NCBI GenBank assembly: GCA_043819135.1
Contig: JBDRFG010000034.1
Span: 1-60,677 of the forward strand
Length of the DNA: 60,677 nucleotides
Direction: 5' to 3'
Origin: Candidatus Eiseniibacteriota bacterium
GTDB taxonomy: Bacteria > Joyebacterota > Joyebacteria > Joyebacterales > Joyebacteraceae
The notes below the pieces were generated by a model. That model searched no databases. It was not told the origin of the DNA and saw nothing but the letters and a program-made list of their open reading frames with translations. Positions 1 to 60,677 of this stretch are shown here, one piece after another. Numbering within the stretch: the first letter of the stretch is position 1; the number at the start of each line of letters is the position of its first letter. The position numbers and the translations under genes were made by a program.

Positions 1-504
1 AGCGCTCTCTGGCAATCGTCGAAGCGGCTCTCGGGCCGGACCATCCTACCGTCGCCACCAGTCTGAACAACCTGGCGCAGCTCTACGATGCCCAGGGCCG
101 CTACGCTGAGGCCGAGCGTCTGTACGAGCGCTCTCTGGCAATCGTCGAAGCGGCTCTCGGGCCGGACCATCCTACCGTCGCCACACGTCTGAACAACCTG
201 GCGCAGCTCTACGATGCCCAGGGCCGCTACGCTGAGGCCGAGCGTTTGTACGAGTGCTCTCTGGCAATCGTCGAAGCGGCTCTCGGGCCGGACCATCCTG
301 CCGTCGCCACCAGTCTGAACAACCTGGCGCAGCTCTACGATGGCCAAGGCCGCTACGCCGAGGCCGAACCTCTGTACGAGCGCTCTCTGGCAATCGTCGA
401 AGCGGCTCTCGGGCCGGACCATCCTACCGTCGCCGCGAGCCTAACCAACCGGGCTGTCCACTACTATGCCCAGGGGCGTTGGGCCGAGGCCGAGCCTCTG
501 TTTG
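1..504 (+). repeat. Near-identical 126-bp tandem repeats encoding the TPR units
   Basis: Unit starts at 1, 127, 253 and 379 (agcgctctctggcaatcgtcgaagcggctctcgggccggaccatcct...). Confidence 0.95.
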
Positions 505-734
505 AGCGGGCGCTGGCGATCAGGGAAGCGGCTCTAGGGCGGGACCATCCGGGCTTCGGAAGGTCCTTGTGGGGACTTGCAGTCTTGCGTCGTTCCCAGG
601 GGGAGCATGATGAGGCAGAGAAGCTCTTCGCGCGGGCACTGGTGGTCCTCGAGAGAGCGCTAGGTGAGTCTCATCCCGATGTGGTGGAACTCGTTGCGCA
701 GTGGGAGGAATACAAGCAGCAATTGGGGCAGTGA
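1..734 (+). CDS. Tetratricopeptide repeat protein (42-aa kinesin-light-chain/TPR_12 type), 5' end outside the window
   Basis: Frame open from base 3; repeats of RSLAIVEAALGPDHPxVATSLNNLAQLYxxQGRYAEAExLY; TGA at 732-734. Confidence 0.9.
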   Translation, partial: RSLAIVEAALGPDHPTVATSLNNLAQLYDAQGRYAEAERLYERSLAIVEAALGPDHPTVATRLNNLAQLYDAQGRYAEAERLYECSLAIVEAALGPDHPAVATSLNNLAQLYDGQGRYAEAEPLYERSLAIVEAALGPDHPTVAASLTNRAVHYYAQGRWAEAEPLFERALAIREAALGRDHPGFGRSLWGLAVLRRSQGEHDEAEKLFARALVVLERALGESHPDVVELVAQWEEYKQQLGQ

Positions 735-803
735 GGTTGCGGTGAGGGATGGAGCGGACCTCGGTAGGGGGCGCGTGGGCCGCGCCACCCTTGACGCTCG
801 CGA

Positions 804-1292
804 GTGGTACGAGGTCCGTTGGCGGATACTCGAATCGAGGAGCAAAGAGAGGAGGGACGTGGTGCTACGACACGGTACAAGGACAGCCGGAGTTGTTCTG
901 TTCGTGTGCTGGCATTGCTCGTGGTGTCGTGCATGGAGCTAGAGACGTCGGAGCCTCGAGGTGCAACTGGCACGCGGTCGGGGAGTAGCACCGGTGCGGC
1001 AGGAGCGACGGTCGCCGACATACGGATAGAGGGGCTTCGCACACGAACAGAAACCGCGTACATCTTCATCACTGGTCGCCTGATAAACGACTCCGACTAC
1101 CCGACGGGTGTTCAGGTCAAGACTATCTCCTATGATTCTCAGGGGGAGGTTCTGACCGTGAGCGACTCGTGGCCCGCGAGCATCTCGAACATTCCAGCAC
1201 ACTCAGACTATCCCTTCGAGACGATGCTTGATCATCTCCCCGGGCACAGTCGCATAGAGATGCGCGTGATAGATGTGAGGCAATGGGACTGA
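804..1292 (+). CDS. FxLYD-domain-like putative lipoprotein (start uncertain)
   Basis: Hydrophobic VLALLVVSC, low-complexity linker, then ITGRLINDSD...VQVKTISYDSQGEVL...NIPAHSDYPF resembling the FxLYD Ig-like domain. Confidence 0.55.
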   Translation: MVRGPLADTRIEEQREEGRGATTRYKDSRSCSVRVLALLVVSCMELETSEPRGATGTRSGSSTGAAGATVADIRIEGLRTRTETAYIFITGRLINDSDYPTGVQVKTISYDSQGEVLTVSDSWPASISNIPAHSDYPFETMLDHLPGHSRIEMRVIDVRQWD

Positions 1293-1321
1293 CCGCAACG
1301 TAGGAGCGGACGCATCCGTCC

Positions 1322-1470
1322 CACTGACGTATGCACCCGACGAGCTTGGCTGTCACGCCGGCTGCATACGCACCCGAGCGACGCATCGTTCCATACTCGG
1401 CGTAGACTTGCAGAGGAATCGCGGCGCGAGGCACGACGCCAAATCTGGCTGTGCGTTCTAGTCGTTGACC
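1322..1470 (+). mobile_element. Degenerate integron attC-like imperfect inverted repeat
   Basis: ttggctgtcacgcc (1346-1359) pairs with ggcacgacgccaa (1430-1442); nested ccgag/ctcgg; terminal GTTGACC at 1464-1470; lies just after a gene stop. Confidence 0.3.
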
Positions 1471-1574
1471 CCCTCCAGGAGACCCGAAATCTCGCCGAAG
1501 AGCGCCCTCATCACTTCGTCAGGTGCCAGCAACAGAGTTCTAAATGAGTCTCCTCGGCCCCGCCAGCGTCACAC

Positions 1575-1612
1575 GAGGCCGCCCCTGTTTCGAGGGGCGG
1601 CCTTCTGTCGTC
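1575..1612 (+). terminator. GC-rich hairpin, probable intrinsic terminator
   Basis: gaggccgcccct-gtttcg-aggggcggcctt followed by ctgtcgtc. Confidence 0.5.
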
Positions 1613-1727
1613 TTGAGATGGGTGGCTACACCGCCGGATGGCAGATGGTCCCTCTAGGACAGACGGACTGCGGAGGTTCATCAGTGCGCATCGCCCGAGC
1701 CTCTCGCCCCGGGACGGACCCAGAAAC

Positions 1728-1781
1728 GAGCCCCCGGGATTGCTCCCGGGGGCTCAACTCTGGTGGCGGGGGCCTGCTACG
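1728..1781 (-). mobile_element. tRNA-Met-3'-like fragment plus terminator (att-site remnant 1)
   Basis: Minus strand reads CGTAGCAGGCCCCCGCCACCA, then a 12-bp GCAA-loop hairpin GAGCCCCCGGGA/TCCCGGGGGCTC and GTTTCT. Confidence 0.4.
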
Positions 1782-2162
1782 TAGCCATTCAGGACGTCGG
1801 CGCGCTGCGCATCACGGCGCCGGACCATGCCTACATCGGGGGCCTCCGCCGCACGGCCTGGCCCCGTTGCGGCTAGGCGAACCGCTGGCAACAACTGACA
1901 TGCGCCCAATGAGCGCCTTGCTGTCCTTACCTGCTGACTGGCTCGACCGCAGTAGCTATAATGTCAGTAGGTTCTTCAGGGCTGGTAGGGATGTGCGCGT
2001 CCTGTGTGAGTCGCGCAGTCCCGCGTGCTGGCGTTCCCCTTGCGAAGTCCATTCGCAGCATGCAGGGGGAGGCCGGTGTTGGCGCCCATCTCGTTTGTAG
2101 TCGTACCACCTTGGGGTAGCCACGACGCAGGGACCGGTAGACAGCTGCAAGGAGAAGCGCAG

Positions 2163-3596
2163 ATGCACGACCAACACCGATCACAGCGCAGGTTCCGCCC
2201 TTTTTCCGGAGTAGCCGTGTTGGCCGCTGCGCTCGCGGCGGCGCTGCTTCCGGCAGCCGGCTGCTCGCGGCCCGGAAGTGAGCTGCCGAACATTGTAGTC
2301 GTCGTTCTCGACACGGTCAGAGACGACGTCGCGGAGCTTGCGGAGGGACACGTCGGTGACCCCATGCCGGCTATGAACTCGCTGGGGCGCGACGGGACGG
2401 TCTTCTCGAACGCCTGGTCCACCGCTCCCTGGACGTTGCCCTCGCACGCGTCGCTTCTCACGGGGCTCCTTCCATCGGAGCACTTGTGCACAGGGCGAAA
2501 CCCTCAGCTCGCGGCGGAGCACAGGACGATCGCTGAGTACCTCAACGAGGCCGGTTACGAGGCAGCAGCGTTCTTCAGCAACCCGTGGCTCACCGACCTT
2601 ATGAGCGGGATGATGCGCGGATTCGAGACCAGGTATGTGGAGTCTCGGGGCGACGACAGGATTCACCACATGGACGGGAGCCAGGGAGGGATCACCTCCA
2701 ACAGCAACATCGCAAGCTGGCTGAGGGGGCGCGACAGCGACAGGCCGTTCCTGCTGTTCGTCAACTACCTTGAGGCGCACCTTCCTTACGATCCCGCGAA
2801 GGAGTACCGAGAGGCTCACGCACTTGACCTGGCTCCGGGCGACGTCGTTACCACACAGTGGGCCTACGAGTTCAACGCGGGTATGCGCGCGCCCGAAGAG
2901 GTCAACTGGGAGCGCATCCACCGCCTCTACGTTGGTGACGCGTCGACGGCCGACGCACTGCTCGGGGAGTTGATGGGCATGCTCAAGGACCACGGTCTCT
3001 ACGACGAAGCGGTCATCATCGTGACGTCGGACCACGGGGAAAACCTTGGAGACCACGGGCTCATGGACCACCACTTCGGTGTGTTTGAGACACTCCTTGC
3101 GGTTCCGCTGGTCGTGCGCGCTCCGGAGCTTCTGCCACCAGGGATGAGGGATGACCCGGTCATGCTGACGGACATCTTCCCGGCGGTGCTCGAGGCTGCG
3201 GGCATCGCAGATCCGCCGGAACTCTCGCACGCGCACTCCGTTTTCGGGCCTCCGTCACACCCCGATCGCCCGATCATCGCTGAGTATGCCGGGAGCAACA
3301 CGGCCCTGGTAGACCAGCTGAGCATGCTCAATCCGGAACTGGACACGTCCTCGATGCGAATCGCATACGCGACCGTCCGCGTCGGCAACCTCCGCTTGAC
3401 GGTGGGGAGCGACGGCTCCCACGAGCTGACGGACTTCGCAACCGATCCGGACGAGATGGCCGACCTCCAGAACGAAGGCCGTGCCATCGCAGGCGCGATG
3501 AAGGCGTGCCTGCCGACCGTGGGGGCGCCAGCCGGTAACATAGAAATCGACGAGGAAATGAAGGAGGAGCTTCGCGCGCTGGGGTACTTGCCCTGA
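2163..3596 (+). CDS. Sulfatase-like hydrolase/transferase (Thr at the nucleophile position), lipoprotein
   Basis: PNIVVVVLDTVR, PWTLPSHASLLTG, NYLEAHLPY, TSDHGE, C-terminal ELRALGY; AAGC lipobox; GGAGAAG RBS before ATG 2163. Confidence 0.85.
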   Translation: MHDQHRSQRRFRPFSGVAVLAAALAAALLPAAGCSRPGSELPNIVVVVLDTVRDDVAELAEGHVGDPMPAMNSLGRDGTVFSNAWSTAPWTLPSHASLLTGLLPSEHLCTGRNPQLAAEHRTIAEYLNEAGYEAAAFFSNPWLTDLMSGMMRGFETRYVESRGDDRIHHMDGSQGGITSNSNIASWLRGRDSDRPFLLFVNYLEAHLPYDPAKEYREAHALDLAPGDVVTTQWAYEFNAGMRAPEEVNWERIHRLYVGDASTADALLGELMGMLKDHGLYDEAVIIVTSDHGENLGDHGLMDHHFGVFETLLAVPLVVRAPELLPPGMRDDPVMLTDIFPAVLEAAGIADPPELSHAHSVFGPPSHPDRPIIAEYAGSNTALVDQLSMLNPELDTSSMRIAYATVRVGNLRLTVGSDGSHELTDFATDPDEMADLQNEGRAIAGAMKACLPTVGAPAGNIEIDEEMKEELRALGYLP

Positions 3597-3628
3597 CGTT
3601 CCCAACTCGCGGCGGCCTCAACATACGA

Positions 3629-3684
3629 ACCGCCCGGACCTTTCGGCCCGGGCGGTGCTGATCTGGTAGCTGGGGTCTGCTACG
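3629..3684 (-). mobile_element. tRNA-3'-like fragment plus terminator (att-site remnant 2)
   Basis: Minus strand reads CGTAGCAGACCCCAGCTACCA, then a GAAA-loop hairpin accgcccgggcc/ggtccgggcggt; similar to 1761-1781. Confidence 0.35.
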
Positions 3685-4183
3685 CACCTGCAAGCTCGGT
3701 GGTGCCGAAGATCGGTTGACGTTCGCCGCGAGGGGATCCGTTTACAGACCCGCGGAGCCTGCCTGCGCGGAGCGAGCAGGGCTCTAGTCTGGTCTCCGCC
3801 TGGTCACGGGCCGCTGGGTGAGCGGCCCCGGGATCAACTCGTCATGTCCCGGGAACCGCGTGTGCAATAGCCTGCGGGCTCTCCAAGTTGCGGGGCTTCA
3901 TCACCAGGTCAAGAGTTCGAAACTCGTCTACTGCGCCCCGCCATTATCGAATGAGGCTGTCTCGTTCACGCGAGGCAGCCTCGTTTCTTTGGATATCACG
4001 CATGGCCGAATCGTCAAGCCAGTACCTGCCGCACTCCAGAGGCGCGCGGTGGAACCGATCCGCAACCGCGCCCGACGTCTTGACTCGGCACCAGATTGAT
4101 GCGACGGTCGCCCTGTTCGCCCGCCCACCGCTTCACAACGACTCGGCGTCAGCACGACTTTCCGTGACAGAAGGAGAGCACAC

Positions 4184-4756
4184 ATGAACCGACTGCTGAT
4201 TAGACGGGAGCGGCAAGCCAGGCTGGACAAGCTGAGCATGCTCATCGGGAGCTTCTTCAGCGCAGTGGGAAAGCAGCTGATCTCGTATTTCTCCACGTGG
4301 GATCCGAATCTGGATGAGATTCGACAAGAACTCGGTGTGACGAGCGACTGGTCGGACAGCGAGTTCTTAGCGGTCAGGGAGCCGCTCTCGCGCTACCAGT
4401 ATGAACTCGAGGTTTCCGGAGCCGGCTTCGAGACACTGCGGGAGTTCCTGTCGGAGAGGACCGACCTGATGCTGCGGCTGCTGGAGAACCCGAATCTTCT
4501 GGAACACACAGCCTTCACGAATCTCCTCCGCGCGGTGTTCCATCTCGCGGAAGAACTCGCCGCCAGGGATGATCTGATGCAGCTGCCGGACACGGACTGC
4601 GCACATCTGACCGGAGATGCCAAGCGAGCGTACCGGTTGCTGGTGTACCGATGGATGGACCACATGAAGTACCTGAAGGACAATTACCCGTATCTCTTTT
4701 CCCTGGCCATGAGAACGAATCCTCTCCGTGAGAGTGCGTCACCCGTGGTGACCTAG
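4184..4756 (+). CDS. Conserved hypothetical protein, probably lacking its N-terminal transmembrane part
   Basis: LLENPNLLEH.AFT.LLRAVFHLAEEL and YLKDNYPYLFSLA.RTNP resemble a conserved family in anaerobes; GGAGAG RBS. Confidence 0.6.
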   Translation: MNRLLIRRERQARLDKLSMLIGSFFSAVGKQLISYFSTWDPNLDEIRQELGVTSDWSDSEFLAVREPLSRYQYELEVSGAGFETLREFLSERTDLMLRLLENPNLLEHTAFTNLLRAVFHLAEELAARDDLMQLPDTDCAHLTGDAKRAYRLLVYRWMDHMKYLKDNYPYLFSLAMRTNPLRESASPVVT

Positions 4757-5108
4757 CGACTGCCAGGAGGTTGCCCCGGCGCCTGTGGCCCGGGGCGGCT
4801 TCTCTTTGTCCCCGAGACTCGAGCCAACGCGTTCCCATGCTCAGTACTGGCGCGTCACCCGAGCCGTGGTACACTCACACAATTCATTCGACGCTACTGG
4901 CGCTGCATGACCGCCTTTCGGGGACGTCCGTTTGTTCAGCGCGCAGACCCCCATCCTGACATTTTCGCTTGATTGAGTGCTCATTACGGTGGTTTGAGCC
5001 GTTGCAGTTAAGAATGCGGCTCAATAAATGCAGCGGTACCCAGTGCGCGCTCCGCGACCGCTTCTCGCGGGCACGGATGGAATCGCTGCTGGACCATCGG
5101 AGGCTCTC

Positions 5109-5438
5109 ATGCGAGCCATGCTGCTTCTGCTGCTCATGATCGCCATTCTCGCCGCGATCTCCATGAAGGAGAGCGCAGTCTTCCCGTACTGGCAGGGGAG
5201 GCTCCCGCACATCGCGACCTGCATCAAGGAGGGTCGGATCCGGGACGCCGTCTCGGCTGCCGTGAAGGCAACCACCCATGGGGAGGAGCGTCTCTTCAAC
5301 CAGCAGAGCGAGCCCAGAGGCGAGGTTCCCACCCGCCAAGTCCCCGGGCTGAAGGACTACGCGCCGTCAAGTGAGGACCGCGCACCAGCGCCTAAGGACA
5401 CCATTCCCAGGGGGGAATCCATACTTACCATAGAGTGA
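5109..5438 (+). CDS. Small hypothetical membrane-anchored or secreted protein
   Basis: GGAGG RBS and N-terminal hydrophobic MRAMLLLLLMIAILAA. Confidence 0.45.
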   Translation: MRAMLLLLLMIAILAAISMKESAVFPYWQGRLPHIATCIKEGRIRDAVSAAVKATTHGEERLFNQQSEPRGEVPTRQVPGLKDYAPSSEDRAPAPKDTIPRGESILTIE

Positions 5439-5544
5439 CGGGTCCGAACTGACCCTTTGACCACTTCTCATTTCCGTGTTACTCTGCGCGGCGTGCGACG
5501 GCACGTCGCGCTTCTGTTTTGACGTCCTCAACGGGGAGGGAAAG

Positions 5545-6471
5545 ATGCGCCGGTTCAATGCCGTGGTGGCCCTCGTCGCGTTAGTGGGTTCACTCGCACT
5601 CTGGGGTTGTTCCTCGTCGACGTCGCCCTCCGACGTCGACGACTGGTGGCTCGGGGCCACGTGGAGCGGCGTCGCCGACCACCCGCCTGGGAGCTACTTG
5701 GGAACTGCGTTCCTCTGGGATGGGGACGACACGATCTACGCAACCCGAGGTGGTGTTGACGGGTTCGTGCGCGACTTCTGGACGTACAGCATCTCGAGTG
5801 ATGCATGGACACAGCTTGGCGACGTGTCCTTCGACCCCTACTGGTCGTGCTCGATGGCGTGGCCCGGCGGCGACTACATCTATGTCCCTCAGGGCAACGG
5901 CACGAGCGCCTTCTATCGCTACACCATCTCGACCGATACCTGGGACAGCATGGCGGACTACCCGGAGGACGGCGTGAGACGCATGGGGAGGAGCGTAGTG
6001 TGGCCGGGGTCAGGCGATTACATCTACGCTGCGAAGGGGAACCAGGAGGCCACGTTCTTTCGCTACCACATCCCGTCGGATGCCTGGGAGTACTTGACTC
6101 CGATCCCGGTGGCCACGGTCTACGGCAGCTCGATCTGCTGGGGTGGCGGAGGCCGCATCTTCGCAGCGGTAGAGGGTGAACGGTTCTTCGAATACAGAAC
6201 CTCGTCGGACTCGTGGACGGAGAAGGCGCCGTACCCGGCGCCGATCGATTTCGGTTCCTATCTGACCTTCGACGGCATGGAGTCGATCTTCATGACCAGG
6301 GGAGCGGAGACCGACACCCTGTGGCGCTACGACATCCCGACGGACGAGTGGGAGCAGCTGGACAACCTGCCGGCCACGCTGTACAGAGGCGCGGCGACGG
6401 TCTTCGCCGACAACGCTCTCTACGCCGTTCCAGGCGAGTACCTGATGGACTTCTGGGTCTACAAGGAGTGA
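5545..6471 (+). CDS. Kelch-type beta-propeller lipoprotein
   Basis: LWGC lipobox; about 6 repeats of IY..G......F.RY.I..D.W..L...P. Confidence 0.8.
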   Translation: MRRFNAVVALVALVGSLALWGCSSSTSPSDVDDWWLGATWSGVADHPPGSYLGTAFLWDGDDTIYATRGGVDGFVRDFWTYSISSDAWTQLGDVSFDPYWSCSMAWPGGDYIYVPQGNGTSAFYRYTISTDTWDSMADYPEDGVRRMGRSVVWPGSGDYIYAAKGNQEATFFRYHIPSDAWEYLTPIPVATVYGSSICWGGGGRIFAAVEGERFFEYRTSSDSWTEKAPYPAPIDFGSYLTFDGMESIFMTRGAETDTLWRYDIPTDEWEQLDNLPATLYRGAATVFADNALYAVPGEYLMDFWVYKE

Positions 6472-6524
6472 GGCGGGCGCCCGACGGCGCGCGAGCCAGC
6501 GGACGAAGCACTGACGAGAACGAG

Positions 6525-6558
6525 AGAGCCCGGCCACATCGGCCGGGCTCTTCGTTTG
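6525..6558. terminator. Terminator between the convergent Kelch gene and hcp
   Basis: agagcccggcc-acatc-ggccgggctct followed by tcgttt. Confidence 0.7.
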
Positions 6559-6580
6559 CTGCCTTCTGTCGGGAATCTGA

Positions 6581-8236
6581 CTACGCCGCCTGAGGCGCCA
6601 GTATCTCGTCCAGGTCCTCCCGGGCCGTTCCGACCGGCTTGATGTCGTAGGTGTCGACGAGGATCTTAAGTGCCGCCGGTGTGACGAACGCCGGGAGCGT
6701 TGGGCCAAGCCTGATGCCCTTGATGCCCAGGTGGAGGAGCGTCAGCAGGATCGCGACCGCCTTCTGCTCGTACCACGAGAGCACGAACGACAGCGGGAGA
6801 TCGTTCACGCCCACGCCGAACGCCTCCGACAGGGCCAGCGCGATCTTCACAGCCGAATAGGCGTCGTTGCACTGCCCGATGTCGAGCAGCCTCGGTATCC
6901 CGCCGATGTCCCCGAAGTCGAGCTTGTTGAAGCGATACTTGCCACACGCGAGCGTCAGGATGACGCAGTCGTCCGGCACGGCCTGCGCGAACTCCGTGTA
7001 GTAGTTCCGCCCGCTCTTCGCGCCGTCGCAGCCTCCGACGAGGAAGAAGTGACGGATCTTGCCCGCCTTCACCGCGTCGATTACGACGTCGGCAACGTCG
7101 AGAACGGCGTTCCGCCCGAATCCGACAGTGATGGTCTTCTCGGGCTCGTCGTTCTCGAACCCTGGCGCCGCGAGCGCGGCCTCGATGACGGGGGAGAAGT
7201 CGCCGTCGGCGATGTGCGTGACGCCGGGCCACGCGACCAGACCGGACGTGAAGATGCGGTCAGAGTACGCGTCCCTCGGCTTCTGGATGCAGTTGGTCGT
7301 CATCAGGATGGAGCCGGGGAACGCGGCGAACTCCTTCGCCTGGTCCTGCCACGCGCCGCCGTAGTTGCCGGCCAGGTGCGCGTGCTTCTTGAGTTCCGGG
7401 TAGCCGTGCGCGGGGAGCATCTCGCCGTGCGTGTAGACGTTGATGCCCTTGCCCTCGGTCTGCTCCAGAAGCGCACCAAGATCCTTGAGGTCGTGACCCG
7501 AGATCAGGATGGCCTTGCCCTTGACCGGCGTTACCCTGACGACCGTGGGCTCGGGGTGGCCGTAGGAGCCAGTGTTCGCCGAGTCGAGCAGCTCCATCGC
7601 CCGCATATTGATCTCGCCGGTCTTGAGACACCAGGCGAGCAGCTCATCCGCCGAGGCGTCGTCGCGCGTCAGGAAGTCCATACCCTCATGGAACGTGCCG
7701 AAGAGGTCGGCGTCCTCCACACCCAGTACGATCGCGTGGTCAGCGTAGGCCGCCGCGCCCTTAAGCCCGTAGAGCATGAGCTCCTGCAGCCCGGCGATGT
7801 CGGCGCCGAGGTCGGCCTGCCTGCGTTCGATCGAGACGAGTTCCCCCTGGGCGATCATCCCGTCGATACTTCCCTCGGGTACGAACGTCGCAGCGCCGGG
7901 AAGCTCCTCCGGTTTGCCGCCCGCCTTGCGGACCGCGTCCTCGTAGAGGCTCCTTGTCCTGTCGCGGACCTCCTCTCCCTTTTCGATCAGTCCGGCAATG
8001 CGATCCGGGTCGAAGTTGACGTTCGTCACGGTGGTGAAGAGAGCCTCTATGACGAACACATCGGCGTCCCGGTCGATTGCGCCGAGCGCACGCGCGCGGT
8101 GCGCGTACGCCGAGACGCCCTTCGCCGTGTGAAGGAGAAGATCCTGGAGCACCGCTGTCTCAGGGTTCTTGCCGCACACACCTCCTGCCGTGCACGCGAC
8201 GCCCTTCGCTGTCTGCTCGCACTGATAGCAGTACAT
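6581..8236 (-). CDS. hcp: Hybrid cluster protein (hydroxylamine/NO reductase)
   Basis: MYCYQCEQTAKG..C...GVCGK, YTHGEMLPAHGYP, GGCDG, CGKYRF, GQCNDAYSA, SWYEQKA. Confidence 0.97.
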   Translation of the reverse strand: MYCYQCEQTAKGVACTAGGVCGKNPETAVLQDLLLHTAKGVSAYAHRARALGAIDRDADVFVIEALFTTVTNVNFDPDRIAGLIEKGEEVRDRTRSLYEDAVRKAGGKPEELPGAATFVPEGSIDGMIAQGELVSIERRQADLGADIAGLQELMLYGLKGAAAYADHAIVLGVEDADLFGTFHEGMDFLTRDDASADELLAWCLKTGEINMRAMELLDSANTGSYGHPEPTVVRVTPVKGKAILISGHDLKDLGALLEQTEGKGINVYTHGEMLPAHGYPELKKHAHLAGNYGGAWQDQAKEFAAFPGSILMTTNCIQKPRDAYSDRIFTSGLVAWPGVTHIADGDFSPVIEAALAAPGFENDEPEKTITVGFGRNAVLDVADVVIDAVKAGKIRHFFLVGGCDGAKSGRNYYTEFAQAVPDDCVILTLACGKYRFNKLDFGDIGGIPRLLDIGQCNDAYSAVKIALALSEAFGVGVNDLPLSFVLSWYEQKAVAILLTLLHLGIKGIRLGPTLPAFVTPAALKILVDTYDIKPVGTAREDLDEILAPQAA

Positions 8237-8292
8237 CACACCTCCGCTGTTCGGCGTTGTCGCCGCTGCCGCCTCTCTCCCGGCGGCTCCTG

Positions 8293-8721
8293 TCAAACAC
8301 CTATTGATTTGCCGACCGACGCACTGAAGTCGGCGATGGTCGTACCATCCAACTCGTCCCGCAGCTCTTTGCCCATCCTGCGGAACAGGTCCCCAAGAAC
8401 GCACGACGCCCACCCGCAGGTCGGGACTTCCATGGCACAAACTGCCACGTCAATGGGTCCCTCCACAGTCTCATAGACCTCCCTGACGGAGATCTCCCGA
8501 GGGGGACGGGCGAGGCCGTAGCCTCCGCCGGGCCCGCGGCTGCTCCGGACCAGGCCTGCCTTCGTAAGCCGCTGCAGCACCTTCACCAGATGAGCCTTGG
8601 AGACCCCCAGCGCGTCCGCGATCGCCTCCGCAGACGCCCGGCCGCCGTCGGTGCCCGCCAGGATCGCCGCGGCGTGAAGCGCGAGGGAGGCGGCCTCCGA
8701 GATCTTGATCGGACTACTCAT
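8293..8721 (-). CDS. Rrf2-family transcriptional regulator (three Cys, likely Fe-S)
   Basis: ISEAASLALHA, HLVKVLQRL.KAGLV.S.RGPGGGY.LA, C-x5-C-x4-C; directly upstream of hcp. Confidence 0.92.
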   Translation of the reverse strand: MSSPIKISEAASLALHAAAILAGTDGGRASAEAIADALGVSKAHLVKVLQRLTKAGLVRSSRGPGGGYGLARPPREISVREVYETVEGPIDVAVCAMEVPTCGWASCVLGDLFRRMGKELRDELDGTTIADFSASVGKSIGV

Positions 8722-8765
8722 TGCGAATCTCCCTTTGTCGTGTTGGGATGACGGCAATCAGTATC

Positions 8766-8809
8766 AGTATTACAGTACCACAATATATGTATATAACAGG
8801 TGGTGTCAA
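8766..8809 (-). promoter_or_regulatory. Sigma70 promoter of rrf2-hcp with candidate operator
   Basis: Minus strand TTGACA-16-TATATT, followed by imperfect palindrome AGTATTACAGTACC (8766-8779). Confidence 0.6.
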
Positions 8810-8978
8810 GCTGTTCTTGGGCGCGCCACGCGGCCTTGACCGCGGCCTTCCTGAGGGCGATAGTGGGCGGGCGCCTGGACGTCACCGAAACGTGGCACGG
8901 AGACGGCCCGGGGACGGCCTGGAGACGGTCCGGAGGGACGACCCGGACATCACCGCAGACACACAGAGGGGGGATAGA

Positions 8979-9659
8979 ATGCGCACTGAGAGATACGCCG
9001 GCCTTGCCGTGGCGGCGATGGCACTGGCGATCTGCATGCTGGCGCTCGGAGCGACGAGTGCAGGCGCCGAGGAGGTCGTGAGGGTCAGCGCCGCAGAAGC
9101 GTCACAGCATGTGGGCGAGGTAGCTGAGGTCTGCGGGCAGGTGGCCAGCGCCGCCTACCTTGCTTCGGTAGGCGGCCAGCCCACATTTCTGAACATCGAG
9201 AGACCGTACCCCGACCAGGTCTTCACGGTCGTCATCTGGGGGTCCATCAGGAAGCAGTTCGACGGCCGTCCGGAGAACCTCTTCGACGGGAAGTCGATCT
9301 GCGTGACCGGCAAGATAGCAATGCACCAGGGCACGCCGCAGATCGTCGTGGACGACCCGGAGCAGATAGTCATCACGACTGAGGCTCGTGGCACCGAACT
9401 CCGAGATTTCGAGAAGGTGTTCGTGAAGGCAGTGCTGTCAGCGCTCGGCTACGATACCAACTACGGCTCGGGGGAGTGGGACCAGGAGACCGTGGAGGCG
9501 ATGATCGCGTTCCAGGAGAACGCCGGGGTCACGCTCACGGGCGAGGCAGACCCGCCCACGCTGAGGGCGCTCGCGGACGCGGCAGAAGAGATGCCGGACT
9601 CGGAGCGTGACCTCGTCATTCGGCTGCTTCTGTTCGAGCTGGCGCGGCGGCAGGAGTGA
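8979..9659 (+). CDS. Secreted OB-fold protein with C-terminal peptidoglycan-binding domain
   Basis: Signal peptide; PTFLN...YP.Q.FT.VIW...GK.ICVTG.I....G.PQI; L.ALGY...G.WD..T.EA..AFQ...G...TG.AD..T. Confidence 0.75.
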   Translation: MRTERYAGLAVAAMALAICMLALGATSAGAEEVVRVSAAEASQHVGEVAEVCGQVASAAYLASVGGQPTFLNIERPYPDQVFTVVIWGSIRKQFDGRPENLFDGKSICVTGKIAMHQGTPQIVVDDPEQIVITTEARGTELRDFEKVFVKAVLSALGYDTNYGSGEWDQETVEAMIAFQENAGVTLTGEADPPTLRALADAAEEMPDSERDLVIRLLLFELARRQE

Positions 9660-11115
9660 AGTCGGCCACCACGGGAAGGTGGTCGGAGGCATCGAGCGTG
9701 TCTTCCGCCCTGAGACCGTAGCGCTCTAGGTCCTCTTCAGTCAGCCCGCTCGTCTCGAGCGCGAACGCGCGCCGCAGCTCCAGCACGCTGTCCGAGTAGA
9801 CGATGTAGTCGAGCTTGCCCGGGGAGAAGGAGCTCCGGGCATCTCTCCATGTGAACACGTCGCGCCATCCGTTCACCCGCGGCCAGGTGTCCGCGAGCGG
9901 CGTTCCATCCCAGTCGGCCGGATGCGACGGACCGAACGTCTCCTCGTCAACGATCTCACCATCGGTCAGCGTCCGGACCTGACCGGCGCCTCCCACCAGG
10001 TTCATGTCGCCGGCTATAACGATCGGCGTCCCCTCGGGCAAGTCGAACTCCAAGGGCGGCTCATCGGGCGGCTCGAGCACGCCTCCGGGAGTCTGCAGCT
10101 CGCGCAGCCACGCCGCGATGCCGTCCAGTTCCCGCTGGCGTTCCACCTCCTTGTCGCAGCACGGCGGGTGCGCGCTCACTACCGACAGGTCGACGCCGTA
10201 CCGGTCGTCTGGAAGGTCGATGAGCGCCCAGTAGTTCCCGGACTCGTCGATAGACCGCTCGTGCAGCAGCGGGTACCGGCTGACGATATGGCCCTCGCCG
10301 CTCGAGGCCCCGTACCAGCGCGGGCCCGGCAGCGCGAGGGAGACCTGGTCCGCCGCCTGCTGTGACGTGTGCGCCCATATCTCCTGGAAGCAGATGACGT
10401 CGGGGTCGAGCGCCCTCAACACGCGGATGAACGGCGCGGGCCGCTTGAATAGCCCGTCGAAGAGCACGTTCCAGGTGACGACGCGGATGTCGTCCGGGCT
10501 TCGTCTCTCGAGGTGGACGGTCTGTAGAGGAGGCGCCGGTTCGTGGGTCAGCTGAACGGTCACGGACCCCTCGTCCGGCAGACGGTCGCCGGTGTCGCTT
10601 TCATCGTCAATCAGGACGAACGACGCCCGCGGTCCTGGTGCGATGTCCGCGCCGTCGCGCGCCCGACGCAGGAACGACACCTCGAATAGTCCCGACGAGA
10701 CCGTCGGGGCCTGTCGAAGTCCGATGTCGGCGTGCTCCACCGTCACACCTTCGTCGTCGGACCAGAGTTTGCCCTCTCTCTTGCCGAACGTCCACGCGAG
10801 TTCGGCGCCTATCCCTTCGATGGCCCGTCCTGTCGAGACGTCGTCGTCTCCGTCAATGAGAAGCGTGATCAAGTTGCCGCCTTGAAGGCTGATCTCCGAA
10901 CCGACATCCAGCAGCAGCGTGATCCTCTCGTCGTCGCTCCGCATCAGGACGCTCCCGAAATCGATCACGTTCCCGTCCCCACTCGGGTCCATCCAGCACA
11001 CATCGATTCCGCCCCAGTCCTCGAAGAGGCCGTCGACAGCGACCGGAGTTTCCTCGCAGGCTGCCGAGCCGGCGATTCCGAGGAGCACCAGGGCCACGCA
11101 CACCGTTCGTCTCAC
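9616..11115 (-). CDS. Secreted endonuclease/exonuclease/phosphatase family protein
   Basis: RVVTWNV, DVICFQE, IAGDMN, KLDYI, SDHLPV; signal peptide from GTG 11115. Confidence 0.85.
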   Translation of the reverse strand: MRRTVCVALVLLGIAGSAACEETPVAVDGLFEDWGGIDVCWMDPSGDGNVIDFGSVLMRSDDERITLLLDVGSEISLQGGNLITLLIDGDDDVSTGRAIEGIGAELAWTFGKREGKLWSDDEGVTVEHADIGLRQAPTVSSGLFEVSFLRRARDGADIAPGPRASFVLIDDESDTGDRLPDEGSVTVQLTHEPAPPLQTVHLERRSPDDIRVVTWNVLFDGLFKRPAPFIRVLRALDPDVICFQEIWAHTSQQAADQVSLALPGPRWYGASSGEGHIVSRYPLLHERSIDESGNYWALIDLPDDRYGVDLSVVSAHPPCCDKEVERQRELDGIAAWLRELQTPGGVLEPPDEPPLEFDLPEGTPIVIAGDMNLVGGAGQVRTLTDGEIVDEETFGPSHPADWDGTPLADTWPRVNGWRDVFTWRDARSSFSPGKLDYIVYSDSVLELRRAFALETSGLTEEDLERYGLRAEDTLDASDHLPVVADFTPAAAPARTEAAE

Positions 11116-11388
11116 GTTGTTTCTCCATGCGGGGTTTGCACGAGGGGCCGCGTCTCGGGCGCGGGGCGAATTCATCTCCAATCACTACAGCATAAGCCTT
11201 CCACGGGTCAAGGCAGGAAGGAGAGGGGACCCGGGTCTCAGGACGACCGTACGACGCTCCTTGACTGACACAGGTTCCCGTCGGATACTCGACGGACCGT
11301 AGCCAGGCTGTGAGGTTCACCGAGAGGAGTTGCCTTGTCACGCTCTGACCTGTCTTTGTCGGCTCCCACACGGGCGCCCGGCTCGCCG

Positions 11389-12822
11389 ATGACGCGTCCC
11401 GGAACTCGAGGGTGGGTCCGCGTCGCGACCGCGTGCATTGGAGCCGCGCTCGCCGTTGGAGGGTGTTCCGGGCCGTCCCTGGACCCGGGAGTTCCGAGGC
11501 ACGTCGTCGTCATTTCGATCGACACGGCACGGGCGGACCACTTCGGGTTCCTGGGTAGCCGGCACGTCAGGACGCCGGGGCTCGATGGCTTCGCTCGGGA
11601 GGCCATCGTCTTCACGGACTACATGACGGTCGTCCCGACCACTCTGGCGTCGCACGCGACGCTCTTCACAGGGAAGTACCCCCTGCATCACGGGACGCCG
11701 CGAAACGGGTTCATGATCAACGATGCGAACGAGATGCTGCCCGAGACGCTGCAGCGGGCCGGCTTCCGCACCGCGGGCTTCGCGGGCTCCTTCGCGCTGG
11801 ACGAGCGATTCGGATTCGCGCAGGGCTTCGACCACTACGACCAGGAGTTTGACATCTTCGTCGGTGACGAAGGGGCAGACCAGAACCAGCGGCTCGCCGG
11901 GCACGTGACGGACGCGGTGATCGAGTATCTGGATGCTGAGGGTGTACCGGATCGCCTCTTCCTCTTCGCTCACTACTTCGACCCGCACGCGCCCTATACG
12001 GCGCCACCGCCATACGACACCATGTACGACCAGCTCGGGACCCGCGGTCTGCTTCCCGCAGCCGCCGTCAAGCGCCGCGCCGACATCACGTCGGAAGAGG
12101 CGCAGGAGGCCGTTCGCAGGCTGGCGCTGGCCTATGCCGCCGAGATCTCGTACACGGACGAACACGTGACCCGGCTTCTCGACGATCTCCGACAGCGCGG
12201 CGTCCTCGACGACGCACTGGTCGTGATCACCAGCGACCACGGCGAGTGTCTCTGGGAGCACGACGAGGAGTTCGACCACGGTCGTACCGTCTACCAGGCG
12301 ACCATGCATGCCGTCTGCGCCATGAGGCTTCCCGGAGGCGAACTGGGAGGCACTCGCGTGGACGAACTCGTCGCCAACATCGACGTGCTGCCCACCGTTC
12401 TGGACCTGTTGGGGCTGGAAGTGCCCGCGGGCACGGACGGAGAGTCGATGCCTCTCAGGGTTGTGGAGGAGGGCATCGCCCCGAGGGTCCTCTTCGGAGA
12501 GGCCAGCAAGCCGCGCTCGCAGGCGGAGACGGACCCCAGGTGGACGAACATCCGGAAGGCGCGGTGCATCCGCGACGGGCGCCACAAGTTCGTGTGGACC
12601 CCGTATCTCGGAACTGAGGAGCTCTACGACGTGGCGGCCGACCCTCACGAGACGTCGAACCTGCTCGAGTTGCCCACGAGCGAGACGCCGGAGCTGGCGG
12701 CCGACATGCGCGCGAGGCTCGAAGCCTGGACCGACTCGGCCGACCCGCTGCCCTCGACGTTCGATCCCTCTCAGACTGAGGAGAGCGTCAGAAGGCTCAG
12801 GAGTCTGGGGTATCTGCAATAG
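11389..12822 (+). CDS. Sulfatase-like hydrolase/transferase (Thr type), lipoprotein
   Basis: ISIDTARADH, PTTLASHATLFTG, HYFDPHAPY, TSDHGE, ELYD...DP.E, C-terminal RLRSLGY; VGGC lipobox. Confidence 0.85.
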   Translation: MTRPGTRGWVRVATACIGAALAVGGCSGPSLDPGVPRHVVVISIDTARADHFGFLGSRHVRTPGLDGFAREAIVFTDYMTVVPTTLASHATLFTGKYPLHHGTPRNGFMINDANEMLPETLQRAGFRTAGFAGSFALDERFGFAQGFDHYDQEFDIFVGDEGADQNQRLAGHVTDAVIEYLDAEGVPDRLFLFAHYFDPHAPYTAPPPYDTMYDQLGTRGLLPAAAVKRRADITSEEAQEAVRRLALAYAAEISYTDEHVTRLLDDLRQRGVLDDALVVITSDHGECLWEHDEEFDHGRTVYQATMHAVCAMRLPGGELGGTRVDELVANIDVLPTVLDLLGLEVPAGTDGESMPLRVVEEGIAPRVLFGEASKPRSQAETDPRWTNIRKARCIRDGRHKFVWTPYLGTEELYDVAADPHETSNLLELPTSETPELAADMRARLEAWTDSADPLPSTFDPSQTEESVRRLRSLGYLQ

Positions 12823-12850
12823 ACTCATCCCGCGAAGCCGGCCACGAGAC

Positions 12851-12887
12851 GAAGCCGCCGCCCCGATCGGGACGGCGGCTTCTTTCA
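12851..12887. terminator. Terminator between convergent genes
   Basis: gaagccgccg...cggcggcttc followed by tttc. Confidence 0.7.
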
Positions 12888-12926
12888 TCTACGATCCTCT
12901 GAGCGCCAACCTCGCGCGCCAAGCGT

Positions 12927-15900
12927 CTACCGTATCACGACCATCGTCTTCGACTCGACGCCTTCCTCGGTCGTCAGCCTGCAGAAGTAGACCCCGCCGG
13001 GCTGGCCGTCGGCCCTCCACTCGATCGTGTGCGGTCCGGCGCTCATGCCCTCATTGGCGAGCACGGCCACGCGCCTGCCCGCGACACTGTAGACCTCCAG
13101 TGTCACGTGCGATTCGTGCGGAAGGACGAACACTATCTCTGTTGCGTCCCGGAACGGGTTCGGACGGTTGAAACGCAGCCCGGGCTCGGTGAGCTCCGCG
13201 TTCTGGAACTCAAGTTCGCTGGAAGCCGGACCGCTCTCGCATGCAGTCGTAACAACGTTCGCGCCCGAGTCGTACGTGTAACCGGACAGCGACACGCCCG
13301 TGACGGTGAAGCACCAGTCCGCCGGGGGCGTCTTGGTCCTGTTGCTCGTGATCTCGGCGACTCCGCTACCGTCCGTCACACCGGTCTTCGTGGTTGCGTC
13401 GGGGGCGTTAAAGTAGCCGGAGACGGTGGCTCCCGCCATCGGAGCACCTGTCCCGTCGGCGACGGTGACCCAGGCGCGTCCGTAGTAGTACCTCGACGGC
13501 TGGATTCTACCGACCGTGATGCTCGATACGTGCACCGTGTCGTTCGACTCCTCGAGGACCGCGATATGGTCGGGCTTCGTCTCGACGTCCGAGCCCTCGT
13601 CGTTGGTCGCGGTCAGCGATACCGTGTGGGTCCCGATGGCCGTGTAGGTATGCGAGGGGTTCTGAGCCGTCGAAGTCCCACCGTCACCGAACGTCCAGCT
13701 CCACGACGTGGGAGCGCCGCTCGACGTGTCCGTGAACTGAACGAACAGCGGCACGTAACCGGACGTGGGGTTCGCCGCGAAATTGGCTACCGGAGGCTGC
13801 GCCGTGGCGTCGGACGCGAAGTACATCTCGTCCACGTACACGGTGTCGAGGCTCAGCAGGCCCCAACCGCGGTTCGTGTCCCTCACGCGTACGTAGACGG
13901 TGCCCGCTGTGCTTGCCGGCACCGACACGGAGTAGACCTGCTCCGTCGCGCTCGCCACCGTGACCAGGCCCAGATACGTGGACCCGTCGGTCGAGTACTC
14001 GAACAGGAAGTCGTCACCGTCGGAGTTCGTCGGACGGTACGCTTCGACGTAGAACGTGACCGCGGTCCCGCCCGTGACGTTGAACGTCCACCTGTGCTCG
14101 AGGTAGCTGTAGCGCTTCACCGGATGGCTCGTGTAGAGGATCTCGGTCAGCGCCTCGAGCACGTTGTTGCTCGAGTACGTGTCGAGGTAGCTCCCGGCCA
14201 CGGTCCCCGTGGTCGTCTGCTCGGAGCCGGCGTAATCGCGCACCTCCGAGGTGGTCGCCACCGTGATGTAGTTGGTCTTCGTCTCGGTGTCCGAGCCGTA
14301 GACGTTCGTGACCGTCAGCGACACCGTGTAGTTGCCGTCCGCCGCGTAGGTATGGCTGGGGTTCTGGGCCGCCGACGTTCCGCCGTCACCGAACGTCCAG
14401 CTCCAGGAGGTTGGCGAGCCGGACGAAGCGTCCGAGAAGCTGACCAGGAGCGGCGCGCTGCCCGAAGTCGGGGTGCCGGTGAAGTTGGCAACTGGAGGCT
14501 GAGGCGTTGAGCCGCCGACCGCAGCCTCGGCGTCGACCATGCCGTAGCCGGCGTAGCGGTCCCAACCAGTCCCGGACTCGACGCTTACGACGTCTTCCGC
14601 CGTGTCGCACAGCCGGTCGCGGATCTGCTGCGGCGAGTATGTGGGGTAGGCGGTCTTGATTAGACCGCAAACGCCCGCCGCATACGGCGCCGAGCACGAC
14701 GTGCCGTTGAACCACATCTCGTAGTCACCCGACTGATACCCGCCACTCCCGAGGATGTCGGTCGTCGGGAGGATGGTGGGGGCGATGACGTCCACCGCCG
14801 CGGCGGCGTCCTGCGTGCTGAGGCCGTAGCTCGAGCCCCACCACCGCTCGCCGTCGCACGTGTAGCCGTTCGGGTCGGTGCTGACGCCCGGGTTCACCTC
14901 AGTAGAACTCGAACTCGAGCGTTTCCGCTCGCCGCAAGGAGATGCCGCCCCAACGCCGACCACGTAGGCATTGTTGGCCGGATAGGGGAGGCTGGACAGA
15001 TTGTAGTTGCCGGTCGAGGCCAGAACGAGCACGCCGTTGTTCCACGCGTACTGGATGGCCGCGTCCGTGTCGGGCTCGCTCGAGAGCGATGCGCTCAGGC
15101 TCATACTGATGACGTCCGTGCCGTTATCGACCGCCCAGTAGATTGCGGGCGCCATCGCCGTGATGTACATGCTGCCGGAGCTGTTCGCTATCTTCATGGG
15201 CATTATCTTGCAGCCGCCGGCGATGCCCACGGCGCCCATGCTGTTGTTCGCGATCGCCGCGGCGACACCCGCGCAGCACGTGCCGTGGCCGGCCTGGCCG
15301 CTGTCGTCATCCGGGTCGCTGTCGTTGTCACCGTAGTCGTAGCCGGCCACCGTGGAGATGTCGGGATGGTCGGTGTCGACGCCGCTGTCGATGATGGCAA
15401 TGATGACGCCGGAGCTTCCGTATCCGCCCGGAGCGTCCCACGCGGCCGGGGCGTTGCTGTCGAAGCCAACGGTGCCGACGGGGTCGCCGTTCTCATGGCT
15501 GTGCGTGGCCCAGTCGTAGGAGAGAAGCTGCGCCGTGTTGTTGTGTCCCCAGTTGTAGGGGTAGTACGTGTCGTTGGGGACGGCGTCCGGGTAGAGCCTC
15601 CAGTCGGGCAGCGCGTACTCGACCGCCGGGTCCGCCGACAGCCGCTCGCAGAGAGCCGGTACGTCCGTGTCCGCGTCGAGTTCCATAACGAACCAGCGAT
15701 GCACGCCGTGATCGGTCGCGTAGGCCTGGTCCGCAGGCATGTCGTTCAGCCGCCACACACGCGTGAGGCCGCTCTCCGCGACCATGTTGTCGACCGCGAG
15801 GATGCCGACCGACGCGCGGCCCGCCGTAGCGCCGCGGCGCATCTCGACGGACGCGAGGGTGGAGGACTCCAGTGCCTGTTCCGTGAACTTGACTCTGACT

Positions 15901-16061
15901 CTGCCTGGTGCGTAGGGGAGTTCTGTGGCCGCTTCGCGCGTCGGTCCGAACTGGACGGGCGCGAACACTCGGGGATCGGTATTCTCCGCCGACGCAAGGG
16001 AGCCGAGCGCCAGCGTGCCGAGCAGGGTGATGACTAGGAGCGCGAGTCCGGTCTTTCTCAT
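12927..16061 (-). CDS. S8 subtilisin-like serine peptidase with two PKD domains and FlgD/T9SS-like C-terminal domain
   Basis: IAIIDSG, GHGT, NGTSCSAP catalytic triad; two SWSWTFGDG PKD repeats; NRPNPF...YSVAGRRV...GVYFCRL tail. Confidence 0.93.
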   Translation of the reverse strand: MRKTGLALLVITLLGTLALGSLASAENTDPRVFAPVQFGPTREAATELPYAPGRVRVKFTEQALESSTLASVEMRRGATAGRASVGILAVDNMVAESGLTRVWRLNDMPADQAYATDHGVHRWFVMELDADTDVPALCERLSADPAVEYALPDWRLYPDAVPNDTYYPYNWGHNNTAQLLSYDWATHSHENGDPVGTVGFDSNAPAAWDAPGGYGSSGVIIAIIDSGVDTDHPDISTVAGYDYGDNDSDPDDDSGQAGHGTCCAGVAAAIANNSMGAVGIAGGCKIMPMKIANSSGSMYITAMAPAIYWAVDNGTDVISMSLSASLSSEPDTDAAIQYAWNNGVLVLASTGNYNLSSLPYPANNAYVVGVGAASPCGERKRSSSSSTEVNPGVSTDPNGYTCDGERWWGSSYGLSTQDAAAAVDVIAPTILPTTDILGSGGYQSGDYEMWFNGTSCSAPYAAGVCGLIKTAYPTYSPQQIRDRLCDTAEDVVSVESGTGWDRYAGYGMVDAEAAVGGSTPQPPVANFTGTPTSGSAPLLVSFSDASSGSPTSWSWTFGDGGTSAAQNPSHTYAADGNYTVSLTVTNVYGSDTETKTNYITVATTSEVRDYAGSEQTTTGTVAGSYLDTYSSNNVLEALTEILYTSHPVKRYSYLEHRWTFNVTGGTAVTFYVEAYRPTNSDGDDFLFEYSTDGSTYLGLVTVASATEQVYSVSVPASTAGTVYVRVRDTNRGWGLLSLDTVYVDEMYFASDATAQPPVANFAANPTSGYVPLFVQFTDTSSGAPTSWSWTFGDGGTSTAQNPSHTYTAIGTHTVSLTATNDEGSDVETKPDHIAVLEESNDTVHVSSITVGRIQPSRYYYGRAWVTVADGTGAPMAGATVSGYFNAPDATTKTGVTDGSGVAEITSNRTKTPPADWCFTVTGVSLSGYTYDSGANVVTTACESGPASSELEFQNAELTEPGLRFNRPNPFRDATEIVFVLPHESHVTLEVYSVAGRRVAVLANEGMSAGPHTIEWRADGQPGGVYFCRLTTEEGVESKTMVVIR

Positions 16062-16258
16062 CGTGCCTCCTTCAGGGCTCTGGGCATTCCACGGGTGCAG
16101 GCGTGGGAACGCCGACAGCAGTCGGTACGGACGACGAGCGATGATTCTCCGAGTCACCTCCTTTCGCGGGAGTACCTTGTGCGACTGGGATCATACCTAG
16201 TGTGACCATCATACCACGCGGCCTCTACCTAACCCAGTGTGACTTCCGACAGCTCGCG

Positions 16259-16300
16259 GTGGACGGAGGGCGACCCAGTGTGGACGGAGGGCGACCCAGT
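16259..16300 (+). repeat. Perfect 21-bp tandem duplication
   Basis: gtggacggagggcgacccagt x2. Confidence 0.9.
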
Positions 16301-16408
16301 AGCGTAAGGTCATGGCGTCACACGTGACAGTCTGAGCCGGAGTCAGCGTGGGTGAACGGAGCGCTGGTGAACCCGATATCTGCCTGCAACGCTCGAGGGG
16401 GCAACGAG

Positions 16409-16741
16409 ATGGCGAGATACCGATGTGACGTCTGCAAGGTCTACGAGTACGACCCGGAGCGCGGGGATTCTGTGACCGGCATGAAGCCCGGCACCGGGCT
16501 GAAGGAATTCCCGGACGGGTGGGCGTGTCCCATCTGTCTGTCGGACAGGACACATCTGCACTTGATACCCGAGGAGGAAAAGGAGACCCGCATGGCTGAC
16601 ATACACCGCATGTCCGCGAGCGGTGAGTCGATCGTCGAGCCCATGCGCACGTTGGTCTACAGCGTCACGCCGCGGGCTCCCCGCGGGTGGAGCGAGCGTC
16701 TTCCGCAAAATGACGCTTCTGAAGTAGGGTCGGCTACTTAA
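16409..16741 (+). pseudogene. Rubredoxin-domain N-terminus, probable truncated remnant of a rubredoxin/FMN glutamate-synthase-like fusion
   Basis: YRCDVC..YEYDPERGD...PDGWACPIC, then MADIHRMSASGESIVEPMRT linker, then apparently non-homologous sequence. Confidence 0.6.
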
Positions 16742-18131
16742 TCAGGAGCAGCTTGCCGTCCGCCGTCTCCATCCCTGACACTGCTCGGACGAAGTAGACA
16801 CCGGAGGCCACTTTCTCTCCGCGCTCGTCCCGGCCATCCCAGACCACCTGATGGACCCCGTTCCAATCGCCGCTCCCCGTGAGCGTACGCACACACCGTC
16901 CGCTCGCCGAGTAGATGGTCACCTCGAGCCCGTCCGTCCCGCGAGGCAGCGCGCAAGAGACGGTCGTCGATCCGGAGAAAGGGTTGGGCGCCGGCGCGTA
17001 GAGAACCAGTGCGCCGCTGGCAACCTCGTCGCTCCCACCATCGATGCCCGTGCCGCATCCGCCCGAACCTGTGGCCCCTATCTGCTCTCCCCAGGGGTTG
17101 TAGTCCGGGAGGCAGGGCGAGTCACTATGGAGCCCATAGTCCCGCTGGACCGGGCGACAGAAGAGCGGGTCATCGAACAGGTTGTCGTGGTAGTTCCCCG
17201 ACAGGCTGTCTCCACCCGCGTTTCCAGAGACGCAGCAGTGCGTTATCTCCGGAGTGGGGCCAGTGCAGGTCACCGTTCCGCCTCCCTCGTTGAGTGCCAT
17301 GACGGTGTTCGTCACGAGCCCCGGCGCCTGAGAGGCAAACATGACCGCTCCGTCGAACGCGACGTTCTCCACGAGGGTACACGCGTCGAGGGTGGGCGTT
17401 GCGTTGGCGCCGGCCATGATGGCTCCTCCGAGATTGACCGCGCTGTTGCCGATGAACGTGCACGTGTCGAAGAGAGGCTGGGCGAAGAACGTGCAGACGG
17501 CGCCTCCGTTCAGGTCGGCCGAGTTGCCCGTGAATGTGCACGACGTGAAGACCGGAGCGCTCTGTTCGCAGTAGACGGCTCCTCCTCCGGAGCCCGACAG
17601 GTCGTGAGCGCTGTTCTCGTTGAAGACGCAGTTGGTTACGATGGGGGACGAGTTCGCCACCATCAGCATTGCCCCGCCGGAGAGATTGGCTGTGTTCTCG
17701 GAGAACACGCAGTTGGCTATCGTCGGAGACGAGCCCACGCAGCGGATCGCCCCGCCGTAGAAGTCCAGGCCGTTTGTGACGGTGAATCCGAAGAACCACG
17801 ACGATGGTCCCTCTCCGGACTGGAAGGAGATGCATCTCGACAATTCCTCGCAATCGATCGTGGTCGCATCAGGTCCTCCCTCCGACATCAACACCATGTT
17901 CGTCCCAGCGAAATTCAGAGCGCGATTCAACGCTCCCGCATAGGTGCCCGGCGCAACGAGAACAGTATCGCCCTCGCTCGCAGCGTTGATGCCTTCCTGA
18001 ATGGTCAGGTAGTCCCCGCTGCCTGCATGATCGACCCTGTAGGTGGCACCTTGAGCAGGGAGTGTCGCGAGGACGGTGAGGCAGGCGAGACAAACGATAC
18101 AGACGATACAAACCTGCGCGATGCTTTTCAT
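16734..18131 (-). CDS. Secreted right-handed beta-helix (GGA[I/V], FxxN repeats) protein with FlgD/T9SS-like tail
   Basis: DYLTIQEGINAA..GDTVLVAPGTY, repeated CxFxxNxA..GGA, DPLFC...SPCL, PAPNPF...SGVYFVR...KLLLIK. Confidence 0.88.
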   Translation of the reverse strand: MKSIAQVCIVCIVCLACLTVLATLPAQGATYRVDHAGSGDYLTIQEGINAASEGDTVLVAPGTYAGALNRALNFAGTNMVLMSEGGPDATTIDCEELSRCISFQSGEGPSSWFFGFTVTNGLDFYGGAIRCVGSSPTIANCVFSENTANLSGGAMLMVANSSPIVTNCVFNENSAHDLSGSGGGAVYCEQSAPVFTSCTFTGNSADLNGGAVCTFFAQPLFDTCTFIGNSAVNLGGAIMAGANATPTLDACTLVENVAFDGAVMFASQAPGLVTNTVMALNEGGGTVTCTGPTPEITHCCVSGNAGGDSLSGNYHDNLFDDPLFCRPVQRDYGLHSDSPCLPDYNPWGEQIGATGSGGCGTGIDGGSDEVASGALVLYAPAPNPFSGSTTVSCALPRGTDGLEVTIYSASGRCVRTLTGSGDWNGVHQVVWDGRDERGEKVASGVYFVRAVSGMETADGKLLLIK

Positions 18132-18428
18132 GGTGTCCTCCGTGTCTGACCGCGGGGCATGCGCCTGTGTCGCTCCCACGCGGCCGGTCGGCGTGGGTGG
18201 GCGCTAACGACTGCACGGCCCCAAATGCAAGAAACGGTCCTCGCAATACGTGACATGGTGGATGCGCCGCGAGGCACCGTCCGGTGGCGAGATACCAGTC
18301 ACCGGGGTCACGTGGATGTGCCGTAACAAAGAGGAGGACTCGCCATCTACCTCTCTGCGCTGAGCAGGATTACGGCACGTTCGTCGCGCCATGTCCTGCG
18401 CTCACGCGAGTGTGCAACAGAGTGACAC

Positions 18429-18444
18429 TGGCACTGTTCTTGCC
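18429..18444 (+). promoter_or_regulatory. Sigma54 -24/-12 promoter
   Basis: TGGCAC-TGTTC-TTGC with correct GG-N10-GC spacing, about 65 nt before ATG 18508. Confidence 0.65.
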
Positions 18445-18507
18445 TGCTGTCTGAATCTGTGTGTACCACGAATGAGGCGTTCTTTGCATGTGGGGAGAGG
18501 AGGCTGG

Positions 18508-19629
18508 ATGCGGCATCTTGGTGTTCTGACATTGGTGTTCGTGGCGGTGCTCGGCCTGTCGGTCACTGCGACCGCGCAGGAGACCTACTGCACGCTGGGT
18601 CAGCAGGTCTGGGGTCATGAGACGCGGGAGTTCAACGGCGTCACGATCCCCGCTATTCTCGACAGCTTGATAACGGAAGCGAACCCGCTGGTCATCGGCA
18701 TGCCGGGACGGGGCGTCACGTTCCTGGACGGTTCGGAACCGACGATCACAGCCGGGTTGACGGCCAGCTGGAAGGCGGCGCCGCTGCCCGAGAATCTCGG
18801 TGACGCCGTCATTGACTCCGGCTGCGTTCTGCCGGCCGAGTTCCCTGCCAGCAACAAGGGCAAGTTCCGCGGCAGCTTGTTTGGCGAGACCATCGCTCTT
18901 TCTCTGAACACGAGGCTCGATCCCGACCTCTTCGACCTGGCGGTGTGTCCGGTGATGCTGACCGTCGGGGCACTGCCCGGCGAGGACGGGTTGTACGGCA
19001 CAGCCGACGACTCGCTGTGCGCGGCCTGCGACACGATGACCATCCGCATTCCGGAAGAGGTGGTGGCGGCGCTCGGTGACACGTCAGGTATGGGAGCGAC
19101 AGTCGGCGACATCCTCGGGCTCGCCAATCTGACACTCGCGGGCCAGGACACGCTGTTCGACGTCACACCGAAGCAGGTCAATCAGGCGGTGAAGGTCCTC
19201 AATCGAGGATTCAAACGTTGCAGATTCCTCGTCGATTGCACCTCGGTGCTGCCGGACACCCTTGAGATCATCGATGTCAAGGGTATCGTGTACCCGAACG
19301 ACCCGCCTGAAGGCGGAGCACGGGCCGCCGGCGCCACCTCTGAGTGGGGTGAGCTCTCCCTCCGCTCCACCAGCCCGGTGTCGGACATGGCCGCTATTGC
19401 CTACAGCGTCCCCGAACCCTGCCGGGTGCGCATCTCCGTATACAGCGTCACTGGTCGCGAGGTGGACGTCATCGTGGATGGAGAGGTCAACCAGAGGGAC
19501 AACTTCATCCAGATGCCCATCGATTCCGGCCGCATGCCATCCGGTGTCTACTTCGTCCGCATGAGCGCCACGGGCACGGCCAGCGGGCGTGCCTATTCGC
19601 AGACCGGCAAGATGCTCGTTCTCCGCTGA
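18508..19629 (+). CDS. Secreted hypothetical protein with FlgD/T9SS-like C-terminal domain
   Basis: Signal peptide MRHLGVL...ATA|Q; tail YSVTGREV...SGVYFVR...KMLVLR; GGAGG RBS. Confidence 0.75.
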   Translation: MRHLGVLTLVFVAVLGLSVTATAQETYCTLGQQVWGHETREFNGVTIPAILDSLITEANPLVIGMPGRGVTFLDGSEPTITAGLTASWKAAPLPENLGDAVIDSGCVLPAEFPASNKGKFRGSLFGETIALSLNTRLDPDLFDLAVCPVMLTVGALPGEDGLYGTADDSLCAACDTMTIRIPEEVVAALGDTSGMGATVGDILGLANLTLAGQDTLFDVTPKQVNQAVKVLNRGFKRCRFLVDCTSVLPDTLEIIDVKGIVYPNDPPEGGARAAGATSEWGELSLRSTSPVSDMAAIAYSVPEPCRVRISVYSVTGREVDVIVDGEVNQRDNFIQMPIDSGRMPSGVYFVRMSATGTASGRAYSQTGKMLVLR

Positions 19630-19849
19630 CGCGTCCCGCTCCGGACGCCTCGTTCCTTGTCGAGGTGGCCCAACCTCGCACGTCAGGCGACCCGGTCCGG
19701 GAGGGCCGGGTCGCCGCTCTGCACATCTCCCGTCCGGCGACAGCCCGCTCTGGCGTCTTTCTCCCGTCTCGGGCATCCTCGTGGCAGTCCGATTCCAACC
19801 GACTCCCGGCGAGCCGTGTCAGACCGTGCGAGCATCCGACGGGCGCGGG

Positions 19850-20302
19850 TTCTGGGCGGGATGTTCACGGGCGGTGTCTCCGGTAGCTGGGAGAGCGACA
19901 AGCTCGACCCGAACGACCCGCTCCGACATCCTGTTCAGCCGCGACCTGTCGCTGCAGCTCTACGCCCAGCCGTATCTCACCATCGGGGGCTACGGGAACC
20001 CGCGCGAACTGGTTGCGCCCGACACGTACGAGTTGACTCCCGCCGTGGACGTCCCGGGTTTCAGCGCGGACGACGTGGCAGACTACGACTTCGGGTACTC
20101 CGCCATGAACGTCAACGCCGTTCTTCGTTGGGAATATCGACCGGGCAGCACGCTGTATCTGGTATGGAAGCAGGGGAGAGACCTGTGCTACGATCGCTTC
20201 GAGGTTCCCGCGCTCGAGACGTCGCTCGACTTCGACGCCCTCCTTGACACCGAACCGGAGAACGTCTTCCTAGCCAAGATCACCCACTGGTTCTCGACCT
20301 AG
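19850..20302 (+). pseudogene. C-terminal fragment of a DUF5916-like outer-membrane protein
   Basis: LSLQLYAQPY...NVNAVLRWEYRPGSTLYLVW.QGR...NVFLAKITHWF; no start or signal peptide; frame change near 19915. Confidence 0.65.
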
Positions 20303-20341
20303 ATCGCGAGAAGCGGGCACTCAGCCGACACCGCTCGGCGG

Positions 20342-21676
20342 CTATCTGTACATCGCCTTGATCGAGCCCCAGGACGCCTCCTGAACCGGCGCCGCGCACG
20401 CGTCGCAGGTTGTGTAGGGACTCGTGTGTGCGCCTAGAGCGAAATTGAACGGGTTGTTGACCAAGAGGCAGGGCGAGTTGTCACAGAGGTAGTAGTCACC
20501 TTCGAGCACGTCGCAGAAGAGCGGGTCTACCCGGAGGTTCCTGCTGCTCGGGTCGACCGAGAGATTGTCACCTCCGACGTTGCCGAACGCCAGGCAGAGC
20601 GTCGTAGCAACCGAGTTGTAGTCCTCCGCCTGAACAGCGGCGCCCCCCGTCCCGAACGCGAAGATCGACTGGGTGACGGCCATCTCGAACCCGAACTCGC
20701 CGGCCGAGTAGATGCTGCCGCCGTGTCCGGCGCCGTTGAAGCAGAACGTGCAGCTCTGGACGGACAGAGACCTCGTGTAGTCGGTCAGGGCGAAAATGCC
20801 GCCGCCCCGCAGAGTGGCCGTGTTGTACTCGAATACGCAGCCCGCGGCGTTGACCCACGTGAATCCGTTGATGAAGAGCCCGCCGCCGCGCGAAGCCGTG
20901 TTTCCCGTGAATCTGCAGTAGTACACCTTCGAGGGATCCTCGGGCTCGGTCTCACCATTGTCAAGAGTCCCCACATAAACACCGCCGCCGTCGGTCGCGG
21001 AGTTGTCTATGAAGTCGCAGTCCGAGATGTGGACGAGCGTCCCCGTCTTGCAGCACACGCCGCCCCCGCTGTGGCCGGCCACGTTCTCCTCGAAGTCGCA
21101 CTTGGCGATGTCCACGTCCGCTCCGTAACAGTAGATGGCGCCGCCGTAGTCCAGCGCCTCGTTGCCCGTGAATTCACAGGACACGATGTCCATGATGGCC
21201 GAGATGCCGCAGTGCAACGCTCCGCCCCGCACGGCGTAACAGTTCTCGAACGTGCAGCCGAGTATCGCCGGCGCCGAGTTCGAGCAGTAGATCGCGCCGC
21301 CCCATCCCGCGGTCTCGCCGTTCGACGGAGCTCTGCCGTTCATGATCGTGAACCCCTCGATCGTGGTTCCCGGCGACTCGTTGCCGGCGAGCACGAATGC
21401 CCGCCCCGTGTTCTGGCAGTCGATGATGGTCAGGTCGGCCCCCGCCTCTGACAGCAGGTACACGTTCTTCCCGCCGAACGCGATGTCCCGGTTCTGCGGT
21501 CCTGAGTATGTTCCCGGTGCGACGAGGACGGTGTCGCCCCCGCTTGCCGCGGTCATTCCTTCCTGGATGGTCTCGTACTCGCCGCCCCCGTTCAAGTCGA
21601 CGTGGACCGTGCCGGCGGCCGATGTTCCGGCCAGGATGCCGAAGACAGAGACAAGAGATAGCAGATGAGCCTTCAC
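20342..21676 (-). CDS. Secreted right-handed beta-helix protein with C-terminal SWGSIKAMYR tail
   Basis: GAGGAGG RBS with GTG start; YETIQEG..AA.GGDTVLVAPGTY; GGA repeats; DPLFC..SPCL. Confidence 0.88.
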   Translation of the reverse strand: MKAHLLSLVSVFGILAGTSAAGTVHVDLNGGGEYETIQEGMTAASGGDTVLVAPGTYSGPQNRDIAFGGKNVYLLSEAGADLTIIDCQNTGRAFVLAGNESPGTTIEGFTIMNGRAPSNGETAGWGGAIYCSNSAPAILGCTFENCYAVRGGALHCGISAIMDIVSCEFTGNEALDYGGAIYCYGADVDIAKCDFEENVAGHSGGGVCCKTGTLVHISDCDFIDNSATDGGGVYVGTLDNGETEPEDPSKVYYCRFTGNTASRGGGLFINGFTWVNAAGCVFEYNTATLRGGGIFALTDYTRSLSVQSCTFCFNGAGHGGSIYSAGEFGFEMAVTQSIFAFGTGGAAVQAEDYNSVATTLCLAFGNVGGDNLSVDPSSRNLRVDPLFCDVLEGDYYLCDNSPCLLVNNPFNFALGAHTSPYTTCDACAAPVQEASWGSIKAMYR

Positions 21677-22146
21677 CTTGGTCCTCCTCGAGGTGGGCTT
21701 GCGACTGCGGGGGGCGCAGAGGAAGCACACCCATTCTATCGGATTGCGATGCCGTGCACAACTACACGATTCGCGGGGGTGCGATGCGTCCTTTGTCCGG
21801 CAAACAAAGAGATGATGTCGGTCCGTCGAGTCCGTCGTCGCCCGTGCCCTCACTCTGTAAGACCTCGCTGCCCGCGTTCGCGTTTAGCGTCCGAAATACG
21901 GAGCGCCAATCTCTAGCGCCCGCTCGGCGGGCCGGGCGTCCCAGGCCCTCGGGGCCGCCGATTGGCGCTTCCCGAGGCATGTGGTATAGTGACCGTCCGT
22001 GTGGTGGCGTCCCGCGGTCGCGGGGCGAACCTGGAAGGGGCACAGGGGGGAGAGCGTGGCCAGGGATCATCTCAGAATCAGCCGGCTGAGCAGGTTTCGG
22101 ATTCGCCGGACACGAGCCCGCCGAGGCCTGTCAGGGGCCGAGGAGC

Positions 22147-22590
22147 GTGGGGTTGCTCGTGGCCTCGCTTGCGTGCGTCATCTTCTGCTCGCTGACAGTG
22201 GGCTGCGGGGCGCCCGAGAAGTCCGACGGCGGGGAGAGGAACGCTGCTGTTCACGAATGGGGGGACGCACTGGGCAGGTGGCACGGTCACCGATGGACGG
22301 AAGTGCCGCTCGAGACGGAGCGTGACCTTACGCCGGAGCAGAGGGCGGAGTTCACACGCCTTCGCTCCCTCGGCTATCTCCCCGGCTCATCTCCGATTCC
22401 AGCGAACACGGGAGTGGTCGTCTACGACGGCGGCAGGACCTCGGACGGACTGAACTTCTACACGTCCGGTCACTTCCCGGGCGCCGTTCTGATCGATATG
22501 GCCGGCAACCGCCTGCATCCGGCGCCTGGTCGTGGTTCGGCGGTCCGAGGGCCGTCTTCCACGGGGGCGAGCACAGGCGGACCTACGTAG
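22147..22590 (+). pseudogene. N-terminal fragment of an arylsulfotransferase-family lipoprotein
   Basis: EF.RLRSLGYL.GS...GLNFYTSGH..GA.L.DM.G..LH matches the N-terminus of the 33233 paralogue; similarity ends near 22518. Confidence 0.7.
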
Positions 22591-23546
22591 GATTTGTTAG
22601 CTCGACGGGCGACATCGCGCTCGCCCACTTCGACCACGACTCGGGGGAGATAGTGTCGGCCGTGGTCAAGGAACAGCCGCAGCAGGACGACCACGCGAGC
22701 CCGGCCGTCCTCGTTCGTCCGGACCATCGCCTGATGGTCTTCTACAGCGGGCATCGCGGTCGGTGGATGATCTACAGGCTCTCGGCCAACGCGGAGGACA
22801 TCACGTCGTGGGGGACGGAGCACGCCGCGTCCGGTCACACGTCTGATTACGCCGGATACACGTACCCGAACGCGGCCTTCCTTACGGGGGAGGACGACAG
22901 GAGAAACGTCTTCTGGCGGGGGGCGGACTACCTGCCCATGTTCGCGTTCTCGGAGACGGGGATGAGCTGGAGCGAGCCGGCGGTGCTTGTGCGCGCCGAC
23001 GGTTCCCCCGTGGGCAAGATGGAGGACCTGCCGCTCACGTTCGGGGACGCCGACCTGGTCTACGACGCGGCCGGCGCGGGCGCGACGGCATGGCTGTGGG
23101 ACGTTGCGTTCGACGCCTCGGGGAACCCCGTCGTCGCGTACACCGCGTTCCCCCACGTGGACGATCACAGGTACCGCTACGCGCGCTGGGACGGTGTCGC
23201 GTGGGTGGACACGGAGATCGCTCCCGGCGGCGCGCGGTTTCCGACGGTCGAAAAAGGGCGCCGTCACTTCGATCCCTACTACTCGGGTGGAGTGGCCCTG
23301 GACCACACGGACCCGTCGATCGCTTACCTGTCCAGGCCGGTGAGCGGCGTGTTCGAGATCGAGCGTTGGACGACCCCCGACGGCGGGTACAGCTGGACCT
23401 CCGAGGCGGTCACCAGCGGTTCCGTTCACGACAATGTCAGGCCGCTCGTGCCTATCGGCCACGCGCCTGGCGGCCCCGGGCTCATCTGGATGAACGGGTC
23501 CTACGTCGACTTCACGACGTACTCCACCTCTCTGAGGATGAAGTAG
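22521..23546 (+). pseudogene. BNR-4 repeat protein lacking its start/signal peptide and probably internally deleted
   Basis: The 22653 frame extends upstream as GAWSWFGGPRA...; DDHASP, YTYPN, W.WDVA.D..G.P, YSGG..LD, DNVRP. Confidence 0.65.
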
Positions 23547-23615
23547 GTTCGAGGATCCGACACCGCGAGAAGTGTGGTCGCCGGGCCTACCGGGCTGCCG
23601 GGCCGCCGATTGCCG

Positions 23616-23644
23616 TTGACACGGGGCGCGGCTCTTGCTATCCT
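23616..23644 (+). promoter_or_regulatory. Sigma70 promoter
   Basis: TTGACA-17-TATCCT with extended TG. Confidence 0.75.
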
Positions 23645-23650
23645 CGTTTC

Positions 23651-23735
23651 TTTAGTAGGCGGAGCCACGTCGGTGTGCGGACATATCCGAGGACACTAGA
23701 GGGACCTGGCAAACGCGCAGGCTCCCTTTTTGTTT
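23651..23735 (+). ncRNA. Candidate ~85-nt small RNA or attenuator leader upstream of cspA
   Basis: Bounded by the promoter and a terminator (agagggacctg...caggctccctttttgttt); internal hairpin gtgt..cggacatatccg..acac. Confidence 0.45.
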
Positions 23736-23771
23736 GCGCGACAGGTGTCCGGAGCGGCGCCGACAAAGATG

Positions 23772-23786
23772 TGGCATGCTCATTGC
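23772..23786 (+). promoter_or_regulatory. Sigma54-like promoter upstream of cspA
   Basis: TGGCAT-GCTCA-TTGC, GG-N10-GC spacing. Confidence 0.55.
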
Positions 23787-23871
23787 GGGTGAGAGGCCCG
23801 CGTGTTGGCAATGGCCTGCTTGCTTGGAACAAGAGGCCGGCGGCGGCTGCTTAGATGGAGGTAAGTGCTGG

Positions 23872-24087
23872 ATGCGTACGACCGGTAAGGTGAAGTGGTT
23901 CAATGACAGCAAGGGCTTTGGTTTCATCACGCCGGATGATGGGCAGAAGGACTGCTTCGTCCACTTCTCGGCCATCGCGAGCGACGAGACTTTCAGGACC
24001 CTGGGTGAGGGCGACGCCGTCGAGTTCGACATCGTCCAGGGTGAAAAGGGTCCGGCCGCGGAGAACGTCACCAGGCTGCCTGAGTAG
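23872..24087 (+). CDS. cspA: Cold-shock protein
   Basis: [40 protein letters not shown]. Confidence 0.95.
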
Positions 24088-24121
24088 CCCGGTTAGCCCG
24101 GTTGGATAGAACCCGAACGGA

Positions 24122-24162
24122 AGAGGGCCGCCCCGCACTGCGCGGGGTGGCCCTCTAACTTG
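24122..24162. terminator. Terminator between convergent cspA and ompA-like gene
   Basis: agagggccgccccgc...gcggggtggccctct. Confidence 0.7.
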
Positions 24163-24178
24163 TTGCGTCCTGTTGGCG

Positions 24179-24853
24179 CTAGCCCTGCTGCTCCGCCTGT
24201 TCCTCTGCCGCCCTTCTCAGCTCGTCGTTGGCCATGACGGCGACCTCGACGCGGCGGTTGGCCCGCTTGCCGTCGGCAGTGGCGTTGTCCGCGACGGGCT
24301 GGGTCTCACCGTACCACATCACCGACACGCGGCTGGATGAGACGCTTTTCTGCGCGAGGTAGTTCGCGACCGCTCGCGTCCGTCGCTCCGACAGCGTCAT
24401 GTTGTAATCGTCGGTGCCGTCCGAGTCCGTGTGACCCTCGAGGAGGATGTTGGTGTCCTCGTACTTGTTCAGGATGACCGCCAGCTTTGCGATGTTCTCC
24501 TGAGCCTCCACCTTGAGGTCGGACTTGTTGACGTCGAACAGTATACCGGAGCCGAAGGTGACCTTGATGCCCTCGCCGACGCGCTCGACTGTGGCGCCCT
24601 CGAGGTCTTGCTCCATCTCCTCGGCCTGCTCGTCCATGTAGTTACCGATGATGCCGCCGGCCGCTCCGCCGACAACGGCGCCAAGGATCGCGCCCACGGC
24701 AGTGTTCCCGGCCGCGTCGCCTATGACCGCACCGACAGCCGCTCCGCCGGCGCCGCCGATGAGAATTCCCAGGTCCTTGCGGCTCATCGACGCGCAGCCG
24801 AACAGCCCGAACACCATCGCCGCGATCACAACAAGTGTCAGAGTCCTTCGCAT
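24179..24853 (-). CDS. OmpA-family lipoprotein with glycine zipper (YiaD-like)
   Basis: LFGC lipobox, Gly-zipper, EGHTDSDG...N..LSERR, NRRVEV. Confidence 0.92.
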   Translation of the reverse strand: MRRTLTLVVIAAMVFGLFGCASMSRKDLGILIGGAGGAAVGAVIGDAAGNTAVGAILGAVVGGAAGGIIGNYMDEQAEEMEQDLEGATVERVGEGIKVTFGSGILFDVNKSDLKVEAQENIAKLAVILNKYEDTNILLEGHTDSDGTDDYNMTLSERRTRAVANYLAQKSVSSSRVSVMWYGETQPVADNATADGKRANRRVEVAVMANDELRRAAEEQAEQQG

Positions 24854-25169
24854 GGTCACCCTCCTTTTGCTGGTCTGTGCTGCTTCCGGATGCCTCCGGC
24901 AGCTCCGCACCCCCTCATGTCTCAGGAGACCGGTCGTCTCCCGCCGCCGCCGTCGGTCTCGTTTGCCAGGCGACCTTATGCGCTCACACCCCGGGCGCAT
25001 CTGTCAACCCTCCGCGTGAGTTTAGCCGTGCGGCGACACCGGAATCAAGAGACGAGTAACGGCCCCCTGTCATTCGAGGACCGCTCGCTTTCCGCTCTGC
25101 CTGTGCATGAATGTTTGTGCTTTTGGCGAGCCGCCCGGCAAGCGTGGCTACCGCCGCAGGCGGACGATA

Positions 25170-27149
25170 CTATCGCAGGACGAGCAGCTTGGAGCGAAGA
25201 GTGCCGGCCTGGTTCGCGACGACGCAGAAGTATGTGCCGCTCGCGACCCGCTGTCCGCTGTCATCTCTGGCGTTCCATCGGACGGTCCGTGGTTCGGGTC
25301 CCGACGAGCCGCCGTCAAGTGTCCGGACGAGTCTCCCGACAGCATCGTAGATCCGCAGTGAGTTCCGACCGCCCCGGTCGCTCTCCGATGCGGCACGCGG
25401 CGGAGCGAACCTGATGGACGTCTGGGTCACCATTGGATTCGGGAAGATCCAGATCTGCCCGGCAGCGCCCGCGCCCGCCATGATCCTGACCCCGGCGGAG
25501 AGGTCGCTCTCGTTGCCCGCGGCGTCATGGGCGGCGACCGCGTAGTCGTAGTACATGCCCGGCTGGACGCTCGCGTCGCTGTAGGTGGTCTGTCCCTCCG
25601 GCACGGTGTCGACGTTCGTGTAGAGGAGATCTCCCTCGCGTCTTCTGTAGACCGTGTAGCCGGCAAGTCCTGCACCGAGTACCGTCTCCCACGAGAGGTC
25701 GATCGAGGATTCCCTGGAAGTGGCCGTCAGTCCCTCCGGCGCGCAGGGCGGGGAGAGGTCCGCGGCGCCGTGCGTCGAGAACAACATGTCGTTCGAGACT
25801 GCTTCGAGTTCGTGCCCGGCGCTGCTCGAGACCCTGAAGTGGTAGAGCATACGGGTCTCCAGTCCGCCAAGCGCGACGCTGTGCTGTATGACCTTCTCGT
25901 CGTCCGCGGCGGTTTGTCCATAACCGGTGTCGGCTCCGTACTCCACGAGGGACGTCGCAGGCAGGTTCGTCGTCCACTGGACCGTGGCCGCGGGTCCATC
26001 TACGACGTGAACGCTGACGTTGTAGATGACGAGCAGCTCTGTCTCATCGATCGGAGTTGTGGCGAACGTAAGGTCAGGCGAGGTCGCCTCGTGGCCTCCC
26101 ACGTCGGTCGAGATGGCCACGAAGTGGTAGAGCGTCCCGGGCGTGAGCCCGTCCAGCACTATGAGGTGCCCCGTGACCAGATCGGCCCCAAATGCCGAAA
26201 AATGGCCGTAATCAGGGGTTGTTCCGTAGGCGACCTGGGACGTGGCCGGCACAGTCGTCCACCAGCGGATGGTCGCGGTGGTCTGTGTCACATCGAGAAG
26301 TGACACTCCGATGATCTGAACCGCCTCTGCTGCAGTCGTGACGGTCGCCACGTCGGACACGGCCTCGCAGCCGCAATCGTCCACGCTCCTCACTCTGAAG
26401 TAGTACGTCTCGTCCATCGAGAGATCACCGACTGTAATCTCGTGGTCCGTCACAGGATCGGGCAGCAACACGACGCCATCGTCGCATGAACTCTGCTGAC
26501 CGTACTCGATGCGGGAGTCGGCCGGAGTGGTTGTTGTCCACGCGACCCTGAACGACGTCGCCGAGACATCAGCCACGGTAATGTCGGTGATGTACGGGCG
26601 CCGGGGGCACGTGTCGAACGATAGCTCGTTGGTGACCGTCCAGTTGCCGAACGCGTCCGTCGACCTCACCTGATAGTAGTACGTGATCTCGGGTGTTAAC
26701 ATTCCGAGTGCCGCTTCGTGGTCGAGCGCGAGATCGAGCTGTTCCGGGGATGAGTCGGAGTAGTTCCCGCTGGACGTTCCGTACTCCACGTGCGACCACG
26801 CGGGTCTGTCGGTCTGCCAGCAGAAGACCGCACTGGTGTCGAGTTCGGTGACCGTGCAGTCGAACACCAGCGGAGGCCCCGGCTGACGCAGGCATATCAT
26901 GCCGATGTCCGGGAGGTCGCTCTGATCGACGGTGAACCCGACGATCCCGAGCGCGTCGGACGCGACGGGTTCATTGTAGAGGAGGGAGTCATCACACGTG
27001 ATCTCGAAGCCCGCGTTCGGTGTCATTCCCACGAGCACGTGAGAACTGGCCGACGAGCTCTCGGGAGACTCGGCGCGCAGAGTGTGTGTAGGGACACACA
27101 ACACCAGGGCAAGGATGCCCAGTATTGGGAGCAGTCTTAGTCGTGTCAT
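25170..27149 (-). CDS. Secreted fibronectin type III repeat protein with FlgD/T9SS-like tail
   Basis: Four W.T..PA.S.VEYG...H...L..L...T.Y.F.V.S repeats, FN3 with D.AGNES, FPNPM...YDAVGRLVR...SGTYF...KLLVLR. Confidence 0.85.
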   Translation of the reverse strand: MTRLRLLPILGILALVLCVPTHTLRAESPESSSASSHVLVGMTPNAGFEITCDDSLLYNEPVASDALGIVGFTVDQSDLPDIGMICLRQPGPPLVFDCTVTELDTSAVFCWQTDRPAWSHVEYGTSSGNYSDSSPEQLDLALDHEAALGMLTPEITYYYQVRSTDAFGNWTVTNELSFDTCPRRPYITDITVADVSATSFRVAWTTTTPADSRIEYGQQSSCDDGVVLLPDPVTDHEITVGDLSMDETYYFRVRSVDDCGCEAVSDVATVTTAAEAVQIIGVSLLDVTQTTATIRWWTTVPATSQVAYGTTPDYGHFSAFGADLVTGHLIVLDGLTPGTLYHFVAISTDVGGHEATSPDLTFATTPIDETELLVIYNVSVHVVDGPAATVQWTTNLPATSLVEYGADTGYGQTAADDEKVIQHSVALGGLETRMLYHFRVSSSAGHELEAVSNDMLFSTHGAADLSPPCAPEGLTATSRESSIDLSWETVLGAGLAGYTVYRRREGDLLYTNVDTVPEGQTTYSDASVQPGMYYDYAVAAHDAAGNESDLSAGVRIMAGAGAAGQIWIFPNPMVTQTSIRFAPPRAASESDRGGRNSLRIYDAVGRLVRTLDGGSSGPEPRTVRWNARDDSGQRVASGTYFCVVANQAGTLRSKLLVLR

Positions 27150-27549
27150 ATGCAATCGCTTGTTGCCGACCCGGTCTCCCGAAGTCGGCGTGCCAACCCG
27201 TGCCAACGGAATTGCGAGCATTGTAGTGCTGAGCATGGAACCTGTCAAGTCCTCTGATGCCCAATAATGGGGCATTGCAGTGAAAGCTCGATGACGTGTG
27301 CGCACAGTTTGTGTGAGCTGCGACTTGTGTTACTCCGAGTGCGTCGGGATCGCCGGGCTCCGCGCCCGCGGGCCTGGCAGTCAGCAGAGCATATTCCAGG
27401 CCCGAGGGGCGTCCGGGAGGCGAAGCGGGGGACCGGAGTGGGCTGCAGTCAGTGGTGAGGCGCCGAGGCCTGGTGAGAGGCCCGGCGCGAGGAAGCCGAG
27501 CTACGAGGGAGCGGAACTATGTAGAGAAAGGGGCTGCGAGAGGTCCGGG

Positions 27550-28611
27550 CTACCTGAAGAGCGCCTTGATGCTGCTCCAACCGGAGTGCTGAATGGGGGA
27601 GTTGCAGTCGGGGCAGCCCTGCGCCTTGCTGCCTACCTGAAGGCCCCAGATGTTGTTGGACTGGAGGCAGGGCGAGTTGCTGCACAGGCTCATGTTGCCG
27701 CCGTCGATGCCGTAGAGGTCGCAGACGCGCGGGTCAACGAATTCGTTGTCGTGCACGTTCCCGGGCAGGTCGTCACCGTTGGCGTTGCCGAATACGCAGC
27801 AGTGGAAGATCTCCGGAGTCCCGCCGGCCACGGCCCTGCCCAGCCGGCCGAACGCCAGCACGCACTGCTCTATCACGGCCGACCTGCCTGGACGTGTGGT
27901 CTGGAACCGCACGCCTGCTCCGGTGGCACCCTCGTTGTTCGCCAGCGTGCACAGGCTCATCGTAAGATCGGTGTCCACGAGCGAGATGGCGCCGCCGTCG
28001 GCGGCTTCATTGTCGCTGAACGTGCAGGCGGTGATTGTGATGTCCGAATCCGTCGCGTGGATGGCCCCGCCAACACCCGATGCGTGGTTCCCGTAGAACG
28101 CGCAGTCCGTGATGCGGGTCGGGCCATGCGTGAGTATTATCGCGCCACCGTCGGCCGACGTGGAGTTGTCGCGGAACATGCAGTCAGAGATGCGTGGGGA
28201 GCCGCCTTCACACTTGATGGCGCCTCCGCCGTCAGTCGCGTGCCCGTTCAGGAAGGTGAAGCCGGTGATGTGGGACGTGGAGTCGGTGCCGGTCGAGAGC
28301 AGGATCGCCCGGTCGGCGCCCTCGCAGTCGATGGCGATCATGTCGGGACCCGTGAGAGACCACAGTGTGATGTTCTTCCCGCCGAAATCGAGACCGCGAT
28401 TCCCCAGGCCACGGAACGTCACCGGCACTCCGAGGCTAATGGTCGCGCCGACCATGACGGTCCCGCCGTCGGACACGGCGTCGATCCCATCCTGAATGCG
28501 CGAGAAATTAGGGTCCTGGCCGTCGTAGTCGACAAACACTGTGTCGGCAGACGACACGGCCGGGTGGAACGCTGCCACGAGCAGGAGAACACCGAAGACG
28601 ATGCTCTTCAT
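27550..28611 (-). CDS. Secreted right-handed beta-helix protein with C-terminal GWSSIKALFR tail
   Basis: Signal peptide; IQDGIDA; GGAI/FxxN repeats; DP.VC...SPCL..NN.WG. Confidence 0.85.
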   Translation of the reverse strand: MKSIVFGVLLLVAAFHPAVSSADTVFVDYDGQDPNFSRIQDGIDAVSDGGTVMVGATISLGVPVTFRGLGNRGLDFGGKNITLWSLTGPDMIAIDCEGADRAILLSTGTDSTSHITGFTFLNGHATDGGGAIKCEGGSPRISDCMFRDNSTSADGGAIILTHGPTRITDCAFYGNHASGVGGAIHATDSDITITACTFSDNEAADGGAISLVDTDLTMSLCTLANNEGATGAGVRFQTTRPGRSAVIEQCVLAFGRLGRAVAGGTPEIFHCCVFGNANGDDLPGNVHDNEFVDPRVCDLYGIDGGNMSLCSNSPCLQSNNIWGLQVGSKAQGCPDCNSPIQHSGWSSIKALFR

Positions 28612-28735
28612 CTGAAACACTCTCTTCTCGGGGATCCCGGGGTGCGAGCCACACTACCATAAAAGCGTACCCGCTGGTGGCGGTCGCGTCAACTTTGAAA
28701 CGCGAACCGTTTCATCCCCTGCGACTCGGTGCGTT

Positions 28736-29563
28736 CTACCTCTCTACGCCGCTAGTCAACCCCTCGACGATCCTTCTTTGAAAGAGCGCGACCAGCGCGA
28801 GAACGGGCAGGACGCTCACGACCGTGGCGGCCGCGATGGTCGCCCACGGGAGCTCGTGCAGCCCGGCGAAGAGCGCCAGGGCAACCGGGACGGTTCTGGA
28901 CTCCGGCGTGGACGTCAGTATCAGCGCGAAGAGGAATTCGTTCCAGGCGAAGATGAAGATCAGCACGGCCGACGTGAACACGCCGGGGGCGGCGATCGGC
29001 AGTATGACCTGCAGGAATGCCCTCGCGGGCGTGCACCCGTCGACCATGGCCGCGTCCTCGAGGCTCGTGGGCAGCGTCGAGAAGAAGTGCGTCAGGATCC
29101 ACACGGCCAGTGGCAGCGACAGCAGGGTGTAGGGGAGGACGAGCGCCGGATAGCGGTTGATGAGCCCCAGTCTCGCCATCCCGATATAGAGCGGGCCGAT
29201 CATCCCGATGGCCGGGAATATGGCGATGCCGAGGAAGAGGGCGAGGATGGCGTTCCTGTATCTCACCTTCAGGCGAGCGAGGGCGTAGGCCGCCGGAGCG
29301 CCGAGGGCGAGAGTCAGCAGGGTCGTCAGCGACGCGACCGCGAAGCTGTTGGCGATGTTCCGCGGGAACTGGTTGACCTCGAAGACAGCCCGGAAGTTCT
29401 CGCCGACGGCGGGGCTGGGGAAGTAGTCGAGCGGCTTCTTGTAGAGCGCGTCGGGCGAGCTGAGTGCGACGTTCACGATCCAGTAGAGAGGGAAGAGACA
29501 CGCGAGCACGAGCAACCCCCTCGCGGCCCAGAGCAAGAGTTTCTTCCCCCGAAAACGTTTCAC
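28736..29563 (-). CDS. Carbohydrate ABC transporter permease (MalG-like)
   Basis: LEDAAMVDG EAA motif, FIFAWNEFLFA; GTG start overlaps the upstream TGA. Confidence 0.92.
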   Translation of the reverse strand: MKRFRGKKLLLWAARGLLVLACLFPLYWIVNVALSSPDALYKKPLDYFPSPAVGENFRAVFEVNQFPRNIANSFAVASLTTLLTLALGAPAAYALARLKVRYRNAILALFLGIAIFPAIGMIGPLYIGMARLGLINRYPALVLPYTLLSLPLAVWILTHFFSTLPTSLEDAAMVDGCTPARAFLQVILPIAAPGVFTSAVLIFIFAWNEFLFALILTSTPESRTVPVALALFAGLHELPWATIAAATVVSVLPVLALVALFQRRIVEGLTSGVER

Positions 29564-30435
29564 TGCGCTTCTCCCGACACCTTCATGAATCGTATCAGTC
29601 CCAGGCTCAGCACGAACACGATGACGAATAGCGCGACCGTCAACGTCGAGCCGTAGCCCAGGTCGGCGTATCTGAAGAGAACCCTGTAGATGTAGATGGA
29701 GAGCGTCTCGGTGCGGGACGCGCCGCCGGTCAGCACCCAGATCAGGTCGAACACGCGGAAGGCGTCCATCGTTCTGAAGAGCACCGCAATGGCTATGAAC
29801 GGCTTGAGAAGCGGAAGGGTGATCGAGCGGAACACAGCCCAGCGCCCGGCCCCGTCGAGAGCCGCGGCCTCGTAGTACTGGGCGGGTATCGACTTGAGGC
29901 CGGCCAGGAGGATGATGGCGACGAAGGGCGTCGTCTTCCACACGTCGGCGAGGATAACGGACGTCATCGCGAGCCTGGCCCCAAGCCAGACGATGGGTTC
30001 TCCCATCAGTCCCAGCCGCTCGAGGACGGAGTTGACCAGTCCGACCCTGTCGTTCAGGAGCAGCGACCACAGGGTCGCGGCGACCACGGTCGGAAGCGCC
30101 CAGGGCACGATGAGGGACGCGTTCATCGCCATTCGTCCCCTGAGCATCCTGTGGAGGAGGAGGGCGGCCGCGAGCCCGAGCACCAGCTCGAGTCCCACGG
30201 AGACGACCGTGAAGTACGCCGTCTGCCCGAGGTCAGACCAGAACAGGTCGTCTGCGAGCAGCCGCGAGAAGTTCGAGAGCCCTGCGAACCCGCGTTCATC
30301 AGGGAACTTCAGATTGAAGTTGGTGAAGCTCAGGACGAACTGGGTGAGCACGGGGATCGCGCCCACGACGGTCACGAACGCGAGCGCGGGCGCAAGGAGC
30401 CAGAAGGCGAGGCGTGCTCTCTGTCTGGCGTTCAT
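29560..30435 (-). CDS. Carbohydrate ABC transporter permease (MalF-like)
   Basis: ADVWKTTPF, YEAAALDGA, FRVFD. Confidence 0.92.
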   Translation of the reverse strand: MNARQRARLAFWLLAPALAFVTVVGAIPVLTQFVLSFTNFNLKFPDERGFAGLSNFSRLLADDLFWSDLGQTAYFTVVSVGLELVLGLAAALLLHRMLRGRMAMNASLIVPWALPTVVAATLWSLLLNDRVGLVNSVLERLGLMGEPIVWLGARLAMTSVILADVWKTTPFVAIILLAGLKSIPAQYYEAAALDGAGRWAVFRSITLPLLKPFIAIAVLFRTMDAFRVFDLIWVLTGGASRTETLSIYIYRVLFRYADLGYGSTLTVALFVIVFVLSLGLIRFMKVSGEAQ

Positions 30436-30499
30436 CCGGTGTCGTCTCTCTCGGCCGCTTCCTACCCGGCCATGTTTTCCCTATCCGACCATGCTTTCT

Positions 30500-31747
30500 C
30501 TACTCGGCCATGATCTCCGCCAGTTCCCTCACGATGTTGGCGGCGGCCACCTCGGGCTCGATTCCGTACGTGAGAACCCGATGCACGTTCTCCTGGATGA
30601 TGTCCGACATGCGCGGGTAATGGGGCGATCTGGGTCTGTTGCGCGTGTTCTGGAAGACATCGAAGAAGCTCACGAAGTGCGGGTTCGCGGCGAGGACGTC
30701 GGGGTCGCCGTAGGTGCTCTTGAGTGTCGGCAGGTAGCCGCCCTTGATCGCGCGTTCCTTCATCGACTTCTCTCCGGTGATGAAGCGCAGGAAGTCGAGC
30801 GCCTCGTCCGGGTGCTCGCTGAAGCTCGACAGGGCCACGTTCCATCCGCCGATCGTCGAGTAGCTCGTGTTGCCCTCCGAGTGGGGCAGGGGCGCTATCC
30901 CGGCCAGGCCCTTTATCTTCGATCCCTCGCCCTCCGCCATGCTCCACGCGTACGGCCAGTTCCTGAGGAAGAGCGCCTGTCCCTCCGTGAACAATCTTCG
31001 CGAGTCTTCCTCTTTGTAGGTCAGCACGCCGCCGGGTGAGATGCCGCTGTCGAGGAAGCTGAGCATGAGCCCCAGAGCCTCCACGATGCCGCGCTCCGCG
31101 GCGTCGGGCCTCTCGATCAGCGTCTCGCCGTCTAGGTCGCCGCCGACGCTCCACAGGAACTCGAGGAAGTCGCAGACGAGTCCCTCGTAGCGGGCGCCCT
31201 GCCAGACGAACCCCTCCATTCCTCTGGAGCCGGCGATCTCGCGACAGGCCTCGCGGAAGTCCGTCCACGTCTCGGGCACCGGGAGTCCCGCCTCCTCCAG
31301 CAGGTCCCTGCGGTAGTAGAGCACGCCCGCGTCGGTAAACCACGGCACCGCGTAGAGCCTGCCCGCGTAAGTCACGCTTTGGAGCGGTCCCTCGAGGAAC
31401 ATGTCGTTCTGGATGTAGTCCGCGGGCAGTTCCACGATCCATCCCGCGCGCGCGAACTCCGCCGTCCAGATGACGTCGAGGCTGTAGAGGTCGATGTTCG
31501 ACTCACGCGCCGACAGGTAGGTCACGTAGGCGTCGTGCTGCGTGTCCGTGCTCGCAGGCATTGCCTGGAACTTGACCAGCACGCCCGGGTGGGCGGCGTT
31601 GTACTCGTCGACCAGCGCCTCGGTGGCGCCGGAGGGGTCGTTGCCGGCGGCGAAGACTATCTCGATGTCGCCGCCCTCGGGCGAAGAGCATCCGGTCACG
31701 GACAGAGCCACGATGCAGCAGAGTGCGATAATGGCCGTGGTGTTCAT
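30500..31747 (-). CDS. Sugar ABC transporter substrate-binding lipoprotein (trehalose/maltose-like)
   Basis: VTGC lipobox, DVIWTAEFA, YEGLVC, FLRNWPYAW. Confidence 0.9.
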   Translation of the reverse strand: MNTTAIIALCCIVALSVTGCSSPEGGDIEIVFAAGNDPSGATEALVDEYNAAHPGVLVKFQAMPASTDTQHDAYVTYLSARESNIDLYSLDVIWTAEFARAGWIVELPADYIQNDMFLEGPLQSVTYAGRLYAVPWFTDAGVLYYRRDLLEEAGLPVPETWTDFREACREIAGSRGMEGFVWQGARYEGLVCDFLEFLWSVGGDLDGETLIERPDAAERGIVEALGLMLSFLDSGISPGGVLTYKEEDSRRLFTEGQALFLRNWPYAWSMAEGEGSKIKGLAGIAPLPHSEGNTSYSTIGGWNVALSSFSEHPDEALDFLRFITGEKSMKERAIKGGYLPTLKSTYGDPDVLAANPHFVSFFDVFQNTRNRPRSPHYPRMSDIIQENVHRVLTYGIEPEVAAANIVRELAEIMAE

Positions 31748-31831
31748 TAGAGAAGGCCTCCTGGTTGCCGCGAGGGACCGACGTGCGCGCCGCGGCGCTC
31801 AAGGACCGCGGCTGAGACGTGAAGAACACTC

Positions 31832-31860
31832 ATAGTAGGCTCTGACGCATCCGGTGTCAA
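31832..31860 (-). promoter_or_regulatory. Sigma70 promoter of the sugar ABC operon
   Basis: Minus strand TTGACA-17-TACTAT. Confidence 0.7.
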
Positions 31861-32054
31861 TTGTAGCATCGTGCGATGGAGCATCGTGCGACTTGGGTAT
31901 GCCCGCGGTTCATGCTATATTCACCTAAGGGTTGCTCGCGCGTCACCGTTCGATGGTGCGTCGCGACGCGACCGGACCTCGGACGGCGTCCCGCACACTT
32001 CGGTCGCCGTCCCACCGACGCGCCAAAGAGGAGCCGGCAGCTCCGGAGGTGAGC

Positions 32055-33209
32055 ATGACCAACAGGGAACGAGTCCGCATCCGTTTCGGACCGAAGGCCT
32101 CAGGTCGACCAGCGTGGTCCGCCGTCGTGGCGGCACTTGCCCTGGCTCTGAGCGGCCTCAGCGCGACCGCGGCGGCCGAGGTCACCGTTCACGACCCCGG
32201 CGAGGCGTTCGCCGGCTACAACCTCCGCGTCTCTCACTATCCGCCCGGTGCAGTTCTCATGGACATGGACGGCAACACCCTGCACGAGTGGAAGTGCCGG
32301 TTCGTCGATGCGTTCCCGGGAGTAGACGTTCCCGATGAACCCGGGTTCTCCGATCGTTGGACGAACGCCCGTCTTCTTCCGAACGGTGACGTCCTTGGAA
32401 TTCTCGGCGGGCTGGGGTTGGTCAGGCTCGACCGAACCTCGCGCATCCTCTGGGCGCACGAGGGCGGGGAACACGATGACCTTGCGGTCACGGAGGACGG
32501 CGCGATCTACGTTCTCGGCAGCGCGTGGAACAAGGTGAACTGGGTGAATCAGAAGAATCCCGTCCTGGAGGACTACGTGCTGGTCCTGGGTGCGAACGGT
32601 GATGTCATGAATCGAGTGTCGCTTCTCAGCGCGATCTCGGCCTCGGACTTCAGCAACATTACGAAGACCGCGCACATGAGCAGATCCGATCATGTCTTGC
32701 GCGCGAACTCGCTGCAGGTTCTCGACGGGAGCTTCTCGGACAGGATCTCGAACTTCGCTAAGGGGAACGTCCTCGTGTCGCTGCGCGGACTCGACACGAT
32801 AGCCGTGCTGGACCTGGAGTCAAAGACCCTGCTCTGGACTCAGTTCGGTATGTGGTTGGGCCAGCTCGACTCGACCCTACTGCCCGGCGGGGACGTGCTC
32901 CTCCTCGAGTATCCGGACGGCGACCCGAGGGTGATCGAGTTCGACCCGGTCACCATGGAAGTGAAGTGGACGTACGAACGGGACTCCGGAGGTTTCGTCG
33001 ACAATCAATGGGGTGGCGCAGTCCAGCGTCTTCCCAACGGCAACACGCTTATCTCCGAGTCCGGTCGTGGCAGGGCGTTCGAAGTGACGCCGCGCGGCGA
33101 TGTGGTCTGGGAGTATGCGAGCCCCATGACCGAAGGCGCACGGACCCCGGCGCCGTTCGAATTGACCAGAATAATGCCCGAGTTCCCCATGGACTGGCTC
33201 GGCAACTGA
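32055..33209 (+). CDS. Arylsulfotransferase (ASST)-family beta-propeller, catalytic His residues apparently substituted
   Basis: DMDG..LHEW, LLPNGD, EHDDL, RANSL, QLDS, RLPNGNTLISES..GRAFEVT..G.VVWEY. Confidence 0.8.
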   Translation: MTNRERVRIRFGPKASGRPAWSAVVAALALALSGLSATAAAEVTVHDPGEAFAGYNLRVSHYPPGAVLMDMDGNTLHEWKCRFVDAFPGVDVPDEPGFSDRWTNARLLPNGDVLGILGGLGLVRLDRTSRILWAHEGGEHDDLAVTEDGAIYVLGSAWNKVNWVNQKNPVLEDYVLVLGANGDVMNRVSLLSAISASDFSNITKTAHMSRSDHVLRANSLQVLDGSFSDRISNFAKGNVLVSLRGLDTIAVLDLESKTLLWTQFGMWLGQLDSTLLPGGDVLLLEYPDGDPRVIEFDPVTMEVKWTYERDSGGFVDNQWGGAVQRLPNGNTLISESGRGRAFEVTPRGDVVWEYASPMTEGARTPAPFELTRIMPEFPMDWLGN

Positions 33210-33232
33210 CAGCCGACGGAGGGCTACATCCG

Positions 33233-34570
33233 ATGCGTTCAGACACGGACCACGGTTTGAAGGGAGCGCCGACGCTCAGAGCGACGGCTGCTCTGTTCCT
33301 GCTCGCATCCGTGCTTGTGCTCGGTTCCGTGGTCGCGAGCGGCCAGGACGGGCATAAGTGGGCCAACGACCCGAACGCCGCCTCTTCGAACGTCGGCCCG
33401 CCCGGGCGATGGCGGGGAGCTCGCGCGGAATTCGAACCGGTCCTGACGGAGGAGCAGGAGAGGGAATTCGGGAGGCTCCGTTCCATCGGCTATCTTGCGG
33501 GTTCGCAACCCGCAACGTCCAACTCCGGCATCACCATCCACGACGCCGCACGGTACTACGGAGGCCTGAACTTCTACACGTCCGGACACCTCGCCGGAGC
33601 GCTGCTCATGGACATGGAGGGGAGGGTCCTCCACGAGTGGCGGTATGACTTCCTCCGAGCGTGGCCGGACGAGACCGACTCGACCGAGGTCGACGGCTCC
33701 GAGTACTGGAGATGGGCGTACCTCTTTGAGAATGGGGACGTCCTCGCCATCTTCGACGGCCTCGGACTAATAAAGGTCGACAGGAACTCGGATCTCATCT
33801 GGAAGCGACTCGGCGGCGAGCACCACGACCTCGAGGTGACCGACGACGGCCGGATATTCGTGCTGACGCGGAAGGTCCACATGCTCGAGCGCGTCAACGA
33901 ACTCATGCCCGTGCTCGAGGACTTCGTGACCGTTCTCGACGCCGGCGGGAATATGCTGCGTGAGGTGTCCATCCTCGAAGCGTTCGAGAACTCCCCTTTC
34001 CGGGGGGCGCCGCGCGCAAGGGGTTACGTGCCGAAGGGAGACCTCTATCACACCAACGCCATCGAGGTGCTGGACGGACGCTTCGCCGACAGGATCCCCG
34101 CCTTCAGAGAGGGCAACGTCCTGATCTCCATGAGGACCCAGAGTATCATCGCAGTGCTCGACATGGACACCCGTGAGATCGTGTGGGTCGCGTCCGATCT
34201 CTGGCTCGCCCAGCACGACCCCAAGTTTCTCGACAACGGCAACATCCTCGTCTTCGACAACAAGGGCGCGAAGGGGGAATCGAGGGTCGTGGAGTTTGAT
34301 CCCGTCACGAGAGAGCTGGTGTGGGCGTACGCGGGCGACAGGTCCAACAGCTTCTTCTCTCAGATGTGCGGTGCCAATCACCGGCTCGAGAACGGAAACA
34401 CCCTGATGACCGAGTCGGATTTCGGCAGGGCGTTCGAGGTGACTCTGAGCGGGGAGATCGTCTGGGAATTCGTCAACCCCCACAGGGCGGGAAAGAGAGA
34501 CAACCTCATTGCAACGCTGTTCGATGTCTTGAGACTCGACCCGGACTTCCCCTTGGACTGGTTGGAGTGA
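33233..34570 (+). CDS. Arylsulfotransferase (ASST)-family protein
   Basis: EHHDL, HTNAI, QHDP, FDN, RLENGNTL.TES.FGRAFEVT..GEIVWEF. Confidence 0.85.
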   Translation: MRSDTDHGLKGAPTLRATAALFLLASVLVLGSVVASGQDGHKWANDPNAASSNVGPPGRWRGARAEFEPVLTEEQEREFGRLRSIGYLAGSQPATSNSGITIHDAARYYGGLNFYTSGHLAGALLMDMEGRVLHEWRYDFLRAWPDETDSTEVDGSEYWRWAYLFENGDVLAIFDGLGLIKVDRNSDLIWKRLGGEHHDLEVTDDGRIFVLTRKVHMLERVNELMPVLEDFVTVLDAGGNMLREVSILEAFENSPFRGAPRARGYVPKGDLYHTNAIEVLDGRFADRIPAFREGNVLISMRTQSIIAVLDMDTREIVWVASDLWLAQHDPKFLDNGNILVFDNKGAKGESRVVEFDPVTRELVWAYAGDRSNSFFSQMCGANHRLENGNTLMTESDFGRAFEVTLSGEIVWEFVNPHRAGKRDNLIATLFDVLRLDPDFPLDWLE

Positions 34571-34611
34571 CGGGGGCGCCGGAAGAGAACGGCACGCGCG
34601 AGAATTACTGA

Positions 34612-34645
34612 AGAAGGCCCGCCGAACGGCGGGCCTTCCTGCGTC
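34612..34645 (+). terminator. Intrinsic terminator
   Basis: gaaggcccgccg-aa-cggcgggccttc. Confidence 0.6.
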
Positions 34646-34833
34646 TGCTTTCAGCTATCGGGAGCCGCCGCGATGGTCCTTCTCGCACCCTGTTGGTAAC
34701 GGCGCCCTTCCGAGCCCCCCCTCGCCCGGGAAGAATATCGCCGGGTGGGGCGTCTGTTGGTCAGAGCAGGCGGTCGCGAACGTCCGGCGCCGCGGGTCGC
34801 GGCCTGATCACCGGCGCAGAGGGGAGGTTGGAC

Positions 34834-36120
34834 ATGACACGGATCAAGCGCGCGACGATCGTGCTTCCCCTGGTTGTCCTTTTGCTCGGGGCCATCGTCC
34901 CGGTTCTTCTGGAACGGGACGAGGGAGCGCGGGCATCCGATGTGGAGGCTCCTGAGGTTCGCGTCTCCGGCAGGACGGCAGGGGAGTGGGCGACGCTGGC
35001 CGCCGAGGCCCTCGAACAGGGCAGGCTGAACAGGGCCCTCTCGTGCATCAAGACGGCGGAGAGCGTCGGCACGGGCGTCCAGTACGCCGCTGAGCTCAAG
35101 AGCGTCAGGAGGGCCCGCTGGAGGGTGTCCGAGGTGAATCGGCTGAGCCACCGGCTGAGCGAGGGCAGTGCGGACCACGCCGTGTTCGATGCGTACGGAG
35201 CCGTTGTCTCCGCTCACCGACTGGTCACCGTGCTGCCGGGCGAGAGCCTGTGGACGCTCGCGAGAGACATGGTCGCCGCCGGGCGCCGCGTTCCCGCCGC
35301 CGATGTTTCGGGGGACGACCGCGACGTATACCGGATGTGGGATTCCCTCACGGCCCTGAATGGCGTGCGTGAGCTGGAAGTAGGAGAGCGCGTGCGCGTC
35401 TCACTTCTTCCCGGCGAGCGCGCGGCTCTGGTGGACGCGAACAGGCGTGACCTCGAACGGGTCGCGGCCGCAGCTGCGGCACTTGCGTCAGGGAAAATCG
35501 ATGAGGCGGCCCGCCTGAGAGGAGAGCTTGAGGGTACGTTCGCCGAATCGACCAGCGGGTACAGATCGTTCGACGGGACGCTGAACGCGGCGATCGCGGA
35601 ACGAGACGCAAGGCGCGAACTGGATCGCGAGAACACGCTGGCGGAAGACGCCCGCAAGGCACTGGCGCGGATTCCCGAACTGCCGCGCGCCACGCGTCAC
35701 TCGGAGCGGTTGGACGCGCTCAACGGGGCGCAGGCGGCGCTGGCCGAGGCGGAGGCTCTGCGGGCCGGCGCCCAGTACCCCGAAGCCGCCGAGCTTGTGG
35801 CGCGGCTTCTGTCGGAGGAGACGCGGTTCAGCGTCGCCGGTGACGGGGTCGTTCTCGCAGCGAAGCCGCCGGGTGTGACCTACACGCAGGTGGCGCGCAG
35901 CGCCGTCGAGTGGATGCTCGAGCGGGAGCTTCGATCGAGCGGCGGACATTTCCCGCGTTCGAACGAAAAATCGCCGGACGAGAGGGCGTGGGCGAGATAC
36001 CTTGCGGAGGCCGCCCGCGCGGCCGAGGGAAGCGGATCGGATTTCGCCGCGCTCCTCGAGGCCGTCGATGAGGAGATGGAACTCAGGCTCCCCGACCCGG
36101 TCGCCTACTTCGCGGACTAG
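34834..36120 (+). CDS. Hypothetical membrane-anchored helical protein with a LysM-like segment
   Basis: N-terminal TM; VTVLPGESLWTLAR...ALNG...LEVGERV; GGAGG RBS. Confidence 0.6.
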   Translation: MTRIKRATIVLPLVVLLLGAIVPVLLERDEGARASDVEAPEVRVSGRTAGEWATLAAEALEQGRLNRALSCIKTAESVGTGVQYAAELKSVRRARWRVSEVNRLSHRLSEGSADHAVFDAYGAVVSAHRLVTVLPGESLWTLARDMVAAGRRVPAADVSGDDRDVYRMWDSLTALNGVRELEVGERVRVSLLPGERAALVDANRRDLERVAAAAAALASGKIDEAARLRGELEGTFAESTSGYRSFDGTLNAAIAERDARRELDRENTLAEDARKALARIPELPRATRHSERLDALNGAQAALAEAEALRAGAQYPEAAELVARLLSEETRFSVAGDGVVLAAKPPGVTYTQVARSAVEWMLERELRSSGGHFPRSNEKSPDERAWARYLAEAARAAEGSGSDFAALLEAVDEEMELRLPDPVAYFAD

Positions 36121-36259
36121 ACGCCGGCGGCGGGCTGCCACCCCGCGCGCGGAGCGGGCGCCGCTTTCTGTTGAAGCGCACGTTGCGCGACGCTATCCTG
36201 TCCGGGGGGAACAGGTTCCGAGGCATGCCGCACTCGGGCCTTCCCGGACGGGAGGCGCG

Positions 36260-36997
36260 ATGGCTCACTGGACGGATACGTTCTTCACGGGATTCTGGTC
36301 CCGGGTGCAGGGGGGCGCCGCAATGGCTGACGCGGCGTCTCGCGAGGCGCGCGTCCTGCGGCGCGTCCTCGGGCTGCGCAAGGGAAGCAGGGTCGCCGAC
36401 GTGCCCTGCGGAGACGGCCGCATCTCGCTGGAGCTGGCTCGTGCCGGGTGCAGAGTTGTGGGCGTGGATGCCTGCGAACCGAGCGTGCGGCGCGCCCGGC
36501 GGAGGTTCCGGGAGGCGGGGCTTGCCGGCACGTTCCGCCTCGGCGACATGCGGGACCTCGCGTTACTCCGCGAGTTCAATGCCGTCATCAACTGGTGGGG
36601 TAGCTTCGGCTACTTCGACGATGACACGAACAGACAGGTTCTCAAGGGGTTCGCGGACATCCTGGTTCCTGGCGGACGGGTGCTCGTGGACCAGGTCAAC
36701 CGCGAGCGCGTACTGAGGCAGTTCCTCAGCAGGCAGGCGTTCCGCGCAAACGGGATCCACATTGTCACCCGGAACACCTGGGACCCGAAACGTCAGCGGA
36801 TCAACGGGTCCTGGCTCTTCGAGCGCGGGGGTGAACGAACGCGCCGGCGGAGCTCCATCAGGCTCTACACGCCCTCCGAGATGAAGGCTCTGATGGAGTC
36901 CGCCGGGCTCAGCGTTGAGCGCATCTGCGACGGCACGACTGGTTCGCCGTTCACGCGCGGCAGCCTGCGGATGTCGACCGTTGGGCGGAAGCTCTAG
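36260..36997 (+). CDS. Class I SAM-dependent methyltransferase
   Basis: VADVPCGDGR motif I, GDMR, SFGYF, L.PGGR.LVD. Confidence 0.9.
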   Translation: MAHWTDTFFTGFWSRVQGGAAMADAASREARVLRRVLGLRKGSRVADVPCGDGRISLELARAGCRVVGVDACEPSVRRARRRFREAGLAGTFRLGDMRDLALLREFNAVINWWGSFGYFDDDTNRQVLKGFADILVPGGRVLVDQVNRERVLRQFLSRQAFRANGIHIVTRNTWDPKRQRINGSWLFERGGERTRRRSSIRLYTPSEMKALMESAGLSVERICDGTTGSPFTRGSLRMSTVGRKL

Positions 36998-37929
36998 TTC
37001 CCCTTCATCTCCTTGAGGAAACGGAAGTAGTTGCTGTCCGTCGTCAGTATCAGCGTGCTCTCGGCATCCAGCGTCGTCTTGTAGCTCTCGAGCGTCCTTA
37101 GGAACGAGTAGAACTCCGGGTCGCGTCCGAACGCCTCCGCGTATATTTTTGATGCTTCGGCGTCGGCGTTCCCTTTCAGTTCCTCCGCGACACGGTAGGC
37201 CTCGGACGTTATGCGCTGGAGTTCCTTTTCCTTCTGGCCGCGAATCTCCGCGCTCTGGCCCTGTCCCTCGGACCTGTAGCCCTCGGCTATCCTCTGACGT
37301 TCGGAGATCATCCGCTCGTAGACCTTCTGCCGGACCTCCTCGACGTAGTTGACCCGCTTTATCTGCACGTCGATGAGTTCGATTCCGTACCTGGGCATCT
37401 GCGCCGCCGCGCGCAGGAGCACCTCGCGCGTGATCCCCAGCCGTCCGATCTTGATCTCTACCTGGGCCTCTCTGGGCACGTCCAGCTCGAATATCTCCAT
37501 CTCGCGGTCGGTGTTGCGGACGACCTCGATGAGGTCGTGGCTCGTCAGAAGGTCGCGGGTGATGGCGTCGATGACATCGTCCAGCCGCGCGTGCGCGCCG
37601 CTCTCGTCGGTCACCGACTGCATGAACTTGAGTGGGTCGATGATGCGCCACCGGGCGAACGTGTCGACCCAGATGTACCGCTTGTCGCGGGTTGGAACCT
37701 GACGCGGGCTGCCGTCCCACTCCAGGATGCGCTTGTCGAACACGTTCACCTTCTGGACGAACGGCACCTTGATCTTCAGTCCGGGGTCACCGACCGCGTC
37801 ACCGATGGGTTTGCCGAACTGAGTGATGATGACCTGCTGCGTCATGTCGACCACGTAGAGCGAGTTAGACAGGACGATGAGTCCGAGGAATGCCACCACC
37901 GCGATCACTGCGAGTCTGGTGGTTCTCAT
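36994..37929 (-). CDS. hflC: FtsH protease modulator HflC
   Basis: ITQFGKP, RWRI.DPL.F, RMISER, DPEFYSFLRTLE.Y. Confidence 0.95.
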   Translation of the reverse strand: MRTTRLAVIAVVAFLGLIVLSNSLYVVDMTQQVIITQFGKPIGDAVGDPGLKIKVPFVQKVNVFDKRILEWDGSPRQVPTRDKRYIWVDTFARWRIIDPLKFMQSVTDESGAHARLDDVIDAITRDLLTSHDLIEVVRNTDREMEIFELDVPREAQVEIKIGRLGITREVLLRAAAQMPRYGIELIDVQIKRVNYVEEVRQKVYERMISERQRIAEGYRSEGQGQSAEIRGQKEKELQRITSEAYRVAEELKGNADAEASKIYAEAFGRDPEFYSFLRTLESYKTTLDAESTLILTTDSNYFRFLKEMKGN

Positions 37930-38918
37930 TTCCCGCCTCCTTTCCCGTCCAGCTGGAGGAGGGGGATGAGGTTCTTGAGCTCCGGGTCGACGATAAACTT
38001 CTGAGGGATTAGCGGCAGGATCTCGCTCATGGTCTCAAGGTAGAGCCTCCGCTTGGTAACGTCTCGCGCCCGCGAGTACTCCTTCCAGACGGCCACGAAG
38101 CGTTCGGCGTCTCCCTGCGAGCGGTTGACCCTCGCGAGGGCGTAGCCCTCGGCGTCGCGGATCACCCTCTCGGCCTCGCCCTTGGCCGCCGGGACGGCCT
38201 TGTTGTATTCGGACCACGCCTCGTTGATCAGCCGTTCCTTCTCCTGCTTTGCCTCGTTGACCTCATTGAACGAGGGCTTCACGGGGTCCGGCGGATTGAC
38301 ATCCTTGAGGTTGACCGTCTCTATCTGTATCCCGGTTTCGTAGTCGTCCAGGATCTTCTGCATGACCAGCTGCGCCTCGTCGGCGACCTCGCGCCGGCCG
38401 ACCGTCAGCACCACCGTGACGCTGCGGTCGCCCACGATCTGGCGCATCGACGCCTCAGCGATGTCCCTGAGTGTCTCGGGAACGCCACGCACCTTGAACA
38501 GGTACTGCACCGGGTCGCTGATCCTGTACTGGACGATCCACTCGACGACGGCCGCGTTCAGGTCTCCGGTAAGCATGAGCGACTCGGCCGAGAAGTCTCC
38601 TCGTCGGTACACCGTGCGTACGCCCGGGCGCTCGGTCGCGAAGCCGAATTCCTCCTTGAAGACGTACTTGACGCGCACCTTGTTCACCTTCTCGACGGCG
38701 AAGGGCAGCTTCATGTGGAGGCCGCTCTGGACCGTCCTGGTGTAGGCGCCCATGCGCTTCACCACACCCACCTCGTCGGTCGCGACCGAATAGAACGTCG
38801 TCGACAGAAGGATGATGGCCAGAACGACGATGGCCACCCACTGCACCGTGCCCCGGTTGAGTTCGGGCAGCTTCGGCGCTCGTCTGGAATGGACCATCAT
38901 CTCAGGGTCGTACTTCAT
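37926..38918 (-). CDS. hflK: FtsH protease modulator HflK
   Basis: ESLMLTGD.N, VQYRI.DP..YLF, NPP..V..SF.EV, RLYLETM. Confidence 0.95.
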   Translation of the reverse strand: MKYDPEMMVHSRRAPKLPELNRGTVQWVAIVVLAIILLSTTFYSVATDEVGVVKRMGAYTRTVQSGLHMKLPFAVEKVNKVRVKYVFKEEFGFATERPGVRTVYRRGDFSAESLMLTGDLNAAVVEWIVQYRISDPVQYLFKVRGVPETLRDIAEASMRQIVGDRSVTVVLTVGRREVADEAQLVMQKILDDYETGIQIETVNLKDVNPPDPVKPSFNEVNEAKQEKERLINEAWSEYNKAVPAAKGEAERVIRDAEGYALARVNRSQGDAERFVAVWKEYSRARDVTKRRLYLETMSEILPLIPQKFIVDPELKNLIPLLQLDGKGGGK

Positions 38919-39092
38919 GCAGACTCCTTCCGCGGTGGGAGAGGTGCCGCTCACGGGCCGGGTGCCCACGGTGGCGCTTCACTCGCCCCGCAGTGGACAG
39001 GGAATACTGCTCCGACTGTTTGTGGTAACGGGAGCGATGGTAGCGGGTGGGGCACAGCCGCGCAACGACTGACTGGGGACCGGCGGCCGTTC

Positions 39093-39121
39093 TTGCTTCT
39101 GGCGCATGGTTGTGATATAAT
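39093..39121 (+). promoter_or_regulatory. Strong sigma70 promoter
   Basis: TTGCTT-17-TATAAT with extended TG. Confidence 0.7.
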
Positions 39122-39265
39122 ATGGTAGGTGATATCGAATACGTGGAAATGACAAAGGAGTGGACGGCTCGGTGGCGATCTGCCCAGCGTTCCCGCAGTT
39201 CGCACCCCTGGTGACCGCTGCTCCACGCAACATCAGGTGCGCGTTGTGCGCGAACGGAGGCAGAC

Positions 39266-40165
39266 ATGGCCCGCAGGTCCCTTGCGGCGGTTCTCCTGAT
39301 CGCCCTGCTCGTGCTCCCTGCTGTGGGAGCACAGAAGACCGTCCTCTACGAGCACTTCACTGCCAGCTGGTGAAGCAGCTGCCCTCAGGCATAAGTTGAT
39401 GTCTTCAATTTCCAGGATCGCTACACCCGCGACGAACTCGTTCTGGTTCAGCACGATTTCGGTGACACGTACTGGGCCGGCAGGACCGGGCACTACGGCA
39501 TCACCGCAATGCCGACGGTCTGTGGCGACGGCATGTCGGACGTGTGGCCGCTCTCGGAGCTGGAGGCCGACTACGAGGCGCACAAGCTGGTCTACTCACC
39601 TCTGACCATCACGCTTACAGAGAACGGCGAGGGCGACTTCACGGCTCACGTCGAGGCGGAGGCCGCCGTCACCGGCGCGAGGTTCTGCATGGTCGCCGTC
39701 CACGACGACAACGTGGCGGCCTACGGCGGAGCCACTTCGCACCTCCTCTATCACGTCGTGCACATGATGACGGCGACCGCGGGGGATGCGTTCAGTCTCG
39801 CGGCAGGCGCCAGCACCGACATCAACCACACCTTCACCGTCGATCCGTCGTGGAACTACGACAAGATGGGAGTCGCGTGCTGGGTGCAGGCGCCCGGAGG
39901 CACGAACACGAGTCCGAATCCGTTCCGGGGCGCGTCGCAGTTAAGCTTCCTGGCGCCACGTGCCGGTCGCGTGACGCTCACTGTGTACGACATCGCCGGA
40001 CACAAGGTGGCCGAGATCCTGAACGGTCCCGTATCCGGCGGCGAGCATCACGAGTCGTGGGACGGCACGAGCGGCGGCGTGTCGTGCGCTTCGGGCATCT
40101 ACTTCGCCAGTCTCGTTTTCGAGGGCGAAGAGCGGGCGCGGCAGAAGCTCGTGAAGCTGAGGTAG
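39266..40165 (+). pseudogene. Omp28/thioredoxin-like secreted selenoprotein (W-U-S-S-C-P) with FlgD tail, interrupted by TAA at 39392
   Basis: GGAGG then ATG 39266, signal peptide, VLYEHFTASW-TGA(39371)-SSCPQA-TAA, same frame as ORF 39509-40165 (G.TAMPTV..DG; SPNPF...SGIYF...KLVKLR). Confidence 0.75.
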
Positions 40166-40282
40166 GCGCATCTCAGGGCGAGGGCACGCACGGCCGCGTT
40201 CACGCCGTCGGACACGACGAACGGGAGGAACGCTTGTTCCTCCCGTCCGCCGCGGGTCCCGATCTGGTGGAGTACGGTCCGG

Positions 40283-40702
40283 CTACGTCCCTTCCTGCAC
40301 CAGCCCGACCTGGAAACACCTGGACTCCGCCGTGGCCACTTCCGTTCCGTCGGATCGCACGGCTCTCGCCTCCACCTTGAACACCTTCCCACGCTTCTCG
40401 ACCAGGCTGGCGGTGACGTCGATCCTCTCGCCGACGTGCACCGGCTCCCTGAACCGGACCGACAGCTCCGCGGTCAGGGCCAGGTAGCCGAGCCTGTTGA
40501 GGAGCGTCACCATTGTCTCGTCCAGCACGGTACTCACCAGCCCGCCGTGCACGACGTTCTGGTAGCCCTGGAACTTTCCTGGGAAGGCCACTGACGTGCG
40601 CACGTCATCACCGGCGGACTCGAACTCCAGATGGAGTCCGTCCGGATTGCCCTTGCCGCACGCGAAGCACATGTGATCGTCTTCAAATCGAGATGGTGTC
40701 AT
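40283..40702 (-). CDS. PaaI/hotdog-fold thioesterase
   Basis: CFACG..NP.GL, QGY..VVHGG..ST.LDE. Confidence 0.9.
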   Translation of the reverse strand: MTPSRFEDDHMCFACGKGNPDGLHLEFESAGDDVRTSVAFPGKFQGYQNVVHGGLVSTVLDETMVTLLNRLGYLALTAELSVRFREPVHVGERIDVTASLVEKRGKVFKVEARAVRSDGTEVATAESRCFQVGLVQEGT

Positions 40703-40717
40703 GGCAGCTCCGAATGC

Positions 40718-40999
40718 TCACTGACCGGTCAACGTCTCAGGATCCTCTACAGGTGTCGCCGGATTCTGGATGATCGATCGCGCTTCCTTCAGGCGGTCCG
40801 CCGGCACCATCACCTTGACCGCGCCCAGACCGTCGACGGTGACAGCGAAGAGCTGCTGCGCGGCCTCCATCTTGAGTTCGGCGGGGATGCCCGCCGCTTC
40901 CAGCGCCGACCTGATGGCCTGGGCCTCCATCTCACCGTTGGCCGTGTAGACGACCTCGAACCTTGGGCCCCGCTCCGGGGGAGAGGGTTCGTGTTCCAT
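40718..40999 (-). CDS. DUF2007-family small protein
   Basis: VYTA.GEMEA..IRS.LEA.GIP...G.V.V.V......AR.II. Confidence 0.75.
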   Translation of the reverse strand: MEHEPSPPERGPRFEVVYTANGEMEAQAIRSALEAAGIPAELKMEAAQQLFAVTVDGLGAVKVMVPADRLKEARSIIQNPATPVEDPETLTGQ

Positions 41000-41208
41000 G
41001 GGGACTCCTGACCTGGATGGGACGTCTGTTCTGCCACGCCGCGAACGCCCGCGCGCGGGTGCTGCCGGCTGCCGCGAGTTCGGGTCCGGATGTTCCCAGT
41101 ATAGGAGAGCGCCGAGCGGTCCGCGAGGGAAACCGGGGCACGGCTCTAAAGAGAACGGGCGGGAACTACTCTCCCGCCCGTGTTGCATCGCTCTGTCGCC
41201 CCCGGGGG

Positions 41209-42075
41209 CTACCGGTAGTACAGGGACTTGATGCGGCCCCAGGACGTGTCCTCGACCGGCGTTGTACCCACGAACCAGTCGTAGATCTTCCCGATTATCC
41301 TGTCGAACACCTCTGGAGAGGCGCCCGCAAGCTCGATCCCGGACCAGACGGTCCTGAAGGTGACCGTCTCGTTGTAGATGACCACGCCGTCCTGCGCAGC
41401 CTCATCGAGATAGAAGCCGCAGCGAGCCGTCGCGGTCGGGTCCGCGCAGTCGGGGAAGAACGGGTTGCCGATGAACACATTGGCCGAGTCGAGAGTCGCG
41501 CTCTCACCCTCGAAGATACTCTCGGAGGAGCCTGTGATGTTGGCCGTGTTCGGTCCCCAGAGCACGTCCTGATAGCATTGGTCCAACCCGAGGTAGTCGC
41601 GCGGGAATCCACTGCACACACCCATCGTCGGATGCGCGCCGTACATGTAGTCCTGCCCCACAATAAGCAGGTTCCCTCCCGAATCGAGGTAGCTCGCAAG
41701 AACCGCCTCATCTGCCGGGTCAATGTTCTGCGGAGCCGACCACCAGTTCTCGCCGGTCAGGACGACGACGATCGGGTAGTTGTTGCCAGTGAGTTCCGGC
41801 GGGAAGTTGATCGACCCACCCGAAACCTCGACCGCGCACGTCGCGATCGGAGTCGCCCCCGCGGTAGCGAACGCGGAGTAGTAGAGCGGGGTCGGGTCGG
41901 AGAAACCCGGATTGGCGTCGGTGTCGAGGCAGATAAGCACCTCGGCTTCGACCAGCTGGATCTCGTTGAACTGAAACTCCTGCTGAGCAGTGTCGGGCTT
42001 GCCCAGTCTGGAATCAGTCGCGAACGCCGGAACCGCCAGTGCCGCGACGAACACGATCATTAGCACTCTCGTCAT
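41209..42075 (-). CDS. Secreted hypothetical protein with C-terminal SWGRIKSLYYR tail
   Basis: GGAGG RBS, signal peptide, L..YLDSGGNLL..GQD motif, TPVEDTSWGRIKSLYYR. Confidence 0.75.
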   Translation of the reverse strand: MTRVLMIVFVAALAVPAFATDSRLGKPDTAQQEFQFNEIQLVEAEVLICLDTDANPGFSDPTPLYYSAFATAGATPIATCAVEVSGGSINFPPELTGNNYPIVVVLTGENWWSAPQNIDPADEAVLASYLDSGGNLLIVGQDYMYGAHPTMGVCSGFPRDYLGLDQCYQDVLWGPNTANITGSSESIFEGESATLDSANVFIGNPFFPDCADPTATARCGFYLDEAAQDGVVIYNETVTFRTVWSGIELAGASPEVFDRIIGKIYDWFVGTTPVEDTSWGRIKSLYYR

Positions 42076-42358
42076 TACATACCTCCGGCTTCGGGACAAA
42101 CAGGCACACGCGCTGCTCCCGCTGTCGACGCCCGCGCCACCCGCGAGCACACCCAATGACGCTAGTATACCATAGCTCCCCGAGGCAGTCAAGCAGCCGA
42201 CCTGTGTCACCCCCCCCTGTGTCACCCAGCGCGGCTGGCCGCCTCGACAGGAGGTCGACCGCGTGATAGCATCTCGGTGCTTGCCGCACACCCGGTGTAC
42301 AGGTTGTGGCCGACGATTCGCGGGGAAAGCCGATTTGACCTCCCTCTGCTCAGCACGG

Positions 42359-45040
42359 ATGCGAATCCCGTGTGCCCTTGTCCTCACGCTGTTCGGGGCG
42401 ACGTTCGCCGCGTACGCGCTCACGGCGACCCGGTCCTTCTACTGGGGCGACTCCGCCGAATTCGTCGCCGCGGCCACGACTCTCGGCATCGCGCACCCTC
42501 CCGGGTATCCTCTCTACACGCTGCTGGGAGCTCTGGCGGTTCGTCTGCCGTTCGGAACTCCGTTCCTGCGAATGTCGCTTCTCTCGGCGCTCTTTGCCTC
42601 GGGGGCAGCGGCGGTGGCCGCGCTCATCGTGTGGGTGACGACGGGCCCATCGCTTCAGACGATGGGGAGGAGGGCTCTCCCGCGGGCGGCCGGCGCCCTC
42701 TTCGCGGGCGCAACCCTTGCGTCTGGGACTACATACTGGTCACAGGCCGTGGTGCCCGAGGTCCACTCGCTGTCGGCCTTCCTTGCGCTGTCGGCCCTGT
42801 TGTTGTTCGCCATCTGGAGCCGGACCCGCGGCAGTAACGAAACGAGACCGCCGTCCGACGCCGGTGATCCGCCGCGGTTCCTGCTCCGGGATGGTCCGGT
42901 CGTCCTGATGGGGCTCGTTCTGGGGCTGGCGCTGGCGCATCATCTTACGGTCGCGTTCCTTGCTCTGCCGCTCGCGATAGCCCTGTTCAATTTCGGGAGG
43001 AGACCGTCGTTCCGGGCGGCGCTCTCGGCCGCCGGGCTTCTCGCTCTTGGCCTGTCCCTCTACGCCTACCTGCCCATGCGCGCGGCGCACGATCCGGCGG
43101 TCCTCTGGACCCCCATCGGAACGTGGCGGGAGCTTCTCGACCACATCACGGGGGTGCAGTACGCGCCGCTCCTGTTCGGAGCGCCACTCGTGGAGGTCTC
43201 GCACAAGATGACGGTCTTCGCGTCGGGCATCCCCCGGGAAGTCACGTGGGTCGCGCTGGCTCTTGCGGTTCCCGGATTTGTGGCGTTCTTCCGGACGACG
43301 CGCGTCGTCGCCATCGTTCTTGTCTGCTGGAGCCTCCTTGTTCTCGGGCACGCGGCCGTCTATCGGATTCCCGACATCGCCAGCTACTACGTCCCGGTGT
43401 ATGCGGCGCTGGCGATCGCCGGTGGCCTCGGTCTGTGCGCCGTGGCATCGGCGCCCTGGTGGAAGCGCGCGGCTCCGCCCATAGCGTGGCTCGCGCTCGC
43501 GGCCGCCGTGGCGATACCGGTGATGCAGGCCAGGAACGGCTGGTCGGCGAACGACCGGAGCGTGAGAGACGACGGAAAGGTCTACCTGGAGCGCATGCTC
43601 GACTCCATCGCGCCCGGCGGCGTAGTGCTGACGATGACCGACCGCGTCCTGTTCCCGCTGTCTTACGCGCGCTACGTCGACCGGACCCGCGAGGACTTCT
43701 CGATAATCTGCATTCGGGAGTACGCGCCGCACCTCGAACAGTGGTGTCCAGGAGTTCGCTTCCCGGCGGAGGACCAGCTCTGTTCCAGCTTCGAGAGCTG
43801 GTCGGCACCCCCGACCGAGGCCGCGCGCGAGTCGATCCCCGTCGGGAACTATCTCCCACTGCTTGTCTCCATGAACGTGGCTGAACGGCGTTTCTACGCC
43901 GACGCCGACCTGGGGCGGAGGGTGTTCCCGGATCGGACTCTGCCGCGCGGTCTTCTTGTCGAGATAGTCGCAAGCCCCGTCGACTCGATCCCTGCCGAGG
44001 AGTGGGCCGAGCACGATGCCTTCTGGGACCTTGTCCTGCGAGAGGTGGGGTCCGAGCCGTCTCCTGACGAGCGAACCGCCGAGGCATACGCGAAGACGCT
44101 CGCGGAGCAGGGGATGCTGATGATCGACAGAGGGGACATCGACTCCGCCGTCGATGCACTCGAAAGGGCGTGCGCCCTGGCGCCGGGCCTGCCGCTCTGC
44201 CACAGCAATCTCGGGGTCGCGTACGACAAGAGCGGGAGACGCGAGGACGGCGTCGCGGAGTTCGAGACCGCCATCGCCCTCAACCCCGGGCTTGCGGAGC
44301 CGCATCACAACATCGCGGTTGCCGCTCGGCGGAGCGGCGACGTGGCTCGAGCGAAGAGGGAACTCGAGGCGGCGATCGCGCTGCAGCCGCGGAGCCCCTC
44401 CTTCAGGATGGAACTCGGCGGACTCCTGGAAGAGCAGTCCGAGTTCGAAGGTGCGGAGCTGATGTTCAGGAGCGCCGCGGCCCTCTCCTCAGATGAATGG
44501 GGCGCGAGCCTCGCCTACGGTGACTTCCTCAGGCGCAGGAGACGGTACTCGGAGGCCGTGGCGGCGTACCAACGCGCGGAGGAACTCAGGCCGAATTCTT
44601 CCGGCGCGCTCCGCGGGTTGGGTCGCTGCTACTGGGCTTTCGAAGACAGAGAGCGGACTCTCGAAGTGATGCGACGGCTCGTGGAGCTGCAACCGCACAA
44701 CCCGTCCGTCAGGTTCGATCTCGCCGCGATGCTGCATCGTTCGGGACGGGGTCGCGAAGCGGCGCTTCTGCTCGATGATGTGATCCGCATCCTCCCGAGC
44801 ATGTGGGAGGCGAGGGCGCTCAAGGCAAGCATACTGGCTGAGCTGGGGCGATACTGGGAGGCGCGCAACCTCTTCGAGGAGGCCGCGGATCTCGGTGCCT
44901 CGGGCGACGGCTTCTGGGAGAGATGGGTGGCGATGGAAGCGGACCTGGGTGAAGATGGACGCGAGGGGGCGGTTCGAGAGCGTGCGGCCTCGTCGAGCGA
45001 CACGCGAGGTGACGCCGGGTCACGCGCTGTTGCAGAGTGA
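42359..45040 (+). CDS. DUF2723 (TMEM260-like GT-C) membrane protein with C-terminal TPRs
   Basis: WGDSAEF...LGIAHPPGYPLY, WSQAV..EV, LAHH, Y.YLP.RA; many TM helices; TPR region. Confidence 0.85.
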   Translation: MRIPCALVLTLFGATFAAYALTATRSFYWGDSAEFVAAATTLGIAHPPGYPLYTLLGALAVRLPFGTPFLRMSLLSALFASGAAAVAALIVWVTTGPSLQTMGRRALPRAAGALFAGATLASGTTYWSQAVVPEVHSLSAFLALSALLLFAIWSRTRGSNETRPPSDAGDPPRFLLRDGPVVLMGLVLGLALAHHLTVAFLALPLAIALFNFGRRPSFRAALSAAGLLALGLSLYAYLPMRAAHDPAVLWTPIGTWRELLDHITGVQYAPLLFGAPLVEVSHKMTVFASGIPREVTWVALALAVPGFVAFFRTTRVVAIVLVCWSLLVLGHAAVYRIPDIASYYVPVYAALAIAGGLGLCAVASAPWWKRAAPPIAWLALAAAVAIPVMQARNGWSANDRSVRDDGKVYLERMLDSIAPGGVVLTMTDRVLFPLSYARYVDRTREDFSIICIREYAPHLEQWCPGVRFPAEDQLCSSFESWSAPPTEAARESIPVGNYLPLLVSMNVAERRFYADADLGRRVFPDRTLPRGLLVEIVASPVDSIPAEEWAEHDAFWDLVLREVGSEPSPDERTAEAYAKTLAEQGMLMIDRGDIDSAVDALERACALAPGLPLCHSNLGVAYDKSGRREDGVAEFETAIALNPGLAEPHHNIAVAARRSGDVARAKRELEAAIALQPRSPSFRMELGGLLEEQSEFEGAELMFRSAAALSSDEWGASLAYGDFLRRRRRYSEAVAAYQRAEELRPNSSGALRGLGRCYWAFEDRERTLEVMRRLVELQPHNPSVRFDLAAMLHRSGRGREAALLLDDVIRILPSMWEARALKASILAELGRYWEARNLFEEAADLGASGDGFWERWVAMEADLGEDGREGAVRERAASSSDTRGDAGSRAVAE

Positions 45041-45147
45041 CTGGTTCTCCTGTAGTATGGAACGTGGTCCTTGCATACGTGATGTGCAGGGGGCGCCGAC
45101 GGCCGGCTCAGGAAGCATCACAAAGCGGCGAAACGGAAGAGCGGGGC

Positions 45148-47751
45148 ATGAATACCGACGGGCACGCTGGCCGTGATGCGCCGGCCGGCACGCAGCGACA
45201 GGTCCGCTTCACGAGCAGGGAGATCGCTCTCCTTGGTCTGATGGCGGCGCTGTGGGGTGTGATAGAGATCACCGTCGGCGGGATGATCAAGACGTGGCAC
45301 ATTCCGTTCGGCGGCTCGTTCCTCTCGACTTTCGGTGTCGTCATATTGCTCACGGCGCGTGGCAGCGTGCCGCGCAGGTGGTCGTCGATACTGATCGGGG
45401 TTGTCGCCGCCGGGGTGCGTCTCGCCTCCGGGTTCGGCGGCGCCGTGTTCGCGGCGATCGGCATAGTCGCCGAGGCGCTCATCGTGGAGCTCGTGCTCAG
45501 CCTCTGGCCGAGTTCGCGGCTGCGGGCTCGTCTGCTTGCCGGTACTCTGGCCGTGATGTGGGCGCTGGTCCATCCGTTCGTCGTGCAGGGATACATGGCG
45601 GGCCTGGGGCCGGCGAAGGTCTATTCGGTTACCATCGGGCTGATCGCCGGGCAGGAGTCTCTCGGTTCCGGACAGGCCCGGTTGGTATTTCTTTCGTTGA
45701 TGCTGGTTCACGCGATTCTGGGGGTTTGCGCCGTGCTCTTCGTTGACAGGATCATCCTGGCTCCATCCGCGCGCGCGGACGGTTCCGCTGGGAAGGGGGA
45801 CCGAGGTGGCAGCGCAGGCGGGTCGTCCAACGGAGTCGGAAGAACCGGACTCCTGGTCGTGCTCGCGCTCGCGCTGTTGCTGACGGCAGGCGTCCCGGAC
45901 GCTGTCGCGCAGCAGTCGGAGTCGTCGCGTGTGGCCGCCGGCGTCGGCCCCGCGGGAACCTACTGGTTGCTTCCGGAGTTCACCGTCGTCGGCTCGAGAC
46001 TCTTCGGGCCCTACACGGTGTTCGAGCTGGAGTCGGAGGATGTCCAGGACACGGGCTCCGACAACCTGTCCGACGCTCTCAGCCTGGTGCCGGGAATGAT
46101 CGTGCGGACGAACTCACGCGGCGAGGCCAAGCTTTCGACCCGCGGGCTTGCTGAGCGCGAGATCGTCGTTCTGGTGGACGGAGTACCCATCTCGGACCCC
46201 TACAACGGCTCCGTCAACACCGGCATGATCCTGAGCGGCGCCATAGGCAAGGTCAGCGTGACCAAGGGCCCGGTGGCGAGCGTCTACGGGGCGAACGCGC
46301 TCGGGGGAGTCATCGAGGTGACGACCGCGGGGAGCAGTCGAACGGGTCTCAGCTACCTTCTGTCCACGGGCAGCGACGGCCAGTACTCCGGCTTCGTATC
46401 CGGCGGAGGCAGCCTCGGCGCCGTCCACCTCACCGGCGGGCTGGCCGCCAACGGGGGGAACGGTTTCGGGCTTCCCGAGTCGTACGGCGCTGAGCGATGG
46501 GAAGACGGCGGACGGCGGGACTACTCAGGTCGTGAGGACATTTTCGCCTGGGGTCGTGCCTCGTGGAAGTTGAGCCGCACCGCGGACGCCTCCATCTCGA
46601 TGCAGGTTGCCGACGGAAGGCGCGACGTCCCAGCTTCGACGAGCGCCGATCGCCCGCGGTTCTGGAGTTTCCCTTACTGGCGGGAGACCCGCACCATCGG
46701 GTCGGTGGGATGGCAGCCGAGCGACGCGCTTCACGTCGAGGGCAAGTTCTTCTACGGCACCAACGATAATCAGCTGGCCGCCTATTCCGACTTCGAGCGT
46801 ACCGACCGACGGTGGCTGTCGAGCGTGTCGAACCGCGTCTACGGCGGATACGTATACACCGAACTCGACGCGTTCTCGGGTCAGCGTCTCTCGGGGGGAC
46901 TGAACGTCAAGCGCGATGTCGCCTCCCTGCAGTCCGATATCGGAGAGGAGTGGCGTGACCACGAGGCCATCACCATGTCACTCTTCGGACAAGACGTGGT
47001 GACGCTGGGCCGTGATGACCTCGTGGCCGTCGCCATCAACGCCGACGCCATGGCAGGAGAGGAGATCTCGCTCGTCAGGGTCAATCCGCAGGCCTCCTGG
47101 AGCAGGCGACTGCCGGCCGACCTCACGCTCCGCCTGCTCGGCGGAATGAAGACGCGTTTCCCGACGCTCAAGGAGTGGTTCAGTCCCGATATCGGCAACC
47201 CTGATCTCAGGCCCGAGATGAGCACCTCGATCGAAGCCGAGATCATCAAGCGAACGTCGCGTGGTTCCAGGATTTCGCTCCTCGCGTACGAGCAATGGGT
47301 CGACGACATGATCGTGTCGTCGGGCGGTGGAGATCCCTGCCGGAACGTCGGGTCCGTGACATCGTGGGGAACGGAGCTGGGCGTGCGGCACAATCTCTCG
47401 AGTGAGCTGGACGTCAACCTGAGCTTTGCGATGACGTCCGCCCGCGACACCGAAACGGGCGCCAGCGTGCCTCTTGTGCCGAAGACCATGGTGGCGGCAC
47501 TGGCCACATACACGCGCGGTCCGGCGACCTGCCTGGCGCGGGTCACCCGCGTGGGGTCTCGGCCCGTGTCGAGCGGCGACGGGTTACCGCCATACGTCCT
47601 GATGGATCTGAGAGGCATCTTCGAGACCGCCTGGGGTGACTTCTTCGTGGGTGCCGAGAACGTTCTAGACGTCCTGTACGAGGACGAAGGTGGGTTCCCG
47701 CAGTCCGGGCGAAGGTTCGAGTTCGGCGTCATGAGGGAACTCCAGCGTTAG
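45148..47751 (+). CDS. Fusion of ECF-S-component-like membrane domain, internal signal peptide and TonB-dependent receptor
   Basis: About 6 TM helices (ALWGVIE..G...IPF.G); plug VLVDGVP, V.KGP.AS.YGANALGGVI; barrel GNPDL.PE, ENVLD..YE...GFP..GR; alternative GTG start at 45037. Confidence 0.8.
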   Translation: MNTDGHAGRDAPAGTQRQVRFTSREIALLGLMAALWGVIEITVGGMIKTWHIPFGGSFLSTFGVVILLTARGSVPRRWSSILIGVVAAGVRLASGFGGAVFAAIGIVAEALIVELVLSLWPSSRLRARLLAGTLAVMWALVHPFVVQGYMAGLGPAKVYSVTIGLIAGQESLGSGQARLVFLSLMLVHAILGVCAVLFVDRIILAPSARADGSAGKGDRGGSAGGSSNGVGRTGLLVVLALALLLTAGVPDAVAQQSESSRVAAGVGPAGTYWLLPEFTVVGSRLFGPYTVFELESEDVQDTGSDNLSDALSLVPGMIVRTNSRGEAKLSTRGLAEREIVVLVDGVPISDPYNGSVNTGMILSGAIGKVSVTKGPVASVYGANALGGVIEVTTAGSSRTGLSYLLSTGSDGQYSGFVSGGGSLGAVHLTGGLAANGGNGFGLPESYGAERWEDGGRRDYSGREDIFAWGRASWKLSRTADASISMQVADGRRDVPASTSADRPRFWSFPYWRETRTIGSVGWQPSDALHVEGKFFYGTNDNQLAAYSDFERTDRRWLSSVSNRVYGGYVYTELDAFSGQRLSGGLNVKRDVASLQSDIGEEWRDHEAITMSLFGQDVVTLGRDDLVAVAINADAMAGEEISLVRVNPQASWSRRLPADLTLRLLGGMKTRFPTLKEWFSPDIGNPDLRPEMSTSIEAEIIKRTSRGSRISLLAYEQWVDDMIVSSGGGDPCRNVGSVTSWGTELGVRHNLSSELDVNLSFAMTSARDTETGASVPLVPKTMVAALATYTRGPATCLARVTRVGSRPVSSGDGLPPYVLMDLRGIFETAWGDFFVGAENVLDVLYEDEGGFPQSGRRFEFGVMRELQR

Positions 47752-47946
47752 CGAACCACCCCGCGACGCCCGCGGGCCGCATTCGGAGGACAGACTCGGG
47801 CAACCGAGGACGCGCGCCGGCATCCTAGTACATGGGTGTGTGTCACACCGGTGTGTTTGGTGCGTTTGTGCCCGGTTCGGCCCGCTTCGTGGAAGGGTTC
47901 GGCAGCCGGGAGAGCTTCCTGCTCACAGCATCGAGGGCGAGACATC

Positions 47947-48537
47947 ATGATCGAGGGAATGCATCCTTCCGGTCGCCGCCTGGCGCGGATGGCGATCGCA
48001 GCTGTTCTTCTGGCGGCAGTTCCTCTGGCGAGTCACGCCGCGGAAGCGCTCAGGCGTGAGGCAGAGGATTACCCGACGTACGGATCGTACGACATCGGCG
48101 GCTACGACATCACGGAGTCCTACTGCAGCTACGCGAGCCAGGGTCTCGCCGTCGATGGTCTGGACATTCCGGACGAGTGGTTCAAGCTCAAGGTGACCTT
48201 TCCGAGCGCCGGCTGCTACACCTCGTGGATCGACTACCAGAGCGCGTACGGTGACACGGTCGAGTTAGCGGTCAGGCTGCTGGATTACCCGACGCCCGGG
48301 GACGAGCTCAGGGCCGACTACGTGCTGATCGACGGCTTCGGCTTCGGCTGAGGCCCTCTGCTCAGCGCTGCCGGGAGCAGCGAGTTTTGCGTGGAGGCTG
48401 GAACCTACTTCCTGCTGGTGCAGCACGTCTCCGGTGGGATGGGTCGCGTCGACTTCGTCGAGTTCGAACCGACCACGCCGGTGGAAGCGATCACCTGGGG
48501 TCGCATTAAAAGCATGTATAACCAGCCCGCTCCTTAG
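47947..48537 (+). CDS. Candidate secreted selenoprotein (CBM6/35-like beta-sandwich, in-frame UGA at 48349) with TWGRIKSMY tail
   Basis: Signal peptide, EAEDY; DGFGFG-TGA-GPLLSAAGSSEFCVEAGTYFLLVQHVSGGMGRVDFVEFEPTTPVEAITWGRIKSMYNQPAP-TAG; SECIS-like hairpin. Confidence 0.75.
48366..48382 (+). promoter_or_regulatory. Candidate bacterial SECIS element
   Basis: cgctgc-CGGGA-gcagcg; G-containing loop about 20 nt after the UGA. Confidence 0.6.
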
Positions 48538-48585
48538 TGCGCGGGCACGGCCGGACGCACCCCCGACAACCCCATAGGAGGGAGC

Positions 48586-49791
48586 ATGCGCCATCTCCTT
48601 CTGACGCTCGCCGTGCTGGCACTGGCGGGCGTCGCTGCTGCCGACGACGCGATCGTGGCTCGCACCACGATCGGCGACGTCCCCCGAACATACACGCATT
48701 TCATGAACGCGCAGGAAGCCGCCCTCTGCCGTGCTAACGCCGCGGCCGGGGGCATCTCCGCGTACTTTTTCAATCCCGCGGTCGTCGCTGATATCTCGGG
48801 CATATCCGGCCAGGCCACCATGCGCGTCAACGCGAAGTCGCGGAACTACCTGCCCGAGGGCGACGACTACCTGGATGCGTCCGACGACGTCTTCCTTTTC
48901 TCTCAGGCCGTTGCGGCCAAACGCAATGAGATGTACGCTCTTGGATTCGGCTACTCCTGCCCGTCCTACAGGAATCTCGAGTTGAGCGGCCGCGTGGATG
49001 GCGCCTCCTACCAGGGCGTTTTCCAGGGAGGTCTGCGCTTCTTCGAAGTGCTCGCGGCAACGAGGATCGGCTCCGAAGGCCAGGGGGCGATAGGGATCGC
49101 CGCCGGGATAGCCAGCCTGAACGAGAGCGCGACCGAGAAGGGAACGGAGCAGAGGTACATTCGCACGGCCGAGATGGACGGGATCGCGACATCGGTGGCC
49201 GTGGGCTTGACCTTCGACGCCACGGAGCGGCTGGTGTTCGGTGTGGGCTACCGCTTCAGTACGGCCTTCGATGTGGAAGGCGAGTGGCACACGGAACTGC
49301 CCGGCGACGGAGTTTCCACGGGCACGACGAAGACCGAGCCGGTCGCGGTGGTCGGTGCGCGCTACACGCCCCTCGACAACTACACCATCTACGCAAGCTA
49401 CATTCACGAGGGCTGGACCAAGGCGGAGTCCTCGTTCGCGGCCTACTACGATACCGACGAGTGCGCGGACTGCAACGAGAACGAACATCGCAGAGACGAA
49501 TTCGGGAGCGCGCTCGGGACGGCGGCAATAGGTGGGGAGGGGACCGTGCTCGACGGGAGACTCACCGTTCGAGCCGGCTTCTCGATGCCGATAGGTTCTG
49601 ACCTCGACAATGCGGTAGAGCCCGAGTACAGAGAACTCGTTCCGGAATACGCGGCCGGCGTGGGCGGGACGTTGAGGTTCGAAGAGTATTCGGTAGAGGC
49701 CGCCTTCGTGCGGGAGCTGTACGCGGACGGGCCGGAGAGCGAGCAGGTGGTCAACCACGGTATCTACGTGACCGCGGGGTACGACTTCTGA
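48586..49791 (+). CDS. Outer-membrane beta-barrel (FadL/OmpP1/PorV-like)
   Basis: Signal peptide, SAYFFNPA motif, amphipathic strands, C-terminal YVTAGYDF. Confidence 0.7.
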   Translation: MRHLLLTLAVLALAGVAAADDAIVARTTIGDVPRTYTHFMNAQEAALCRANAAAGGISAYFFNPAVVADISGISGQATMRVNAKSRNYLPEGDDYLDASDDVFLFSQAVAAKRNEMYALGFGYSCPSYRNLELSGRVDGASYQGVFQGGLRFFEVLAATRIGSEGQGAIGIAAGIASLNESATEKGTEQRYIRTAEMDGIATSVAVGLTFDATERLVFGVGYRFSTAFDVEGEWHTELPGDGVSTGTTKTEPVAVVGARYTPLDNYTIYASYIHEGWTKAESSFAAYYDTDECADCNENEHRRDEFGSALGTAAIGGEGTVLDGRLTVRAGFSMPIGSDLDNAVEPEYRELVPEYAAGVGGTLRFEEYSVEAAFVRELYADGPESEQVVNHGIYVTAGYDF

Positions 49792-49823
49792 TCGACGGAC
49801 GAGCTACAAAGTGAGCGGGTGAC

Positions 49824-50888
49824 ATGAAAATAGCGGTTGCCATGAGCGGCGGAGTGGACAGCTCCGTCGCTGCTCACATTCTGAAGGAGCAGGGGCACGA
49901 GGTCATCGGCCTCACCATGAAGATATGGCCCTGTGGCGCCGAAGAGAACGGCGGCGGCCGCACGTGCTGCGACCCTGACTCCATCAGGGACGCCGAGCGC
50001 GTCGCCGGAGAACTCGGGATACGTCACTACACGCTGGGTATGCGCGGAGCGTTCGAGAAGGCCGTGGTCCGCGAATTCCTCACTGAGTACGCTGCAGGCA
50101 GGACCCCCAACCCCTGCGTGACCTGCAATCGCCTCATCAAATTCGACCCGTTCCTGGAGAAGGCGTCCGCGCTCGGAGCGACGCACCTCGCAACGGGGCA
50201 TCATGCCGTCGCCGCGCGCGACGACTCGAGCGGCGCACACCTTCTGCGGAAGGGGAGGGACCGCTCCAAGGATCAGAGCTACTTCCTTTACGTCCTCACG
50301 CAGAAGCAGCTGCCCAGAGTGCTGATGCCGGTGGGCGCCATGACGAAGGCCAAAGTGCGGGACGTCGCGAGGGCCGCGGGATTGTCCGTCTCGGAGCGCG
50401 CCGAGAGCCAGGATATCTGCTTCGTGCCCGACGGCGACGTCGCCGCGTTCTTCCGTCTGCTGATGCCCGAGGCCACGCGGCCCGGCCCCATAGAGGACCG
50501 GGACGGGAACGTGCTCGGCGAGCACCGGGGCATGGCCCTCTACACGATAGGGCAGAGGAGCGGACTCGGGCTGTCTCGCCCCAGACCGACCTATGTTGTC
50601 CGGATAGACGCGGTGCGCAACGCCGTCGTCGTCGGTGACGACGAGGAGCTGTACTCATCGGAACTCACGGCCTCCGATCTCAACTGGATCGCGGGGGCTC
50701 CTCCCGCGCGTGAGTTCCGGGCCGAGGCCAGGATCCGCTACGCGGCGGAGCCCGCTCCCTGCACCGCCCGCGTTGACGGTGACGCTCTCACCGTGGCCTT
50801 CGCCGGCCCTCAGCGGGCGATAGCGCCCGGCCAGTCCGCGGTGCTCTACGACGGGGACGTCGTGCTCGGAGGCGGCGTGATTCAGTAG
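49824..50888 (+). CDS. mnmA: tRNA-specific 2-thiouridylase
   Basis: AMSGGVDSS, GRTPNPC..CN..IKF, KDQSYFL, ESQDICF, YTIGQR, PGQ. Confidence 0.97.
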   Translation: MKIAVAMSGGVDSSVAAHILKEQGHEVIGLTMKIWPCGAEENGGGRTCCDPDSIRDAERVAGELGIRHYTLGMRGAFEKAVVREFLTEYAAGRTPNPCVTCNRLIKFDPFLEKASALGATHLATGHHAVAARDDSSGAHLLRKGRDRSKDQSYFLYVLTQKQLPRVLMPVGAMTKAKVRDVARAAGLSVSERAESQDICFVPDGDVAAFFRLLMPEATRPGPIEDRDGNVLGEHRGMALYTIGQRSGLGLSRPRPTYVVRIDAVRNAVVVGDDEELYSSELTASDLNWIAGAPPAREFRAEARIRYAAEPAPCTARVDGDALTVAFAGPQRAIAPGQSAVLYDGDVVLGGGVIQ

Positions 50889-51090
50889 TCCCCAGGCCCG
50901 TTCCCCCATTGACCAAGCGCCGCCTGGGCCGGCGCGGACGGGAGAGGACTGCCCGTGGCGTCCGGTGTGCATTGCTGCCAGCTTCGCGCTCCCGGTGTGG
51001 AGAAGCGGCATCCGCGTGACGCTCGTCCGCTAGTGCGGAGTCCGGGGGCACATCAGAAGCGTGTCTGTGCGTTCGAGAGGGAGGTGCATC

Positions 51091-51555
51091 ATGAGAACAT
51101 CCTTCTTCGCCATCTTCGCGGCTGCAGTACTCCTCGTCGCGTCACCCGCCTGGGCACAGGACTGCAGTGAGGAAGTCGTGCTCGAGACGTTCGACGGCAC
51201 GATCCTGATCTCCCACATTGAGGCGTTGTACAACTGCTGCTGCACGGTAGGCAGCGAGGTGCTTCGGGACGGTTTCTGGATCGACGTCCACGAGTACGAG
51301 CACCTCACCATGGGCGGATGCGATTGCCTGTGCTGCTTCGGGGTGGAGGTCGAGATCGCGGGGCTCGAGTCCGGCGTATACACCGTGAGCATCATCAAGC
51401 ACACCGAGCACGGGAGCGTCGAACTGGTAGGAACGTGGCCGGTCACCGTGACCGGGTCGTGTCCTCCGCTGATCCGCACGACATACGTGCCCTGCGACGA
51501 GACGGGCATGGCGGATGAGGGGACCTGGGGCACGATCAAGGCGCTCTACAGGTAG
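51091..51555 (+). CDS. Small Cys-rich secreted protein with C-terminal TWGTIKALYR tail
   Basis: GGAGG RBS, signal peptide, YNCC, GCDCLC. Confidence 0.75.
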   Translation: MRTSFFAIFAAAVLLVASPAWAQDCSEEVVLETFDGTILISHIEALYNCCCTVGSEVLRDGFWIDVHEYEHLTMGGCDCLCCFGVEVEIAGLESGVYTVSIIKHTEHGSVELVGTWPVTVTGSCPPLIRTTYVPCDETGMADEGTWGTIKALYR

Positions 51556-51621
51556 GCCCTTAGGTACGATCTCGAGCCGGTTGCCGGAGCTCCGGGCCGG
51601 CGGCTCCCACATAGCGGCAAG

Positions 51622-51666
51622 AAGGCGCGGCCTCGTTGACGAGGCCGCGCCCTTGCGTCTTCTTGC
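51622..51666. terminator. Terminator hairpin
   Basis: ggcgcggcctcgt-tg-acgaggccgcgcc. Confidence 0.6.
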
Positions 51667-51732
51667 GGCACTGATGATGGCTGCTGCTCCGAACAAGCGG
51701 ATTGGCCGACGCGCTCGCGCCCCGGCCACGGG

Positions 51733-52431
51733 TCAGCCGATGAATCGGTAGCCAATTCCCCGTATGGTCGAGATGACCTCGCGTCCGGTCGCTGAAGTCA
51801 GTTTCGACCTCAGTCTGCTGACCAGAACGTCTACCGTCCGCCCCACGACCTCGACCTCCGCTCCCCAGACGAGATGCTTGAGCTCCTCCCGCGTGCACGT
51901 CCGCTCACCGTTCAGAGCGAGCGTGTGCAGGAAGCGGAACTCGCGCTCGGAGAGGTCGATCGGCAGTCCGTCGATCTCAACGGTCAGGTCGCCGGGATTC
52001 ATCCTGACCGCACCGCAAGAGACCGGCTCTGTGAAGAGATCCGGGTCCTTGCTGACGGATAGGTCGAACATCTCGTTGACCCTCGTGACGACCTCGTCCA
52101 CGCTCGACCAGCGCAGGATCGGCTTCTCGATCGCTCCGCCCTTGAACGCACAATCGTCGATCGGGATGCTGGCGTCGCACACTACCACCGTTCTCACCGG
52201 CTCCGACGTGCCGTTCGATTCGAGTATCCTAGCGAGGTCCCTGCCGCCGATATCCCGAAGATGCAGACCCACAACCACGAGGTCCGGATGCTCCATCTGG
52301 ACGAACCTGAGCGTCTCTCTGCCCGTCCCCGCCTCGGACGTCGCGTAGCCTGCGCTACGCAGTGCGCGGGCCAGCTGGCTCAGGATAGATGGGTCGCGTT
52401 CTGCAACCAGTATCTGCTTCGGAACCGACAT
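51733..52431 (-). CDS. OmpR/PhoB-family response regulator with an atypical receiver
   Basis: Winged helix LSEREF..L..L, TREEL...VWG, RTVDV.VSRLRSKL, I.TIRGIGYRF; receiver DLVVVGL lacks the phospho-Asp. Confidence 0.85.
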   Translation of the reverse strand: MSVPKQILVAERDPSILSQLARALRSAGYATSEAGTGRETLRFVQMEHPDLVVVGLHLRDIGGRDLARILESNGTSEPVRTVVVCDASIPIDDCAFKGGAIEKPILRWSSVDEVVTRVNEMFDLSVSKDPDLFTEPVSCGAVRMNPGDLTVEIDGLPIDLSEREFRFLHTLALNGERTCTREELKHLVWGAEVEVVGRTVDVLVSRLRSKLTSATGREVISTIRGIGYRFIG

Positions 52432-52504
52432 TCCCTGAACCTCCCCCGGGGAGCCGCCCAGTGAGGCGGCCTTGTGCCGTGGTCTTCTTAACAACTGGAC
52501 AAGA

Positions 52505-52520
52505 TGCAAGAGTTGTGCCG
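52505..52520 (-). promoter_or_regulatory. Sigma54 -24/-12 promoter
   Basis: Minus strand CGGCAC-AACTC-TTGCA. Confidence 0.6.
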
Positions 52521-52772
52521 AAGAAGAAGGTTCCTGAGAGGCGAAACAGGCCTCTGTACGGCCTCTAGAGGCCGTTTGGGAGCCCTGTGTACCCCTGCAC
52601 TGGGTGGTAGGGTAAGGCGCCATGCCGGATGCCGCGCCGGTGCGCGTGCGCGTGCGCTCGGTCTGTGAGGATCGCCGCGTCGTGCGCCCCCGAGCGCCCG
52701 AGAGCGCTTGACCGACGTTGCTCCTCGCTCTTAGACTCGGTTCTCTTTCCGGAAACGCGCGAACGCGAGCCC

Positions 52773-52874
52773 ACTCCCGATCCGGAGTACGGCGTCTACC
52801 ACTGCTTCCTGAGGGACCCGAACGGGTACCTGCTCGAGATACAGCGTTTTGATGACCCCAACTGGAACGGATAG
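52773..52874 (+). pseudogene. C-terminal fragment of a VOC/glyoxalase-family protein
   Basis: PEYGVYHCFLRDPNGYLLEIQRF with no N-terminal half or start. Confidence 0.6.
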
Positions 52875-52933
52875 TGGAGCGAGAACGTTGCGGCTGCAAC
52901 GTCGGGGCCGCGACCATGCCTAAGGAGTAGCCG

Positions 52934-54076
52934 ATGAACTGCGTTCGAGGGAAGAAGGTCTACACCGGCAAGAAGGTCATGGATGATGCCTACGTGGTGT
53001 TCAACGGAACGAAGATCACCGGGGTGTCGAAGGAGAAGAAAGGCAAGCTCCTGGGGAGTTTTCCGGTCGTGACACCGGCCTTCATCGACGCGCACAGCCA
53101 CATCGCGATGGTCCGGGCGGGAGAGCCGGGAGCGGAGGCCGAGGCCAACGAACACATGGACTCCATCCTGGCGGTCCCTGATGCTCTGGACTCCGTTCAG
53201 ATGGACGACGCGGCGCTCATGGATGCGATCGAGGCCGGTGTGCTCTATTCGTGCGTGCTGCCCGGGAGCGGGAACATCATCGGTGGTCTGTCGGCCGTCA
53301 TCAGGCATTACGCCAAGAACACGACCGACGCGCTTGTGGCGAGGGCCGGGGTCAAGGCGGCGTTCGGATACAATCCGATGTCAACCGTCGCCTGGAAGGG
53401 CACGCGGCCGTCGACACGCATGGGCGCGCTGGCGATACTCCGCTCGAAGCTCACGGACGTCTCGCAGAAGGTGGCGAAGCACAAGAGGGCCAAGGGCGCG
53501 AAGAAGCAGGAGATCACCTTCACCGCCGAAGAGGCCGTGCTCCGAGACGTGCTCTCCAGGAAGCAGGTCCTCCGCGTGCACGTGCACAAGATAGACGACA
53601 TCGCGGCGCTGCTTCGGATCGTCGACGAGTTCAAGCTCAAGGTGACCGTCGAGCACGCGGGCGACGTGCACGAGCCCGAGATCTTTGCGGAACTCAAGAA
53701 GCGTCGCATCCCAGTCATCTACGGACCGACCGACTCGCTTGCCTACAAGGTCGAGCTCAAGCACGACTCGTGGCGCAACATCCGCCATCTCATGGAGTCG
53801 GGCGTCGAGTACGGACTCATGACCGACAACCCGGTCAACCTGACTCGGTTGCTCTTTCTGCAGACACGCTGGTTCACGCGACTGGGGCTTTCCAAGCAGC
53901 ATGCCATCGAGCTCGTGTCGCGCAAGAATGCCGAGCTTCTGGGAGTAGATGGATTCCTCGGGACGCTGGACAGGGGCAAGTGGGCCTCTTTCACGTGCTG
54001 GAACGGGGACCCGTTCGACATCACCTCCTATCCGGTCGCGGTGTACGGCGAGGGCGAGCTGCTCTTCTCCGACTGA
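52934..54076 (+). CDS. Amidohydrolase-family metalloenzyme
   Basis: P.FIDAHSH, PGSGN.IGG, HVHK, EH, TDNP, GTL..GK.A. Confidence 0.88.
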   Translation: MNCVRGKKVYTGKKVMDDAYVVFNGTKITGVSKEKKGKLLGSFPVVTPAFIDAHSHIAMVRAGEPGAEAEANEHMDSILAVPDALDSVQMDDAALMDAIEAGVLYSCVLPGSGNIIGGLSAVIRHYAKNTTDALVARAGVKAAFGYNPMSTVAWKGTRPSTRMGALAILRSKLTDVSQKVAKHKRAKGAKKQEITFTAEEAVLRDVLSRKQVLRVHVHKIDDIAALLRIVDEFKLKVTVEHAGDVHEPEIFAELKKRRIPVIYGPTDSLAYKVELKHDSWRNIRHLMESGVEYGLMTDNPVNLTRLLFLQTRWFTRLGLSKQHAIELVSRKNAELLGVDGFLGTLDRGKWASFTCWNGDPFDITSYPVAVYGEGELLFSD

Positions 54077-54123
54077 GCGGGCCGGGGCGTGCCGGATTCG
54101 CAAGCCCGGCCCAGTGAGGCGCC

Positions 54124-55053
54124 ATGAGTGAGCAGCGGAAGGCCTATCTCTACGCGATGGCGGCCGTGCTGCTGTGGTCGACCGTGGCCTCGGCCTTCAA
54201 GCTATCTCTGAGGTATCTGGACTGCCCGCAGCTGCTTCTCTACTCGTCGGTCGTCGCTACGGTTCTGCTCGGCGCGATTCTCGCCGTGACCGGCAAGCTG
54301 GGACACGTGTTCCCGTGCTCGTGGCGCGAGTGCCTCAAATCAGCGGGGCTCGGGTTTCTCAATCCCTTCCTCTACTACGCCGTGCTGTTCAAGGCCTACG
54401 ACCTCCTGCCGGCGCAGGTCGCGCAGCCGCTGAACTACACGTGGGCCATCGCTCTCACGCTTCTCTCGATTCCCATTCTCAAGCAGAGAATCGGCGCGCG
54501 GGACATCGCGGGCGGCCTCGTCAGCTACGCGGGCGTGCTCGTCATCTCGACGCGCGGTGACGTCTTCTCCCTCTCGGTCGCGAGTCCAACGGGAGTGTTG
54601 CTTGCACTTGGCAGCACGGTTGTGTGGGCGCTCTACTGGATCTACAACATCAAGGACGACCGGGACCCCGCCGTCAGGCTCTTTATGAATTTCGTCTTCG
54701 GGTTGCCGGTCGTGTTCGTCTACTGTGTGGTCTTCTCGGAACTCCGTGTGGCGAACCCGCTCGGGCTTGTCGGAGCGTCCTACATCGGGGTCGTCGAGAT
54801 GGGCATCGCGTTCGTCATGTGGCTCTCGGCGCTCAGGTTGTCCGAGAACACTGCGAAGGTAGGCAACCTCATCTTCATCTCACCCTTCGTGTCGTTGTTC
54901 TTCATCAGGGCTCTGGTGGGGGAGGAGATCCTGACCGCGACCGTCCTGGGGCTAGTGCTTGTGGTGGCAGGGATAGCGGTCCAGAGAGTGGGCAGGAGAA
55001 CCGCGCCGGAGATCGACGGCGGCCAGCGACGCCCCCCCCACGGCGGAATCTAA
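54124..55053 (+). CDS. DMT/EamA-family transporter
   Basis: About 10 TM helices; WSTVASAFK, LNPFLYY..LFKAY.LLPAQ.AQPLNYTW. Confidence 0.9.
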   Translation: MSEQRKAYLYAMAAVLLWSTVASAFKLSLRYLDCPQLLLYSSVVATVLLGAILAVTGKLGHVFPCSWRECLKSAGLGFLNPFLYYAVLFKAYDLLPAQVAQPLNYTWAIALTLLSIPILKQRIGARDIAGGLVSYAGVLVISTRGDVFSLSVASPTGVLLALGSTVVWALYWIYNIKDDRDPAVRLFMNFVFGLPVVFVYCVVFSELRVANPLGLVGASYIGVVEMGIAFVMWLSALRLSENTAKVGNLIFISPFVSLFFIRALVGEEILTATVLGLVLVVAGIAVQRVGRRTAPEIDGGQRRPPHGGI

Positions 55054-55130
55054 GGACGAGCGAGTGCTTCTGACGACGGGTGCGCTGTCGGGCGCTTCTG
55101 CCGGGCGACCGCACAGCAAGGGGGCAGGTG

Positions 55131-55874
55131 ATGGCGGTACGGAAACTCATTACGATAGACGAGGACAAGTGCGACGGCTGCGGCCTGTGCGCCACGGCGT
55201 GTCACGAGGGAGCGATCCAGCTTATCGACGGCAAAGCGAAACTAGTCAGCGAATCGTACTGCGACGGATTGGGCGACTGTCTGGGGGAGTGCCCGCGGGA
55301 CGCCATCACCATCGTAGAGCGCGAGGCGGCGGATTATGACCAGACGGCCGTGGACACTCATCTGGCCCGCATGGCGCGGGAGAAGAACGACCCGGCTGCG
55401 CAAGCCGGGGGAGGGTGTCCGGGAGCCGCACTGAGGAGCTTCGATCCTCAGACAAGGTCCGGAGGCGACGCATCCGACCGGCCGTCACGACTCGGTCAGT
55501 GGCCGGTCCTGCTCAATCTCGTTCCTCCGAACGCACCCTTCCTCAAGGGGGAGGACCTTCTCATCAGCGCTGACTGCGTCGCCTACGCCACGGCGAACTT
55601 CCACGAGCACTACCTCGCGGGCAAGACCCTGGTCGTCGGCTGCCCGAAGTTCGACGACGTCCAGCACTACTACGAGAAGCTCAAGGCCATGTTTCTGGAG
55701 GCCAGGCCGCGCTCCATAACGGTGACCAGAATGCAGGTTCCCTGTTGCGGCGGTCTCTCGAATGTTGTGACACGCGCGAGGAATGAGACGGTGCCCGACA
55801 CCGGCCTTTCCGTGGTGACGATAGGCATTAGGGGAGAGGAACTGAGCGTGGAGGCGATTCCTCCTCCCGCGTGA
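55131..55874 (+). CDS. 4Fe-4S dicluster protein with conserved Cys-rich C-terminal domain
   Basis: CDGCGLC...C, CDGLG.CLG.CP, S.L.QWPV, ADC, GCPK, PCCGG. Confidence 0.88.
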   Translation: MAVRKLITIDEDKCDGCGLCATACHEGAIQLIDGKAKLVSESYCDGLGDCLGECPRDAITIVEREAADYDQTAVDTHLARMAREKNDPAAQAGGGCPGAALRSFDPQTRSGGDASDRPSRLGQWPVLLNLVPPNAPFLKGEDLLISADCVAYATANFHEHYLAGKTLVVGCPKFDDVQHYYEKLKAMFLEARPRSITVTRMQVPCCGGLSNVVTRARNETVPDTGLSVVTIGIRGEELSVEAIPPPA

Positions 55875-55940
55875 CACCGCGTGTCCGGGCGGGCAGACGG
55901 GAGCAGCGGAGAGGCGTCGACCGGTGAGGTCGACGCCGAT

Positions 55941-57233
55941 CTACGTACGGAACGACGGCCTTTTCCGACGCGACGGTGCGACGCCCACGACGGCCGCCAC
56001 GGCGGCAGCCAGGACGGCCAGGGCGAGAACGACAAACGCCAGCCGGCGCGGAGTCCACGCGCGCGCGGGAGCGGAACCTCCCGCACCCGTGAGTTCCTCA
56101 TCGGCAGAGGCAAGCCAGTCCACGACGCTCGCCAATAGCTCCGTGCTCCCCGGAAGCTGCGCGGCCAGGTCGTCTCTGAACATCATCGAACCGGCGAAGA
56201 CCACCACTCTCGTCGGTGCGCTCGTCTCGACCATTCCCACAGGCTCGGTGAACTCGACTTCCCTGCCCCTCTGTACGATCACTTGCTGTCCGGCGAACGC
56301 GCTCCGGAACGTGCCATCGACCGCGACGGCAAGCGGGAAGCCCTCCGCGCCCGCGACCCGATGGACGTCATCGAACTCAGCGGGCGGCTCGAAGCCCAGC
56401 CCCGGGTCGAGGTCGGCGAACGCCGATACCGTCCATGAGTCGGGCGACGATCGAAGCAGCACGGACGTCCCGACGATTCCGGACCCTGCTTGTCGCACTG
56501 TGATCGACGACGTCCAGGCCATGGGAACGCTCGTGAGGCCGGACACCGCCGGGTGTGCGCCCGAGATCCCGGGTCCGCGCACAACGGGCCAGTAGGGGTA
56601 AGGAGAGGATGTGTTAATGCTGCCCCAGGCCGCTCCGCCTGCGCACGCGTTGTCGAGCACGAGGTCCGGGTTCACCGTGATGCCGTAGGTGCTCAGGAAC
56701 GCGAAGATATTGCTCTCCGAGAGATTCGCCTGCGTGCTCGCTCCCGGGATCGAAGCGGCGTCCAGCAGGAATGCCGCGCGACCACCGCGCATGAGGAACT
56801 GGTCGAGCACGTACAGCTCGGCGTCGGGTATGTCGGGTTCTCCCGCGACGACGACGACGTCGATGCCGCCCAGGGACGCCGCGCCCTCCGAGAGGCGCAC
56901 CTCCGCAACCGTGCGGGTCCCGCGCAAGGCCTCAGCGACTCCGGACAGCTGTCCGCCCAATGCGGGCTCGCCGTGCCCGGTCACGAATCCGACGGCGGTC
57001 CGGTCTGGCCGGCCTCCGCCCTCCGTCGTTGCGGCATCGGAGTCGCCGCTCGTGGCAGCGCCGGCCGTGTCGGCTTGGGCGAGGGCCGACACCAGGGCGG
57101 CGGCAAGACAGAGACACACTGCGGATGTGAGCCTGTTGGTGGCGCGCGCGTGTGCGAGCGACCGTGGTGCGCCGGGTTGGCGTCGAGTGGAGCGGCCGCG
57201 CGCGCTTTTTTTCTTGCCGGTCGGTGTCGTCAT
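55941..57233 (-). CDS. GldG-like ABC transporter auxiliary protein (lacks usual N-terminal domain)
   Basis: VGF.TGHGE, LDQFLMRGG, YG..V..DLVLD, PYP.WP, LAV...G.F.SAF, VDWL; C-terminal TM. Confidence 0.75.
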   Translation of the reverse strand: MTTPTGKKKSARGRSTRRQPGAPRSLAHARATNRLTSAVCLCLAAALVSALAQADTAGAATSGDSDAATTEGGGRPDRTAVGFVTGHGEPALGGQLSGVAEALRGTRTVAEVRLSEGAASLGGIDVVVVAGEPDIPDAELYVLDQFLMRGGRAAFLLDAASIPGASTQANLSESNIFAFLSTYGITVNPDLVLDNACAGGAAWGSINTSSPYPYWPVVRGPGISGAHPAVSGLTSVPMAWTSSITVRQAGSGIVGTSVLLRSSPDSWTVSAFADLDPGLGFEPPAEFDDVHRVAGAEGFPLAVAVDGTFRSAFAGQQVIVQRGREVEFTEPVGMVETSAPTRVVVFAGSMMFRDDLAAQLPGSTELLASVVDWLASADEELTGAGGSAPARAWTPRRLAFVVLALAVLAAAVAAVVGVAPSRRKRPSFRT

Positions 57234-57391
57234 CGTTGCCCCCCGCTGGATTTCCAGCGTAGTCATACGACGTTTATAACTGTTGAGCCCGCACCGCGCA
57301 AGCGACTTAGGGTGACGTACATTCAACTACGCGTTACGTCCTCTCGCCCTCCAGCAGACCCGCGTCCCTGCCGCCCGGCCCAGGAAACGAC

Positions 57392-57423
57392 TTGACCGCC
57401 AGGTCGCCGTGTGCCAATAATAT
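57392..57423 (+). promoter_or_regulatory. Sigma70-like promoter
   Basis: TTGACC, 18-nt spacer, then AATAATAT. Confidence 0.5.
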
Positions 57424-57426
57424 GAG

Positions 57427-57578
57427 CGTCCCCACTGCGTAGGTTACGAAGCGTCCGGAATCCCACACGTCATCGCCTGGTGCATCTTTGAAGCGGAACG
57501 GCGGCGCTGTGATGGAAGTAGATTACTATATTCTCGGTTCCCGCGAGATCACCCGGACGCCTTGCCAGGTGAGGAGAA
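57427..57578 (+). ncRNA. Candidate 6S-like structured RNA
   Basis: Ends pair (tccccact/ggtgagga; gcgtccgg 57451-58 with ccggacgc 57553-60); AU-rich bubble; apical stem containing TTGAA; own promoter and terminator. Confidence 0.55.
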
Positions 57579-57592
57579 TCCGTCCGCACCCG

Positions 57593-57626
57593 CGCGACTC
57601 TAATAACTAGAGTCGCGTTCTACTTT
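57593..57626 (+). terminator. Intrinsic terminator
   Basis: cgcgactcta-ataac-tagagtcgcg followed by ttctacttt. Confidence 0.75.
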
Positions 57627-57919
57627 GTGTGTGAGAAGAGGTGTTTCACACGTGAGAGGAAGAACACAGGAACTGAGACACTGCTGAGCAGGAACGCTTT
57701 GGTCGGACCCGGCTCAGCAACGCATAGATTGGCCTCTGGGGGGACGTCGAGAGAAGACGGGCTAGAAAACGTGCCAAGACTAGCGTCAGCCGCAGCCCAA
57801 CTCCTACCCTTGACCGTTCTTCCGGAGGCCTTACTACGTCCAGCCCGCACGGACGACCCGATCGCGCCGCCAGGCGGGCCGCGTCGTCCGCGGACGCGGC
57901 GGCACGCGGGCATTTGCGG

Positions 57920-57948
57920 TTGCCAGCGGGTTCCGCCTTGGCTATTCT
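57920..57948 (+). promoter_or_regulatory. Sigma70 promoter of the ferritin-like/rubredoxin operon
   Basis: TTGCCA-17-TATTCT. Confidence 0.55.
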
Positions 57949-58005
57949 ATTAGTTAGTACGGGCAACGAGGTTTCTCGGGGTCTGGTCCCCACCGGAGGT
58001 TCCTG

Positions 58006-58521
58006 ATGATCGAGTATCTGCGAGAGGATGAGGTCTACCGCGTCGGCATGTGCATCGAAGAGGCCGGCCTCGACTTCTACACCAAGATGGCGGAGAAGGC
58101 GGACGACCTGGGCACGAAGCGGGTCTTCAAACGTCTTGCAAAGGACGAGAAGCAGCACCTCGCGTTCTTCGAGTCGCTGGAGCTCAAGACCGCTCGCGGA
58201 ATGGGGTCCGGTCCCGCCGAACACGACGCCGACACGTCGAAATACGTGTGCTCGCTCGTCGACGGCGGTATCTTTTCTAACCTGGGCAGGATGGAGAGCC
58301 TGGCTCGCCGCAAGTTCAATCCCGGGAAGGCCCTCGAGCTTGCGCTGCAGGTCGAGAAGGACGCGGTCCTCTACTACATGGAGGCGCTCGCGGCCACGAA
58401 GAAGCGTTCGACGCGGGAGGCCCTCTCCCGCCTCATCGACGAGGAGAAGAGTCACGTCGTTCGGATCTCGACGAGACTCGAGAATCTCAGGAAGAAGAAG
58501 GTACGTGAGGCCGGCAAGTAA
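58006..58521 (+). CDS. Rubrerythrin/ferritin-like diiron protein
   Basis: IEE.G..FY, LAKDEKQH, EKDA..YY, LIDEEKSH. Confidence 0.88.
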   Translation: MIEYLREDEVYRVGMCIEEAGLDFYTKMAEKADDLGTKRVFKRLAKDEKQHLAFFESLELKTARGMGSGPAEHDADTSKYVCSLVDGGIFSNLGRMESLARRKFNPGKALELALQVEKDAVLYYMEALAATKKRSTREALSRLIDEEKSHVVRISTRLENLRKKKVREAGK

Positions 58522-58536
58522 CCGGAGGGTAGCGGA

Positions 58537-58695
58537 TTGAAGAAGTACAAGTGCGCACTGTGTGGCTACGTCTACGACCCGGCCGTCGGAGACCCTGACG
58601 GCGGTGTCGAGCCGAACACCCCGTTCGAAGACATCCCCGAGGGATGGGTGTGCCCGGTCTGTGGAGCGAACAAGGACCAGTTCGAGGAAATGTAG
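58537..58695 (+). CDS. Rubredoxin (52 aa, TTG start, absent from the ORF track)
   Basis: [60 protein letters not shown]. Confidence 0.95.
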
Positions 58696-58719
58696 TTACG
58701 GGCGAACTGAGATGGTATC

Positions 58720-58750
58720 GGAGCCCGGCCGATCCACGGTCGGGCTCCGC
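58720..58750 (+). terminator. Hairpin terminator
   Basis: ggagcccggccg...cggtcgggctcc. Confidence 0.6.
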
Positions 58751-58944
58751 CGTGTACTCGCTGCTCGCCGGTCATCGGCTCTGGCGCCATTCCGGCCACC
58801 GGTGCCGCGGCGGCGGGCTTTGCCATTGCCCCCTCGTCCCGCCGTCCGGTAGAATCTCAACAGCACCCCTGCGCAGATTGAGCGCCAGCCTGGCCGTCAC
58901 GGCTACGGTCGCGATCATCCTGAAGGCCAACAAAGGAGACTCAA

Positions 58945-60677
58945 ATGTCGAGGATCCCTTCTCGAGTTGCCGTGCCGCTGCTGATCGTTCTGCTCGGACT
59001 CCCGCTTCCGGTCCTGAGCGCCGACGGCGAGGCCGGGTCAGCTCTCAAGCGCGTCACGTTCACCTTCACCGCTACCAGGCCGTTCGACCGCGTGTTTCTT
59101 GCCGGCACGTTCAACGGCTGGAGCACCGACGCAACACCGATGAGCCTGGACGCGGGGCGATACGAGATCACCCTCCCGCTTCCCGTGGGCGAGTACTACT
59201 ACAAATTCGTCGCGGACGGAGAGTGGATCACGGACGAGAAGGCCAAGCGGTTCCTTCCCGACGGCTACGGTGGGAGAAACTCAGTGGTGGACGTCGACGA
59301 GTCGTTTGAGAGCATGGATCTTTCGAGGGGCGACGGGCGGATATTCCTCGACGGGCTGGGGCATCGCGAGGACGCGTGGGAGCGGTCGGTCGGCCCCGGC
59401 GGTGCGGTGACCATTCGTGCCCGCGCCTGGAAAGGCGACGTCGATGGAGTGCGCCTGGTCTGGCTTGGGAACCCCGGAGAGGGTGGAGAGGACGGCGCGT
59501 GCGCCGGAAGCCCTGCGCTCGGCGACCAGATGCTCCTTCTGGACACCGACGGCACCTACGACTACTACAGCGTCGATCTGAACTCGCCGCGCTTCACGTA
59601 CTACTTCGTTCTGGAGGACGGCGACTCGCGCGCCACCCTCGATCGCGCGGGGGCACACGCGGAGCCGTTGGACGATCCCGATCCCTTCCGGTTCGACGCC
59701 TCGGAGCAGGCGTCCTTCGAGACTCCCGACTGGGTGAAGGACGGCATCTTCTATCAGATCTTCCCCGAGCGCTTCGCCAACGGGAACCCTGACAACGATC
59801 CCGATTTCACCGAATGGTACTACCAGGGCCTCACCGAACTGCCCCCGTCCGGTAAGACGAACGGGGAGTACTTCCACCTGATGGACGACTGGTACGACGT
59901 CGACGGGCTCGCGAAGAGCCCGTACAAGACCGACGGGAAGCCGGACTGGAACTCGTTCTACGGCGGTGACATCGAGGGAGTGCGCGCGAACCTCGACTAT
60001 CTGCAGGATCTCGGCGTGACGATCATCTACCTCAATCCCGTCTTCGAATCGAAGAGCAATCACAAGTACGACGCGGTGACATACCAGAAGCTGGATCCTC
60101 ACCTCGGGACGAACGAGGAGTTCGCGGCGTTCGTCACCGAGTGCCACGCGCGGGGCATGCGCGTCGTCATCGACCTCGCCATCAACCACACGGGGCACAC
60201 CCACTGGGCGTTCGTCGACGCCAGGGAGAAGGGTGAGAAGTCGGAGTACTGGGACTGGTACGAGTGGAAGAGCTGGCCCGTGCCGGGCGAAACCGTGCAC
60301 ACGCCGGCAAACCCGCTCGACTACTACGAATGCTGGTGGGGATTCGGGCAGATGCCCAATCTCAACTTTGATCTCAAGCGGGCGAATCCGGAGGAGCAGT
60401 CGGTCACCGAGATCGCTGACGCCGAGCCGAACTGGCCGCTCGTCAACCACCTGCTGGACGTAACCGAGTACTGGCTCTCCGACGTGGGCATTGACGGCTA
60501 CCGGCTCGACGTGGCGGGCGAGGTGCCGTTCTGGTTCTGGGAGCTCTTCCGCGAGAGAGTGAGGTCGGCCAACCCCGACGCGTACATACTGGGCGAGCTG
60601 TGGGGAGCGTCACCCGAGTGGGTCAACGGCCGCTACTTCGACGCGGTGATGAACTACAAGTTCTTCCGTGATCCGGT
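58945..60677 (+). CDS. Secreted GH13 alpha-amylase/neopullulanase-like enzyme with N-terminal CBM48-type domain, runs off the 3' end
   Basis: AAGGAG RBS with ATG 58945; VFLAGTFNGW, YYYKFV.DG.W, TPDWVKDG.FYQIFPERF, YGGDI.G, NHKYD, DGYRLDVA, GELW. Confidence 0.92.
   Translation, partial: MSRIPSRVAVPLLIVLLGLPLPVLSADGEAGSALKRVTFTFTATRPFDRVFLAGTFNGWSTDATPMSLDAGRYEITLPLPVGEYYYKFVADGEWITDEKAKRFLPDGYGGRNSVVDVDESFESMDLSRGDGRIFLDGLGHREDAWERSVGPGGAVTIRARAWKGDVDGVRLVWLGNPGEGGEDGACAGSPALGDQMLLLDTDGTYDYYSVDLNSPRFTYYFVLEDGDSRATLDRAGAHAEPLDDPDPFRFDASEQASFETPDWVKDGIFYQIFPERFANGNPDNDPDFTEWYYQGLTELPPSGKTNGEYFHLMDDWYDVDGLAKSPYKTDGKPDWNSFYGGDIEGVRANLDYLQDLGVTIIYLNPVFESKSNHKYDAVTYQKLDPHLGTNEEFAAFVTECHARGMRVVIDLAINHTGHTHWAFVDAREKGEKSEYWDWYEWKSWPVPGETVHTPANPLDYYECWWGFGQMPNLNFDLKRANPEEQSVTEIADAEPNWPLVNHLLDVTEYWLSDVGIDGYRLDVAGEVPFWFWELFRERVRSANPDAYILGELWGASPEWVNGRYFDAVMNYKFFRDP

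Follow-up and report, generated by a model that had tools for sequence, protein, structure and literature searches.

Related systems

As a rule, an N-terminal signal directs a bacterial protein to a single membrane. FbcH of Bradyrhizobium japonicum is a cytochrome b / c1 precursor for which cleavage has been shown, and the gene described here resembles it in joining a polytopic inner-membrane protein, through an internal signal peptide that carries an A-x-A site, to an exported protein that would be released by cleavage. The two differ in that both FbcH products belong to one inner-membrane complex, whereas the present gene would yield, as its second product, a barrel for the outer membrane, and its release is predicted. 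In diderms, the TonB-dependent receptor BtuB and BtuM, an inner-membrane transporter of S-component fold, have been linked by gene neighbourhood (PMC6072759). Our locus likewise pairs a receptor with an S-component-fold transporter in a diderm; however, BtuB and BtuM are separate genes, and BtuM is solitary in a host without an ECF module, whereas EcfT exceeds its cut-off in 31 of 31 genomes of the Candidatus Eisenbacteria family and BtuM is only a distant fold match (Z 7.1). The cargoes probably differ as well.

Group II ECF transporters, as defined in PMC5997447, and among them YkoE (PDB 5edl), share with our locus the six-helix S fold, a small-xxx-small motif in helix 1 and an S gene unlinked from the shared EcfAA'T. 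According to the survey in PMC11109136, known S-components end at helix 6, whereas here a signal peptide and then a receptor follow in the chain; moreover, identity to YkoE is 14%, and the N-domain matched no Pfam S family at E 0.1. Related split loci (L033, L169, L173, L186 and L192; hosts are Bacteroidota, a deltaproteobacterial MAG and G043) hold in one operon a related receptor (133–199 bits with the fused-receptor profile) and a related S domain. Unlike our locus, they consist of two genes, the first encoding the receptor, which starts with an ordinary signal peptide, and the second an S domain with its own membrane and NTPase_1 domains, which does not rely on EcfAA'T. Whether the membrane domain that follows S in distant homologues resembles EcfT was considered, but such a likeness is not claimed here, as the HHalign match was not significant (probability 0.2, E 0.26).

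An S-component and a TonB-dependent receptor in one reading frame

The window, i.e., the whole analysed stretch of 60,677 nt, contains a single frame running from ATG 45148 to TAG 47751 without stops. The following features were assigned to it:

45148..47751, + strand: whole ORF, 867 aa, ECF S-component, linker, internal signal peptide (predicted) and TonB-dependent receptor; stop-free join in 26/31 family genomes
45214..45756, + strand: ECF S-component fold, six membrane helices, residues 23-203; model pLDDT 92.7, VIA-align to 5edl Z 15.4
45235..45249, + strand: helix-1 motif G30-x-x-x-A34, at the place of the AxxxA EcfT-docking motif; column conservation
45766..45840, + strand: variable Gly/Ser/Arg-rich linker, predicted to be cytoplasmic; mean pairwise identity 0.26, charge
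45841..45909, + strand: internal signal-peptide-like segment, residues 232-254, h-region and A-x-A, predicted signal peptidase I (SPase I) cut after 45909; conservation, hydropathy
45970..45993, + strand: TonB-box-like stretch, residues 275-282; E277 and V280 invariant in 58 rows, model strand 271-275
46012..46311, + strand: TonB-dependent receptor plug, residues 289-388; PF07715, E 7e-20, 71.9 bits vs a cut-off of 23.9
46345..47745, + strand: 22-stranded outer-membrane beta-barrel, residues 400-866; strand count in the model, Foldseek

The preliminary description had read this region from its letters as one stop-free ORF with an ECF-S-like N-domain, a Gly/Ser linker, an A-x-A stretch, a plug and a barrel. 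The frame was confirmed, the linker and the stretch RTGLL...DAVA|QQ (45841-45909) lie where they had been placed, the N-terminal fold was borne out by structure search, and plug and barrel were recovered by profile and model, respectively. The full-length AlphaFold2 model comprises six helices at 23-203, a low-confidence region at 202-288 that includes one helix (232-246), and a barrel of 22 strands (400-866); it is uninformative on the relative placement of the two halves (pLDDT <50 at 202-288). Thus, an S-component fold and a complete TonB-dependent receptor are translated in one frame.

The fusion is neither chance nor misassembly. The preliminary description had named relatives with always two genes as the mark of a lost stop codon or assembly error and had called for a search of related genomes and for assembly support; instead, the family relatives turned out to be fused. 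The join is free of stops in 26 of the 31 genomes, spanning 6 of 8 genera at 55–91% identity, and its length takes 12 different values (62–86 aa in 25 loci), all of them in frame. N-domain and plug domain occur together in 58 further proteins, of which 57 measure 833–886 aa and one 479 aa, and a contig from a second study covers 45557-45968 with 10 substitutions and zero gaps (depth ~3). We found no split orthologue of the pair among the 31 family genomes. A search among proteins of 119–382 aa returned five matches: two distant ones, two partial or short close relatives, and one from G008, which has retained the S domain and lost the receptor. These conservation data rule out, to a degree that leaves a negligible chance, that a lost stop codon or misassembly has united two ordinary genes.

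For the S domain, VIA-align placed YkoE first (rmsd 2.9 over 166 residues), and 14 of the top 15 rows were ECF S-components or ECF complexes; lower rows included FolT (Z 11.0) and BioY (Z 10.7), and the best non-ECF row reached 9.8 over 90 residues. Foldseek gave a TM of 0.58 to 5edl but an E of 0.017. Profile searches assigned the domain to none of the named S families (PF12822, PF09605, BioY, others): no NCBIfam family matched residues 1-231 at E 0.5 and no PDB sequence matched at E 1. As a lead from the Atlas only, PF09605 is present in 23–33% of the members of the nearest clusters. The helix-1 motif is not strictly AxxxA, with G30 in 53 of 58 rows (5 gaps) and A34 in all 58. In a model of the S domain with the host EcfT, these two residues make the closest contacts at the centre of the interface. 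The complex model scored 0.61, the best of three controls 0.00 (mark reached by 116 of 157 solved pairs and 2 of 215 mismatched pairs), with contact agreement of at least 70% and a partner pLDDT of at least 69. Such a pass may reflect memory of solved ECF complexes. The genome holds a stand-alone EcfA/A'/T module, as in group II, with tandem EcfA-type ATPases at C25:46736-48393, the first scoring 291 bits vs a cut-off of 315. BioY was found in 1 of the 31 family genomes, which is uninformative here.

The second half is a TonB-dependent receptor by its plug and 22-stranded barrel, and residues 275-282 are presumably its TonB box. Foldseek listed BtuB and OprC as top rows for the barrel (E ~1e-27), BtuB first. 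All NCBIfam receptor families stayed far under their cut-offs; the best, TIGR01779 (BtuB), reached 86.7 bits vs 599.7, which does not make the protein a BtuB. The receptor has no cleavable signal peptide at the N terminus of the chain, the signal-like segment lying internally at residues 232-254. TonB-dependent receptors carry a C-terminal aromatic beta-signal. Here, the barrel ends in ELQR (predicted strand 856-866) without a terminal aromatic, which is also missing in two split relatives; most relatives end in L-Y-x. SPase I and TonB genes are present in the genome.

The internal signal segment and the probable fate of the precursor

The internal signal peptide claimed in the preliminary description agrees with the alignment of 58 rows. 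Identity within the h-region is only 0.28 (0.63–0.90 in the six S helices), while its hydrophobicity is retained (mean hydropathy 2.5) and the alanines at -3 and -1 of the cut site are near-fixed: A252 occurs in 55 rows, A254 in 57 and Q255 in 47 (D in 8), with position 253 variable. The picker used for cleavage sites is biased to Ala and scored 42 of 58 rows (16 dropped for motif mismatch), and small-x-Ala triplets are frequent in this GC-rich protein (24/42 and 42/58 in two control windows); therefore, we give weight only to the alignment columns, which cover all 58 rows. Mean K+R counts per loop alternate (3.3/1.1/2.8/0.0/3.0/1.4/6.7, then 1.1 after the h-region), the 6.7 referring to the linker at residues 200-233, a pattern that assigns the linker to the cytoplasmic side and the receptor to the outside. 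In line with the preliminary description, the window has no in-frame ATG, GTG or TTG from where the S domain ends up to the h-region; the sole near-cognate codon present is a CTG within the h-region. One frame, a conserved internal h-region with A-x-A and the lack of a second start, found together here, are what marks an FbcH-like polyprotein processed by SPase I, and 15 of 25 loci are startless in this way.

These features suggest that the gene probably encodes one precursor that is cut by SPase I and whose S-component uses the stand-alone EcfAA'T. The six S helices would enter the inner membrane so that both termini of the domain face the cytoplasm, leaving the linker in the cytoplasm, and the seventh helix would serve as an internal Sec signal that threads the receptor into the periplasm. 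SPase I would cut after A254; the freed receptor, starting with Gln255, would proceed to the outer membrane and work with TonB-ExbBD. The S-component, with linker and signal helix still attached unless trimmed, would dock via helix 1 on EcfA/EcfA'/EcfT, as modelled. The weakest step concerns the cargo, for which a whole or partial Mo/W-pterin cofactor is the most likely candidate. The preliminary description had proposed such a polyprotein, split by SPase I to supply outer and inner uptake components 1:1 for a cofactor or metal. Its reading is supported in every element tested, cleavage and the 1:1 output being predictions, and we narrow its choice of cargo to a Mo/W-pterin cofactor as the leading candidate.

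A second S-component/barrel pair in the same family offers a direct comparison of split and fused versions. Of its 25 scored loci, 15 are split and 10 fused. The split barrel gene opens with a signal peptide of its own, in many cases where stop and start codons overlap, and in the fused loci this signal peptide is left internal. The sister locus thus shows a genuine N-terminal signal peptide turned internal by fusion; four changes between the two states are needed on the tree, at least three of them forced. Split forms were plainly visible there with the same search that was used for the 45148-47751 join.

Two other accounts of the processing have to be weighed. The receptor could be made mostly from an internal or non-canonical start, the full-length chain then supplying the S-component only, with its receptor half cut off or degraded. 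The preliminary description had itself named use of an internal start as the observation that would speak against a polyprotein, but most relatives lack such a start. Ten of the 25 loci have an in-frame ATG or GTG in the linker or at the start of the h-region, three of them with strong SD-like pairing; at the sister locus, the recent fusion G004 retains an ATG with a purine-rich leader, and the fusions G014 and G022 keep a Met ahead of the h-region. The remaining 15 loci, our ORF included, have none. The codons that exist sit at unrelated offsets (0 to 30 residues); in four loci the sole one coincides with the h-region start, so that no n-region is left. The true start is weak on the SD measure used for the internal codons, and generic anti-SD scoring failed to tell true from false starts. 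Because no stop codon closes the S domain, a fused chain will be produced either way, and we regard a separately started receptor as unlikely.

Still less probable is an uncut bridge across the envelope, in which the seventh helix would be a permanent anchor tethering the receptor to the S-component so that cargo is channelled. Retention of the fusion over six genera might mean selection for proximity. However, only 19–34 residues (42 scored rows) separate the predicted cut at the helix end from the TonB box, ~7–12 nm when stretched. The periplasm is ~20 nm wide, so that an uncut chain would be hard to place. Spacer and linker identity (0.26–0.35) also contrasts with the near-fixed A-x-A, the sister pair exists both split and fused, and S-components topple, a movement that C-terminal extensions have been proposed to hinder (PMC11109136).

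Candidate cargo

If the precursor is cut, a Mo/W-pterin cofactor is the leading candidate for the cargo, at a little short of even. Chelated molybdate/tungstate, a corrinoid and other compounds are each minor and equal possibilities, and haem/iron is slightly less probable than these. The pterin-dependent aldehyde:ferredoxin oxidoreductase (AFOR_N) occurs in 24 of the 31 family genomes, MoaC in a single one, which is also the only one with MoeA over its cut-off. Judged by gene content, the family appears unable to make the Mo/W cofactor, with no detectable synthesis. Of 22 matches to a paralogous S gene (HHalign 95.4%, E 1.7e-8), 20 are located on the AOR contig, and mobB is adjacent in 7 of 8 loci read; the true importer of the cofactor could be this paralogue in the AOR operon. 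The fusion gene's own neighbours are not Mo genes. Among 80 distant loci, mostly from related Bacteroidales (raw counts), a MobA-like gene is adjacent in 30, MobA-like, XdhC, ModE-like or Mo-oxidoreductase genes are found in 39, and queA is nearby in 20. MoeA is encoded by 36 of 50 distant carriers (first 50 of the 80 loci by rank), which therefore probably make their own cofactor; the S family was accordingly rejected as a marker of cofactor auxotrophs. PBP_like_2 matches were found as well and may be molybdate, tungstate or phosphate binders. Hints at family level that point away from Mo/W are the BtuB-like best score, PF09605 and YkoE.

The same cut polyprotein could carry a corrinoid, by a BtuB plus BtuM/CbrT-like route, or haem/iron, which we consider a lesser but real alternative, somewhat ahead of the two processing rivals above. 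It would fit the BtuB match of the receptor, first in both NCBIfam (86.7 bits) and Foldseek, the several JGI records named cobalamin receptor, the methylmalonyl-CoA mutase of this genome and the share of PF09605 in the Atlas clusters. That bit score is, however, far below its cut-off, BtuM ranked low in the fold search, and the mutase occurs in only 2 of 5 genomes tested, two fusion carriers being without it. Moreover, the more CbrT-like S-component sits at the sister locus, where the best PDB sequence match is 6fnp (ECF-CbrT; weak, E 0.052), and neither the window nor 10 related loci, where a single tRNA-Sec was the only match, yielded a riboswitch at the Rfam gathering score.

Implications

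In the literature searched, mainly outside subscription journals, we found no description of an S-component/receptor fusion, an inner/outer-membrane polyprotein or a bacterial cofactor importer; reports of cofactor uptake concerned nematodes only. The main text of the S-fold survey PMC11109136 does not contain 'TonB', 'barrel' or 'molybd', and its supplements could list such fusions. If the chain is cut, Sec and SPase I would handle a signal ~230 residues into the protein, behind six membrane helices, and a barrel released from this precursor would be passed on to the outer membrane.

Molybdoenzymes without the cofactor pathway were counted in 305 bacteria by a survey that explained them by new biosynthetic parts or metal-free enzymes (PMC6147048). 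Should the cargo be the Mo/W-pterin cofactor, the fusion would offer a testable answer to this puzzle. We put forward, tentatively, that a single gene may provide both membrane-crossing steps for salvaging the intact Mo/W pterin cofactor in organisms that do not make it, through a precursor split by SPase I. In this tentative reading, the family would have arrived at the S-signal-barrel plan repeatedly at the second locus too, so that retained signal peptides let genes for inner- and outer-membrane proteins fuse and split freely.

The fusion is a single, conserved gene

A single open reading frame encodes both halves of the protein, hereafter the fusion:

45148-47751, + strand: ATG (45148) to TAG (47751), 867 residues

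Pfam placed a plug domain at residues 289-388 but found no match, its S families included, for the first 280 residues. BtuB gave the top NCBIfam score, far below that family's cut-off, which sets the fusion apart from BtuB by score. The full-length AlphaFold2 model, built with 58 homologues, predicted six membrane helices within residues 23-203 together with a short one at 155-167, then a region of low confidence (202-288) containing a single helix (232-246), and a C-terminal plug with 22 barrel strands; BtuB and OprC were Foldseek matches of this model. The homologues carry the source name Candidatus Eisenbacteria. The preliminary description of an S-like domain and a TonB-dependent receptor in one ORF thus held, for the frame as for both folds.

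The junction was stop-free in 26 of the 31 genomes of the family, the window's included, spanning 6 of 8 genera at 55-91% identity; 21 of these matches were full length and 5 were truncated at contig ends. The fusion was unmatched in G012 and G018 (a single genus; completeness 95-97%), and G027 (73% complete) and G029 (57% complete) gave no stop-free match across the junction either. The remaining genome, G008 (100% complete), carries the N-domain by itself, with unchanged neighbours and no receptor half:

L031:7856-8548 (G008:C34): S domain only, closed by a stop

With residues 18-215 as query and lengths of 476-1518 covered, the protein search returned 58 further sequences; each has a plug domain, and 57 are 833-886 aa long. 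From the end of the S domain to the TonB box, 12 different distances (62-86 residues) occurred across 25 loci, in frame every time, and a contig from an independent study spans 45557-45968 without gaps. The join is real: relatives share the architecture, and the assembly across it is sound.

The N-domain as an ECF S-component

Modelled separately from 108 sequences, the S domain reached a pLDDT of 92.7. Among 48,161 chains its top fold match was 5edl (YkoE), with Z 15.4 and an rmsd of 2.9 across 166 residues; S-components or ECF complexes fill 14 of the 15 best rows. BtuM ranked low (Z 7.1), and we judge the domain not to be BtuM. Foldseek agreement was weak (TM 0.58, E 0.017). The ECF-S-like assignment made earlier was therefore recovered by structure search, and the model identifies the N-domain as an ECF S-component. 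Helix 1 carries G30xxxA34 (G30 in 53/58, A34 in 58/58) at the position of AxxxA, a docking motif in helix 1 of known S-components (PMC11109136).

EcfT was found in 31/31 family genomes. A tandem ATPase pair scored highest with the ECF ATPase family, slightly below its cut-off. The EcfT gene of genome G000 adjoins a gene that is truA-like by its sequence. When the S domain was modelled together with the host EcfT, the complex scored 0.61 (highest control 0.00), passing a mark that 116 of 157 solved pairs and 2 of 215 mismatched ones also reach; contact agreement was at least 70% and partner pLDDT at least 69, and the nearest contacts include G30, A33 and A34. Because ECF complexes have already been solved, this score may reflect likeness to them and not binding. 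The S-component would use the host ECF module.

The junction resembles a signal peptide

Pairwise identity among the 58 homologues was 63-90% in the six S helices, 72% in the plug and 61% in the barrel, and fell to 26% in the linker and 28% in the hydrophobic core (h-region) of the internal segment 232-254. That core is nevertheless hydrophobic in all 58 rows (mean hydropathy 2.5, minimum 1.8), and Ala252 (55/58), Ala254 (57/58) and Gln255 (47/58, Asp in 8) are conserved around a variable position 253. SPase I substrates have Ala at -3/-1 with a variable -2, and the conserved columns in this drifting stretch match that pattern, as proposed for an internal signal peptide with an A-x-A site. The K+R charges of the loops alternate as an N-in six-helix topology predicts (linker mean 6.7), placing the linker inside and the receptor outside.

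The claim of no stop and no clear internal start was borne out: no ATG, GTG or TTG lies between S domain and h-region in 15 of 25 loci, the window among them. In the other ten, start codons occur at varying positions, in four loci at the h-region start alone; three of the ten show strong SD-like pairing, by a measure that performed poorly, scoring the true start at -3.5. Whether or not an internal start contributes, no stop closes the S domain, and translation must therefore yield the fused chain. Between the predicted cut after A254 and the TonB box lie 19-34 residues, as scored in 42 rows (16 dropped for motif mismatch), too few to bridge a periplasm about 20 nm wide.

Split and fused forms of a second pair

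A faint PF12822 match within long frames revealed a second, unrelated pair of S-component and outer-membrane barrel in the same family. From 28 loci examined, 25 were scorable (in two the S end was absent, and in one a wrong motif was matched): 15 split and 10 fused.

G000, C119:29683-30420 and 30417-32291 (L107): split pair
L086:7333-9813 and L087:549-3011, and eight more: fused pair

In the split form the barrel gene begins with its own signal peptide, often with overlapping stop and start; in the fused form this peptide follows the S domain in frame and retains its A-x-A site. The fused locus of G004 keeps the ATG and leader, and those of G010 and others keep neither. The S-domain tree for these 25 loci, unrooted for direction and with long branches meeting, requires four split/fused changes, at least three forced by well-supported branches. 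These loci and changes indicate that fusion can turn an N-terminal signal peptide into an internal one and leave it intact, repeatedly. The barrel matched no Pfam family at E 0.01. The pair lies beside genes that are histidine-utilisation-like and comEA-like by their sequences.

PF12822 matched in 30/31 family genomes; a stand-alone example lies just downstream of an FmdE-family gene (G000:C95:14237-15339; L090:5238-6340). In genus g4 and in G013, an rnf/nqr-like operon includes an S-component fused with an EcfT-like domain (L088:8500-9741, G010:C27).

Split relatives in other phyla

Unlike the one-gene fusion, related receptors in other phyla are separate genes with normal signal peptides, directly upstream of related S genes:

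L033, L169, L173, L186, L192: split receptor/S loci

Four of the five were found via the S gene, so the linkage partly reflects selection.

An extensive family that lacks annotation (1418 representatives at E 0.001; Bacteroidota, Marinimicrobia, Acidobacteria) combines an S-like domain with a second membrane domain and often NTPase_1, mostly adjoining mobA-like or DUF364 genes:

L033:8336-10096; L169:3037-4785; L192:7962-9689: examples

Such a protein is possibly a one-chain importer; comparison of the middle domain with EcfT was not significant.

Neighbourhood and cargo

The neighbours of the fusion, an mnmA-like gene, a FadL-like barrel and a TMEM260/TPR protein, say nothing about cargo. Features near it include:

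41209-42075 and 51061-51555 (- strand): secreted proteins whose C-termini end in short basic tails of similar sequence (W-G-x-I-K-x-L-Y), likely a sorting motif of the lineage
42263-45040: TMEM260-like O-mannosyltransferase domain with TPR repeats, immediately upstream; in 4/9 loci compared
47947-48351: small secreted protein that belongs to no known family, before the next feature
48586-49791: FadL/OMPP1-like outer-membrane barrel, downstream; in 9/9 loci compared

Searches of the window and related loci detected no riboswitch.

AFOR_N, marking aldehyde:ferredoxin oxidoreductase (AOR), occurs in 24/31 family genomes (23 if two lower-GC contigs of G018 are contamination), and the Fe-S and a DxxG motif are kept in 7/7 full-length copies read. 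MoaC, and MoeA above cut-off, each occur in 1/31, both in G010. That genome, which retains the fusion too, carries moaC and moeA at a locus unique in the family (L246, G010:C22:230203-233604), adjoining a gene that resembles MOT1-type molybdate transporters. A stand-alone relative of the S domain lies on the same contig as AOR in 20/22 matches and adjoins mobB in 7/8 loci read; G012 and G018, a single lineage, lack both this paralogue and the fusion.

G000:C123:6239-9491 (L238): stand-alone paralogous S-component, mobB, ferredoxin-like gene, AOR

In a family without detectable MoaC/MoeA, this operon is by itself a strong candidate for cofactor salvage. By raw count at 80 distant loci, mostly from related Bacteroidales, a MobA-like gene was adjacent in 30, a Mo-oxidoreductase nearby in 10 and XdhC in 3, and in 2 the receptor had a ModE-like regulator upstream of it (MobA and ModE scores below their cut-offs); 39 had at least one of these, 46 counting DUF364.

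Three indirect lines, AOR in the near absence of MoaC/MoeA, the AOR-linked paralogue and the Mo genes that recur at distant loci, make a Mo/W-pterin our leading candidate for the cargo of the fusion, tentatively and at somewhat under an even chance. Against it stand MoeA in 36 of the 50 highest-ranked distant carriers, the kinship of most of the 80 loci and queA near 20 of them, and the paralogous S gene may be the true importer. A corrinoid or haem is possible instead, although the sister S-component is the more CbrT-like of the two, itself weakly so, which speaks against a corrinoid for the fusion.

Relation to known systems

In its making, the fusion is probably analogous to FbcH. The literature searches yielded no published description of an S-component/receptor fusion or a two-membrane polyprotein; the fusion is real, conserved and apparently undescribed. 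In function it can be likened to BtuB with an S-fold inner transporter (PMC6072759). The genome encodes SPase I and TonB, and we think it quite probable that SPase I would cut the precursor and that its products would be sorted to two membranes.

Follow-up and report, generated by a model that had tools for sequence, protein, structure and literature searches.

A candidate exported selenoprotein family with a CBM6/CBM35-like fold in an uncultured bacterial lineage

In bacterial selenoprotein genes, an in-frame UGA is read as selenocysteine (Sec) with the help of a hairpin, the bacterial SECIS. According to the published model, this element has a stem of 4-16 bp and a loop of 3-9 nt with a G in one of its first two positions, and lies 16-37 nt from the UGA (PMC13188914). 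Most of the families tabulated in that catalogue have a thioredoxin-like fold. Carbohydrate-binding modules of the CBM6 and CBM35 type are beta-sandwich domains of a different kind. Cleft A of CBM6 is described by the residues Trp92, Tyr34, Asn120 and Glu20 in the available text of PMC10284105, and the calcium ligands of such modules comprise an E-x-E motif and a late Asp or Asn (after the available text of PMC9843283).

Here, we describe a gene that combines features of both, found in a 60,677-nucleotide stretch of bacterial DNA (the window). Taken as a whole, our reading of its product as an exported selenoprotein, built on a CBM6/CBM35-type sandwich and carrying a redox-active Sec135-Cys60 pair, is held at slightly better than even confidence. 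Recoding itself is a known mechanism; what appears to be new is the family, together with its fold and its likely location outside the cytoplasm. The features discussed below are collected in Table 1.

Table 1. Features of the selenoprotein candidate gene and its conserved neighbours (window coordinates)
Feature	Position	Strand	Basis
Full gene, UGA read as selenocysteine, 196 codons	47947..48537	+	Frame reading; full-length homologues with one TGA
Predicted signal peptide	47947..48042	+	Hydropathy and alignment, by pattern
CBM6/CBM35-like beta-sandwich, residues 33-176	48043..48474	+	Model, structural matches, profile
Cys60, proposed partner of Sec135	48124..48126	+	Conservation
Cys90, predicted structural disulfide with Cys148	48214..48216	+	Co-occurrence
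In-frame UGA, predicted Sec135, in G-x-G-x-G-U-G-P	48349..48351	+	Homologue comparison
Predicted bacterial SECIS, 6-bp stem, 5-nt loop	48366..48382	+	Pairing, covariation
Cys148, 3' of the UGA, covaries with Cys90 5' of the UGA	48388..48390	+	
C-terminal tail, W-G-x-I-K-x-x-Y motif, candidate export/sorting signal	48475..48534	+	
Upstream conserved neighbour: TonB-dependent receptor with conserved hydrophobic N-terminal extension	45037..47751	+	
Downstream conserved neighbour: probable outer-membrane barrel, weak OmpP1/FadL/TodX match	48586..49791	+	
mnmA, tRNA 2-thiouridine synthase, kept in the block	49824..50888	+	

The in-frame UGA and the sequence behind it

The frame opens with ATG at 47947, meets TGA at 48349-48351 (codon 135) and continues, as the original prediction had claimed, for 61 sense codons to TAG at 48535-48537. 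The strand-rich segment (EAGTYFLLV...VDFVEFE) and the C-terminal tail that it had placed in the added part are both there, and so is the hairpin with a G-containing loop that it had located about 20 nt behind the UGA. The loop starts 20 nt past the UGA and its second position is the G, a geometry that satisfies the published SECIS model (PMC13188914). At least 61 open codons follow the stop in 146 of the 540 TGA-ended genes of this genome (64% GC), and 17 of the 540 match the present gene in codon-use score as well; the hairpin, folded as a single sequence, does not outperform shuffled ones (z -0.12 to +1.19). Since open frame and single hairpin alone are no better than chance, the case for recoding rests on comparison. 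No sigma-70-like promoter was seen in 47600-48700. A search of sequencing runs listed no RNA run and one DNA run, which held 0.22 of the words and whose contig fell short of the gene.

All 51 database proteins recovered in a protein search, the window's own included, end one residue before the TGA, and the closest named relatives carry the label Candidatus Eisenbacteria. By profile search, the gene was matched in 29 of the 31 genomes of its own phylum-level group, where 37 of 40 matches contain one TGA and the other three are partial and do not span the column. A second phylum, entered via two records labelled Candidatus Eisenbacteria, has the gene in 21 of 206 genomes; 23 of its 26 matches hold one TGA, two hold Cys and one is without the Sec segment. 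Once the loci of the two phyla are de-duplicated by an 83-residue window and five partial matches off the column are left out, TGA stands at the column in 68 of 70 distinct loci and Cys in the remaining two. A library clustered at 50% identity yielded 99 matches, 66 of which stop at the Gly motif (the stop codon itself being visible only where the fetched locus matched) and 13 of which run the full length and carry Cys at the column; the rest comprise nine separately called C-terminal pieces, one fragment with Trp, whose codon at the column is not visible, and ten frameshifted, partial or unrelated sequences. Altogether, Cys occupies the column in 15 sequences (13 library proteins and two loci). 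These Cys forms are scattered over the tree, with 11 changes, at least three of them forced by well-supported branches of what is a quick, unrooted tree with many open forks, which suggests repeated exchange of Sec and Cys. Homologues thus carry TGA or Cys at the column, the single Trp fragment among the 99 apart, with conserved sequence behind it, which is what the check proposed with the original prediction asked for; their conservation makes a read error at the TGA implausible. A second homologue search with a broad alignment returned no further named proteins, and viral contigs gave two weak partial matches.

Several loci depart from the simple arrangement. Tandem paralogue pairs, about 40% identical and each member with its own UGA and hairpin, occur at L006, L007, L009, L038, L039, L041 and L063-L067, and within such pairs one member is without the Cys90-Cys148 pair. 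A Cys copy lies beside a TGA copy at L106. Internally deleted copies are present in two genomes of the gene's own genus, and the second-phylum copy without the Sec segment is comparable (L005:6001-6402, L008:2567-2860 and L105:1459-1840); they are real deletions or assembly collapse. The L005 copy joins two Asp-Gly repeats and retains UGA and hairpin.

The segment behind the UGA evolves as coding sequence. Among 18 collinear genes, difference rates at codon positions 1, 2 and 3 are 0.31, 0.20 and 0.48 behind the UGA, and 0.29, 0.26 and 0.45 before it. Cys90 and Cys148, which lie on either side of the UGA, are both present in 27 and both absent from 14 of 41 sequences, with no discordant case; a structural disulfide between them is predicted. 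The tail ends 62 of the 68 TGA loci, and the other six comprise two with a longer C-terminal domain, one lipoprotein, one with a different end and two cut by the contig end.

Comparison also bears on the hairpin. Its stem cells are paired in 88% of cases across 36 distinct sequences, against 70% after shuffling and at most 54% when the stem is slid, and five of the six stem pairs show changes on both sides, that is, covariation; the bacterial SECIS layout that had been claimed for it is therefore matched in geometry and upheld by a covarying stem. Seven sequences of one subfamily have two pairs broken and fold with a bulge or a shifted stem. Third-position differences fall to 0.15 inside the hairpin, compared with 0.45-0.48 elsewhere, and a bacterial-type hairpin follows 65 of 66 testable sites versus 395 of 1048 ordinary TGA stops. 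The second phylum has a different, nearly invariant stem-loop at the same column, one that constrains even the protein sequence to be fixed (20 of 21 aligned sites); in both of its Cys copies this stem-loop has decayed, the loop G or one pair having been lost.

Genes for selenocysteine insertion, named in the original prediction as something to look for, are found in this genome: tRNA-Sec on contig C25, adjoining a selD with a TGA of its own, selA on C106, and part of selB on C53, whose end cuts the gene and leaves its C-terminal 348 codons (89% identical to the full selB of a congener). The only tRNA with a UCA anticodon is tRNA-Sec. Within the gene's own group, 28 of the 31 genomes yielded selA and 22 yielded selB. 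In the second phylum, selA is present in 18 of the 21 carriers, a co-occurrence of little power because selA is common there (185 of 206 genomes overall); the three carriers without selA include the only one that has no copy other than a full-length Cys form. TGA copies also occur in two second-phylum and three own-phylum assemblies without a selA match, which are presumably incomplete.

Other UGA genes with similar hairpins exist in this genome at C10:873, C152:1466, C152:6752 and C25:54265 (selD). Going by their motifs, we take the first to encode a TlpA-like protein (TPR and thioredoxin-like, with UxxC) and the two on C152 to encode HdrA-like, heterodisulfide-reductase-like proteins with CxxU. 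A further TGA, near C9 5663, lies 24 codons from the end of a long repeat protein, directly ahead of the tail; since paralogues have Trp or His at that column and no G-loop hairpin follows, it is probably a nonsense change and not Sec.

Could the UGA nonetheless be a true stop, in a short protein, a pseudogene or a product of sequencing error, with the hairpin acting as a terminator, or could it be read as Trp or Gly? The frequency of long open frames behind TGA codons in this genome (146/540), the passing of a terminator-like scan by the hairpin and the Trp in one fragment would fit such a reading. Against it, the T-run shows no conservation, the segment beyond the UGA evolves in the coding manner and supplies three strands of the sandwich together with a cysteine that covaries perfectly with Cys90, and the tail is retained at 62 of 68 TGA loci; at the column, 15 sequences have Cys as the replacement, and the UCA anticodon is borne by tRNA-Sec alone. 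The covariation, the Cys substitutions and the coding-type evolution refute these alternatives in substance, and we consider them very improbable. Judged by these comparisons, UGA 48349 is almost certainly recoded as selenocysteine.

A carbohydrate-binding-module-like fold with an altered cleft

Modelling of the mature domain with Cys in place of Sec (AlphaFold, 41 sequences) gave an all-beta sandwich with a pLDDT of 94, three strands of which follow residue 135; this model supersedes an earlier one of the whole protein, built from 11 sequences (pLDDT 57). The top structural matches are CBM6, CBM35 and CBM36 modules (Foldseek, VIA-align; Z 17.7, rmsd 1.9, 130 residues). The prediction of a CBM6/35-like sandwich instead of a thioredoxin fold is thus borne out in the model, where CBM6 and CBM35 rank first. 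The best hit of a PDB sequence search, in which nothing was significant, was a CBM35-containing mannanase (E 0.58), and the window protein has no Pfam match, so that it falls below gathering for PF03422 and PF16990; weak Pfam CBM_35 matches appear in 18 of 41 members (best E 2.3e-4). The family profile matches a CBM6 profile at 94% with E 1.4e-7. A Cys homologue, P0060, used as query in the ESM Atlas retrieved, as mere leads, unnamed clusters at 0.91-0.92, some of them from Poribacteria, and CBM6/CBM35 clusters at 0.82-0.84.

Cleft residues were equated by profile alignment, with some register uncertainty, using CBM6 sequences from 12 of 13 fetched loci aligned to the family and to PDB chains. 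Phe131 takes the Trp92 position (aromatic in 33/41), Leu72 the Tyr34 position (aromatic in 0/41; Leu, Ile or Val in 41/41), Arg167 the Asn120 position (Asn in 2/41) and Ser58 the Glu20 position (Glu in 12/41). The signature of cleft A, which consists of a pair of aromatics plus the Asn of region C, is thus incomplete: two of the three classic sugar-binding residues have been lost. The same alignment puts both Sec135 and Cys60 in the loop cleft, the former in a 6-residue insertion that directly follows the Trp92 loop and the latter two residues away from the position of Glu20.

Cys60 is kept in 41 of 41 aligned members and at 68 of 70 loci, as counted by a pattern search with seven pattern misses settled by eye. 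The two loci without it are the only ones with Cys at Sec+2, and because they group together in the tree, the loss of one cysteine and the gain of the other count as a single event. Conservation of Cys60 is no proof of a redox role, since 7 of 12 ordinary CBM6 domains also have Cys at this position. From its conservation and the cleft that it shares with Sec135, we infer that the latter may pair with this residue, the cysteine of the YCSY motif, as the original prediction had suggested. The calcium ligands of CBMs have predicted counterparts in E40 (41/41), E or Q38 (40/41) and D169 (40/41), and E38, E40 and D169 are predicted to form a structural calcium site.

Export, the C-terminal tail and the gene neighbourhood

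With a basic start, a hydrophobic core at residues 13-29 and an Ala-x-Ala-type end near residue 31-32, the N-terminus has the pattern of a signal peptide, by which the protein is likely to be exported. The tail recurs widely. As claimed at the outset, exactly four other open reading frames of the window close with the same motif (tails at 20371, 27579, 41241 and 51526), and 58 of the 63 tail motifs in this genome lie within 6 residues of the stop. A type IX-like C-terminal domain replaces the tail in three distant homologues (by eye), and the tail is missing from one lipoprotein form, which stands on Ig-like stalks. The genome encodes SprA and six PorV-family genes over cut-off, and gives 65 matches to C-terminal domains (CTDs) of this system. 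The short tail has no match to TIGR04183 or any other NCBIfam model, and no paper on such a tail was found. From its position and its interchange with other targeting signals, a role as sorting signal is plausible.

In lipoprotein forms, seen at L141:6463-7698 and in P0086, P0108, P0115, P0130, P0132, P0135 and P0138, Ig-like repeats precede the domain. These forms likewise end at the Gly motif, and TGA and hairpin are present in L141, the one for which DNA is at hand.

In its own group, the gene order is conserved: the TonB-dependent receptor comes first, one or two family genes follow, and then come the probable barrel and mnmA. Among 17 such regions the receptor is directly upstream in 14, the barrel directly downstream in 16 and mnmA present in 15, its link to the family gene being probably positional only. 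Two genomes of one genus lack the receptor in the block and keep the family gene. The best matches of the receptor, all far below threshold, are B12 and heme receptors. Its hydrophobic N-terminal region of about 230 residues, kept in 13 aligned orthologues, has by eye the look of a membrane-transporter component and matches no family. The downstream barrel has no conserved Cys. No riboswitch or other Rfam element was found in the window or at four syntenic loci.

The neighbours of the window gene have no match among those of 17 second-phylum loci. There, the divergent neighbour in nine cases (8 of 17 fetched regions and one more) is an exported protein that joins a CxxC domain of the AhpC/TSA type to a probable barrel; this redoxin-barrel protein occurs in 15 of 21 carrier genomes as against 3 of 185 others, an overlap inflated by kinship. 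Its genes, at L131, L134, L136, L137, L138, L140, L144 and L146 (e.g. L144:5607-7652), are unannotated, fit no NCBIfam family and share an invariant P-P-L-G-G-x-x-G-C motif. A redoxin-barrel gene was not found in the present genome or in 18 others of its family (19 searched). A hidden family copy predicted beside the redoxin-barrel gene of G119, itself a strong match, was not found within 5 kb.

Possible functions and relation to known systems

A four-step mechanism can be proposed. SelB-bound Sec-tRNA would, very probably, decode the UGA with the aid of the hairpin 20 nt downstream. The signal peptide would then bring the protein outside the cytoplasm, where the predicted Cys90-Cys148 disulfide and the E38/E40/D169 calcium site would form. 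The tail may direct it to the surface or the outer membrane, perhaps through the type IX-like system of the genome, a step with an even chance of being right. Finally, and with comparable confidence, the Gly-rich loop of a refitted sugar cleft would place Sec beside Cys60; the pair could cycle between selenol plus thiol and a Se-S bond, act on thiols, disulfides or oxidants of the envelope, and depend for its recycling on an exported protein of the thioredoxin fold. To us, the most likely function appears to be that of an extracytoplasmic redox centre formed by Cys60 and Sec135, a view held at about even confidence. More tentatively, and with considerable doubt, a lectin module may have turned into a selenium enzyme or a redox-gated receptor, carried outside the outer membrane by its short C-terminal signal and working with dedicated outer-membrane partners as a surface thiol/selenol relay; the partners would be the TonB-dependent receptor and barrel in one phylum and the thioredoxin-barrel fusion in the other.

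Sec135 and Cys60 might instead capture a soft metal or a metal cofactor at the surface, such as corrinoid cobalt, copper, nickel or mercury, and pass it to the TonB-dependent receptor. The receptor and barrel flanking the gene in 14 and 16 of 17 regions, the receptor's sub-threshold likeness to B12 and heme receptors and the lipoprotein forms on Ig-like stalks all accord with this, and the catalogued selenoproteins include TonB receptors, BtuF and ABC substrate-binding proteins that bear Sec (PMC13188914). Yet the window and four syntenic loci contain no Rfam element such as a riboswitch, two genomes of one genus retain the gene in a block without the receptor, and the window's neighbours go unmatched at the 17 second-phylum loci; moreover, as mnmA and other housekeeping genes are part of the block, synteny may reflect inheritance only. 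We regard capture as rather unlikely. That the protein is still a lectin, with a Se-S bond that is structural or gates the cleft, seems improbable to us. The ranking of CBM6, CBM35 and CBM36 among structural matches, the weak CBM_35 matches in 18 of 41 members, the retained calcium residues, and the aromatic (33/41) and Glu (12/41) at the Trp92 and Glu20 positions speak for glycan binding, and a CBM35-like module reportedly binds polygalacturonate without the usual signature (available text of PMC9843283). The Tyr34 position, however, is Leu, Ile or Val throughout and the Asn120 position is Asn in two members of 41; neither a glycoside hydrolase nor any other catalytic domain is attached to the homologues seen or encoded among the recurrent neighbours scanned; and the retention of Sec over Cys in most lineages suggests a chemistry that requires selenium.

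The redox reading of an exported selenoprotein would mean that a carbohydrate-binding scaffold supports selenium chemistry beyond the cytoplasm. The family is near-universal in one uncultured phylum-level lineage (29/31), yet cut short in annotation (51 of 51 close proteins). Thanks to its natural Cys versions it can be tested directly in E. coli, and the two unrelated SECIS designs at one column, together with the decayed copies in Cys revertants, constitute a natural test of SECIS rules. The family may also serve as evidence that the short tail, carried by about 60 proteins of this genome, is a targeting signal.

As to novelty, the original prediction had recognised no described family, and neither Pfam nor NCBIfam has a family that suits the protein, the paralogues or the Cys homologues; the window protein and two distant paralogues have no match in the NCBIfam library at E up to 1. 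Literature on selenoproteins together with Eisenbacteria, carbohydrate-binding, groundwater or deep-Sep contained no description of it. The main risk to this assessment is a set of unvalidated selenoprotein candidates that Deng et al. in 2026 reportedly obtained from groundwater genomes, which lie outside the coverage of that search. The available text of PMC13326102 and PMC12013277 makes no mention of Eisenbacteria or carbohydrate, the family table in the supplement of the former perhaps lying beyond it. Among the 119 prokaryotic families in Table 1 of the 2026 catalogue, there is no matching entry and none with a CBM or galactose-binding-like domain (PMC13188914), so that the present family would add a fold absent from that table.

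The gene resembles those of bacterial selenoproteins made with SelA, SelB, SelC and SelD in its in-frame UGA, its G-loop hairpin within 16-37 nt, its Cys homologues and the accompanying machinery. Unlike selenoproteins of the thioredoxin fold, the protein is all-beta in the model and has no CxxU or UxxC motif, the proposed partner cysteine being 75 residues from Sec. UXX-star family 2 (GxGU), HgcB (GVGU), HesB-like (UxGP) and YHS (GxU) selenoproteins are similarly Gly-rich before Sec, but they consist of different domains, for which the catalogue gives the NCBIfam models. With type IX substrates (TIGR04183) the protein has in common a signal peptide and a C-terminal tag, in a genome that contains SprA, the PorV family and CTDs, whereas its own tail is short and falls outside that model. 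The predicted jelly-roll, the E-x-E with a late Asp and the profile match relate it to CBM6 (PF03422) and CBM35 (PF16990) modules, e.g. PDB 2cdo, 1uxz and 3zm8. It differs from these in scoring below the Pfam cut-offs, in standing alone and not appended to an enzyme, in the lost Tyr34 and Asn120 positions and in the Gly-rich loop with Sec or Cys that is inserted in cleft A.
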